Positions 1 through 64,000 of a stretch of 64,000 nucleotides of DNA are shown here, one piece after another. Under the pieces are notes generated by a model. That model was not told where the DNA came from and searched no databases. It worked only from the letters and a program-made list of their open reading frames with translations. The DNA comes from Octopus vulgaris (Eukaryota), in assembly GCA_951406725.2 (NCBI GenBank), contig OX597816.1, forward strand, positions 23,064,001 to 23,128,000. The letters run 5' to 3'. Made by a program: the position numbers and the translations under genes. Numbering within the stretch: the stretch's first letter is position 1; every line of letters begins with the position of its first letter.

Positions 1-432
<432 letters not shown>

Positions 433-1155
433 GAATATTACTTGTTTATTACATGACAAATTTACGAGTCCACCCAGTTGCTTTTCTTTTTCTTTTTATA
501 TAGAAATCTTCTTGGCTACGTAACTATTCTTTATTGCTTGTGAGAGGCCGGAAATTCAAATATTTCTGCGTATTAAAACATGACGCATGCAGCATGTTAG
601 AGCAAAATCGTGATTGTGTGGAGCTGGCCGATAGGAGATTGGACTCTGTAAAAACCTAGCAAATCTACCGAAGTAGTTTAAGTCGTCTACTACACATATT
701 TTTGTTGTTGAATTTGACTCTACAACAATGGGAACGTCCTGAAATCTTAAATATCGTTTACAAACGAATAGAAGAGTGGCAATTAACGGTTATAAGTGCA
801 TAAACACGAACAACTCAATAAAGGATGAAAATTATTATTCTAAGGAAATTACTAAAACTGAAACACAAAATATGGACAATATTATTTATAGTCACAACAA
901 CTATAACGACACGTACAAACATACTCACTCACACAGACATGCATACACACATACATAAACCGGTGATTATGTAAACAAAACTATTGTGAACGTGATAATG
1001 TCGCCTTCTTTGCTACTTGAAAAAAGTCACTGGAAATTCACGCAAAAGCAAATAGTTTGACAGAATTATGTCAAATGAGACTTTCGTTTTCTTTCAATAC
1101 ATCCAGCAATAAAGAAGTTAAAAGTCCACATATTTATGTACATTAAAAGATGACC

Positions 1156-1432
1156 ATTCTGTTGTGTCTGGGGAGAGTCATTTTCTTTTTGTGCCTTATT
1201 ATGTTACACACTCACCGGTAAAATTTCCACGTTTTTCTTATTTTTATTGTCCTAAAATTTTTGTTGCGTCTTGCAACATTTTCAATAGTTTTGACTCTCA
1301 TTGTCCTAAAATTTTCGTTGTGTCTTGCAACATTTTCAATAGTCTTGACAATAAAAATAAGAAAAACGTTGAAATTTTACCGATGAGTGTGAGGCACAAA
1401 AAGAAAATGACTCTCCCCAGACAGAATAGAAT
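1156..1432. mobile_element. MITE with long terminal inverted repeats and an internal ~52-bp duplication
   Basis: TCTGGGGAGAGTCATTTTCTTTTTGTGCC ... GGCACAAAAAGAAAATGACTCTCCCCAGA; another fragment at ~49909-50015. Confidence 0.75.
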
Positions 1433-1449
1433 ATGCTTCAACACACGAA

Positions 1450-2649
1450 CTCATATAAAGAATCTTGCAAACCAAATCCCAAAACGAAAGATGACCATTG
1501 TTTTAGACAAAATCGATTGAATGATTGTCAGATTGAAAAAAATATTTTGTCCATTTCCTTGGTAATTATGCCAGAAATAGTTTCCGTGATCTTGAAGCTG
1601 ATCTCTACCAGCATTTCCTAAATAACCTTGTGGTGTTGATGTCATCCACTGAATTTGCCATATCGTTAACTCATTTCTACACCGATTTTCACCTCGAGGT
1701 TATGGCAAATTGTGTATATAAATACAGGCTCAAATAGGTTTGAGGATTTAATCAGCCTTAGCAAAGACCGGGCCCGTCATCCCCCAGTCCCCGTCGGATG
1801 GTATCTTCAATCCAATCCGCTTCGGTGCCTGGAGGTAACCCACATACCCAGGCTCGTATTAATTTTCTTCCACAATATGGCGGGAGGAACAGAATTTCCT
1901 TGCCTTCTAAAGGCTGACTCGCAAACTGGCGAGCCTTTTTCCCGTTCTCAAATAGCAACCATACGGTTGCATGTTTGACGCCACGGGATATATATTTTAA
2001 AGAGGACAAATATTCTTTAAGTTCATTTTTTATGACTTGTTTTGGGAAGACGGTGATGGAATTAAGAACTTTAGAATAAGTTCTAAGTACCATCGTCTTC
2101 TCCTCCATATCTTTTAACCACTGCTTAGGCGGGTTAATTTCCCACTCTAAGACAGAGTTTTTCTTTTTAAGTTCCTTCTCTGCCATGTCAAAAAACAGTT
2201 CAAAAGTAGTTCAAAAGACAGTCTGCCAAAACATTAAACCGAATAAAAATAAAACACAATAAAAGAGGAGGGGAGGAAACTGAAATTAAAGTAATGAAAG
2301 TAATGAACCAAAATTTAGAAAGAAAGAAAAAATAGAAGGGAAAAGTAAAAGAAAAAACTCACAAATAGCACAGACAGGGAATCCTTTGTACAATACTCCA
2401 AAAAGGTAATCCAAAAAGGTAATCCAAATGGCTTATTCTTATTTATCTGGCGAAATACGCCCACCTGAATTTCAAGCAAAAATTCTCAATTCACCGTTAC
2501 GGTGATAAGAACCCAGTATTTTGTTCGCTATAGGGAGCCATAATTGACAATTTTTCTTTTTGTTCTTTTTTTCTATTCATGAAGCCGAAACTCATCTTCT
2601 CACTGTAACAGTCCAGACCAACTTGTGTTGCATTTTGGGTCACCGGAAG
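1450..2649 (-). mobile_element. L1/Tx1-like ORF1-bearing element A (decayed, 3' end unclear)
   Basis: 5' end CTTCCGGTG; ORF 2186-1758 aligns by eye to the ORF at 3976-3086 (PPK...ME.KT, YI.xG...T...F, FLP.Y.GRK, PP..E..W). Confidence 0.55.
1758..2186 (-). pseudogene. LINE ORF1-like (RRM-type) protein fragment, paralogue of 3086-3976
   Basis: 142-aa non-low-complexity ORF sharing several motifs with the neighbouring zinc-knuckle ORF. Confidence 0.6.
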
Positions 2650-2665
2650 TAAGTAAGCACGCTAC

Positions 2666-4110
2666 TTTATTTTATTAAATTTGCTATAAAGGCAATGCAC
2701 AGAGGGAACACTACAACACATGTGGTGACATATAACAATGAAAGAATAAAATAATGAATGAACATAAAAATGCACATGAAGAACAAATTAAAATATGATA
2801 ATATGAATGATATCTGAAAATGATATTATGAACAGTTAGCTACTCACCCCACACTGAGTAACACCGCTCGCTGTCTCTGGGTCCTGAGTCCTTTTTCTCT
2901 TTTCGTCCAATCCTTTTTCCCTTTTCACTGTCACTTAATGATAACATTCTCTCTGTCATGCATTCATAGCCTCTTTCACCGGGAGGGGGGTCTTCTAAAT
3001 TTTGTGGTGTCTGTTCTTTCTTTTTCATTTTTTCTTGAGGGGAAATGGGGTGGGTGGGTTTGGTGTCTGTATGAGGAGGGTGGGTCTAAGTGGGCTTGGG
3101 TGGGATAGGGTTGGACTGGGGTGCCACATCGTACTCAGTGTCTTTTCTTTTTTTTCTGTTTCTCCTTTTGCGCGCTGCAACTTTCCATTCTTCCTCCTTT
3201 TTATCGTTTCCTCCGTATATTTTGTCTTTCTCTCCTTTCTCTTCTGTGCCCGCAACTATATCCTCAGCCATAGTCATTTGCAGAGGGCAGTATGCTCTAA
3301 TGTGGCCCTTTTGGCCACATTTAAAACAACGTGGTACTCTGCCCTCTACACACACCCTCAGCCCGATTTCCCCCAGCGTCACAGTCTCTATCAAGTTCTC
3401 GAGTTGAACCTCCTCCGTCTGAATAATTAACTCGAGCGTCCTTCCTTTCCACCCTCCTTCTTCTGCTTCTGTGGCTTGGAGGACAGCCACCTTCTCCTCG
3501 CTTCCAACAAGGACAGCTGCCGCTACCCAAGCCACTTCTACATCCGGTGGATATGCTTCTATCCTCACCTTAGAAGTTTTTCTTCCCAAGTATGTGGGCA
3601 GAAACACTACCTCCTCCGTTTTCACCGCCACACTCGCCAGCCTCATTGCCTCTTCAGCTGTCCTAAATTGGACGACCATTGTTCCATATCTTTTTCCTTT
3701 CGTGATATATGTAATCTCTTTAGACTTCTCTCTTAGCGCCTTTTCTGTATCCGCTTCCACCTGCTCAGCCTTTTTTCCTTTTAAAGAGAACACCTTATAG
3801 GTGATAGTTTTCCTCTCCATCTTCTCCATAATTCCTTTTGGGGGCGACAGCCTTACGTCCCCTCCCACCTTCTGTAACACCTTGTCATAATTTTTCAGAC
3901 CAGCCAAGTCCAACTCCCTTCGTTTCTTCTCCGTGACCTCTCCAAGACTCCTGGTCTTTTCTAGCACACTGTCCATCGCTACGACCGCCCTCACGAACTC
4001 CTCCTCTGAAATCAACGCTAAGGTCTGAGTACATTTTCTTACAATAGCAACAAAACCGACGTCCGACTCGCACACAAATGACAAACCAAATGCACTATGG
4101 CTAACCGGAA
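2666..4110 (-). mobile_element. ORF1-only non-LTR retroelement B (L1/Tx1-like, HAL1-type)
   Basis: Starts CTTCCGGTT; ORF1 with CCHC knuckle; stop near 2840; ~170-nt 3'UTR ending GCATTGCCTTTATAGCAAATTTAATAAAATAAA; no endonuclease or RT. Confidence 0.65.
3086..3976 (-). CDS. Gag/ORF1-like nucleic-acid-binding protein with CCHC zinc knuckle (probably continues by frameshift to a stop at 2840)
   Basis: CFKCGQKGHIRAYC (C-x2-C-x4-H-x4-C), upstream RRM-like segment, basic C-terminus WKVAARKRRNRKKRK; first ATG at 3976. Confidence 0.7.
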   Translation of the reverse strand: MDSVLEKTRSLGEVTEKKRRELDLAGLKNYDKVLQKVGGDVRLSPPKGIMEKMERKTITYKVFSLKGKKAEQVEADTEKALREKSKEITYITKGKRYGTMVVQFRTAEEAMRLASVAVKTEEVVFLPTYLGRKTSKVRIEAYPPDVEVAWVAAAVLVGSEEKVAVLQATEAEEGGWKGRTLELIIQTEEVQLENLIETVTLGEIGLRVCVEGRVPRCFKCGQKGHIRAYCPLQMTMAEDIVAGTEEKGEKDKIYGGNDKKEEEWKVAARKRRNRKKRKDTEYDVAPQSNPIPPKPT

Positions 4111-4145
4111 GCAAAGCTACTTACCACACAGCCGCTCCTACGCCT
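4111..4145 (-). mobile_element. SINE family A tRNA-like head, interrupted by element B
   Basis: Minus strand AGGCGTAGGAGCGGCTGTGTGGTAAGTAGCTTTGC matches the family A 5' end. Confidence 0.75.
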
Positions 4146-4395
4146 AGTTCAAATTCCGTCGAGGTCGACTCAGCCTGTCATCTTTCAACATCGATAAACA
4201 GAGTACCTGTCGAACGCTGGCGTCGATGTTATTGATTTACTGCATCTTCAGAAATTACTGTCTAAACTGTGAAACCATTATTATCAATTTCTATAATTAT
4301 TTGTGTCTAAGCACTGCTAAATGCAAACTCCAAGATCATAATTTAGAGTATCGGAAGCATAGTGGAGTTCTCATTGTAACTTACTCTCAACTTAG

Positions 4396-4791
4396 TCTTT
4401 TACTTGTTTCAGTCATTTGATTGTGGCCATGCTATCGCACCGCCTATAGACGAGCAAATCGACCCCATGACATATTCTTTTTAAGCCTAGCACTTATTCT
4501 GTCGGTCCCTTATGTCGAACCGCTAAGTTACGCAGACATAAACACACCAGCATCGGTTGTCAAGACATGTTCGGGGGACAAATACAGATACACAAACGTA
4601 TATATGTATATATATATATATATATATACGACGGGCTTCTTTCAGTTTCCGTCTATCAAATCCACTCACAAGGCTTTGGTCGGCCCGAGGCTATAGTAGA
4701 ATACACTTGCTCAAGGTACCACGCAGTGGGACTGAATCCGGAACCATGTGGTTCGTAAGCAAGCTACTTACCACACAGCCACTCCTACGCC
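4396..4791 (-). mobile_element. SINE family A, full-length
   Basis: Reverse complement of the 12541-12950 copy, including A/B-box-like head and GACTGAAACAAGTAAAAGA tail. Confidence 0.85.
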
Positions 4792-5298
4792 TTGTCGATT
4801 TTTTCGAGATATTTGCAATAGCTTTTTATTTAGTATACGCTGTTTAGTATGTTTCTATATAGTGCTACAATTTGTCTTTTCCGTTTAGTACAATTTCGGT
4901 TGCATTGCAATTCAACTTAATCTTTTTGACCGTTTTCCCTTTCCAGTTGCATCTTCTATTTTTCTTATTGCTCTTATTATCACTATTGTTGTTGTTGTTG
5001 TTGTTGTTGTTTGTGTTGTACCTAATGTATTTTGGGCTGTTGTATCATCATAAACAACGCCATCATCGTCATTATGCAATACCTGTTGCTTTATTAAAAA
5101 TATTACGTTACGGACTGTAAATATGAAAGCATTTGCCTGAAGCACAAAGAATATGAACACAGTGCAAAAACGGTACAAAAATACTTGTGCTGAATTGTTA
5201 GAGGAACACAAACCACCAAACCATGCATGTAACCAAGTATGTGCGTGCACACAGACACGCTAATTCAGATACCCACATACTAATATGTGTGTGTGTGT

Positions 5299-5332
<34 letters not shown>

Positions 5333-5744
5333 TATGACATAATATATCACGTAATATGATATAATATAATATAGTATAATATATAAATATGTATGTGTGT
5401 GTGTACATGTACATATATGTATATGCATGCATATATATGTTTGCCTATATATTTTAATAAATATACATATATATATATATATATCATATGACATAATATA
5501 TCACGTAATATGATATAATATAATATAGTATAATACATAAATATGTATGTGTGTGTGTACATGTACATATGTAGAGATGTGGGTGTATGTGTAAATATAT
5601 GTATATGCAAGCATATATATGTTTGCCTATATATTTTAATAAATATACATATACTATATAGATTATGAACATATATATATGCGTATGTATGTGAGCATGT
5701 TTTTGTATAATGATGTTAACAAATATATGTATATGTATATATAC

Positions 5745-5782
<38 letters not shown>

Positions 5783-5862
5783 ATGTATACATACATATAT
5801 ATATATATAAATATTATATATTATACATATATATTATATTATATATATAATATAATATAATA

Positions 5863-5896
<34 letters not shown>

Positions 5897-6504
5897 GTAC
5901 TCACACGAAATATACAAAGAACTGCACGCTCACCACAATGAGAGATTTCTCCCATTTATGGGATGCTTCGTGTGCATGTTTTTCAGCCTGTTTAGCACAC
6001 ACCCGAGAACTGACTAACGTTCCACTCGTCATGTCGCTCGCTTCAGTTATAATTTTACCCTGCGGCGCAGGCAAAACTGCCTACAGCAATAATTGAAGCA
6101 ATAACTCTATCGCGCTTGCTATTTCGTACCTTTCATGTTTTCATTTATTTTATCTTTTAGGAATATTCTAAATATGCATTTTTTTTTTGTCTTCTGTTGT
6201 ATATGTTTTGTTGTGAGTTTTCTGCTGTATATTTTCGTTTTGTTTTTTATTCATTTACGATCCACAATTTCGCGGTTTTTCTCTTGTTTCTCTTACGCAA
6301 CTACGAACACTAATATAAACACAGAATATTTCACACGTTTTATGCGAGCACAAGGATATTGTCACACACACTTATATGTAAATGCATAGTCATATCTAGA
6401 GCTTCGCAGATGCGCATATTCATATATTTACAATATACATATACGCCCGCTCATACACTCAGACTCATACACACTCGCTCACACACACACACACACACAC
6501 GCAC

Positions 6505-6557
<53 letters not shown>

Positions 6558-6815
6558 AAACTAGATGAGGATAACAATACCGTGGACATTCATATGTAAT
6601 ACTGGCATATTTGAAACAATGACTATATGAAGGAAATAAAAAAAAATTGAGGTTTTATATCTGCCTCCTTCGTCTCCCTCTTTGAATCTTTCTCTTTCTC
6701 TCTCTTTCTCTCTCTATCTCTCTCACTCAGTGTATGCATACATCATACATATATACACATACACACACAAATAATTATATAATTATATGCATATACACGT
6801 GCATGTACATATGTG

Positions 6816-6880
<65 letters not shown>

Positions 6881-6946
6881 TTGTAGTTATAAATTCTTGT
6901 TGCTTACAGATATACATTTATAAATACAGTCATACGCAGATTATAA

Positions 6947-7009
<63 letters not shown>

Positions 7010-7959
7010 TGTCTGTCTGTGTGCCTGTGTTGTCCCCCCCCCCAACATCACTTGACAGCCGATGCTGGTCTGTTTACATCTGATTCCATAGTATGTCGAA
7101 CAATTAAATGCATCTTCCGAAAAAATACTTTTTTCTATATTTACTCCTACGCTTCATTTCGATCGAATTAATCATCAATGTACGACATCTAGCCATTGAT
7201 ATCTGCGAACGGTTAGAGATCAAAATAACTGGAATGTAATGCGATGGAAATATCTGTAATAAAGATATTAATTATCTCATAGAAATATCTACTTTTCTTA
7301 AGATTCCTACGTCCTAGATTTCGAGATTCATAGCTAGGTTGGTGCATATTTAGCAGTCGGATTATGTACCAAGATATAAAAAAAAAATATGTGTAAGGCA
7401 TCACTGAGGATTATAGGTGGTGGCAGCTCTGTATTCGCAGACACAGGCATGGCTGTGCAGTTAAGAAGTTCACTAGGTAACAACTTGGTTTCGGGTTTAA
7501 TTCCTCTAGATGACATCTTGGATAAGTGTCTTCTAGTATTCCGCCGGATCATTGATTTGTAAATGAATTTGGAAGAGGGAATCTATTCGAATGCCCATCC
7601 AATTCCAAATAAGTTTTGATGTGACTTCATCCTCTACTGTTCACTGTCTCTCCCTCTCGTTTTCTCTCTCTTCCTTTTTCTAATTCTTCTCCCCTTTCGT
7701 TTTTTCTCTCTCATCCTTGCTCTAATTCTTTTTTCACCCCTTCACCGTTGTCTCTCCCGCTCTTTCTCCTACTTCCTCCTTTACTCTTTCTCTTTGCTCA
7801 CGCGTAACCTTCGTCCATCTTTCTTTTCCTCACGTGATCATCTTTCTTTTCCTTCAGTTTATCGCACATTCTATCTGTCTCTTACCAACTTTGACCCTGC
7901 ACACATCCCAAATTTTATTTTGATTCTCGTGAGCAACTATTTATTCAAAGCCCTCTACT

Positions 7960-8130
7960 TTCGTTAATTGCTCGAAATGTGGAGTAGATAAACAGCCGAT
8001 AACTGATGAAGGGCCGTTCTTTATGTTACTTGTCTTGTTTTCCATTTGTTTCTCTCGGTCTTCGCATACCCAAATTCGCCTTCGTATTCATGTTGTTTAC
8101 GTTTTGTGACGTCCTGTATCCATATATGGA
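7960..8130 (+). mobile_element. Probable Penelope-like terminal-repeat remnant ending at (TA)n
   Basis: GAGTAGATAAACAG...CTGATGAAGGG..TTCTTTATGTT...GACGTCCTGTATCCATAT; related to 19635-19818 (minus) and 62190-62285. Confidence 0.4.
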
Positions 8131-8778
8131 TATATATATATATATATATATAGACAGTGGGGTGGCGTCATTTGAAGGCTAAAACAATGCGAAGTGCATT
8201 GTGACCAGCGGTGTGTAGCAACATCAGATAGCCTGGTCGGTCACGTTTATCACGGTGATGGTGATATAATATATATATGTAAGTATGTATGTAGATATGT
8301 GTGCGCATATATAGATACATATATGTACTACTTACATATATATGTATATATATATATACAGAGAGCGAGAGAGAGAGAAAAAAAGAGAGAGAGAGAGAGA
8401 GAGAAACCGGTACATATTTTTAAAGTCTAGTACTCATTCTATAGATGTATTTTGCCGTATTGCTAGATTACGTATTGCTAGATTACGGGGACGTACACAA
8501 ACCAACACCAGTTGTCAAGCGATGATGAGAGACAAACACAAACACAAATATAAACATCCCACCCATACACACATACAAACAACACACACACATATATGCT
8601 ATTATTGTTATTTTCTATTACTTATGTGTATGCAGTAGTCCTAATTTCCTCTGAGTGTCCTAAGTCCATCCTATTAGCTAGTTTCAGAAAACTGTTATCA
8701 TATTTCATCAATTCAGTTTTCTATGTAATATTCTGAAGCTGCACTTTATAATTGGGGTCACATGTGTGTTTATATATA

Positions 8779-9007
8779 TTTCTTTACTACCCACAAGGGG
8801 CTAAACATAGAGGGGACAAACAAGGACAGACAAAGGGATTAAGTCGATTACATCGATCCCAGTGCGTAACTGGTATTTAATTTATCGACCCCGAAAGGAT
8901 GAAAGGCAAAGTCGACCTCGGCGGAATTTGAACTCATAATGTAACGGCAGACGAAATACGGCCACGCATTTCGCCCGGTGTGCTAACGTGTCTGCCAGCT
9001 TGACGCC
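8779..9007 (-). mobile_element. SINE family B (Nin-like central domain)
   Basis: Minus strand GAGTTCAAATTCCGCCGAGGTCGACTTTGCCTTTCATCCTTTCGGGGTCGATAAATTAA; many copies in the window. Confidence 0.85.
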
Positions 9008-10134
9008 TTTATATATGTTTTTATATATGTTATCTTATGTGTCCATTAATATGATGCTTATCCAAAAGCCCAATCAATTGTACATCACAAAGTTTCCCTT
9101 TAGAATATATGTGTTTATATATGTTATCTTATTTCTATATATGGTGTTCAATTTTTAATATTAGCCTCATTCTTGTGACATACTTTTTTTCTGATTTTTC
9201 CAACATTAGTCACGACTAGCTACTTCCGAATATTCATGAGCGTTAATCTGGTTTAATTATATTATATCAGTCTCTGGATATGCTATAATATTCTCGACCA
9301 ACTTAATTCATCTGCCTAATCTTATTGTTATGTTAGCATACTTGTCTAGTTCCATGTGATATTTTTTTTTTATCTAGACTCACTCTCGGAACAACTTTCA
9401 TGAGATTCTCCAGCTGGGAATATATATATATATATATATATGAAATACGGTCTATACAGTTCTTTTAAGTCATTTATATAAAGGAGGTGTTTTATACTTT
9501 ATTAGTGGAACGGAACACAACATTAGTCTAGGATGATAATGATTTCGAAATGTGATGGCCATAACATATTGCCACAAGGCATGTTATGATGTGCTTTGAA
9601 TAACTGCAGCTCATCGCTATTTTTTTCTGGTTAATTTCTTTTCAAATTAACGAATCCATGCATGTTTCTTCCCGGTTTCTTGTCGATATGCAGATATTAA
9701 CGTCATGACAATACGAATCAGTTTTCTCGTATATGCTTTTTCTAACCGGGGGGTATGTGATATATTCAGTAATTGCTGTCAACATCAACCATCTTTTCAG
9801 GAAAAGTTTTTATTGAAGTGACTATTCAACCCATGGTTTTCTATTGCAAACAATAAATCCAGTGTCATTCGTGTAATCCTGAGCTCTGTGTCCATTAATA
9901 TGATGCTTATCCAAAAGCCTTAGCAATTGTACATCACAAAGTTTCCCTTTAGAATTGTGAGTCGTATTGGTGGGTAGCCCTCGTTGTTTTTTCGTAAATT
10001 TCTTTAAAAACTATAACACTCACAATTTGCCCCTGAGACTGCGAATTTATCGATGCCTTAGTTATTGTGTAAGGAATTTAAAAAAGAGAGACAATATATA
10101 TTTGTCGTTAAGTGGTTAAGCTCGTGTGTGTGTA

Positions 10135-10200
<66 letters not shown>

Positions 10201-10439
10201 GTATAGTTATACACACATATATATGTATACATGTATATGATCATATACATACATGCACACACACACACATATATATACGCATATATATATATTTATAAAA
10301 TATTGGAGTTTATTTCACAGGTGATCTAAACGATTAGGTACGATAGGTAAGTGCTGTAATGGATTACTAGGGTTCCAAGTATATAGCCGAGGCTGTAGTT
10401 ATAGAACCATTGCAGTTTTCCGATGCAGTGGATATATAA

Positions 10440-10564
10440 TTGTAAAAGAGGACAACAGACGTTAAGGCAAGGGAAACATCTCAAGCCGTACATCTTCCAA
10501 TATTAATTATGTATATGACTTGAGATGTTTGCCTTGCCTTAACGTTTGTTATCCAATTTAACAA
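10440..10564. repeat. Inverted repeat (~50-bp arms), MITE-like hairpin
   Basis: ACGTTAAGGCAAGGGAAACATCTCAAG ... CTTGAGATGTTTGCCTTGCCTTAACGT. Confidence 0.7.
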
Positions 10565-10569
10565 ATAGA

Positions 10570-11500
10570 AATGCAAAGAAAATCGTTTCTATGAACGACG
10601 TTGATGAGATCTCAATGCGCGTCCATCGTTCTTGAGCATTGAACATTTCTATTTAGCCCTGAATTGTTTAATAATGACGTTCTTTCATCGTGTGTTGTCT
10701 TGCGAGGGATTTCTTCCGATCCCTTTTGTATGCGGCACATCAACTGCACAGACACCCCTGCTATCTATGAATTCGGCACATGACAAGACCTGTGAAACTT
10801 GTGCGTTTATTATTCTTCGATTACATCGTTCACTCTACTACATCTAGGACAAGAGGAAAGACTGCGCTCCGAAGCTTTTCAAAAAAATTCAAGCATCCCC
10901 TCCAACCGAACAAGCTTTGGTTTTTCCTCAGATGAGAAGACGTTCTGCCAGGATCAGATGATGAACACCCAGAACAGCCGTTGGCTTGTCGTGTCATCAA
11001 AACATATACTGAGGATGATAAAACATCAAACAGCCAGACAACAGATCTTACGTCTAGTAACAGACTTTATGTCTGGCAACAGGACTTTGCACGATTTCAC
11101 ACAAGCAAGAGAACCCAGTCATGGCTGCCAGACATTTTCTGCAACCACATTATCCTTAACCTCTGGCCACTTAAGTCCCCATACTACAACCCCCTTGATT
11201 ATTATTATGTGTGGGGCGCGGTTGATCGAGAGACCAACAAAATTCCTTGTAACACCAAAGATGAACTGAAGGCAAGGATTGTGGCAGCATTCACCAACTT
11301 AAACAAGGAGATCCTCCAAAAGTGTTGCAGGATATTCCGAATTCGTCCGGAGGCCAATGGCATTTTATTGAATATATTTACTCTTTAGTATTTCAAGATA
11401 TCTTTATGTAATTTTGGTTAATAAATCTGATAAAATGAGATGTCAGTGTTATCTTCATTTTTACGTAATTTAGACAACGATTTATTCACCGCACCCTGTA
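10570..11500 (+). mobile_element. Decayed Tc1/mariner transposon, DD37D (maT) type
   Basis: FSSDEK (D1), VWQQD (D2), SPYYNPLDYY (D3) with 37 residues between D2 and D3; ends CACCCTG-TA; left boundary approximate. Confidence 0.75.
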
Positions 11501-11506
11501 TATACA

Positions 11507-11545
<39 letters not shown>

Positions 11546-12540
11546 CTGTGTGTGTGTGTATGTGTGTGTGTGTGTGTGTGTGTACGCATACAGAAAGGGA
11601 GAGAGGGAAAGGAAGAGAGAGAATAGGGAAACACAAAAGAATTCGTATTATGAATATGTTTTCACATGTATGATTCGTGTTTCTGTCATCCCTTTATATT
11701 CCAGTTTTATCGAGTTTTTGTTCTGGCTTGGTATAGTGGAACTTACTACTTTATTTCCGAGTCTGCTTTATCTCCATTATCGAGGAGTCTGCTATGTCGT
11801 GATATTTCAGTGCATTCCATATTCATAGATTTTATTTCTCTTCTTTTTATTTCCGATAACTCATTGTGTTACCAATATCTGTATTTTTGCAATCATACGA
11901 CGACGCTCTGTCTTTCGCAGGTAAGATGTTATTATTATTCACATACGTAGCTATGTCTAAGAGTGCAGATCTCAACGCGTTATATATTGTTCGGAAAAAA
12001 AAAATTATAGTTATTTCTATGTAATTTGAGTATGGTCCCTTTTTTATAGAGAAATCGATATCGTTTATTCTTTTTAGTAACCGATCGTCATTTCATGCTG
12101 ATATACGTTGTAGCAACAGCATTCATCGACTACTGTCTCTTCGTCATCCAATAATTGGATTACGTTTTTAGAACTTGAAAATTTTAGGGTATCAATTGTT
12201 GTAACCTTCCAATTAGTTAGGCTTTTGTCTATGTTTGGTGATATTGCATGTTTCTTTGCAATTTACTTTCCTTTTTAAAACATTATTCATCTTTATTTAT
12301 TGTGCTTTCTCTTTGCGATCCTTTCTATGGATTCCATAGTTATTCAGTATTTACGTTGCTTATACAGAAATTATTCGTTGAGAAATTCTTTTCAACTAAT
12401 CAATTAATTATATTTTCACCAACACAGCTTTACAGATGCGATTCCCATTTAGTATCTACTTATCCTCTAATTTAATTTCCAGAAGCTTCGAGCATATTTC
12501 TCAAATTGTATGAATAATAAGCACATAGCTGATTCTAGGA

Positions 12541-12950
12541 GGCGCAGGAGTGGCTGTGTGGTAAGTAGCTTGCTAACCAACCACATGGTTCCGGGTTCAG
12601 TCCCACTGCGTGGCATCTTGGGCAAGTGTCTTCTGCTATAGCCCCGGGCCGACCAATGCCTTGTGAGTGGATTTGGTAGACGGAAACTGAAAGAAGCCTG
12701 TCGTATATATGTATATATATATGTGTGTGTGTGTGTATGTGTTTGTGTGTCTGTGTTTGTCTCCCTAGCATTGCTTGACAACCGATGCTGGTGTGTTTAC
12801 GTCCCCGTCACTTAGCGGTTCGGCAAAAGAGACCGATAGAATAAGTACTGGGCTTACAAAGAATAAGTCCCGGGGTCGATTTGCTCGACTAAAGGCGGTG
12901 CTCCAGCATGGCCGCAGTCAAATGACTGAAACAAGTAAAAGAGAAAAGAG
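12541..12950 (+). mobile_element. SINE family A, full-length reference copy
   Basis: A box TGGCTGTGTGG, B box GGTTCAGTCC, CTTGGGCAAGTG body, internal (TA)/(TG) tract, GTAAAAGAG tail. Confidence 0.9.
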
Positions 12951-13072
12951 AATATCTCATACAATAATGACAAATTTTCAGGAATATTTACTTTGCCAGA
13001 ATAAAAGAAGAAATATTGTTCTCACTCAATATCACTTTAAATTTACTAGTCAAGTACACCACTGACTAAAAG

Positions 13073-16000
13073 TCACGTTATGTAATTTTGTTCATTCGTT
13101 AAGGATTTGAGCAAACCATCTACACAACGATCTCATTTGCATGCTACAGTTTCTGGACATATTAATTAGTATGGGAAGACCCACTTCGGTCACGTTATGT
13201 AATTTTGTTCATTCGTTAAGGATTTGAGCAAAACATCTACACAAGATCTCATTTGCATGCTACAGTTTCTGGACATATTAATTAGTATGGGAAGACCCAC
13301 TTCGGTCACGTTATGTAATTTTGTTCATTCGTTAAGGATTTGAGCAAAACATCTACACAACGATCTCATTTGCATGCTACAGTTTCTGGACATATTAATT
13401 AGTATGGGAAGACCCACTTCGGTCACGTTATGTAATTTTGTTCATTCGTTAAGGATTTGAGCAAAACATCTACACAACGATCTCATTTGCATGCTACAGT
13501 TTCTGGACATATTAATTAGTATGGGAAGACCCACTTCGGTCACGTTATGTAATTTTGTTCATTCGTTAAGGATTTGAGCAAAACATCTACACAACGATCT
13601 CATTTGCATGCTACAGTTTCTGGACATATTAATTAGTATGGGAAGACCCACTTCGGTCACGTTATGTAAGTTTGTTCATTCGTTAAGGATTTGAGCAAAA
13701 CATCTACACAACGATCTCATTTGCATGCTACAGTTTCTGGACATATTAATTAGTATGGGAAGACCCACTTCGGTCACGTTATGTAATTTTGTTCATTCGT
13801 TAAGGATTTGAGCAACACATCTACACAACGATCTCATTTGCATGCTACAGTTTCTGGACATATTAATTAGTATGGGAAGACCCACTTCGGTCACGTTATG
13901 TAAGTTTGTTCATTCGTTAAGGATTTGAGCAAAACATCTACACAACGATCTCATTTGCATGCTACAGTTTCTGGACATATTAATTAGTATGGGAAGACCC
14001 ACTTCGGTCACGTTATGTAAGTTTGTTCATTCGTTAAGGATTTGAGCAAAACATCTACACAACGATCTCATTTGCATGCTACAGTTTCTGGACATATTAA
14101 TTAGTATGGGAAGACCCACTTCGGTCACGTTATGTAAGTTTGTTCATTCTTAAGGATTTGAGCAAAACATCTACACAACGATCTCATTTGCATGCTACAG
14201 TTTCTGGACATATTAATTAGTATGGGAAGACCCACTTCGGTCACGTTATGTAATTTTGTTCATTCGTTAAGGATTTGAGCAAAACATCTACACAACGATC
14301 TCATTTGCATGCTACAGTTTCTGGACATATTAATTAGTATGGGAAGACCCACTTCGGTCACGTTATGTAATTTTGTTCATTCGTTAAGGATTTGAGCAAA
14401 ACATCTACACAACGATCTCATTTGCATGCTACAGTTTCTGGACATATTAATTAGTATGGGAAGACCCACTTCGGTCACGTTATGTAAGTTTGTTCATTCG
14501 TTAAGGATTTGAGCAAAACATCTACACAACGATCTCATTTGCATGCTACAGTTTCTGGACATATTAATTAGTATGGGAAGACCCACTTCGGTCACGTTAT
14601 GTAAGTTTGTTCATTCGTTAAGGATTTGAGCAAAACATCTACACAACGATCTCATTTGCATGCTACAGTTTCTGGACATATTAATTAGTATGGGAAGACC
14701 CACTTCGGTCACGTTATGTAAGTTTGTTCATTCGTTAAGGATTTGAGCAAAACATCTACACAACGATCTCATTTGCATGCTACAGTTTCTGGACATATTA
14801 ATTAGTATGGGAAGACCCACTTCGGTCACGTTATGTAAGTTTGTTCATTCGTTAAGGATTTGAGCAAAACATCTACACAACGATCTCATTTGCATGCTAC
14901 AGTTTCTGGACATATTAATTAGTATGGGAAGACCCACTTCGGTCACGTTATGTAATTTTGTTCATTCGTTAAGGATTTGAGCAAAACATCTACACAACGA
15001 TCTCATTTGCATGCTACAGTTTCTGGACATATTAATTAGTATGGGAAGACCCACTTCGGTCACGTTATGTAAGTTTGTTCATTCGTTAAGGATTTGAGCA
15101 AAACATCTACACAACGATCTCATTTGCATGCTACAGTTTCTGGACATATTAATTAGTATGGGAAGTCCCACTTCGGTCACGTTATGTAAGTTTGTTCATT
15201 CGTTAAGGATTTGAGCAAAACATCTACACAACGATCTCATTTGCATGCTACAGTTTCTGGACATATTAATTAGTATGGGAAGACCCACTTCATTCACGTT
15301 ATGTAATATTTGTTCATTCGTTAAGGATTTGAGCAAAACATCTACACAACGATCTCATTTGCATGCTACAGTTTCTGGACATATTAATTAGTATGGGAAG
15401 ACCCACTTCGGTCACGTTATGTAATTTTGTTCATTCGTTAAGGATTTGAGCAAAACATCTACACAACGATCTCATTTGCATGCTACAGTTTCTGGACATA
15501 TTAATTAGTATGGGAAGACCCACTTCGGTCACGTTATGTAAGTTTGTTCATTCGTTAAGGATTTGAGCAAAACATCTACACAACGATCTCATTTGCATGC
15601 TACAGTTTCTGGACATATTAATTAGTATGGGAAGACCCACTTCGGTCACGTTATGTAATTTTGTTCATTCGTTAAGGATTTGAGCAAAACATCTACACAA
15701 CGATCTCATTTGCATGCTACAGTTTCTGGACATATTAATTAGTATGGGAAGACCCACTTCGGTCACGTTATGTAATTTTGTTCATTCGTTAAGGATTTGA
15801 GCAAAACATCTACACAACGATCTCATTTGCATGCTACAGTTTCTGGACATATTAATTAGTATGGGAAGACCCACTTCGGTCACGTTATGTAATTTTGTTC
15901 ATTCGTTAAGGATTTGAGCAAAACATCTACACAACGATCTCATTTGCATGCTACAGTTTCTGGACATATTAATTAGTATGGGAAGACCCACTTCGGTCAC

Positions 16001-16825
16001 GTTATGTAAGTTTGTTCATTCGTTAAGGATTTGAGCAAAACATCTACACAACGATCTCATTTGCATGCTACAGTTTCTGGACATATTAATTAGTATGGGA
16101 AGACCCACTTCGGTCACGTTATGTAAGTTTGTTCATTCGTTAAGGATTTGAGCAAAACATCTACACAACGATCTCATTTGCATGCTACAGTTTCTGGACA
16201 TATTAATTAGTATGGGAAGACCCACTTCGGTCACGTTATGTAATTTTGTTCATTCGTTAAGGATTTGAGCAAAACATCTACACAACGATCTCATTTGCAT
16301 GCTACAGTTTCTGGACATATTAATTAGTATGGGAAGACCCACTTCGGTCACGTTATGTAAGTTTGTTCATTCGTTAAGGATTTGAGCAAAACATCTACAC
16401 AACGATCTCATTTGCATGCTACAGTTTCTGGACATATTAATTAGTATGGGAAGACCCACTTCGGTCACGTTATGTAATTTTGTTCATTCGTTAAGGATTT
16501 GAGCAAAACATCTACACAACGATCTCATTTGCATGCTACAGTTTCTGGACATATTAATTAGTATGGGAAGACCCACTTCGGTCACGTTATGTAAGTTTGT
16601 TAAGGATTTGAGCATTCGTTACAGTTTCTGGATATTAATTAGATGCAAACTTCGGTAACGTTATCTACACAACGATCTCATTTGCATGCTACAGTTTCTG
16701 ACATATTAATTAGTATAAGACCCACTTCGGTACGTGTAAGTTTGTTCATTCGTTAAGGATTTGAGCAAAACATCTACACAACGATCTCATTTGCACAGTT
16801 CATGGGAAGACCCACTTCGGTCACG
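13073..16825. repeat. 117-bp tandem satellite, ~30 near-identical copies plus ~2 scrambled terminal copies
   Basis: TTCGGTCACG recurs at 13185, 13301, 13418 ... 16577 (period 117 +/-1). Confidence 0.97.
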
Positions 16826-17050
16826 AATGACCATGGGATTGCACCTAGAAAGTTGGCCTCCGTTCTTGACTATTTTGTAGAAAACGTTTAGAAGCCTGCT
16901 GTGTGAGTCGCATATTTCCTTGCTCGAACCCATACCATTCGTCCTTTTTTCAAAAACACATCTAGCTGACGCTTCCGTGTTTTCAGCTAAATTCACCAAG
17001 TTTCAATACATACACACGTACACTCACGCACACATATATATGTATATGCT

Positions 17051-17385
17051 GAGACCTCCTTCGGTTGTGACTGACCATGGGATTGCATCTAGAAAGTTAC
17101 CCTCTCAGGGACAAGTCCGGGCAAGGTTGTTTATTGAAGACCAGCAGTCGCCCATGCATACCAGCCTCCACTTTCCACACCACTGATGTTATCCAAGGGA
17201 AAGGCAAAGGCCGATACAGCTTGGCACCAGTGATGTCGCAACTCATTTCTACAGCTGAGATAACTGGGGCAACGTGAAATAAAGTGTCTTGTTCAAGAAC
17301 ACAACACGCAGCGCGGTCCGGGATTCGAACTCACAACTTCACGATTGTAAGCACGACGCTCCAACTACTGAGCCATACACCTTCA
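17051..17385 (-). mobile_element. tRNA-derived SINE family C
   Basis: Minus strand head TGGCTCAGTAG...GAGTTCGAATCCC, body GTGTTCTTGAACAAGACACTTTATTTCAC; homologous to 57350-57680. Confidence 0.85.
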
Positions 17386-17837
17386 CATTAATTAGTATAT
17401 TATAACATATATTTCATGTGTCTCTAAAAAGTATATCAAATGAAATGAAATCCCATATTCGCTCTAAACATTATACATTCATCGTCGTTTATCATAGATG
17501 CATAATTAAAGAAGAAAAAATATTGCTTAGAATGTATCATAGATCATACGAGACAAATGCGTTTCGTTCCGAGACGCCAAGTTATGATGGTGGCTACAGC
17601 GTGCATTTGCTGTCTAAGCAAAATCTTTGACTTTTGACCGGCTAGTGTTATCACATTAATTCGTGATAAGCATAAATGGATTAGTTATGAACGGATCGGC
17701 GATAAACAAAATTATTTTAAATTATAAAACGTTAGATTAAATACTGTTTGCTGGAGACATAAAACACAGTACGGCATATTTGAGGGAATTAACCCATATA
17801 GTATTATATTTATATCGCTATATGATTCCAAAATTCA

Positions 17838-17995
17838 ATGTGGGGTAAGTAGCTTGCTTACGAACCACATGGTTCCGGGTTCAGTCCCACTGCGTGGCAC
17901 CTGGGGCAAGTGTCTTCTACTATAGCCTCGGGGTGACCAAAGCCTTGTGAGTGGATTTGGTATACGGAAACTGAAAGAAGCCCTTCGTATATATG

Positions 17996-18050
<55 letters not shown>

Positions 18051-18262
18051 GTCTGTGTATGTTTGTGTGTCTGTGTTTGTCCCTCCAACATCACTTGACA
18101 ACCGATGCTGATATGTAACTTAGTGGTTCGGCAAAAGATACCGATAAAATAAGTACTAGGCTTCCAAAGAATAAGTCCTGGTGTTGATTTGCTCGACTAA
18201 AGGCGGTGCTCCAGCATGGCCGCAATCAAATGACTGAAACAAGTAAAAGAGTAAAAGAGTAA
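17838..18262 (+). mobile_element. SINE family A
   Basis: Colinear with 12541-12950. Confidence 0.85.
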
Positions 18263-19275
18263 AGTGAGTATACTCTTTTATGAACCAACCTTAAAAGGCA
18301 TATATCCTTATAAATCTTCCTTCAACAGGTCTGTGTAGATTTTTTGTTTTAGATTTTGCACCCCAAGGTAATATTTTGTTTTGTTATATTTTTCTTTTTA
18401 TATTCAAAAGGTCTTACAGGGATTAAAATCTCTCATCATCGGCAGAATGATGAACAATATGAAAGAAATCCCTCTACTAAATTATTTATTTTAAAGAAAA
18501 ATATATGCTGACGGAGCTGTTAGCGTCATATTCAAATACCAGCGTGTGAAATGCCAAATGTTTATCAACTATTTTTGTATGAGGTATTAACTTCAGGCTA
18601 TTTTGTTTGTCTTCGAGATCTCTTAAATGAAATATGGTCGGATGAATGGAAAGCGAAGGAAACAACAACAGTCTGAGTTCTCCCTAACAGTAGTGAAGCT
18701 ATATCTCGAAATTGAGAACATAATCTTTTTAAATCATTGATGATAAAAAGCTTTATATTACCAAAATTAAAACTAAAGCATGCTGTAAAATAAAAAATAT
18801 ACTTTCATTTTTTTTTTAACGCCATGAATTTTCTACCGCTTGGTGGCCCATTTAAATTGCTTACATAATACGATATTCTAAATTCAAGCTATAAATTAAT
18901 GATTGTTGCTGTACATGATATAATTATAAAAGGTTAACGGGTTCATTGATCAAACGATAATTTACATAAAGTCTGAGCAGTGTGGTTAATATGAATAATA
19001 CTGATAATATAGATGTGTTAAATTCAACTCATAATATGACAGATTAATTTTACGTAGATTATAGTGTATCAGCTTTTGACACGGCCGTTCCTGCTAAAAC
19101 TGTTAAAATTTGTTGATTTTGTTTTGTATTTGTTAATAATTAACCTGCTGATAACTCTTTCAAAATTCTAAATCGCTTGATTTTTCAAACACCCACCCAC
19201 ACACACACACATACAAGCACTCAAACACGCACACACAAACACACACGCACAAGCACATACACACACGTCTCTCTT

Positions 19276-19386
<111 letters not shown>

Positions 19387-19815
19387 GTATATATGTATAT
19401 ATTGGAACACCGAATCTCGGAGTAGATAAGTTAAAATAATTGCGTTTAAATATTGGGTTAAAAAAATCTTCTCTTGTAAATATTACTGACATTCTACTAC
19501 TGCACCAAAGCAATGTTTCGATTATATCTATTTCTCCTCCTTTCTCTGTATATATACAATAATATAAATAATATATAAATATATGCATATATACACACAT
19601 ATATGTACATACCTACATATATATGTATATATACATGTATATATGGGTATAGGACATCAAAAACACGTTGAACACAAAGAGAAACGAAAATAAGAACAAA
19701 AACATAGAAACGAATTATTTCTTTTTAAACAAAGAAAAAAAAACAGAGAAACAGGACTACAACATAAAGAATATTCCCCTTCTTCATTTGCCCCTGTTTT
19801 ATCTACTCTGCGCTT

Positions 19816-19896
<81 letters not shown>

Positions 19897-20049
19897 GTAT
19901 ATATATATGTGTATATATATATATGCATATATATATGTATATATATATATATATGTATAGAATAACTTAGAATAACTTAGAAAGGTTTTGGCCAGTATTG
20001 GCCCAGGCCATGTCTAACTTAATAGCACCACCTGGTGAAGTCTTTCAGT

Positions 20050-20764
20050 TCAGAATTTGGGCACCAAGGCCCATTCGAGCAGAGAGTTATTGTTTGCGGA
20101 GACATATCCGGGTGTGGGTGGTTTGTCCGGTACTGTTTGAAGGAATTTGTCCAAAGACTTCTTGAATTTTGTGTGGTCAGTTTCTTTTTTGACGTGCCCT
20201 GGTGTAATGTTGAAGAGAGCAGGTCCAATTGAGGTGAAATAGTTGTGCCGTATTGTCGTTATGTGATGCGATTTAGATTTTTGTTGTGGACGGATGGCAC
20301 GTGGTCCAAGCCTTGGATGCATTTTGAAGGTGATGCCAACATCATTCGGACAGTGCTGGTGGAATATTTTCCACATCATACAGATAATGTAGCGTTCACG
20401 GCGTCGTTGGAGTGAATACAATTTCAGCTTCTCTAGTCTACCCCAGTAGTCACGGTCTGACATGCCATCTATCTTTTTTGTGATTGACCTTTGGGGAGCT
20501 TCAATTCTCATAATATTTTGTTTTGTGTAGGGAGACCACAGTGGACAGCAGTATTCAAGGTGGGGTCGGGCAAAAGTGGAGAAGAGAAGGATAATAGCGT
20601 GGGAATCTCTCGACTGGAAGGTTCTGAGAATCCAGGAACACATTCTGCGGGCCATGTCAACTTTGCTGCTTATATGTGTAGCCCAGCTTATGTTGTTGTC
20701 CACTGTTACTCCCAGGTCTCTGATGTTGTTGGATGCCATGAGAATTTCTCCAGAAGGAAGAGAA
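20050..20764 (-). pseudogene. LINE ORF2 C-terminal part (after the frameshift)
   Basis: RDLGV, RPHLEYCCPLWSP, RLEKLKLYSLQRRRER: typical CR1 ORF2 C-terminus. Confidence 0.88.
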
Positions 20765-23053
20765 TGGGAGTTTCAGAGCGTCCTCCCTTCCAAAGTGGAT
20801 CAGTTCAAATTTGTCTTCATTTAGCAACATGTTATTCTTTTCCGCCCATTGGACAACAGCCAGTAGGTCTGACTGAAGGTTTATTCGGTCATCCACGCCA
20901 TTGATGACCTTCTGGAGCTTGGAGTCATCAGCGAAGGTTCTGATGTTACTGTGTTTGATGGTATCATTTATGTAGATGATAAAGAGAAGTGGGCCCAACA
21001 CAGTGCCTTGTGGGACACCACTGCTGACTTTGGCTGGGCTGGATTTGACTCCTTCGACTACAACATGTTGGGTTCTGTTAGACAGGAAGCACTTGATCCA
21101 CTGCAGCAGCTTTCCAGTGACACCAATATTGGACAGCTTTCTCAGAAGGATCTTATGATCAACCCTGTCAAAGGCCTTGCTGAAATCAAGGTAGATGACA
21201 TCAGTGTTGGAACCTTCTCCCAAGGCTCTCAAAATGTCATCAAAATGATGCAGTAGCTGCGTCAGGCAATCTCTCCCATTACGGAATCCATGCTGGTTGG
21301 GGTTCAGCATATTATGACTCTCAAGGAAGTGAGTCATACGCGATCTCAGCACCCTCTCAAATACCTTGATGATATGAGAGGTGAGTGAGATTGGACGGTA
21401 ATTCACGGCAAGCGATTTGTTTCCTTTTTTGAAAATTGGGACAACAGACTGGGATAGAAGGTCCTCTGGTATATATCCTGCATCCAGTGAGTTCCGCCAC
21501 AGATTGGCTAGAGGGGGTGCAAGTTGGTTTTGACACATCTTCAAGACACAAGCAGGGAACCTATCGGGACCTACTGCTGAATTATGCTTCATTTCCTTTA
21601 TTGCTGCTAAGACATCAGGAGCGCCAAATGTTATGTCCGATAAAGTGTATTGGGGAGTAACATCACTGATACAGCCCAGATCAGTCATATCAGGATTGCT
21701 GAAAATAGAGCAATATTGTTTCTGCAATATCTCTCCCATGGTTTTGGCATTGTCTTGAAGAGTACCATTTTCATCAATCAGAGGGCCAACAGTAGAACCA
21801 GTGACTCTGTGTTTTTTTGCAAATGAAAAGAACACTTTGGGATTGAGTTTGATCTTCTCAATGGCCCAGGCCTCTTCAGCTCTTCGCTGACTATTGATGA
21901 TAGACATAATGTTGTTTTGGAGTTTATGTTTTTTAATCTCTAGCGACGAGATGGCAGTCAGGTTGGTGTGTTGCTGTTGACAGTATTTCAGCATGTTGAT
22001 CTTTTTGTTGATTCTTTTAATTTTCCTTATGAGAGATCTTCTATTTCTAGGGATTCGACACTTAGATTTGTTTGCAGATCTTAATGGGGTGTGTCTTGCA
22101 CATATGTTCATGATGGTGTCTACAAGTGACTGCCAGGACTTTTTAATGTTAGTGGGTGTGTATGTGTGCGTGAAGGACCAATCGACTTGTGCAAGATCAT
22201 TATTGATCGCTTCCCAGTTTGCATTGTGGAAATCCATAGTGTCAAATGGATGAACAGGAGGGATGACATTTGTTTTGCATTTTGGCCAGTGAAATCTCAG
22301 ATCACAGAGAACCATGTCATGGTCGGAGAGTAGGGTTTTCTCCACTGCAATATTGTGGATAGTATCAGTGTGATTGCTGAAAATTAAGTCTAAGACGTTT
22401 TTGTGACATCTCGTTGGTTCGAGTACCAGTTGGGACAAGAAGTCATCCATGAAGTCAAGAAGCGATTCCACTGCCTCCCTGTCAGGGGTTGAGAGAGAAG
22501 AACCTGGCGGCAGACTGTTTGTAGACCAGTCAACCCCGGGAAGGTTGAAGTCTCCCATCATTAAAATGTTGTCAGGTTGACACTGCTGAATGAAACACTT
22601 TATGCTGTTGAGGCATTCCTTGAAGCATGGTAGGGGCGTTTGGGGTGGTCTGTAGAGCCCAACTACTGTTAAGTTGTTGGTTTGACTGAATACAGCGACT
22701 GCTTCGCAGTATCCATTCGAAAATGTGTTCATGGCTTCTGTTGAGAATGAATCATGGACATAAATGGCAGTCCCACCCTTTCTTCTGCCAGCACGATCAG
22801 CACGAATGGTTTTGAAATTTTTAACTTTCACCTCGGCTTCCAAGTGGAGGTCACTAAGATGGGTTTCAGTGAGGACGAAGAAAGGGATGTGGTTTGGATG
22901 GGCCTCGACCCAGTCCTCCAGGAATCTTATCTTCCATTTTTGTGTATTGGTGGAAGGGCTGATGCCTTGGGCATTAAGCAGAAATGCTGAGGCGAGAGTG
23001 GATGGTTTTAATTGTTTTGGTGATTTGTTTATTTGATTGCTTTTTAATGGCAT
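20657..23053 (-). CDS. LINE ORF2: APE endonuclease plus reverse transcriptase (frameshift near 20764)
   Basis: LTETHL, YRPP, MGDFNLP, LDLIF, SDHD (APE); NYRPISLTS, QHGFR, LDFSKAFD, PQGTVLGPLLF, FADD (RT). Confidence 0.93.
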   Translation of the reverse strand: MPLKSNQINKSPKQLKPSTLASAFLLNAQGISPSTNTQKWKIRFLEDWVEAHPNHIPFFVLTETHLSDLHLEAEVKVKNFKTIRADRAGRRKGGTAIYVHDSFSTEAMNTFSNGYCEAVAVFSQTNNLTVVGLYRPPQTPLPCFKECLNSIKCFIQQCQPDNILMMGDFNLPGVDWSTNSLPPGSSLSTPDREAVESLLDFMDDFLSQLVLEPTRCHKNVLDLIFSNHTDTIHNIAVEKTLLSDHDMVLCDLRFHWPKCKTNVIPPVHPFDTMDFHNANWEAINNDLAQVDWSFTHTYTPTNIKKSWQSLVDTIMNICARHTPLRSANKSKCRIPRNRRSLIRKIKRINKKINMLKYCQQQHTNLTAISSLEIKKHKLQNNIMSIINSQRRAEEAWAIEKIKLNPKVFFSFAKKHRVTGSTVGPLIDENGTLQDNAKTMGEILQKQYCSIFSNPDMTDLGCISDVTPQYTLSDITFGAPDVLAAIKEMKHNSAVGPDRFPACVLKMCQNQLAPPLANLWRNSLDAGYIPEDLLSQSVVPIFKKGNKSLAVNYRPISLTSHIIKVFERVLRSRMTHFLESHNMLNPNQHGFRNGRDCLTQLLHHFDDILRALGEGSNTDVIYLDFSKAFDRVDHKILLRKLSNIGVTGKLLQWIKCFLSNRTQHVVVEGVKSSPAKVSSGVPQGTVLGPLLFIIYINDTIKHSNIRTFADDSKLQKVINGVDDRINLQSDLLAVVQWAEKNNMLLNEDKFELIHFGREDALKLPFSSFWRNSHGIQQHQRPGSNSGQQHKLGYTYKQQS

Positions 23054-23844
23054 GTGCAGTGGGGTATTTGTGGTGGATGGTGGTGGGTGATAGCTCGGAT
23101 GTTTTTTTCCAGTTCTTTTGCTAGATTCATTATAGCTAAAAACGAGGAAGAAGAGGTGGTTTCCTGTCTAGTGAACCGCAGGTGACTGTGGCCGCGGCTA
23201 TTTTTATGTGAGTGGTTATCTTTAAATGTCCGACGAGTCCCCGGGAGATGGGTAAAGGGGCAATCCCTGTGCAGACACAATCTGTCTCGCTGGGAATAGC
23301 GGCAGATTTGGTGATTCCTTGTTTGAGATATTGGTGGTTGTGGTGGTGTTGTATTATGGTGGTTGCTGTTGTAGTTTGTGGGGATAGAGCGTTTTGTTCC
23401 AGGTAAATGGGTGAATTTGCAGTCTCTATCAGTGCACAGTCTATGGCGAAGAGAATATCGGCAAATGATTGGGTTTCGAGTGGGTGTGTAGGTGCGTGTG
23501 TGTGTGTGAGTTGTGAAAGGTGTAGATGATAGTTTGTTGAAGTTTTGGCGACCTTTGTGACCTGTAGGAGGTACATTCCTTGAGATAGCATTAGTAGTAT
23601 TAGTTGTAGTAGTAGTAGTAGGTAGAAGAGATGTTGACAGTGGTAATGATTGAGGAGGTCGATTCCAAGACAAAGATGTTTGTCGATACATAGTTGGAGT
23701 AGTACTAGTAGTAGTAAGCAGAGGAGATGGTGTTGACAATGATGATGATTGAGCTGCTGGGGCAGTGAAAGGAAGGGGTGGTGCTTCCTGCTGTGTGACC
23801 CTGATGACTGGGGGGTCAATCGTTTCGTTTAGCAAATCGGCCAT
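23044..23844 (-). CDS. LINE ORF1 with two C-x8-C-x4-C-x3-H zinc fingers
   Basis: CRYSLRHRLCTDRDCKFTH and CRYSQRDRLCLHRDCPFTH; directly upstream of ORF2 with a 10-nt overlap. Confidence 0.75.
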   Translation of the reverse strand: MADLLNETIDPPVIRVTQQEAPPLPFTAPAAQSSSLSTPSPLLTTTSTTPTMYRQTSLSWNRPPQSLPLSTSLLPTTTTTTNTTNAISRNVPPTGHKGRQNFNKLSSTPFTTHTHTRTYTPTRNPIICRYSLRHRLCTDRDCKFTHLPGTKRSIPTNYNSNHHNTTPPQPPISQTRNHQICRYSQRDRLCLHRDCPFTHLPGTRRTFKDNHSHKNSRGHSHLRFTRQETTSSSSFLAIMNLAKELEKNIRAITHHHPPQIPHCTCH

Positions 23845-23852
23845 TGTACATA

Positions 23853-24638
<786 letters not shown>

Positions 24639-25899
24639 CACAGAAATCATTTTCATCTCTAACATTCCTACTGAAAAAACCAGCAATGGCGTCTCTGAAG
24701 TGTTGTTTGACCGATTGGCAAGAATAAACTTCTTTAAATCATAATCCTACACTCATAGATACAACATTTAAGATGTTTTACATCGTATGGTGTTAAGTGA
24801 CTCTAACTAAAATCACAGAATAGTCATGAAGGATGCTGCAATTACAAATCTGCTCAATAATATTTGACCTAGAAATGGACAACGATTTCAACAACAAAAT
24901 ATAACGTATTAACAATAATAAAAAACAAATAACAGATCCAATAGATTTTATATGTTGAACTCTCGTGCACAGCCTAGGATATGCATTGCCGACGCCATAT
25001 TCGGCACGTGATACCCTAATTATCTTGAGCTCACACAACAAAACAATCTAACAATTGTATTGGAAGGCTCCAAACCTAACATATCAAATTCCATTATAAA
25101 ACGTAAATATCATATATAAAAACATCTTGTATTTTTTTCTTTATTCCTTCTATAACTTAGGTTCTATATTTAAATACGTAGACACTGCTGAAAGGCATTT
25201 TTCTTGTCTTTCTTTATTTTGTTTCTGTAGTCACTTATCTTAAAGTTATTTCGTTTAATTGTAGAGATAATTCACACGAAATTCGATATTGGCCGAGGAC
25301 TGGTGATGATGAAACGAGATACAATGAAAAGGAAGATGGATGTTTGGAAAAATAAATGCTCCTTATAAAGATGTAAACATTGATATATACGTGTAAGTGT
25401 AAGCATATTTATGTGTTTTCCGTTGAGTTCGAATGTATGCGTGTGATAGAGGCGACGTAAGAGAACGAACTGGTATGTCGCTATGAAACTACGTATGTGT
25501 AAGCGAATATCTGTGTAGAAAATAACGACACCTCTTATAAATATATATATACATACAACTATCTGGGAAATTCTGATACAAATATCTTCGTGTTTTTCCC
25601 TTCTCTATTTATCTACTGTCTGTATGTATGCACATATGTGCAGTCATACGTATACAAATTGTTTCCGGTGTTCACGTGTTTGCATGTGTAACTGAATACC
25701 GGTATGTGTGTTTTCATCTATGAATATACGTATACTTATATATATATATATAACGAAGGACGTTTACAGATAACATATACTCAAGTAGTGCTGATTACAT
25801 ATATGACGGCGTCCTAATGTGTATATGGTTTTGTTTGATCTCGTTCGCAATTATCAACTATGCATAGGCATATATACACACATACGTAAATATATATAA

Positions 25900-25980
<81 letters not shown>

Positions 25981-26192
25981 GAACATATATACCTATATGT
26001 AAGTATATATGTGTATGTGTGTGTATGACTGTATGTATGTATATATATGCACATATATATGTGTGTGTCTGTGTGTGTATGTGTTTGTTTGTGTGTGTGT
26101 GTGTGTGTGTATGCATATTTATGAAAGTTTATTTGTATACCGACGCATACACACAGACATATACATGCAGAAAGAACGAGAGAGAATGCGAC

Positions 26193-26287
<95 letters not shown>

Positions 26288-27037
26288 GACAGGTTGGGAG
26301 AAATAGATTGAAAAGAAAACACGAGCAGGGAAAGAGAAATGACAGCCATGATGACAATGGGAGGGGTGATAGGATAGCAACGGCTTGCGTGATATAAGCA
26401 ACGAAGGAACGAGTCTTTTGAATGAACGTTAATTACCCAACGTATCTATTTATTTTCTCTGAAATATTTCAGCCTTAGGTTAATTGCTGAAATTGTGATT
26501 ATTTATTTTACCTTTTTTTTGCTTCTATTTTATGGGTTGTTTGGTGATTGATGTGAGACTTGTCTTATAAACAGACGATCTATTTCAATGATGTATTACA
26601 ATATATTCAACTATTTTACAAGACGGAGAAATCTAAACGTTTCCGTTTTTTTTTCTGCTTTGTATTTACAATGTTTTTGAGTCTTTTTTTTTTTTTCTTT
26701 CTTACTTTCCTATATTTTTCATTGAAAAAAATTTCTCCCTCCTTTTTTCACTCCTTCTATTCTCTCTGTATTTTCTTTCTTCATTTATTTCTTTGAATTT
26801 TTTTTTTTTTTTCACTCGAACAATAACCAATAAACTGTTTAGTTAATGCATTTAGAAATCGAAATTGCTACATTAAACTTGTGTGCATTTGACGAAAATG
26901 CCCGGAAGTGCAGCCAAATTGCGCACGCGCTCCTGTGTGCGTTTGCATATATACGTATATGCGTATGAGTATATTTATATAAAATTGTGTGTGCGTATAC
27001 CTACTGATATATGAATATATAGCATCTTATGCATGCA

Positions 27038-27076
<39 letters not shown>

Positions 27077-27081
<5 letters not shown>

Positions 27082-27204
27082 TAAATTAGGGTATCTACGA
27101 GATACTACCATGCTGAAAATTGCAGCCAAGATCTGACTCTAAACCCGGATCATGGCTGCTATTTTCCGCATGGTAGTATCTCGTAGATACCCTAATTTAT
27201 AATT
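27077..27204. repeat. Fold-back hairpin (~55-bp arms) adjacent to (TA)n
   Basis: AATTATAAATTAGGGTATCTACGAGATACTACCATGC ... GCATGGTAGTATCTCGTAGATACCCTAATTTATAATT. Confidence 0.85.
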
Positions 27205-27335
27205 TTAATAATTATTACCTTTGAAGGTTATTTTTTCCATGTTGGTCATTTGATAAGATCGTTATTTTATTTTAAATTTACGATCTTATCCTTATTTATA
27301 TATATGTATATAAACACACACATATATGTAAATAA

Positions 27336-27383
<48 letters not shown>

Positions 27384-27821
27384 ATTATAAAAAGCAGATT
27401 TTATCTGCCTCCCTTTGTCTCTTATAGAAATATACAAGGATTTCTTCAATTACAATTTACCTAGCATTTTTAAGAGTAGAATGCATCGGATCGTGCCAGG
27501 TCCGGTTTTTAAAATTTCAACCCCAATTAAGCAAAATTTAGAGAAAACTCACATTGTGGTGTATAAGTCAAATGCTTTTCTTAGTGTGGCCTACACCACA
27601 CGCACACGCACACACACAGTGTGCAACGAATAAAGTGAAAGTAATTCACTTTTTGTACTGAGTGACTCTTTCACTCTGCCACTTCCTTTTTACACACATA
27701 GACACGCAAATATATAAATAAAATTGTAAGCTAACGTGTGTGTGAGTGTGTGTGTGTGTGTGCGTGTGTGTGTGTGAAGGTGCGTGTGTGTGTGTGTGCG
27801 TGTGCGTGAGTGTGTGACAGG

Positions 27822-28498
27822 AAAGTTTTTTAGGACGAATATAAGACCTATATCCAAGTAGCAGAAAGATCGCCCAAAAGTGTATATAGATATTTAAATG
27901 TATTTATATATTCATCTATACACAGATGTATGTATAATGTGTGTGTATATATTTCCATAGAGGTAACCTCTCACTCCATACAAAGCTTTTTAGGACGAAT
28001 ATAAGATCTAAAGTATATACAAGTAGCAGAAAGATCGCCCAAAAGTGTATATAGATATTTAAATGTATTTATATATTCATCTATACACAGATGTATGTAT
28101 AATGTGTGTGTATATATTTCCATAGACGTAACCATTCACTCCGCACAAAGTTTTTTAGGATGAAAATAAGATCTAAACTTATCTCTAAGTAGCGCAAAGA
28201 TCGCCCAAAAGTGTATATAGATATATAAATGTATTTATATATTCATCTATGCACACATGTATGTATAACGTGTGTGTATATATTTCCATAGAGGTAACTA
28301 TTCACTCCATACAAAGTTTTTTAGGACGAAAATAAGATCTAAAGTTATCTCTAAGAAACAGAAAGATTGCCCAAAAGTGTATATAGATATTTAAATGTAT
28401 TTATATATTCATCTATACACACATGTATGTATAATGTGCGTGTATATATTTCCATAGAGGTAACTATTCAATCCATACAAATTTTTTTAGGACGAAAA
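27822..28498. repeat. ~160-166-bp minisatellite, ~4 diverged copies
   Basis: TTTTTAGGA(C/T)GAA.ATAAGA and GATCGCCCAAAAGTGTATATAGATAT recur at ~160-166-bp spacing. Confidence 0.9.
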
Positions 28499-29348
28499 TA
28501 TTTATATATAAAAGAAAGGTTGTGTGTCTGTCTACTCCGATTTAGATTCCTAACTACTCCCACATTTTGCGATGCAGTTTAACCAAAACCGGTTATCTTA
28601 TAGTCGTGATTCATATCGAGCCCTTCTGGGTATTAGCCCGCGTCTACGATGAGTCTATGATTTTACAAATAATTTACCATAATTTTTTACCATTTTAATG
28701 CATATTTTTTTTAATAAAGGGAAGTAACTCTCAAACTTCACACCAATATGCGTGCTCATATGCGACGTAATATCACATCAGCAGCATTTCCTCACACCCT
28801 CCTTGCACTTGGCGAAGGCAAAATACCAGGGGATGTAAATGGTAATATTGCTATCGATTCCATTTGTACCATTGTTAAGATGCCTTCTGATCTCAGAGAT
28901 GCAGTGTTCCAAGATCTACAAGCTAATTATCAGAATATGGATTGGATTGGCAAAAAGGCTATACTGGCCCCGAGGAATAAGACTGTTCACCATATTAATG
29001 ATGAAATGCTAAAACTCATTCCTGGGGAAGTCTATGCAATGGCACACGTCTATCGATACAACTCCTGACCCAGAGGACGTCATCAACTATCCAATAGAGG
29101 TACTCAATTCCTTTGAGCACCCCGGACTACCACCACACTTTCTCAAACTTAAAGTAGGTGCCCCTATAATGCTCATCAGAAATTTGGTTCCCCCAAAACA
29201 ATGCAATGGCACACGTTTGATCGTTAAGTCCTTATCTCCCACCGTAAACTTATATCAATATTTGCCTGAATAATCATCATAATTCAGTGCAATCATTAAC
29301 AGTACTTTCAAGCAATTCAGCCCCGAGCAACGCCGGGCAATTCTGCTA

Positions 29349-29349
<1 letters not shown>
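28499..29349 (+). mobile_element. Non-autonomous Helitron carrying a PIF1-helicase remnant
   Basis: 5' T(A)TTTATATATAAAAG; 3' CCCGAGCAACGCCGGG hairpin then CTAG|T; internal KAILAPRN, LPPHFLKLKVGAPIMLIRNL, CNGTRLIV. Confidence 0.88.
28748..29273 (+). pseudogene. Helitron RepHel PIF1-like helicase fragment (frameshifted)
   Basis: Two overlapping ORFs carrying PIF1 motifs. Confidence 0.85.
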
Positions 29350-29409
<60 letters not shown>

Positions 29410-30099
29410 TTTCTGTTTGTGTGTCTGTGTGTATATTAAGAGTCTGTTGATTTTACAATCGTAAATATGAGTCCCTAACTTCAGATGCTCTCTCTTAAAA
29501 TGGCGGAGTAGTTATGTTTTCCAAGAAGGCAAAGTTTCATTGGATGATGAGTGAAGTTTATACCTATCAGTTAGTGTAGTCCACGTAATGGACTCATAAC
29601 CTCTACGTTATTTTAGCAGCTCTTTGAATGGGAAATAAAGATCACATAACAAGTAAGAGTAGCCTTACCTTCGTCGAAAACTGCAATAAAATTCTATGAC
29701 TGTTTCATGAAAGTTTATGAAATACTTAAATGATAAGACCAACTGTGGGATATATGCATATATTTATACGCATACACATACTTGTGTGTGTCTGTATAAG
29801 AAATAAGGCCAGACCAAATAGCAAAATCCAATCACAGCGAAACTAAAATGACATCGGAATATCAGTGGACCGCTACATACGTCTTTTAGCAATGGATTTC
29901 TCTCCCTCACGTTCTTTCTCTCGTTATACCCAAACATCTCCCTCTCTCTTTCTCTCTCTCTCTATCTCTCTCTCACCCTCTCTCTCTCTCTCTCTCTCAC
30001 GCACACACATAATTGCACATACACATTCTTTCCCTTTCTCTCTCTTTCATTCTTTCAGGCATATTTACGTGAGATAAAATCGTTAAATTAATAATAATC

Positions 30100-30458
30100 T
30101 TTTCTACTCTAGGCTCAAGACCCGAAATGTTTTGGTGCGATAGGGGGCCAGTCGCTTAGATTAATCCCAGTAGGAAAATGGTACTTAATTTATTGACCTC
30201 GAAAGGGTGGAAGGCAAAATCGACCTCGGTGAAATTTGAACTCAGAATGTAAAGCCAGATGAAATACAGCTAAGCATTTCGCCCGGCGTGCTAACGGTTC
30301 TTATTTCTTTATTGTCCACACCACAAGGGTCTAAACATAGAGGGGACAAACAAGGGATTGAGTCGATTACATCGACCCCAGTGCGTAATTGGTACTTAAT
30401 TTATCGACCCCGAAAGGATGAAACGCAAAGTCGACCTCGGCGGAATTTGAACTCAGAA
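30100..30458 (-). mobile_element. Two adjacent or nested SINE family B copies
   Basis: Repeated GGTACTTAATTTAT.GACC.CGAAAGG..GAA.GCAAA.TCGACCTCGG. Confidence 0.8.
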
Positions 30459-30521
30459 CGTAGTGTTTAAGAGCGCTGCCTACTAAGCCCAAGATTCCGA
30501 GTTCGATTCCAGGCAGTGACT

Positions 30522-30585
<64 letters not shown>

Positions 30586-30807
30586 CAACAACAACAACAA
30601 CAATAACAACAACAACAACAACAACAACAACAATAACAACAACAACAATCATAATGATAACGGCGGAGAATACCTTAGGAATGAGAACCCAGGTTCGAAA
30701 TTTCCCCAAGACACCTGATGAAGCCTGGAGGGTATATCAGCCGAAACGTGTTAACAACAAACAAGATGAGGACAAATATCCGTCAAATGTAAATAATGTA
30801 AATAATG
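30459..30807 (+). mobile_element. SINE family D: tRNA-like head + (AAT/AAC)n + hammerhead-bearing tail
   Basis: CGTAGTGTTTAAGAGCG (A-box-like), GAGTTCGATTCC (B box); ACAC-CTGATGA...CAGCC-GAAACG at 30711-30748; tail (AATGTAAAT)n. Confidence 0.7.
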
Positions 30808-30959
30808 GAATTTTTATATTCCGAAATATTAAATATCATAACAGTTATTATAGTCCATTGTTGTTATTATAGTGCATTGGTGTGCCATTCAAAACACATT
30901 ATTACTATTTATTGTCATTATTGTTTACAAACAATACACAATGTTTCAAGCGAACTATA

Positions 30960-31815
30960 GTACTCTCCTAATCAGAAATGTTCTCTTAGGAACAATCCCG
31001 TTGTTGTTCAGGCTTCCACCGCTAGAAGCCACTTCATGCGACCTTCAGGCATCAGTTCGTCGAGCGGCGTCGTCCTCTTGTGTCGTATCGCCATTTGTTA
31101 CGTCTTTGGTTTGCAGTGCTTCTACCTTGTTCATCAAATTTTGCGATGGCTAAAACGAAGAATCAATGTGCTTCTGTGAAATTCTGTTTTTTGGGGTTTT
31201 TTTCGGGGGGGGTGAGGAAAACGACGGCTGAAACAGTTATCAAGCTTCGAACAGCTTAGAAGAATGCTGTCATGAGCAAAACACAAGTTTATTAGTGGTT
31301 TCCACGTTTTAGGAATGGTCAACTATCTCCTGAAAACCAACCTTGTTCAGGACATCTATTAACCTCCCGAATGAATGAAAACATCGCAAAATTTCAAGAA
31401 CTGATCTTGGAGGAACGTCACCGAACAATTGACGATGTTGCTGATATAACTCATGTATCCTGGAGCTCCTGCCAACGAATTTTGAGCGAGGAATTGCGAA
31501 TGAAAATAGCTGCAGCAAAATTTGTGCCTTGCTTGCCCACAAAAGATCAAAAGCAGTCACGACTGAATGGGTGTCACGAACTGAAAGAACAGTGGGTAGT
31601 TGATCCGGAACCTTTTTCGAACGTCACCACTGGGGACGAAAGCTGGTACTACGGAATTTGCAGATGTGGAGGAAATGAAGAAAAAGATTGACGGATGATT
31701 TAATAGGCATCACAAAAATCCCAGCACTGATTCGAATAGTGGAAAACGCGATTCAAATGGAGAATACAAAGTGAATAAAATATTTCAAATTTCCGGTTTC
31801 TTTTGGGCACCCCAG
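30960..31815 (+). mobile_element. Decayed mariner transposon
   Basis: HTH-like HRTIDDVADITHVSWSSCQRILSEELRM, AAKFVP, VTTGDESWYY; boundaries approximate. Confidence 0.8.
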
Positions 31816-31959
31816 ATATTGATGCATTTCAACAACAAAGGCAAAGAGAGCGGTTTTTGGAAATATAAGTTGCTTACATCAGTTGCTTTTTATAAATGCA
31901 TAGGATAAAAAAAGTATATCACCAACTGGTGATTTTTAATACTTTATGTTTCTATTAAA

Positions 31960-32746
31960 CTAGCAGTATCGCCCGGCGTTGCTCGGGTTTGTAAGTGAAA
32001 TAACTATATAAGCATTTTTAGAGATGTAAAGTATAATAGCCATCTCAATATGGTTAAACACAAAGGGGGGTGTTACTGTAGCTTTTTACGTTCTGAGATT
32101 TAATAATAAACTTTTAGAGAGTTACTTCCCTTATATATGCCAAAAATGCATTAAAATGGGAAAAATTGATGGTAAAATATTTTTAAAATCGTAGACTCAT
32201 CATAGACGCACGCTAATACCCAGAAGGGCTCGATATGAATCACGACTATCAGATACCCGGTCTTGGTTAAACTGCACCGCAAAATGTGGGAGTAGTTAGG
32301 AAACTAATTATCGTAAAAGTCAGACAGCACACAACCTCTTTTTTATATATAAAGACTAGCAGTATCGCCCGGCGTTACTCGGGTTTGTAAGGGAAATAAC
32401 TATACAGCATTTTTAGAGAGTTATAGCCAAAAAATAGCAAAAAACTGCATTAAAAATGGAAAAAATATGATGGTAAATTTTTTTAAATCGTTGACTCATT
32501 GTAGACATTTTTAGAGAGTTACTTCCCTTTAAAAAAATATGCATGAAAATGGAAAAAAATGATGGTAAATTATTTTTAAAATCGTAGACTCATCATAGAC
32601 GCACGCTAATACCCAGAAGGGCTCGATATGAATCACGACTATAAGATACCCGGTTTTGGTTAAACTGCACCGCAAAATGTGGGATTAGTTAGGAATCTAA
32701 ATCGTAGGAGACAGACAGCACACAACCTTACTTTTATATATAAAGA
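31960..32746 (-). mobile_element. Head-to-tail dimer of non-autonomous Helitrons
   Basis: Minus strand A|TCTTTATATATAAAA...CTAG|TCTTTATATATAAAA...CCCGAGCAACGCCGGGCGATACTGCTAG|T; same family as 28499-29349. Confidence 0.88.
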
Positions 32747-33491
32747 TTTAAAATTTGCAGCCCATGTTCTGGGTCATTATGATTTAACAAGTTTGTTCAG
32801 CCAATGTCACGACAGATGTATACATGAATTGTTCTTTTGTTGAAACTTTATACACTCTCAACCCAATGTATGATTAAAATGACATTTGACACTTCAGATA
32901 TATTTAGTAGTTTTATTGCCACAAAAGATTTTTCTCAATATATCCCATTTTATCGAGTGAGGAGGTCGCTACATATATATTTTGCCTATCCTAATTTATA
33001 TTTCTCTTCTCTGCCTTTGTATCGTCTATTTATTCGAATGTTTTATTGTCCACTATTGCGATTTTGATCCATTTTTATAATCATATATACATATAGCGGA
33101 GTACGTACACATTTGTGCTCACCTTATAGCAGGTATGTATCTGAATTTTGTACGATTCTTACTCTATCTTTTAGTACCCCCTCTTACTGTATTCCTTTTT
33201 CTTTTTGTCGCCTCCCCCACTCTCTCACAATTCTTAGACCTCTGTTTCTTTACTGTCCACTAATTCCCACTCGTTTATCTCTCCTGTACCTTTCTCTTTG
33301 TCTCTGATATTTTTTCTAATCCATCAATCCCGCTGTCCCCTACCCATCTCTCCTCCTTCCACGTGACCGGTGTCCAACCAGTCATAATCTTTCTTTCTTG
33401 ACCTGATTACCGACCGCCAACACCTGTTATGTCCATCTCCTATGTTCCTGCCTTTAGAAGATTGTCCTCCATTGCGTTTTTTGTTCTATTC

Positions 33492-33526
<35 letters not shown>

Positions 33527-33529
<3 letters not shown>

Positions 33530-34372
33530 CAACAATTGAGGGTAAAATTAATTAATTATTAATCAATTTCACCAAGTGTTCAGTATGCAAAGGGACCATT
33601 TAAGGCGAATTCAAATTATTACATTATATAAAAGGGCTTAGTAAAATAAATTACTTTGCCGCATACTGAACTCATTAGAAATAGCAGCCAAAAAACTTTT
33701 TTAAAGCTATTTCTAATACTTAAAGAAAATCTCTCTCATATATAGCGTTTGCTTAATTCAACTCACAAAAGTTTGGGGGTAAGGACATTAAAAACATCAA
33801 ATGCTAAGGTTATTTGAGAACGTACGTTTCAAGATTAGTCAAAACAACACTTCTATCTTCAGCTCAAAAACTCCTTGGTTTGGATTTGGAAACACTGAAA
33901 GTAAGAACATACCCTTTCGAAGATCCGCTCGTAACTAACAGTGCCAACAAACCCAAATAAGCAAGCGAAGAATTTCTGTTCTCCCCTTTCCACCAGCGTG
34001 GGTTAAAATCATCAAACGCTATGCTTATTTCGGTAAAATCCGAAGCATTAATTAGAGGGAGATTAATTATAATTTCAACAATTGAGGGTAAAATTAATTA
34101 ATTATTAATCAATTTCACCAAGTGTTCAGTATGCAAAGGGACCATTTAAGGCGAATTCAAATTATTACATTATATAAAAGGGCTTAGTAAAATAAATTAC
34201 TTTGCCGCATACTGAACTCATTAGAAATAGCAGCCAAAAAACTTTTTTAAAGCTATTTCTAATACTTAAAGAAAATCTCTCTCATATATATGAGAGAGAT
34301 TTTCTTTAAGTATTTGGGAAATAGCTTTAAAAATTTCAAATGCTAAGTTCAGTTGATGCGGCAAGAGTAATT

Positions 34373-34376
<4 letters not shown>
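33527..34376. mobile_element. (TA)n-flanked element with a direct repeat plus a terminal inverted copy
   Basis: 33527-33742 repeated at 34073-34290, followed by a reverse-complement copy at ~34285-34376. Confidence 0.65.
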
Positions 34377-34429
<53 letters not shown>

Positions 34430-34705
34430 GTATATACATACACACACGCTTACACACACACATACAATTACTAGACCGCGAGTTTTTTTCCTCCGTTTTC
34501 CCTTCTCTGGATCTTTCCTTTTCCTATGTTTCTGCCAAAGAGCTCCGCTGGAAACGTAAAACCCTCTTCTTCCCTTCTTTCCTGAGCGTCTATATCATAT
34601 ACTATATTTGTTCACGTCCTCGCGTTGTTGTGTTTTCTGTTTGTATTTTCATGTTTGGATTAACTATTATATATATATATATATATTCATATATATATAT
34701 ACATG

Positions 34706-34762
<57 letters not shown>

Positions 34763-35159
34763 GCTCACACACATATATTTATTAATATATATATATAGAT
34801 AGATTGAGAGAAGTTTCTATTCCTTTGCAAAGTCTGGTTCCTCTCTTGTACCTACACCATCATTGCGTGTGATGTGGACTTTGAAACCAGACGGTGTATA
34901 TACATACACACACGCTTACACACACACATACAATTACTAGACCGCGATTTTTTCCTCCGATTTGGACCCTTTTCCTATGTTTCTGCAAGAGCTGCAGTTA
35001 ACATCTGATATTTGCGTTCTTTCCTGAGCGTCTATATCATATACTATATTTGTTCCACGTCCTCGCGTTGTTGTGTTTTCTGTTTGTATTTTCATGTTTG
35101 GATTAACTGTATATATAACTGTATATATATATATATATATTCATATATATATATACATG

Positions 35160-35228
<69 letters not shown>

Positions 35229-35285
35229 GCTCACACACATATATTTATTAATATATATATATAGATAGATTGAGAGAAGTTTCTA
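34430..35285. repeat. Local tandem duplication containing a Penelope-like tail remnant and (CA)n
   Basis: 34430-34818 is similar to 34897-35285; second copy has deletions; degenerate HHR-like TTTCTGCCAAAGAGCTCCGCTGGAAACGTAAA at ~34528. Confidence 0.75.
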
Positions 35286-36739
35286 GAGAGACATAAGCGG
35301 TGGTGAAGCGATATAGTGGTCTTAAAATGTATATACATGTCAACTGAATGTGACAATCCCGTGAGGAGAATTACACCACCGCCATTTAGCCCTAGGAAAC
35401 ATCGACGTCTCCTGTCGGCTTTGACACATTTTCTGTGTCCTTATATTTGCAAAGGAGAGGAATATGAAAAATCAGAAATTCCCTCACAAAGTTATGGTTT
35501 GCTCTTAGAAGTGCTCAAGGGGAAACTGAGATAAATGATAAAATATATATAATATGATGAAACGTAAGACCAGGTAAATTTGTCCATAAATATGATTCCG
35601 ATTTCAAATGAATTAAAAGAACAAATATATACATGATCCATTAAAAATATATAAATACATAGACAGACTTTAAAAAATCTACTCCAGATTGATAAGGGGC
35701 AAATACCCCGAAGCCGGTCTGTCGATGTTGAACCAGCAAGGAGAAGTTGATGACATCCTTGTTCGTATTTAATTTATTACATTATCGCTTCTATATTCCT
35801 CCTCTTATTACATCTCCAAAAATGTTCTTATCTCTCTTCTTAACAATAGACGTCGTCAGTATAATACAACCTTAATTTTCATATTTGTATTTCAATTACC
35901 GCTTTTCTATCTTTTCTCCTTTACTATACTCCCATGTTTCCTTAATGCGGATCTTGAGTAAACAAGAGTACTTAATCCACATCCACTTCGTTCTTTTTAC
36001 TTCCTACGCATTCCACAATATTTTCATAAATGATTACATTAACTTACTAGTGTAAGTTTTACAAACATAATTCTCTTACTCTAAACTTTCCCACATCTGT
36101 TTATGAATTCTTATCTAAAAATACCAAGTATTATTTTCAGCTGTTACATTTTATTTACATTAGGTAAGGTTTTTTCATTGGACATTTCTCTAACTCGCTC
36201 TATGCTGCATATATGGAGATTTAATTAGAAAACCTATAGTAATCTATAGAGCGAAAGTTATCGATATCATCCCCTAACCGACCATATGTTAGATGACTTG
36301 ACTCCCATCACTATCACACATAGATAGGAACGGATAAGCATGAAACTCATAGATCCGACTTCTCTGCTCTTTATAAAGTTCTTATTATTATTTTTCTTTG
36401 CACTGATGAGCACTTTGATATTTGCAAATTGTCATATGAATTTATATCTCAGTACGAAACGATTGTATGCACGAATAAACTTCTTACAAACGTTTAGCAA
36501 CTTGCCACCTCCATTTTTGACAAAAACGATTGGATACGTAGAACTTCGTTCCATAAATTAAACATACACTTCATATACTAATACTTCTTTTCATATCTTA
36601 ACCAATTTATCCCATTAAACTTTCAGCAAAGTAGGAAGGACCACTCTAATTGAAGGACGAGTCCACCTTCAACCGTTTACACACGTTTATACGTGCATAC
36701 GTATGTATGTTTGCATATATATCTATACGCAAATGTATA

Positions 36740-36824
<85 letters not shown>

Positions 36825-36825
36825 C

Positions 36826-36865
<40 letters not shown>

Positions 36866-37354
36866 TGTGTGCGTATATATATTTAGATATTTATTCAACC
36901 GGCTTCTTTTAGTTTCCCTCTGCTAAATCCACTGAGAAGTTTCGATCGGCCCCGTGACTATAGAAGGAAAGACTTACACAAGCTGCTACGCGGCCACACA
37001 GCCACTCTTCTGGATTCAACCTGGAATCTTGTACTATGTATATCTGTCTATATATTTATATGCTAATGGATGGATGCATGCTCCATTATTTGTTTATTTG
37101 TAGTTACTTGAGGTGCATATGTGAGAGGAACAGGTGGACGAAAAGAGAAGCATGAGTGCGTGTGAGCGTTGGGTTATTTAGAAATCTGTGCATATTTATT
37201 GTCAAATGCAAGGCACAGAACAAGAGTCGTATCGCGCGAGATAAATTAATGCATAATATTAGATAAGTAATTGGACCGTGAAAATTAACCAGAATCACGC
37301 TATAGTCTAATTTCAGACTAGCATGTTTGTAAGCAAAATCTGACAATGTAGAAT

Positions 37355-37743
37355 ATTCTTTTCTGCACTAGGCACAAGCCCGAAATTTTGGAGGAGGAGA
37401 CCAGTCTATTAGATTGACCCCAGTACGCAAATGGTACTTAATTTATTGACCTCGAAGGAAGAAAGGCAAAGTCAGCCTCGGCAGAATTTGAACGTAAAGA
37501 CAAACGAAATACCTATTTCTTTACTACCCACAAAGGGGCTAAACACAGAGAGGACAAACAAGGACAGACAAACGGATTAAGTCGATTACATCGTCCTCAG
37601 TGCGTAACTGGTACTTATTTAATCGACCCCTAAAGGATGAAAGGCAAAGTTGACCTCGGCGGAATTTGAGCTCAGAACGTAGCGGCAGACGAAATACCTC
37701 TAAGCATATCGCCCGGCGTGCAAACGTTTCTGCCACCTCGTCG
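37355..37743 (-). mobile_element. SINE family B, two copies
   Basis: Same Nin-like domain as 8779-9007. Confidence 0.8.
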
Positions 37744-38201
37744 CTATGACAAGGTAGAATATTGATTTCTGATGTGTGTAGTCAGCTATAGAAATTTATA
37801 AGATACATTTCGTTGTTTTTACTTTATTTTTCTGCTCGTTTTAATCCGTATAGCCAAGCCTTGCAATTCAATACGATGACGTAGTATTTATTACAACCTA
37901 GTAAATATTTTATGCAACATCCTTTGCGGAAGACTACGTAAGGATATGTAAAGAATCGCACCATAAACCACTTCAGTGTAATATATATATATATATATAT
38001 ATATGTTTCTGCGTGAATGCTCTTGTGATCGTGTGTTTATAAGGAATTACTTGTGTGCGGTTTTGAGTGTGTATGTGTGTTTGATGCATGTGTATATAAT
38101 ATACACAAAGAGATTGATGGATACATCGAAATATATATGAAGATAAGTGTGTGCCTATATGTGCACGCATGCATATATATATGTGTGTGTGTGTAAGTAT
38201 A

Positions 38202-38365
38202 GGCGCAGGAGTGGCTGTGTAGTAAGGAGCTTGCTTCCCAACCACATGGTTCTGGGTTCAATCCCACTGCACTTTCAACTTAGGCAGGTGTATTCTACTA
38301 CAGCCTCGGATCGTCCAAATTCTTGTGAGTGGATTTGGTAGACAGAAAGTGAAAAAATCCTATCG

Positions 38366-38398
<33 letters not shown>

Positions 38399-38560
38399 AT
38401 TCATATCTATGGGTGTGTGCCAACCATCGCTTGATAACCGATGTTGGTGCGTCTACGTCTCCATAACTTAGCAGCTCGGCAAGAGAGTCCGATAGAATTA
38501 GTACCAAGCTTACAAAGAATAAGTCCTGGGGTCGATTTGATGATTGAAACAAATAAAAGA
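38202..38560 (+). mobile_element. SINE family A (diverged)
   Basis: GGCGCAGGAGTGGCTGTGT head; AGAATAAGTCCTGGGGTCGATTT tail. Confidence 0.8.
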
Positions 38561-38561
38561 A

Positions 38562-38596
<35 letters not shown>

Positions 38597-40529
38597 TTGT
38601 ATGCATGTATGTATATTTGTATGCATGTATGTATGTATGTATCTATGTATGTATGTATGTATGTATGTATGTATGTATGTATGTATAAAAGTATCTTGAT
38701 GCAAGCAGGAAAATACAGTTCAAATTATTATTATATGTATATTTTTATAAATATTTAGCAAAAGGAACAGAGTATCACCAGCTCCGACTACCAAACTAGT
38801 CACAGAATGTAAATATGTTTATTTATGAACAGCCACAGAAACCCACTTGTCTTCGATGTGTAACTAGTTAGATAAGTGCCAAACGCACGAGTCATTCGGA
38901 CTTTGAGTTATTCTGTTACTTTTGCTACATATTAAGATATATTTCTTTCGTTCAAGGCAGGAAACTTTGTATAAGTAATTTTGGTCGATAACTGAGGAAG
39001 GATTAGGTTCTTTGTGTCTCTCCTATGTGTATGTTTTGTAGTATTTAGTGCATTTTTCATTTATGAATAACTGAATGCCACGCATCCCCACTTTTGTGCC
39101 AATATTTAAAACCAATACTCGCTGTGGTGTGTTTCGTGTCTGCTGAATTTTGATCAAATTACAAGCGTTATCAATTTAGTTGCCAAGTGCAAAGAACCTG
39201 ATCATTCTAAGGTTTAACCTACGTCAAAATGAAATTACCGTATTTCAATGCTTAAAAGATGCCCGGGCATAGCAAATTCGGGAAGAGATGTTTTTTTTTA
39301 GTGCACTAGGTCATATAATATAAACCCAACTTCACACGTAGAACCAGAGGCGATTTTTTTTGGTTTTTAAGACATTCTTGAAATGTTATAGGCCATGTAA
39401 TAAGGCATGTTTAAGTAATAAGGCTTTGATGGATGGCGGTATTTGTGTCTGACGTATATTTGAATAGTAGATTTATATTTTTTAAAGCAATTTTGATGGG
39501 CAGTTATTAATGTAGCTAGAGAATCAGCATTTCAAAGAGCCTGTTTTGGATTCAAATATGTAAAGCAGTTATCCAACAGCTTTTGCGGAAAGGCTCCTTA
39601 ATGATATGTAAAGAAACGCACGATAAACCACTTCAGAGAGATATGTATGTATATGTTTCAGCGTGAATACGCTTGTGAGCGTGTGTTTATAATGATGTAC
39701 TCGTGCGCGTTTTTGTGTATGCATGTAAAGCAGTTATCTATGTGAAAATACGTATTTTATAGTTACGTGATCCTGCTAATCTAACGTACTCCATTTTATG
39801 TTAAATCAATTAAGATTTGGAAAATGTTTCTCGTGCTTTTCTTTATCAGATTTGGACGTGAAGCTTATATTAAGATTTCGAAAATGTTTCTCATACTTTT
39901 CTCTGTCACATTTAGACATGAAGCTTATATTTTCTCCGAACAACTAGTAAAATTCTGATAATTAAAAAAATTACATTTCGTACACACGTTTAGTGTGTCA
40001 GTCGTATATAACTCCTTTTGTGGTCCATCGACATAAAGAATGGCAACAGTGTAATCAATATCGTGTTGAGTCCTTTAATAACGAGTATTTCAGGTAATAA
40101 CTCTCGCCTAAATAAGATGTACAATGCACGTAGAGTCGTTGATTTAATTATGTCCCTAATTTTCAGAAGAAATGAGTTCTTATGTGGGAATGTGAGAAAT
40201 CAATGATTGCGCAGAACTCTCAATAAACCGCAAGTAAGAATGAGGTTAAATTAAATAAATTGGTCTCTTGGCCATGAAGACTGCACTAAATCGATGAAGG
40301 AGCACTTACATGTGACCTTTTGATTGATAATTTGTTAGTCTATTAATTAGACTATATACAACAATGCACTACAGTTTATCTCCTTTTATTAGGAGACCTA
40401 CAATTAAGAGTTTATGTTCTGCTATCATGAAAGCTATGCTGTAATAAATATACTATGTTGTCAAGATATTACAATAAGGCCAAATTTATACAACAGGCGT
40501 TTGCTTGTTATGGAGAATGTTCAAAGTAA

Positions 40530-40953
40530 TGGCTTCAAATTTTAGCACAAGGCATGCACCTTGTGGGTAGAGAGTAAGTCGATTACATAGATTGCAAGAA
40601 GGCAGCGAGCTGGCAGAAATGTTAGCGGTATTTCGTCCGTCTTTACGTTCTGAGTTCAAATTCCACCAAGCTCGACTTCACCTTTCATCCTTTCGGGGTC
40701 GATAAATTATGTACCAGTTGCGTATTGGGGTCGATCTACTCGCCTGGACCCTTCCCCAAAAATGTCGAGCCTTGTGCCTCGAGTAGAAAAGATTACATAG
40801 ATTTTAATAATCGACTGGTACTTATTTCGTAAACCCCGGATGGATGAAAAGCAAAGTCGTCATCGGTGGAATTTGAACTCAGAGCATAAAGACGAACGAA
40901 ATGTTGCTAAGCATCTAGCCTAACGTTCTAACAACACTGCCTGCTCGTCGCCT
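40530..40953. mobile_element. SINE family B copies nested in opposite orientations
   Basis: Plus copy ~40600-40790 inside a minus copy. Confidence 0.7.
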
Positions 40954-40964
40954 TGAATGTTCGA

Positions 40965-41131
40965 GGAGTGGCTATGTGGAAAGTAGCTTGCTTACCAGCC
41001 ATATGGTTCCGGGTTCATTCTCATTGCTTTACACCTAGGGCAAGTATCTTCTAGTGTAGCCTCAGGCCGACCAAAGCCATGTGGGTGTATTAGGTAGACG
41101 GAAACTGAAAGAAGCCTGTCGTATATATGTA

Positions 41132-41190
<59 letters not shown>

Positions 41191-41460
41191 ATATCTATCT
41201 ATCTATCTATATATATATACATATATATATATGTACGTGTGTGTATATATTGGTGTGTCTGTGTTTGTTCCCCCACCATCGCTTGTCAACCGATGCTGGT
41301 GTCTTTACGTCTCCATAACTTAGCAGTTCGGCAAAGGAGACCGATAGAATAAGTACTAGGCTTACAAAGAATAAATCCTGGGGTCGATTTGCTCGACTAA
41401 AGGCGGTGCTCCAGCATGGCCGCAGTCAAATGACTGAAACAATTAAAAAAGTAAAAGAGT
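40965..41460 (+). mobile_element. SINE family A with internal (TATC)n
   Basis: Colinear with 12541-12950. Confidence 0.85.
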
Positions 41461-43873
41461 ATTTTTGCTTTGGGTATATAAATATGCAAATTGAATAGAG
41501 ACTAGTTTTTTTATAGATATTAAATCTTCAATATTGAATATGATAACTTCAGATTAGAAACACGGACCATGACCACTGTAGTGTATCGAATCACATATAC
41601 ATTTAGTGACTGCATCATTCGCCTGTTCCATCCTAGTTTGCTGCGCAGTACTGTTTAAAGTAACAAGCAACTGGCAAATTAAGCATTTACGTGTTCCTGC
41701 TCGGGCCTGTGACCATGCTGGGTCACCATCATTGTCTTAAAACGGAGGAAATATTTACAAAGTTTAAAGAAAACAGTTAAGTAATTTCGGAAAAGAAAAT
41801 GGGTAAGGCAGATTAATAGTGTAATAAATATCTTTGTTAACGGATAAGTGGTTTAAGTGCCATGTCCGTATTTCCCTCTCGAATATTGTTTGTATAGAAA
41901 ATGTTGCAGGCATTTCCTAAGGTTCTTATCGATGTTAAATACTTCACAATGTGGTAAACTGACAAAATTGGCGGAGAGATTATTTATTTCCGCTCTCGGT
42001 ACATGTTGATTTTGTAGTTTCTAATCTTCCTGTAGCTAGTAAATTCACAGCAGTAGGTTAGAAGAATTCTTTAAGCCATGGACGAGATGTGTTGGGTTAT
42101 CTGCTCCGACACTTTAAGTAGCAGGGATCGATTCCGTCTCCTTCTTCCGGCGTCATTGTGTGGGGAGACAAGGATTTTACAGACTTGTTAGCAGGCATTA
42201 GCCTTCATTGTGAGAACGGAAAAACGTCGATTAGAGCAATATCTTGATCTCGTCAAAATAAAGGACCCTACAATAAATCGACAAAATCGAAAGGACAAAC
42301 ATTAAAGGTTGGGCATAGATGAACAGACCTTTTTCTGTCTGATCGTTGTGCTTTGAAACGTACGTACAATCAAGGTGCTGGGGAAAATTGATTTTAATTG
42401 GTCCAGTAATCACTAATCGTGCAAACCTATAACTGAATCCATTCCAGTTATGACCACCTCTCCTTTTGTTTGTTTTGAAGATATACCTAGACAGTCAATT
42501 GCTATCAGGTAAAAAGGGTCGTTCTTTGGATTGATAATACTGTATTTTTACTCTGATGATGGAAATTGTTTTAATTAATACTTACTTTAATTAATACTTA
42601 TTAATTGAAGAAATTTCCCTCTTACAGCCATAATAGAATAACATCACATCAACAAATGTATCTGCCTACTTCATGAGCCAAATGTCTTTTATTTACCAGT
42701 ATTATATATTACACACACTCCATATGTCAATTCCCATCTGAATAACATTTAATTTGTTCTGCACAAAATTAAGTTTACTAAGAAAAGATTTTTCTTCTAA
42801 AATTACAAGTATGAAAGAAACTTTCCATTTTAAACCTGATTAAATTTTATACTCAGTTTGGCAATTTTCTTCCTGTTTATGTTTTTGCATCTCCGTTTTG
42901 TTCTTTCTTTCTTTTATTCCAACCTAAAATCTGCAATTTTGTAAATATTTGCGTATTAAGTAAAATTGTGACAGGAAGAGGGAAAATAAAAATCAGGTAA
43001 CTCTTATGTCAAAATTTGCTATAAATACGACTGTTTTATTATTACATTAGCAAGTATTTGGAGTTTGGTATTTTATTTTTGTTTTTTTATTCCGTCATCT
43101 TCCGCTGCTTCCACAAATTTGCATGCAACACATTTTGATTTTATTCGTTTTAATTTTTTCATGGAGATAATGTATTGCAAAATTATGAAACCTATTCACG
43201 TAAACCTTCACAAGAAAAAGAAGTATAATTTTTTGAGAATTTCATATATTAAAAAGTATGCTTAAATTAATCGAAAAAAAAAACAACAATTTATCGTCTC
43301 TGTGTATGTGCGTATTCGTTTATGCACGTGAAATAGTTGGGCGGGGTTTCAGTAAGTTCGAGATGTGTGTAGCTGACGCAATATTAAAGTTTAAAGACAG
43401 TGTTGAAGCTAAAATGAAATTAAACAAACATCTGAGTTCGATCCTTAGATAAATTACTTCTGATTTCTATATTCTCCGACAGAAAAGAATTAGATCTTAA
43501 TAGTTTTATCATTTCTCTGTATATAAAGCTGAAATTGTCTGTATATGGCAGGTTTGGTAGCCTTCGACTAACACTATCTCCTCCGAGACCCTGCGGCGCA
43601 AGTTGACCAAAATTGAAAGTATGATAGAAGGAGGCTTGCTCTTCCCTCCGTAGAAGACAAAATGCAAATCTGACCATGTTAACAGCAAAATTATTTACAT
43701 CAAAAAGGTGCTTTTTTTCTCTGAAAATCCCTATTTTTTACGATTTTTTTTACTTCTGTGTCGCCATTTTCCGGTGTATTTCAACCAGAAAAATGTTTAC
43801 TTAAAGAGAATAACAAGCTACATAATACAAAATTTTTACTTTTCAAAAATTCCAATTCCAAAAGGTCGAAATA

Positions 43874-43903
43874 AACCCGAGCAACGCCGGGCGATACTGC
43901 TAG
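43874..43903 (+). mobile_element. Helitron 3' terminus (5' extent undetermined)
   Basis: AACCCGAGCAACGCCGGGCGATACTGCTAG|T, identical to the 31960 terminus. Confidence 0.8.
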
Positions 43904-44003
43904 TTATACAATTATATTTATCGACATTCTTTACACACAGTCACTTAGATTGGTTTTATATTGAAACCATTTGAGATCATTTGATATTTTAATGTTAACT
44001 ATA

Positions 44004-44176
44004 GGCGCAGGCGTGGCTATGTGGTATGAAATATGCTTTCCAGCCACATGACTCTGGATGCAGCCACACTGGGTGGCACCTTGGAAAAGTGTCTTCTATT
44101 ATGGTCCCAGATCGTATAAAGCCTTGTGATTTCATAGACAAAAATCAAATGTAACCCATCTTGTATGTATATATAT

Positions 44177-44207
<31 letters not shown>

Positions 44208-44400
44208 TTCGCGTGCGTTCGTGCCTGTATGCGTGCGTTTGTGGCTGTTGGTGTATGTGCGCTCTTGTGTCTGTGTCTGTGTCTGTGTTTTCATGTCTGT
44301 GATTGTACCATGCCAACGGGTGACAAACGATTTTGGTGTTTACGTCCCCATAACTTAGCGGTTCGGCAAAAAGAGAGTGATTGAATATGTACTAAACTTC
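44004..44400 (+). mobile_element. SINE family A (diverged)
   Basis: GGCGCAGGCGTGGCTATGTGG head; CGTCCCCATAACTTAGCGGTTCGGCAAAA. Confidence 0.75.
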
Positions 44401-45171
44401 AAACAGAAGAAAATTACAGGTTTCGATGATGATGATAGTAACGATATATAATACATTTTAATGAGGACACACCAACATAAATTGGTTGAGACTTGTCGAG
44501 TCGATCCCCGCGGCTATAGTTCAACTAACATGACAAGAAAAAGGCAATGTTATCCACAGCAGAATATGGTCTCACAATGCAGAGAATCATAACAAAATTA
44601 TCAACGACAAAACCAGTATTAGTTCAAAATGGCAATCTGTCTATCAATGATAAAGCATGTACCGTGATTCAAAGCCTGGTAAACTACCTTCTCAAAACCA
44701 ATGAAGCCGTTTAACTTATTTTGAACGATGTATACGTTTTGAGTATAGTATATGAATCACTATTTAGAACCAACACTGCTTCTGTCGCATATAACGAATT
44801 TTATTCGGCTTGCCAGTTAAGTCGGACTACAGTGATTGTTCGATCACTGTTTTGTTATATCAGTAATGCCTGGTTTTGTTTCAGCATGTGGTTACTTTCT
44901 CTATAAAGAGGCAAGTACACGAATTTAGCAATACTGACAGACAGACAGACAGACTTAGTAGAGCTTTGCAGGGATTGTTCAAGCAATCTGCGTTCTGAGT
45001 TCAAATCCAACGAAGGTCAGCTCAGTTTTACTTATTTCTTCGGTCGATAATTAAATTGCCACTTGAGTGCTAAGGCTAGAAGAAATCAGTTGTGCATGAA
45101 AATGCCTGAGAAACACCATATATCACTCAGTCGGCTCTACGACACTATCAGAATGACAGCTTGACAGGGAA

Positions 45172-45202
<31 letters not shown>

Positions 45203-45259
45203 TTAGTGAATTGAAGAAATGGAGTTGAACGAAGATTGAACAGAAATCCTTTTATTGCA

Positions 45260-45339
45260 TTCTACACGTGTTTCGAAAGCCACAATTTACCAAATTCCGA
45301 TTGAATAAGGAGACCATATTGTGTCTTTCTCTTCAGGAA
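45260..45339 (-). ncRNA. Type I hammerhead ribozyme, intact core, palindromic helix III
   Basis: UUC-CUGAAGA-GAAAGACACAAU...AUUGUGGCUUUC-GAAA-CACGUG-UA-GAA; helix II 11/12 bp; ACACGUGU palindrome; GUA cleavage triplet. Confidence 0.8.
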
Positions 45340-46103
45340 GAAATAGGAATTCCGTTGGCAGAACAAAAACAGAACAGAGGCGCAGCAAAACAAATCGAAC
45401 GAGGAGGCTCCTAAGAGCCCATGGCCAAACTGTTTATCAATGTATGTTGAAATCGGGTGGTGGGTGCGTTGAAGATATTTACAGGTCAGGCAGCAGTCAA
45501 TCCGGTGGGTGAGAGCACGGGGTGCGTAGATGTTCTTTGTGACCGAGACTAAGGTTCTGACTATTTTAAGAATATTAGGTGTATTATATGGGGCGAGACA
45601 AAATCTACTTAGAAACATGTGTGTGTGAACTGTCCTATATGTTCGCGGCCGTAAGTTGGTAAAAAGCGCTACACAATGGTCACTGCTGAAAAATCTGTCA
45701 GGCGGCAGAAAATATTTTATGTGTTCGTGTGTTCATCTAATCATGCTTTGTCAAAAATAGTGACCATTGTGTAGCGCTTTTTACCAACTTACGGCCGCGC
45801 ACATATAGGACAGTTCACACACACATGTTTCTAAGTAGATTTTGCCTCGCCCCATATAATACACCTAATATTCTTAAAATAGTCAGAACCTTAGTCTCGG
45901 TCACAAAGAACACCTACGCACCCCGTGCTCTCACCCACCGGATTGACCGCTGCCTGACCTGTAAATATCTTCAACGCATCCACCACCAGATTTCAACATA
46001 CATTGATAAGCAGTTTGGCCATGGGCTCTTAGGAGCCTCCTCGTTCGATTTGTTTTGCTGCGCCTCTGTCCTGTTTTTGTTCTGCCAACGGAATTCCTAT
46101 TTC

Positions 46104-46183
46104 TTCCTGAAGAGAAAGACACAATATGGTCTCCTTATTCAATCGGAATTTGGTAAATTGTGGCTTTCGAAACAGGTGTAGAA
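46104..46183 (+). ncRNA. Type I hammerhead ribozyme (second arm; helix III CAGGUG variant)
   Basis: CTGAAGA 46107-46113, GAAA 46169-46172, GTA 46178-46180, AATAAA 46187-46192. Confidence 0.75.
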
Positions 46184-46395
46184 TGCAATAAAAGGATTTC
46201 TGTTCAATCTTCGTTCAACTCTATTTCTTCAATTCACTAATAATATTAAAATTCAATTATCCGCACCAACGCACGGTTGCAACACCATATGGTTGTACCT
46301 CCAACCGTGCTTTCTTCTGCTGTGATTTTTGCCACCAAGGTATCGGTTAAACTTTTGATTAATCTGCAACAAGATTATTCATCGTTCTATTTCAC

Positions 46396-46468
<73 letters not shown>

Positions 46469-46489
46469 ATATATATATATATTACTTGT

Positions 46490-46654
46490 TTAAGTTATTA
46501 GACTGCGGCCATGAAGGATTCTTTTTGTCGAACAAGTCGACCACAGTAGCTACTTTTCAAGCTGTTCAATCAGTATTTTTTGTCAAACCGCCTTAAACAC
46601 AACACCGGTTGTCAAGCGGTGGTAAGTGATACATACACAGACACACACACACAC

Positions 46655-46696
<42 letters not shown>

Positions 46697-46945
46697 CTTA
46701 TAAATAAGGGCAGATAAAGAAATTCTTATGCAAAATATGCTGGGAAATAGACTTTAAATCGTCATATAACCACATATAATGCATCACTATATATATATAT
46801 ATATACGACGGGCTTCTTTCAATTTCCATCTACCAAATCCACTTGCATTTGGACGGCCCGCAGCTATAGTAGAAGGTACTTGGTTGGCTAAAATACCACG
46901 CAGTGGGACTGAAACCGGAACCATGTGGTTGGGAGCCAAGTTTCT
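46490..46945 (-). mobile_element. SINE family A fragments (interrupted)
   Basis: CCACGCAGTGGGACTGAAACCGGAACCATGTGG and tail remnants. Confidence 0.6.
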
Positions 46946-47065
46946 TACGACACATACTCGCACACAAAATTATATATATGTATATACGTATGTATATTAG
47001 TTGTGTAATTCTGTTGAACCGTGTATTTATACATACATACATATACATATACACACACACATATA

Positions 47066-48060
47066 TCTTTCGTCCAATCTTTCCATTCAGCCCTCCACTT
47101 CACTTCCACTATCTCCAACACCTCTGTCTCCTTCCTCGACATTTCGGTTAGCATTCTTCACTCCACTCTTACCACCTCCATTCACTACAAACACACAGAC
47201 TCACACTCCTACCTCAACTTCTCTTCCTCCCACCCAGAACACACCAAGCTTTCCATCCCCTATTCCCAATTCCTCCGTCTACGTAGGCTCTGTAGTGACG
47301 ACCATGACTTTGAGACTCAGTCTCAACGTATGGCTCACCACTTCACCCTACGTGGATACCCCCTCACCACTATCCACACCGCCCTTGCCAGAGCACGGTC
47401 CGTGGACCGTGTATCTGCTCTCTCTCCCCGAACCCGCCCTGTAGTCTCCCGCCTCCCTTTTCCCCTCACTTACCACCCCACGACCCTACGTCTCCAACGC
47501 ACCATTCTTCGAGCTTTCCGTCATCTCCAGTCCGACCCGTCCACTTCACACCTCTTCCCTAACCGACCCCTCCCCTCTTTCAAACGAGCCCACAACCTTC
47601 GAGACCTTTTGGTCCATAGCTCCTTCCCTGACCCTACCTCCCAACCCGGCTCGTTCCCCTGCTCCCGCCCACGTTGCCGCACTTGCCCTTACCTCTCCAA
47701 CACCACCCGCCTCACTAGCACCCACCATCGACCCTATCCCATCATCCACTCCTTCACCTGCACCTCCAGCAATATTATCTATTGCATCTCTTGCTCCCTC
47801 TGCAATTCCTTGTACATCGGACAAACGGGACGCCGCTTGGCTGACCGGTTCGCGGAACACCTTCGTGACATCCACCTTGCGAACGACACACCGGTCTCAC
47901 GCCATTTCCGCTCCACCGGTCACTCCTTGCAACACCTATCTGTGTTCGGTTTGTCCTTACACAGAGGCCATCCGGATTCCCGTTTGCGCCGTGAACAGGA
48001 ATTAATCTTCTCTCTTCGCTCTTATACGCCATTTGGTCTCAACTCTCCCCCCTCCTCATC
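47066..48060 (+). pseudogene. Penelope RT C-terminus plus GIY-YIG endonuclease (within ORF 47021-48421)
   Basis: VSFLDI, HYKHTDSHSYLNFSSSHP, SIPYSQFLRLRRLCS, RGYP, CSRPRCRTC, NIIYCISCSLCNSLYIGQTGRRLADRFAEH, RREQELI, PFGLN. Confidence 0.92.
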
Positions 48061-48923
48061 TAACCCCCTCTCCCCCCTCCTCACCTATCCTTTCTCCCCC
48101 CGACCCCTACTTCTTCAGTCCTTCATCCTTTCACCCCTACTCCCCTTCCCTTCTTCCCTCTTTCTCCCTCCCTCTTCCCCTTCCCTCTGCTCCCTCACTC
48201 CCTCTCTCCCCTTCTCTCTCCCCCTCTCCCTCTTTCCTCCTTCATCCCCCTCATCCCCTTCCTTCTCCCCCACCCTCTCCTCTCCCCCCTCTCCTCCCCC
48301 TCTTCTTCCCCTCCCCTTCTCTCCCCCCTCTTCTCCCCCTCCCCTCTCTCCCCCTCCCCCTCTTCTCCTCACTACACCACATGACTTTACACATCACATC
48401 ACATATGATGTGCCATACTAATACACACACCAACTAATACATACTAATACGTACTAATACATACTAGTACATACTAATACTTACACCAACCCTATACATA
48501 CACACGTCCAGACCCGCATACGCACTTATATACTCTCTCACACACACACACAGACACCTATACATACCAATACGTACTAATACATACTAATACATACTAA
48601 TACATACACCAACCCCATACATACGCACGTCCAGACCAATCTTACGCACTAATACTCTCTCATACACACACACACACACACACACATCCTTATACATACT
48701 AATACATACACCAACCCTATACATACACACATCCAGACCCCTCCCACGCACTTTTAGCTGGTCCCTCAACCCTTTTATCAACCCTATTATCTCCCCTTAT
48801 TTCGCTCTCGCGTCTCATGTTTGATCTTTGACCTCTGGCCGAAATCAGATCGCCATGTTGATTCGTTAGCTACTGCACGCATTTTTTTCTCTCCTTCTTT
48901 CTGTGTTTTTCTCTCTCTGTGTA

Positions 48924-48961
48924 TCTTTCTGTTGAAGAGCGTAGGCTCGAAACGTTAAAGA
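48924..48961 (+). ncRNA. Minimal type I hammerhead ribozyme variant (CUGUUGA core)
   Basis: UCUUU-CUGUUGA-A-GAGC-GUAG-GCUC-GAAA-CG-UU-AAAGA; helices I and II pair; AACGUU palindrome. Confidence 0.7.
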
Positions 48962-49794
48962 CTTGTTTTATTTATATTTCCTGAGCGCCATACTAATACA
49001 ATTGTTCGTTTGTTTTCCACCTGCCTTCGTCTTTTGTTTATTTTCATAAAGCCTCCCGTTATATATATATATATATAAATATACGGTTTAAGCAATTGAG
49101 ATTCAAGTGAGTTCTAATGAATATATATATATATTCAATTTATATATGCAATTTGGCATGAATCCATTTGGCATATGTACATGTGTGCTTTCTAAAGGCT
49201 CTTTTTTTTTGTATATATAGGTTTATATATCAATATTACCATTCAACTGTGTATAAATATAGATGTGTGTGTGTGTATTACAAATATGGCTTCTTCCGTA
49301 CGTCTTAGCTTTATCTGTTAGTTGTTAAATTTTAACTACTTATTTCAAATTGAATCAAATTCGTAATCATTTTCCGAAAAAAACATTTAAGGTTTCTCAC
49401 TCACTTTCGCTACTAGGCTTATTATAGTCATAGAATTTCTTTTCTTTTGTACATTTGTGCCTTTGAAAAGAATGCAGTATTATTAAATTACTTGATACTT
49501 ATTTTAGCTATGACAGTAAGGAAATAAATCGTATCTCTATATACTAATTCATTTTTAATCTATACGCTCCCTCTCTCAGAAATTTTGTAAACATTCGCCA
49601 TACCGTGCAACTTTTCTTAAGTTATAATAAACTAAATCTCAATTTAAGCAGTAATTAAACAGTAATTAAGTCAAGAAATTTAGTCAAGCGTAATTAAGTA
49701 AGTGAATACCACTGGAATTTACTAACCATTTCACTCCTTAATGTACTAAACAATATAATACAGTAAATGGCCGATTTAGAAGAGTAAGAGCAAC

Positions 49795-49907
49795 TTATTT
49801 ACATTATTTACATTCGACGGATATTTGTCCTCATCTTGTTTGTTGTTAACACAACGTTTCGGCTGATATGCCCTCAAGCCTTCTTCAGGTGTCTTGTGGA
49901 AATTTCG
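49795..49907 (-). mobile_element. SINE family D tail with an intact minimal hammerhead (49848-49893)
   Basis: GACAC-CUGAAGA-A-GGCU..AGCC-GAAA-CG-UU-GUGUU. Confidence 0.75.
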
Positions 49908-50017
49908 TTGAAAAAGTTGCAAGACGCAACGAAAATTTTAGGACAATAAAAATAAGAAAAAAAGTGGAAATTTTACCGTTCAGTGTGTTACATAAGGCAC
50001 AAAAAGAAAATGACGCA

Positions 50018-51663
<1,646 letters not shown>

Positions 51664-51699
51664 TGTGTGTGTGTTATTATTATTATTATTATTATTATT

Positions 51700-52062
51700 C
51701 AGTAGTTTTATTTTTATAGCGTGCTTTCACTTCACTACCGAGCACAGCTCTGTGTACCTTGGGTATGTGCTGTGATTTGTTGTGATGCTCTGATGGTTAT
51801 TGTATGGAAAGTGTTCTGCGTAGGATGTGTGCAGTGCCTAGTAGTGCAATTTTCTGTATGTTATATGTGTTTGTAAGTCCTGGTGTTTTTGTTATGTATT
51901 TGTCTGAATATTTTTTTATCATGCCTAATGCACCTACTATGATAGGAATTGTTTCTGTTTTCAGATTCCACATTCTAGGTACCTCTATTTCCAGGTCTTT
52001 GTATTTTGAGAGTTTCTCCATTTCTTTTAGAGACACGTTGTCATCAGCCGGTATTGATACAT
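51700..52062 (-). mobile_element. R4/Dong-like 3' fragment
   Basis: EKLSKYKDLEIE...IPIIVGALG...IQKIALLGTAHILRRTL; (TAA)n on both sides. Confidence 0.85.
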
Positions 52063-52064
52063 CA

Positions 52065-52131
<67 letters not shown>

Positions 52132-52199
52132 CATCATCATCATTATTATCATTATTATCATTATTGTTATTATTATTATTATCAATATTATCATTATTA

Positions 52200-52251
<52 letters not shown>

Positions 52252-52267
52252 CATTATTATTACTATT

Positions 52268-52425
52268 GTTCAGGTCACTACTTGGAATCGAACTTAGGAA
52301 TGAGATCCCAGGTTCGAAATTTCCCCAAGACGCCTGAAGAAGACTTGGAGGGCATATCAGCAGAAACTTTGTGTTAACAACAAACAAGGGGAGGACAAAT
52401 ATCCGTCGAATGTAAAGAATGTAAA
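52268..52425 (+). mobile_element. SINE family D copy with inverted head fragment and degenerate HHR
   Basis: Inverted GTTCGATTCCAAGTAGTGACCTGAAC joined to TTAGGAATGAGATCCCAGG...GACGCCTGAAGAAG...CAGCAGAAACTTTGTGTT. Confidence 0.65.
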
Positions 52426-52708
52426 CATCGTATATAATTTCACATCTCTTAACTATAGAACAATAAGAGCAACTGTCTTATAATAGTTTTTGATAGGGCC
52501 AAACACCATGCGTTGTACCTGGTATATGCCGATATACAAGAATGTTTTGCAGGTACCAGCCTTTATGAGCGAGGTAGCTACGTTTAATGACATATTTCGA
52601 ATGGAAGCACCTTTTAATTAGTCTTTACTTTGCAAACTCATTCTGCTATCCGTTTCTGTGATTGACAGAATGAAGTCCCACCAACAGTACACTTCTTAGA
52701 TTTCGGTT

Positions 52709-52936
52709 GAGCTGCCAGAAACGTTAGCACGCCGGGCGAAATTGCGTAGCCGTATTTCGTCTGCCGTTACGTTCTGAGTTCAAATTCCCCCGAGGTCGAC
52801 TTTGCCTTCCATCCTTTCAGGGTCGATTAAATAAGTACCAGTTACGCACTGGGGTCGATATACTCGACTTAATCCGTTTGTCTGTCCTTGTTTATCCTCT
52901 CTGTGTTTAGCCCCTTGTGGGTAGTAAAGAATTAGG
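52709..52936 (+). mobile_element. SINE family B
   Basis: GAGGTCGACTTTGCCTTCCATCCTTTCAGGGTCGAT; tail TAGCCCCTTGTGGGTAGTAAAGAA. Confidence 0.85.
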
Positions 52937-53149
52937 TTATTCTGATGAGATATTTCACGCGTTGATGTTCTGTTGATTAATCGTGCTTGTCTATTTGGTA
53001 AACCTGATGAGTTGAGAGCTATGTAACATATTATATAACTTTGTGTTAATTGTATATATTGCATACCTGACTGTACCATGTTTACGTCATAAAGAAGACT
53101 CGTAATGAAACAATTGTGACACTAGCAGATAAACTGTTCTTTTCTTATT

Positions 53150-53376
53150 GGCACGAACCTATAGTAGGAGACACTTGCCCAAGGTGCTACGCAGTGGGAA
53201 TGAATATATATATATATACGACTGCCTTTTTTCAGTTTCCGTCTACCAAATCCACTCACAACGCTTTGGTCGGCCCGAGGCTAAAGTAGAAGACACTTTC
53301 CGAAGGTGCCACGAAGTGGGACTGAACCCTGAACCATGTGGTTGGTAAACAAGCTACTGACCACACTCCCACTCCT
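53150..53376 (-). mobile_element. SINE family A head and body fragments
   Basis: CAGTTTCCGTCTACCAAATCCACTCACAA ... CCACTCCTG. Confidence 0.75.
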
Positions 53377-53712
53377 GAGAACGATAATATTTTGAAAACA
53401 AAGGTGTTCAGTGTTTAATTTCATATGTGTGTGTGTGTGCACGTGTGTGTGGGCACGTGAATGAGTGCACGTGTGCACGTGTGTTAGTGTGTGTGTCTGC
53501 ACGTGTCTGTGTGTGTGTGCACATGCGTGTGTGCACATGCGTGTGTGTATGTGCGCATGCGCTCGTGTGCGTATGTGTGTGAGTGTGTGTTACTTACTCT
53601 GTTACTCTTTCACTTGTTTCAATCATTTGACTGTGGCCATGCTGGGGCACCACCTTTAGTCGAGCAAATTGACCCCAGGACTTATGCTTTGTAAGCCTAG
53701 TACTTATTGTAT

Positions 53713-54042
53713 CGCGCAGCTCTGCTTACCTTGGGTATGTGCTGTGGTTTGTTGTGATGCTCTTATCTTCACAGTATTGAAAGCGTTTTACGTCGGATAT
53801 GTACGGTGCCTAGTAGTGCTATTTCCTCTATGTTATATATACTTGTTAGTCCTGGTGTTAATGCTATATATTGGTCTGACTGTTTTCAGATCACACATAA
53901 TGCGCCTAATATAATAGGAATTGTTTCTGTTTTGAGACTCCACATTCGAGTTACCTCTATTTCCAGATCTTTGTATTTTGAAAGTTTCTCCTTTTCTTTT
54001 AGAGAAATATTGTCATCTGTATTATTATTATTATTATTATTA

Positions 54043-54134
<92 letters not shown>

Positions 54135-54314
54135 TAGTTTTATTTTTATAGCATGCTTTCACTTCACTACCGAGCGCAGCTCTGTTTGCCTTGGGTATGT
54201 GCTGTGATTTGTTGTGATGCTCTGATGGTTACTGTATGGAAAGTGTTCTGCGTAGGATGTGTGCAGTGCCTAGTAGTGCAATTTTCTGTATGTTATATGT
54301 GTTTGTAAGTCCTG
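53713..54314 (-). mobile_element. Two more R4/Dong-like 3' fragments separated by (TAA)n
   Basis: 53713-54020 (diverged) and 54132-54314 match the 3' end seen at 50192 and 51700. Confidence 0.8.
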
Positions 54315-54915
54315 ATTATTATTATTATTATTAGTATTAGTATTATCATCATCATCATCAGCGTCATCAGCGTCATCATTACCGCCGTCACCATTATTTC
54401 TATCATTATTGTTGAGGGTAGTACTTCATCTACTGTGATGAGCACCCAAGTCCTTCGTTTAATCATTTAGATATCGTCATTTATAAATGACACCATCGTT
54501 ATTTGCATATTGCGCCATGTAAATAATTAGCGAAATAAATAAATAAATAAATAAATAAATATATAAATAAATAAATGGCGGTTTTCTTCTCAGATTGATA
54601 TCTTCATTTCTTTCATTTTCATTTATTTAACGGCTTCTTGTCATTATTATTATCGTTTTTATATATTTTTTTACTTATTGTACGTCGATTCTATAACAAG
54701 TTAGTGTAATAGTCTGTTCATGACTGAATTCTAATTGGAATTTTGTAACAGCTGCTAACAGTGCTGTCAATGGGAATGCATTTCCAACTATATTGTGTGA
54801 AGTGAATACGTGTGTGAGTTTGCACGTGAAAAACAATACATATACATACTTATATTTACAGAGTGAGAGGGAAGGAAGGAAAGAAAGAAAGAAAGAGGGA
54901 GATACACACACACAA

Positions 54916-54970
<55 letters not shown>

Positions 54971-55111
54971 CTACATTACTATCTGACTTGAACGATTTTT
55001 ATCATACCTTTTTCTCTCTCTCTCTCTCGCTCTCGCGCCCTCCTCTTTATATATCTATCCTTATCTATATTTATGTCACTGTGTCTCCCTCTTACTTTAT
55101 ATATGTACGTG

Positions 55112-55161
<50 letters not shown>

Positions 55162-55183
55162 GATAGATAGATAGGTAGATAGG

Positions 55184-55279
<96 letters not shown>

Positions 55280-55494
55280 CAGACCTAATATGTGTCTGTC
55301 TGTCTGTTTCACTCTTTAATGAAAGAGATTCAAGATTCATTTGAAAAGATAAATTCTCATCACTCCTTAACAATACTTCATTTTCATTATTTTTTTCATA
55401 GCTCTCAGGTTTGAACTATTATTCCTAAAACTTATTCATTGTCATTTCGTCATAATTTTAATTATCTTCGAATTTATTGACGCTATTGTTATCG

Positions 55495-55497
55495 TTG

Positions 55498-55557
<60 letters not shown>

Positions 55558-55777
55558 CCATCAATATCATCATCATTATCGTGATCGTCGTCGGCGTCGT
55601 CATCATTATCACGACCACCAACAATACCACATTTTCCTCCTCATCAGTCCCATCACCAACTCTACATTCCTCTCCTGCGCGATATCATTATCAACATCAT
55701 CATCATCATCATCATCATCATCATAATCATCATCATCATAATCATCATCATCATCATCATCATAATCATCATCATCG

Positions 55778-55818
<41 letters not shown>

Positions 55819-56032
55819 GTCGTATCATCAACATCATCATCATCCTCCTCCTCATTATCATCATCATCTTCACCATCATCATCATTCTCATCATCAACAT
55901 CATCATCATCATCATCATCATCATCCTCCTCCTCATCATCATCATCATCACCATCATCATCATCGTCATCGTCATCATCATCATCATCATCACCATCATC
56001 ATTATCATCTCCATCAACAGCATCATCGACAT
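55495..56032. repeat. (CAT)n imperfect microsatellite
   Basis: Long trinucleotide tract. Confidence 0.95.
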
Positions 56033-56337
56033 CAGCTGTTGGATACAACCTCGGCACTGGATCATACTTCCGGACATTGCAAGCGAATACATTGGGATTA
56101 CTTTTTCTCCACCATCGTCCGTGAAACTTCTGACGATCTAACTTTAAATGTAAAAGAACATATGCTTGCTAATGCAATGGACAGTGATAAACTTCAGCTA
56201 AACCAGAAAACTAAGAAGAAATATCACAAGTTAGAACTGTCAATATCAACGTCGTAATCACTCTCTGCTGACAGATATTATAATTTTTACCATGTCTCGA
56301 ATTTCGATCTCAGGATGTGTATACTCTGTATGTATGT

Positions 56338-56391
<54 letters not shown>

Positions 56392-56421
56392 GTGTGTGTG
56401 TGTGTGTGTATGTATATATAT

Positions 56422-56543
<122 letters not shown>

Positions 56544-56822
56544 GGGCAGCAAACCAGTAATTCATTGGATATTTTTTGTCCTTCAATGAGATTAATTTAA
56601 CCCCTATTTAAATTTATATATATATATACATATATGTATATATATATGTATATATATATAATGAAAATATGCAATAATGCATTACCCCAGGATATCCTTG
56701 TTGGTTATTTTAATTATGATCACCCTATTTTGAATTATATGGATAATACAATACTAAATTCTGATGCTTTTAACTTAAGTGCCATATTCATCTGAATCTC
56801 AATTTTACTGAACTGAGATATG

Positions 56823-56861
<39 letters not shown>

Positions 56862-57349
56862 AGGGTTGAACGCAAATAACTCAAGGGGAAAACGTTAGAC
56901 GAAAGTAGACCGAACGGGAAGCCACACAAAAACTTAACGCACTGGAAATTTAGACAAAGTCACGATGCACGGAATATTGGCAGCGGAGTTTTCCTCGTCG
57001 ATTAATGACCTAAAATATCATAGTGATATCATGCCATTACCATTGAGACCACTCAGTCTTGGAGGCGCCAGTGACGTTATGCTACTGCGAAAAAGCTAGT
57101 GAATGTATACTAAGAGAGAAACAAACAATACATAGAAATACAAGAGGCAAAGAATTATGCATGCATAAGAGCAAGGAGCCTTGCGGCTATAAAGAATAGG
57201 AGAAAATAATTATACATATACCACAAATACAAGAGAAAGAGCTTTGCAGCTATCGAACGAACTTAGTGGGATTGCACAAAAGTGAAAGGGAGTAAATCCT
57301 AGTGGACGTAGCAGAAGCCCAGACAAGCATGACCAGTCTGGTCAAAAGC

Positions 57350-57680
57350 GGGGTGTACTTGGCGCAGTGATTACGACATTGGACTCAGTCATGAGGTAGT
57401 GACTTCGTTTCCCGGACCGTCCTGTGTTGTGTTTTTGGGCAAGACACTTTATTTCACGTTGCACCAGTTCATTCAGCTGAACAAATGAGTTGCGACTTCA
57501 CTGGTGCCAAGCTATATTGGCCTTTCCCTTTCTCTTGGATAACATCGGTGTCGTAGAGTGGAGAGGTTGGTATGGATGGGCGACTGCTGGTCTTCCATAA
57601 ACAAACTTCCCAGACTGGTGCTTCGGAGGGTAATTTTCTAGGTGCAATCCCATGGTCATTCATGAGTGTAGGGGATCTTT
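57350..57680 (+). mobile_element. SINE family C
   Basis: Homologous to 17051-17385; tail TTTCTAGGTGCAATCCCATGGTCATTC. Confidence 0.8.
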
Positions 57681-57774
57681 ACACTTTTATATATACATAT
57701 ATGTGTGTGTGTACAGGTGTGTGTGCATGTGTGTGTATGTATGTACACACACACGCAGATATATATATATATAT

Positions 57775-58050
57775 TGTTTTATTTATATTTCCTGAGCGCC
57801 ATACTAATACAATTGTTCGTTTGTTTTCCACCTGCCTTCGTCTTTTGTCTATTTTCATAAAGCTTCCCGTTATATATGTACATATATATATATATATATA
57901 TAGTTGAAATTTACAGAAAAACAAAAGACAAAGAACAACAAGCAAGCGTATTAGTTTGTTGCTCGAGAAAGGGCGAGTCTTTTATGTTTCGAGCCTACGC
58001 TCTTCAACAGAAAGGAATAATAGAAAATAAACAGAGAGATAATAAAAATC
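57775..58050. mobile_element. Tail-to-tail Penelope terminal-repeat fragments around (TA)n
   Basis: 57775-57870 matches 48965-49040; minus-strand CTTTCTGTTGAAGAGCGTAGGCTCGAAAC at ~57986-58014. Confidence 0.75.
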
Positions 58051-58166
58051 CTTGTGCATTTAGAGATATATGTACGCACATACACACGCACACACACACA
58101 CATATCTATATATGTATGTACACACATACACACATACATATATATATATATATACATATTTATGTA

Positions 58167-58204
<38 letters not shown>

Positions 58205-58931
58205 TGTGTGTACGTCTGATAAAACATAAATGGCAAACACACCAGCCGAAGGTCCAGATCAAACTGGTTTGTGAACCTCAAGAACCAGATTAATTCATCA
58301 TATGGTAAATGTGTGAGACTGGCACCGAAAAGACTCGAATGGAGATTCTTTATATTCATCCTGCTGAGAGCAGATGACACCTAATGATGGTGATGAAAAT
58401 AAATTGCCAAAAAGTGCTATCGATTCACACACATACAAAAAAAATTATCCATGTCGGAGTTTCTAAGTGTCATTGGAAACGTTAGATGTAGCAGTTAAAT
58501 TTTCCTCTAATCTTTAACAAATATCTTTAACAAATGGAAGCTCACATCGAGTATCATAGTGCAAGATAGTCAATAAATAAAAAAAATTATCAGACTGGAT
58601 GTCTTTCGTAGTAGGTATCTTCAATTAAGGTGAATTGGGCACGAAACAGTAAACACAATACAAAGTGGTGTGCCTTCAGGCATTACTCTTTTGGCCAGAG
58701 TTACAGTTTCTGAAACAAAAATTATATTATTGTCTTTGAAATCTTAGGGAATATACGAACAACATTCCAATGATCCGGATGTAAATATAATATAGAGAAT
58801 ATGTTTATTCTTTCAGGCTATTTTAACTCTGGTTATACATATATGCAGGATTGGCTTAGCTGTTACATTTCTAGTCCAAGGACAGCTCTACCAGGTCTGA
58901 ATAATATTTATTCATTCGGTAAATATGATAG

Positions 58932-59140
58932 GTGAGCTGGGCGAAATGCTTATCAGTATTTCGTCTGCCTTTACGTTCTGAGTTCAAATTCCGCCGCGGT
59001 TGACTTTGCCTTTCATCTTTCGGGGTCGATAAATTAAGTACCAGTAACGCACTGGGGTCGATGTAATCGGCTTAATCCTTTTGTCTGTCCTTGTTTGTCC
59101 CCTCAGTGTTTAGCCCCTTGTAGGTAGTAAATAAATAGGT
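58932..59140 (+). mobile_element. SINE family B
   Basis: Nin-like domain and tail as in 52709-52936. Confidence 0.85.
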
Positions 59141-61329
59141 AAATATATTAGGTGGCATAGCATAAATGGAACAGGGTGGATAAGAGACAGACAGATGAGC
59201 GACAAAAATAGAATAAAATGAGTATGGGCGCGATATAATCAACAAAAAATCTTTAGTAGCTGTGAGGCAATATCTCCGAATTTAATGATTTAAACGAAGA
59301 AAATGGTAAATATTTTTAACGTAGCAAGCGTATTATAGACGTTTGCTGTTTGCGTATATCCCTTTTCACTTGAGGATTTTAACTCATTTCCATAGACCAA
59401 CGTGAAAAGCCATCAACTTTCAAAGATGAAAAACATCATAGTGTGATAATTCACTAAAGGTTAGAATTGAACACATGTCGATAACTTGATGGTGTTTCGC
59501 ATTCGCACAAGAGCAAACATTTCTATTCAGACATATTATAGATTTAATAACCCCGCCCACAGTGAGTGTGAGGTAATTTATGGTCGCGACAAGGTGAAAG
59601 ATAATGTGAATCTAGACTTGATAGGATTTGAACTTCGAATTGGCTGATATATAACTAAATTTCATCACAAGGCATTATTTTTTCGTTTGTACATGAGTTT
59701 TGTTCTTCCACCACCCTTATGTCGAACCGCTAGCTCAACAATTTTTCGGTTCTCCTTTAGCCTATCTAATTCATCATCTGTGTCCCGAATATTATTGTGA
59801 AAACTTTTTATTCTCATAATTAATTGATTATATAATGAATATAATTTTAGTTTGTATATTTGTTTTTATGTTATTCGTTGTGACTTTTCCAAAACAAAAA
59901 GTATTTTGGTTGATTGCCATTAATGAAAGAAATGTTGCTTCCGGTTTGGCAACACTGTTTATTTTGTTATGTCCGACAATTACTAAATTCAAGATATTGT
60001 AATCATAAGAGAAATTTGTAGAGAGAGGAAATTTACAAAAAGACAGGGACATGAATCAATTTGCTATCATTTTCTTTCATTTGACACAAAGATCTTGTAA
60101 CATTGCGTGTATACAGTCAAACCAAAAACATTAAATTATTATTTTCTCGCCTACTTCTTAGGAAGGAAAAGTATTTAAAGAAAAAAAGATTATTCAGATT
60201 AACGTTTCACCAAAAACTTCCACTCGTGTTTATCATAATATGATATGATTGCTGAAATACTTCTTTAAATAATCGATATGGAAATGATAGCAAACGAAAA
60301 TTACTTTATAATACATCAATTTATCCTTCGCATATTCAATTCTAAAAATGTAATTCACTTCACTGAAACGCTTCACAATTGTAAGGAAAGCAAGATTTGA
60401 TTTTCTTCATATTTATATGTGCAACTTTGTGGTCTTTGATATCGTATTCCCTACACACATTATTATAGGAAATAATTGGAAAGCAATGTTTGGGGCAGGC
60501 AACTGAAAGAAATAACACTTTTTTTTTCCTAAGATGTTATAAGATTTTGAACTTAGAATTTCATTTCCCTGTACCTAAAGATCTGTTAATGGCTGAGAAT
60601 GATTCTTTACAGTTATGTTCTCTCATGTAGTACGTGTAATGTAGTGTAAGGAAGAAAAATAACATCTGCGCTATCCAATTGAGTATGAACGTTTGTAGAG
60701 ATCTAAGTTTTAGAGCTAAAATAAATTACGTATCTACTACTGCAAAGGAATAAAGGCTTGAAAAATATGCTTATCTCAGTTGTACACCAACAAAATTAAA
60801 TTCTGTAGGGTATGTATATTTCCCAAAAATATATAGATAATAAAATAGAATATATTAATTCTACTATATGTTATGCTGCAAAATAAATTATAAAGTTACT
60901 TCCTTTTATTACTTAAGATTATAAGACGTATAGATTTTGGAAATGTTATAAAACTTATTTTCAATGAAATCTGATACTAACAATTCAAAATACTCAGAAT
61001 ATCTTTCGAAATAATTATTGGCACTTGCATAATCCTTAAACAAGTCTCAACAATCGTTCGACACCTGTCTAAGTCTAATATGTTTGCGTGTGCTCTAGAA
61101 ATGCTACTATTATTTAACCTTATGAGTTTCGTATGCTGGGGAGTGACTACTAGTTGTGATGGTAGGTCTCTGGAGTAAAACAGATTGTTGTATTAAGTTT
61201 AGGTCACCGTTCAAATTTTACCTATGGCGATATCGGTTTTCTTTTTCTCTGCTGGGTTAATAAAATAAGCAAACCTATTACGACCCTTTTCCCCAAAATA
61301 AGGATATATTATTAGAGACTACGTACTCT

Positions 61330-61774
61330 AGCATCTCGGAAGAGTCCAGAAGCTGGCTACCCGCATGGTTCTTGGTCTCAAGCATTTGTCTTATTAAGAA
61401 AGGCTGAAGACGCTCGACCTTTATTCTCTAGAAAAACGACGTCACAACATCATAAGCGGAAAGTGTAACCTCTCGAAAGACCTGTTCTTCACTCATGCTC
61501 CAGAGCGTCGGCTGCGGGGTCACTCCGAAAAGCTCTATCTGCGACGATTTCATCTCAATCGAAGGAGAAGGGCTTTCTCCATCCGGGTTGCGGATCCGTG
61601 GAATAAGCTACCGGACAAGATAGTGAAGATGCCGACGACCGCTCGGTTCAAAGTCTCCCTCGACCACCAGTGGCCTGAATTCTTTACATGAACACCACCT
61701 TGTACATAACTCCATGTCCCCCTACATGGCCTTGCTTTTTGCTTTTTGAGCCTAAAAATTAACTAACAAACTAA
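61330..61774 (+). mobile_element. CR1-type LINE 3' fragment
   Basis: Manual translation RVQKLATRMVLGLKHLSY*ERLKTLDLYSLEKR...RGHSEKL...FSIRVADPWNKLP; (AACT)n-like tail. Confidence 0.75.
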
Positions 61775-61835
61775 GGATGCACCACACACGTATAGGCACA
61801 CAAGCAGTTATCTAGACTAGGGTGATACGTATATG

Positions 61836-61879
<44 letters not shown>

Positions 61880-61882
<3 letters not shown>

Positions 61883-62166
61883 AGGCGCAATGACCCAGAC
61901 ATTAGGGCAGCGGACTCGCGGTTTCGATTCCCAGACCGGGTGTTGTGTGTGTTTATTGAGCGAAAACACCTAAAGCTTCACAAGGCGCCGGCAGCGGGTT
62001 GTAGCGACCCTTGTTGTACTCTTTCGCCACAACTTTTTCTCAATCTCTCTTCCTTGTTTTTTGAGTTACGCTACGATGGACTGGCGTCCCGTCCAGCTGG
62101 GGGAACACATACGACACAGAAAGCGGGAAACAGGGCCCATGAGCCTAGCTAGGCTTGAAAAGGGCG
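61880..62166 (+). mobile_element. tRNA-derived SINE (head related to family C)
   Basis: GGAGGCGCAATG...GGTTTCGATTCCCAGACCGGG.GTTGTG..TGTTTATTGAGCGAAAACAC. Confidence 0.6.
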
Positions 62167-62374
62167 ACGTTATATATATATATTTTTTTTGTTGTCCGAA
62201 AAAAGTTCGTTTTCCATGTTTTTCTTGTTTTTTATATTCTCGTTTTTCACTTTGTTAACGTTTTTGTGACGTCCTTTACCCATATATACATGCATATATA
62301 CATATATATATATTTATTATTATATTATTAAATGATCGAAGCCACGCATCCATTTCCCAGTAAGCATATATATA

Positions 62375-62449
<75 letters not shown>

Positions 62450-62451
<2 letters not shown>

Positions 62452-62670
62452 GAGGTGATGCTGAACAGTTACTGGCTTTGGGTAAAAAAAATACATAAGT
62501 ATCAGTTAAGTATGAATTTATTCACCATGTTCCTCTCTCTCTGGTTCACACACTTATTGCAGCGGTCCTTCAGTTTTTCTGATCCCTTTAAAATAACTCG
62601 GAATGTTGGGCCTCTCACCAGGCGTTTCGAGACACTCTTAGAGCCAGGAACCTTTCTCCAACCCCTTGTA
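62450..62670. mobile_element. Mariner-like MITE
   Basis: Imperfect TIRs ACGAGGTGATGCTGAACAGTTACTGGCT / AGCCAGGAACCTTTCTCCAACCCCTTGTA. Confidence 0.5.
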
Positions 62671-63387
62671 TATGTGTGTATGCGTATGTATGTATACATG
62701 CATGTATGTATGTGTATACGTATGTGAGTGTGTGTGCGCTGTATATGTATATATATATATATATATATAAACATGATGTATATGATTGAATTTTATGAAT
62801 GTGTGAGTGCACGTATATATAATTATTAAGTCAAGTTACAAAAACAGAGAAAATCAACTCAAACATTCTCTGACAAGCATATATACTGACTTATATTGAT
62901 AGATCAATTTTCGACTTTAGCATTCAGTTCTTTAATTTTTATTTACTTATTTTTCTCCTTTTAAATAGATGAAGCATCATTATGATTTTAGAACACGCTT
63001 TTCTATCATTTAGCCCTATCATTTTACTTATTACGTTAACATCTTTTTGTTTCCATAAATATGTAAACGTGTTTTTGTTTGTTATTCGTTATTTCTTTCT
63101 CTTCTCCCGTGTCATAACGTAAGCGATATATAATAAAATACACCATAAAATAAACTAAGCATATTGATTCAATATCAATAAAGAAAATGTTAGTTTCTAG
63201 GTGATAGATTGTACTTAGAAAAAATTGAGACACTCCGTAAGGCCCCATTAATCACCAAAAATACAAAAACTGTTTTGGTGCAGCTATTGAATTTTGTCAA
63301 AGTAAAGATAATGTTTTTGTTATTTTTGATGGTATTAGGAGGTGCTGTTAGGAGATACTTCAAGTCGCCAATTCAGTCTTTACAAAA

Positions 63388-63862
<475 letters not shown>

Positions 63863-64000
63863 AGCCGATCGATAATAAGCTAATAGATATTTTTACTTCA
63901 ATAACTTATGGGACATGTCTTGTATACACATTTAGATATTAAATGTAGGAGAAAAAAAAAAGACAAAAATCACATTTTATGAGACATAAACCCTACAGAG

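Follow-up and report, generated by a model that had tools for sequence, protein, structure and literature searches.

Two retroelements that carry an ORF1 but no ORF2 lie head to tail in the tRNA-like head of one SINE in the genome of Octopus vulgaris, and the locus raises the question of what directed them to this place and what machinery moved them. The window, i.e., the whole stretch of DNA analysed, comprises 64,000 nucleotides of contig OX597816.1. The reading proposed in the first-pass annotation, that of non-autonomous half-LINE families using an abundant SINE as a landing site, is supported by the present analysis; the insertion spot is common to over a thousand related copies. Very probably, both are non-autonomous ORF1-only elements inserted at one base of the SINE head; their likely source of mobilisation in trans is a 5.45-kb LINE of the L1/Tx1 type, the endonuclease of which is predicted to nick the site.

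Organisation of the locus

The SINE head, CCHC knuckle, hairpin, A-rich tail and second element named in the first-pass annotation were all located in the sequence (Table 1); along the minus strand, the order is SINE head, AAGTAGCTT, element 1, AAGTAGCGTGCTTAC and element 2.

Table 1. Features of the insertion locus and related arrays (window positions unless a contig is given)
Feature	Position	Strand	Remark
SINE-A 5' head (A-box side of the tRNA-like head)	4123-4146	minus	94% similar to the uninterrupted copy (4761-4795)
Target-site duplication, 5' copy, AAGTAGCTT	4114-4122	minus	
Element 1, full-length decayed ORF1-only retroelement	2668-4113	minus	Family 1, ~1.45 kb; starts with target-like leader
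Element 1 ORF1 (two predicted RRMs and CCHC)	2840-4034	minus	RRMs from the fold of the family alignment
CCHC zinc knuckle codons, element 1	3287-3328	minus	Pfam zf-CCHC
3' terminal hairpin of element 1	2681-2695	minus	One mismatch; common to the autonomous LINE
Element 1 A-rich tail	2668-2680	minus	Without poly(A)
Middle junction AAGTAGCGTGCTTAC	2653-2667	minus	3' duplication copy fused with element 2 leader
Element 2, 5' 880 bases of the second ORF1-only family	1770-2652	minus	Whole element ~2.05 kb
Element 2 ORF1, N-terminal remnant	1761-2186	minus	
Adjacent uninterrupted SINE-A copy	4385-4792	minus	Reference for the empty site (4761-4769)
Sister-group arrays	G000:C2:138771245-138793096, C17:67745026-67759693, C14:37736388-37753520		L171-L176, L281-L310

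The ORF1 of element 1 is decayed: eight bases are lost near its start relative to the sister copy L006, producing a frameshift there, and the frame is open from 3976 to 3089, with a stop at 3086-3088. The Pfam zf-CCHC match to its knuckle (E=5e-4) narrowly misses the cut-off. The ORF2 of the candidate helper described below has no match in 1450-4145, in line with the claim that neither EN nor RT lies between ORF1 and tail. The final tail bases of element 1 spell AATAAA together with the first two bases of the target. The hairpin had been given as TTGC/GCAA; it is present, but the stem of the family is TGCC/GGCA, TTGC/GCAA being its outer part. The closest sisters of element 1 are 93% and 88% identical to it.

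Element 2 follows directly and carries, as claimed, a diverged paralogue of the element 1 ORF1 (26% identity), but its extent had to be shortened: 39 sister places match it over the first 856-881 bases only, as far as window position 1770. The sisters run on through a knuckle to a tail at ~2.05 kb and then into a SINE body, so positions 1450-1769 are outside element 2, and the knuckle, tail and SINE body have been lost here. A different dispersed repeat, in which 54 bp are duplicated in tandem near 1235-1342, occupies 1300-1490; a fragment of a second SINE, on the opposite strand, occupies 4147-4235, directly before the SINE-A head; and an unrelated LINE has left an RT fragment (27% identity to the helper ORF2) on the minus strand at 20954-21811.

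The DNA search for family 1 yielded 51 matches, which came from 40 of the 527 candidates; the best 30 loci were analysed, with the window copy counted and two pairs (L026/L027 and L029/L030) being near duplicates. ORF2 inside the other copies, which would have made the window copy a one-off deletion, was found in 0/30 family-1 loci and 0/30 family-2 loci; both are multi-copy families with an ORF1 and a 3' tail and without an ORF2.

Specificity for one base of the SINE head

Copies chosen by element sequence alone have non-random flanks, as expected for a specific landing site. Among the best 30 loci of family 1, the 3' junction lies at AAG[TA]AGCTTGCT in 27/27 copies reaching the 3' end, and the 5' junction lies at the same site in 22 of the 24 copies reaching the 5' end. 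The copies of the candidate helper LINE, chosen by the ORF2 C-terminus without reference to the target, end at this site in 30/30 of the best cases (29 found by script, and L110, with one extra base, by eye); a third ORF1-only family (P0007) is at the site with both ends in 30/30 copies; and, for family 2, 29/30 5' junctions are at the site and the 3' junction was found in 22/30.

Across the 2.8-Gb genome, a 16-mer joining tail and target occurs 1,704 times, versus once for the reversed control; of 90 matches inspected, 3 are part of a different repeat. The empty target 28-mer has at least 71,914 occurrences (~1e-5 of strand positions), 6,644 of them being A-type sites (AAGAAGCTT); the chance of hitting the site is thus ~1e-5 per insertion, counted from the exact sites, and the occupancy of sites is estimated at ~0.8% (1,704 x 31/90). 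Two tail+target junctions lie inverted, 70 bases apart, at L250/L251 (G000:C1:111116887-111116972).

The insertion point is located between the A and B boxes of the tRNA-like head. Three tRNA-derived octopus SINEs are cited in PMC4758252. The SINE-A head aligns with the tRNA-Lys-type genes of the genome (z ~5-7, with tRNAs of 30 loci representing few isotypes); ARAGORN and Rfam gave no tRNA call on it. Real tRNA genes were considered as the target and rejected, the motif being absent, by eye, among these tRNAs of 30 loci and few isotypes, and 80/90 junctions continuing into a SINE body (L047 was assigned by eye).

The 15-mer at the middle junction had been taken as a likely target-site duplication. 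In the full-length P0007 copies, variants at site position 7 are repeated on the 5' side in 2/3 cases, those at position 11 in 2/6 and those at position 13 in 3/10, which indicates that the true duplication spans ~7-10 bp, the rest being an element-encoded leader that rebuilds the site. Copies truncated at the 5' end (52-720 bases) have duplications of ~6-15 bp and a fixed 3' junction.

An autonomous LINE as the candidate helper

An autonomous partner with both ORF1 and ORF2, the search for which had been suggested as a check, is present as a 5.45-kb LINE at the same base. The copy L062 comprises 5,455 bp between two target copies and contains an ORF1 frame of 488 codons and an ORF2 frame of 1,150 codons with the domains Exo_endo_phos, RVT_1 and zf-RVT; its best solved relative is human L1 ORF2p (E=7e-67), with endonuclease and RT motifs aligned. 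An open frame of at least 1140 aa was found in 13 of the 150 listed copies. Judging by the domain order (APE endonuclease, RT and C-terminal zinc finger) and the closeness to L1, the helper is assigned, at the level of the group, to L1/Tx1; a close relative of its RT occurs in Argonauta hians, and no named Tx1 protein is among the matches listed for the RT. The common site and hairpin point to this LINE as the likely helper of the ORF1-only elements. Older helper subfamilies exist besides the young one; given these, the young helper may differ from the family that moved element 1.

ORF1 proteins of the passengers

On contig C1, 60 target junctions were classified, drawn from the 100 that were listed out of 1,704: 31 belong to ORF1-only elements, 5 are ORF2-ended and 24 are truncated, deleted or unrelated. 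The fold predicted for ORF1 from a 24-row alignment (pLDDT 82) contains two RRM-like domains and the knuckle, and this modelled architecture matches Type I ORF1 (RRM and CCHC), described for non-mammalian Tx1-type elements (PMC5203782). A Transposase_22-type ORF1, that of mammalian HAL1 proper, was not found, zf-CCHC being the sole Pfam domain beside the tandem RRM fold. The only two relatives of ORF1 in the protein collection are both Octopus bimaculoides proteins. Atlas look-alikes of P0001 residues 40-240 include ZCCHC3 RNA-binding domains (score 0.90), which may serve as a lead.

The passenger ORF1 is under purifying selection: dN/dS between subfamilies is 0.15-0.32 for family 1 and 0.08-0.25 for the element 2 clade, with dS partly near saturation, and 0.17-0.78 among close copies, in rows selected for open frames. 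In the tree, the ORF1 clades of elements 1 and 2 are far apart and both distant from the helper ORF1. Family 1 ORF1 clusters with other ORF1-only elements (support 93/99 in a tree without outgroup; 41-47% identity) that are not at the SINE-A site, a point that tells against the reading proposed above. Some members of this sister group are inserted in the second SINE's head (L176, L281 and L282, with CAGAAACGT duplicated), others are at unrelated sites, and most copies are scattered or in long arrays. The group is young, with open frames, and its arrays have up to ~13 units at ~1.76 kb spacing, with variable 5' ends.

The young ORF1-only family, represented by L112, is present over its full length in runs X16, X17 and X19, which carry three other organism labels. 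In one run, presumed to be RNA, a contig of 2.08 kb covers a young ORF1-only element; this is not evidence of transcription.

The 3' hairpin and the tail motif

A 4-bp terminal hairpin is found in all families and covaries across 44 distinct tails. It is 87.5% paired, with a covariation of 0.304 versus 0.160 for shuffled tails (0/500 shuffles; slid controls <=0.081), the hairpin having been picked by eye on the very sequences used for scoring.

The tails also contain a motif that corresponds to the type of the site. Among 79 junctions outside family 1, AGCTA occurs at 41 T-type sites and AGCTT at 15 A-type sites, with 0 discordant cases, and neither motif is clear in the remaining 23; five junctions were left out of the count, three belonging to another repeat (L245, L268 and L272) and two being doubtful (L264 and L280). 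All 56/56 motif-bearing junctions thus match the site type (Fisher p=6e-14, a value too small, since the copies are related), and this covariation counts against endonuclease recognition as the sole explanation. In family 1, the antisense motif was found in 0/24 and 0/6 tails, the best antisense match being 5-7 of 9; this family passes from A-type sites (AAGAAG) in older branches to T-type sites (AAGTAG) in younger ones. Since family 1 lacks the motif and yet is on target in 27/27 copies, the motif is real, but an RNA guide is not required.

The upstream part of the family 1 tail is common to the sister group, while its end is the helper-type hairpin, which suggests that the choice of the helper, and hence of the site, is made by the terminal hairpin. 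The site appears to track the helper and the hairpin, and not the ORF1 lineage or the tail guide motif. The tail of the second SINE also resembles the 3' end of these LINEs, and this SINE was seen once in the SINE-A site, as a 420-bp double copy with AAGAAGCTTGC duplicated (11 bp; L043, G000:C1:28885139-28888154); it is probably mobilised by this LINE group.

Proposed mechanism and alternative explanations

The junctions offer a suggestion for the course of insertion, including the position of the nick and the mobilisation in trans. The ORF2 protein of the helper would bind the 3' hairpin of the passenger RNA, and its endonuclease would nick the bottom strand between T and A of GGT/AAG; reverse transcription would then be primed at the AAATA tail, which, because there is no poly(A), perhaps anneals through a few read-through target bases, and the top strand would be cut ~7-12 nt downstream. 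The passengers retain their own RNA-binding ORF1, presumably for packaging their RNA in cis. Since the element starts with a target-like leader, an insertion would rebuild the site, and elements could stack head to tail.

Nearly every copy is flanked by the same SINE sequence, as would be expected if SINE head, ORF1 cargo and SINE body were one composite copied whole, without targeting; this explanation is refuted and retains hardly any credibility. Mean identity is 99.4% and 98.6% over the last 600 element bases but 93.6% and 89.7% over the 120 SINE bases behind them, and none of the near-identical element pairs (>=99.5%; 166 and 87 pairs) has SINE bodies that are 99% alike; the flanking SINEs being far more divergent than the elements, the insertions are independent. 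Several SINE subtypes carry them, the duplications of the truncated copies vary, and many different cargos occupy the single base. The elements have thus inserted independently at one nucleotide, with target duplication. It is also quite unlikely that the ORF1-only families each derive from a LINE of their own by a recent internal deletion, with the low dN/dS dating from autonomy. HAL1 arose several times in mammals (PMC5753468), and the copies examined are part of the genome's total; against this, a helper-type ORF1 lies upstream in 9/10 loci with an endonuclease start (in the tenth, L184, the element is decayed and distant), and the ORF1-only clades stand apart from the helper ORF1 in the tree, with 26-39% identity. 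At 39% identity, the passenger ORF1 is homologous to that of the helper.

Re-use of the rebuilt site has a competitor in template jumping, by which a tandem pair would arise in one event, a leader-derived cDNA end mimicking the nicked target and priming a second RNA; this seems somewhat improbable as the general source of tandem pairs. Another element follows 7/87 junctions (L047 added by eye), about ten times the occupancy of ~0.8%, so stacking exceeds the expectation from plain re-use; moreover, in one family 5/30 copies are directly preceded by another element, and the two elements in the window differ little in age (~92-93% to their closest sisters). However, one array supplies three of the seven stacked junctions, and in L010 and L013 younger copies stand in front of older A-type elements, an order that fits sequential insertion. 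At L045-L048, L075, L076, L187 and L188, two to four different families, the autonomous LINE among them, are combined in arrays within one SINE head. As for the choice of the site, the endonuclease may be aided by RNA, the 3'UTR motif (AAGCTAC for AAGTAGCTT sites, AAGCTTC for AAGAAGCTT sites) pairing either with the top strand of the target or with target bases read through into the RNA; such assistance is put forward tentatively, as a possibility somewhat short of an even chance. It would account for the complete agreement of motif and site with the motif at two different positions in autonomous and ORF1-only tails, for the 0/60 young motif-bearing copies at A-type sites, which make up 6,644 of the 71,914 empty ones, and for a motif-less clade having A-type junctions in 2/9 copies; the on-target family 1 and the 23/79 other junctions without a clear motif speak against it, and age correlates with both site type and motif. 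A broader scenario is rather doubtful: an octopus LINE lineage would parasitise the commonest SINE, being partly RNA-aimed by a target-complementary tail motif that pairs with the site and switched with the SINE sequence in at least two lineages, and family 1, with its ORF1 kin to the second-SINE elements, would have been re-aimed by acquiring only the 30-nt terminal hairpin of the helper. If true, this would be a natural experiment in which protein-guided and RNA-assisted choice of the target during target-primed retrotransposition can be told apart. Under the preferred reading, that of passengers brought by the helper to a predicted nick site, family 1 at this locus serves as a motif-less control for the tail-guide idea.

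Comparison with known systems

Both LINEs that target transposons and half-LINEs are already known, and general lists of targets include "other TEs" (PMC8869645). The annotation of Octopus vulgaris reports 13 recently active L1-Tx1 families with 421 insertions and 2,288,644 bp (PMC13282606), which corresponds to a mean length of 5.4 kb, equal to that of the helper; in a term search of the main text of that paper, the words target, nested and non-autonomous were absent. No SINE-targeting LINE or Tx1 half-LINE was found in the literature searched, nor was a SINE target combined with a half-LINE radiation, or a description of this octopus system, although Repbase, Dfam, subscription papers and supplements may contain such families; the cases presented in PMC5786205 and PMC5753468 include no Tx1-derived ORF1-only LINE.

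The half-LINEs described with an ORF1 are HAL1 (L1), HeT-A (Jockey) and Ag-Sponge (CR1) (PMC5786205, PMC5753468). The octopus elements resemble them in consisting of a 5' end, an ORF1 and a 3' tail without ORF2, in maintaining ORF1 and in needing an autonomous partner. They differ in being site-specific in a SINE, in lacking a poly(A) tail, in forming several deep ORF1-only lineages that outnumber the helper, and in having a Type I ORF1 (RRM and CCHC) instead of Transposase_22.

Should the proposed system hold, the usual relation of LINE and SINE would be reversed: the SINE would offer the LINE a safe harbour that renews itself, with over 70,000 sites still free, and the insertion would split the SINE promoter. 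A young intact helper, near-exact single-base specificity and short passengers make a tractable model for asking how APE endonucleases deal with a drifting target, why ORF1 is retained in cis and whether RNA-DNA pairing contributes to target choice; for work on cephalopods, the system may also supply a tool for site-specific insertion and a set of markers.

Among the closest counterparts are the Tx1-clade LINEs that insert into transposons, such as Tx1 in Tx1D of Xenopus, Tx1-Mar in Mariner-N4_AMi, Tx1-9_AMi in Harbinger, and Tx1-8_Crp and Tx1-4_AMi in LTR elements (PMC4494074). As there, an APE-type LINE of the L1/Tx1 group inserts at one fixed position within a different mobile element, the same site is occupied by passengers (SINEU-3 in the Tx1 system), and elements stack in tandem around the duplication (PMC4494074). 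Unlike in those cases, the octopus LINE inserts into the tRNA-like head of a SINE, at a point between the A and B boxes, its targets were young and present in large numbers, in place of an old, disrupted transposon, and the passengers are protein-coding ORF1-only elements.
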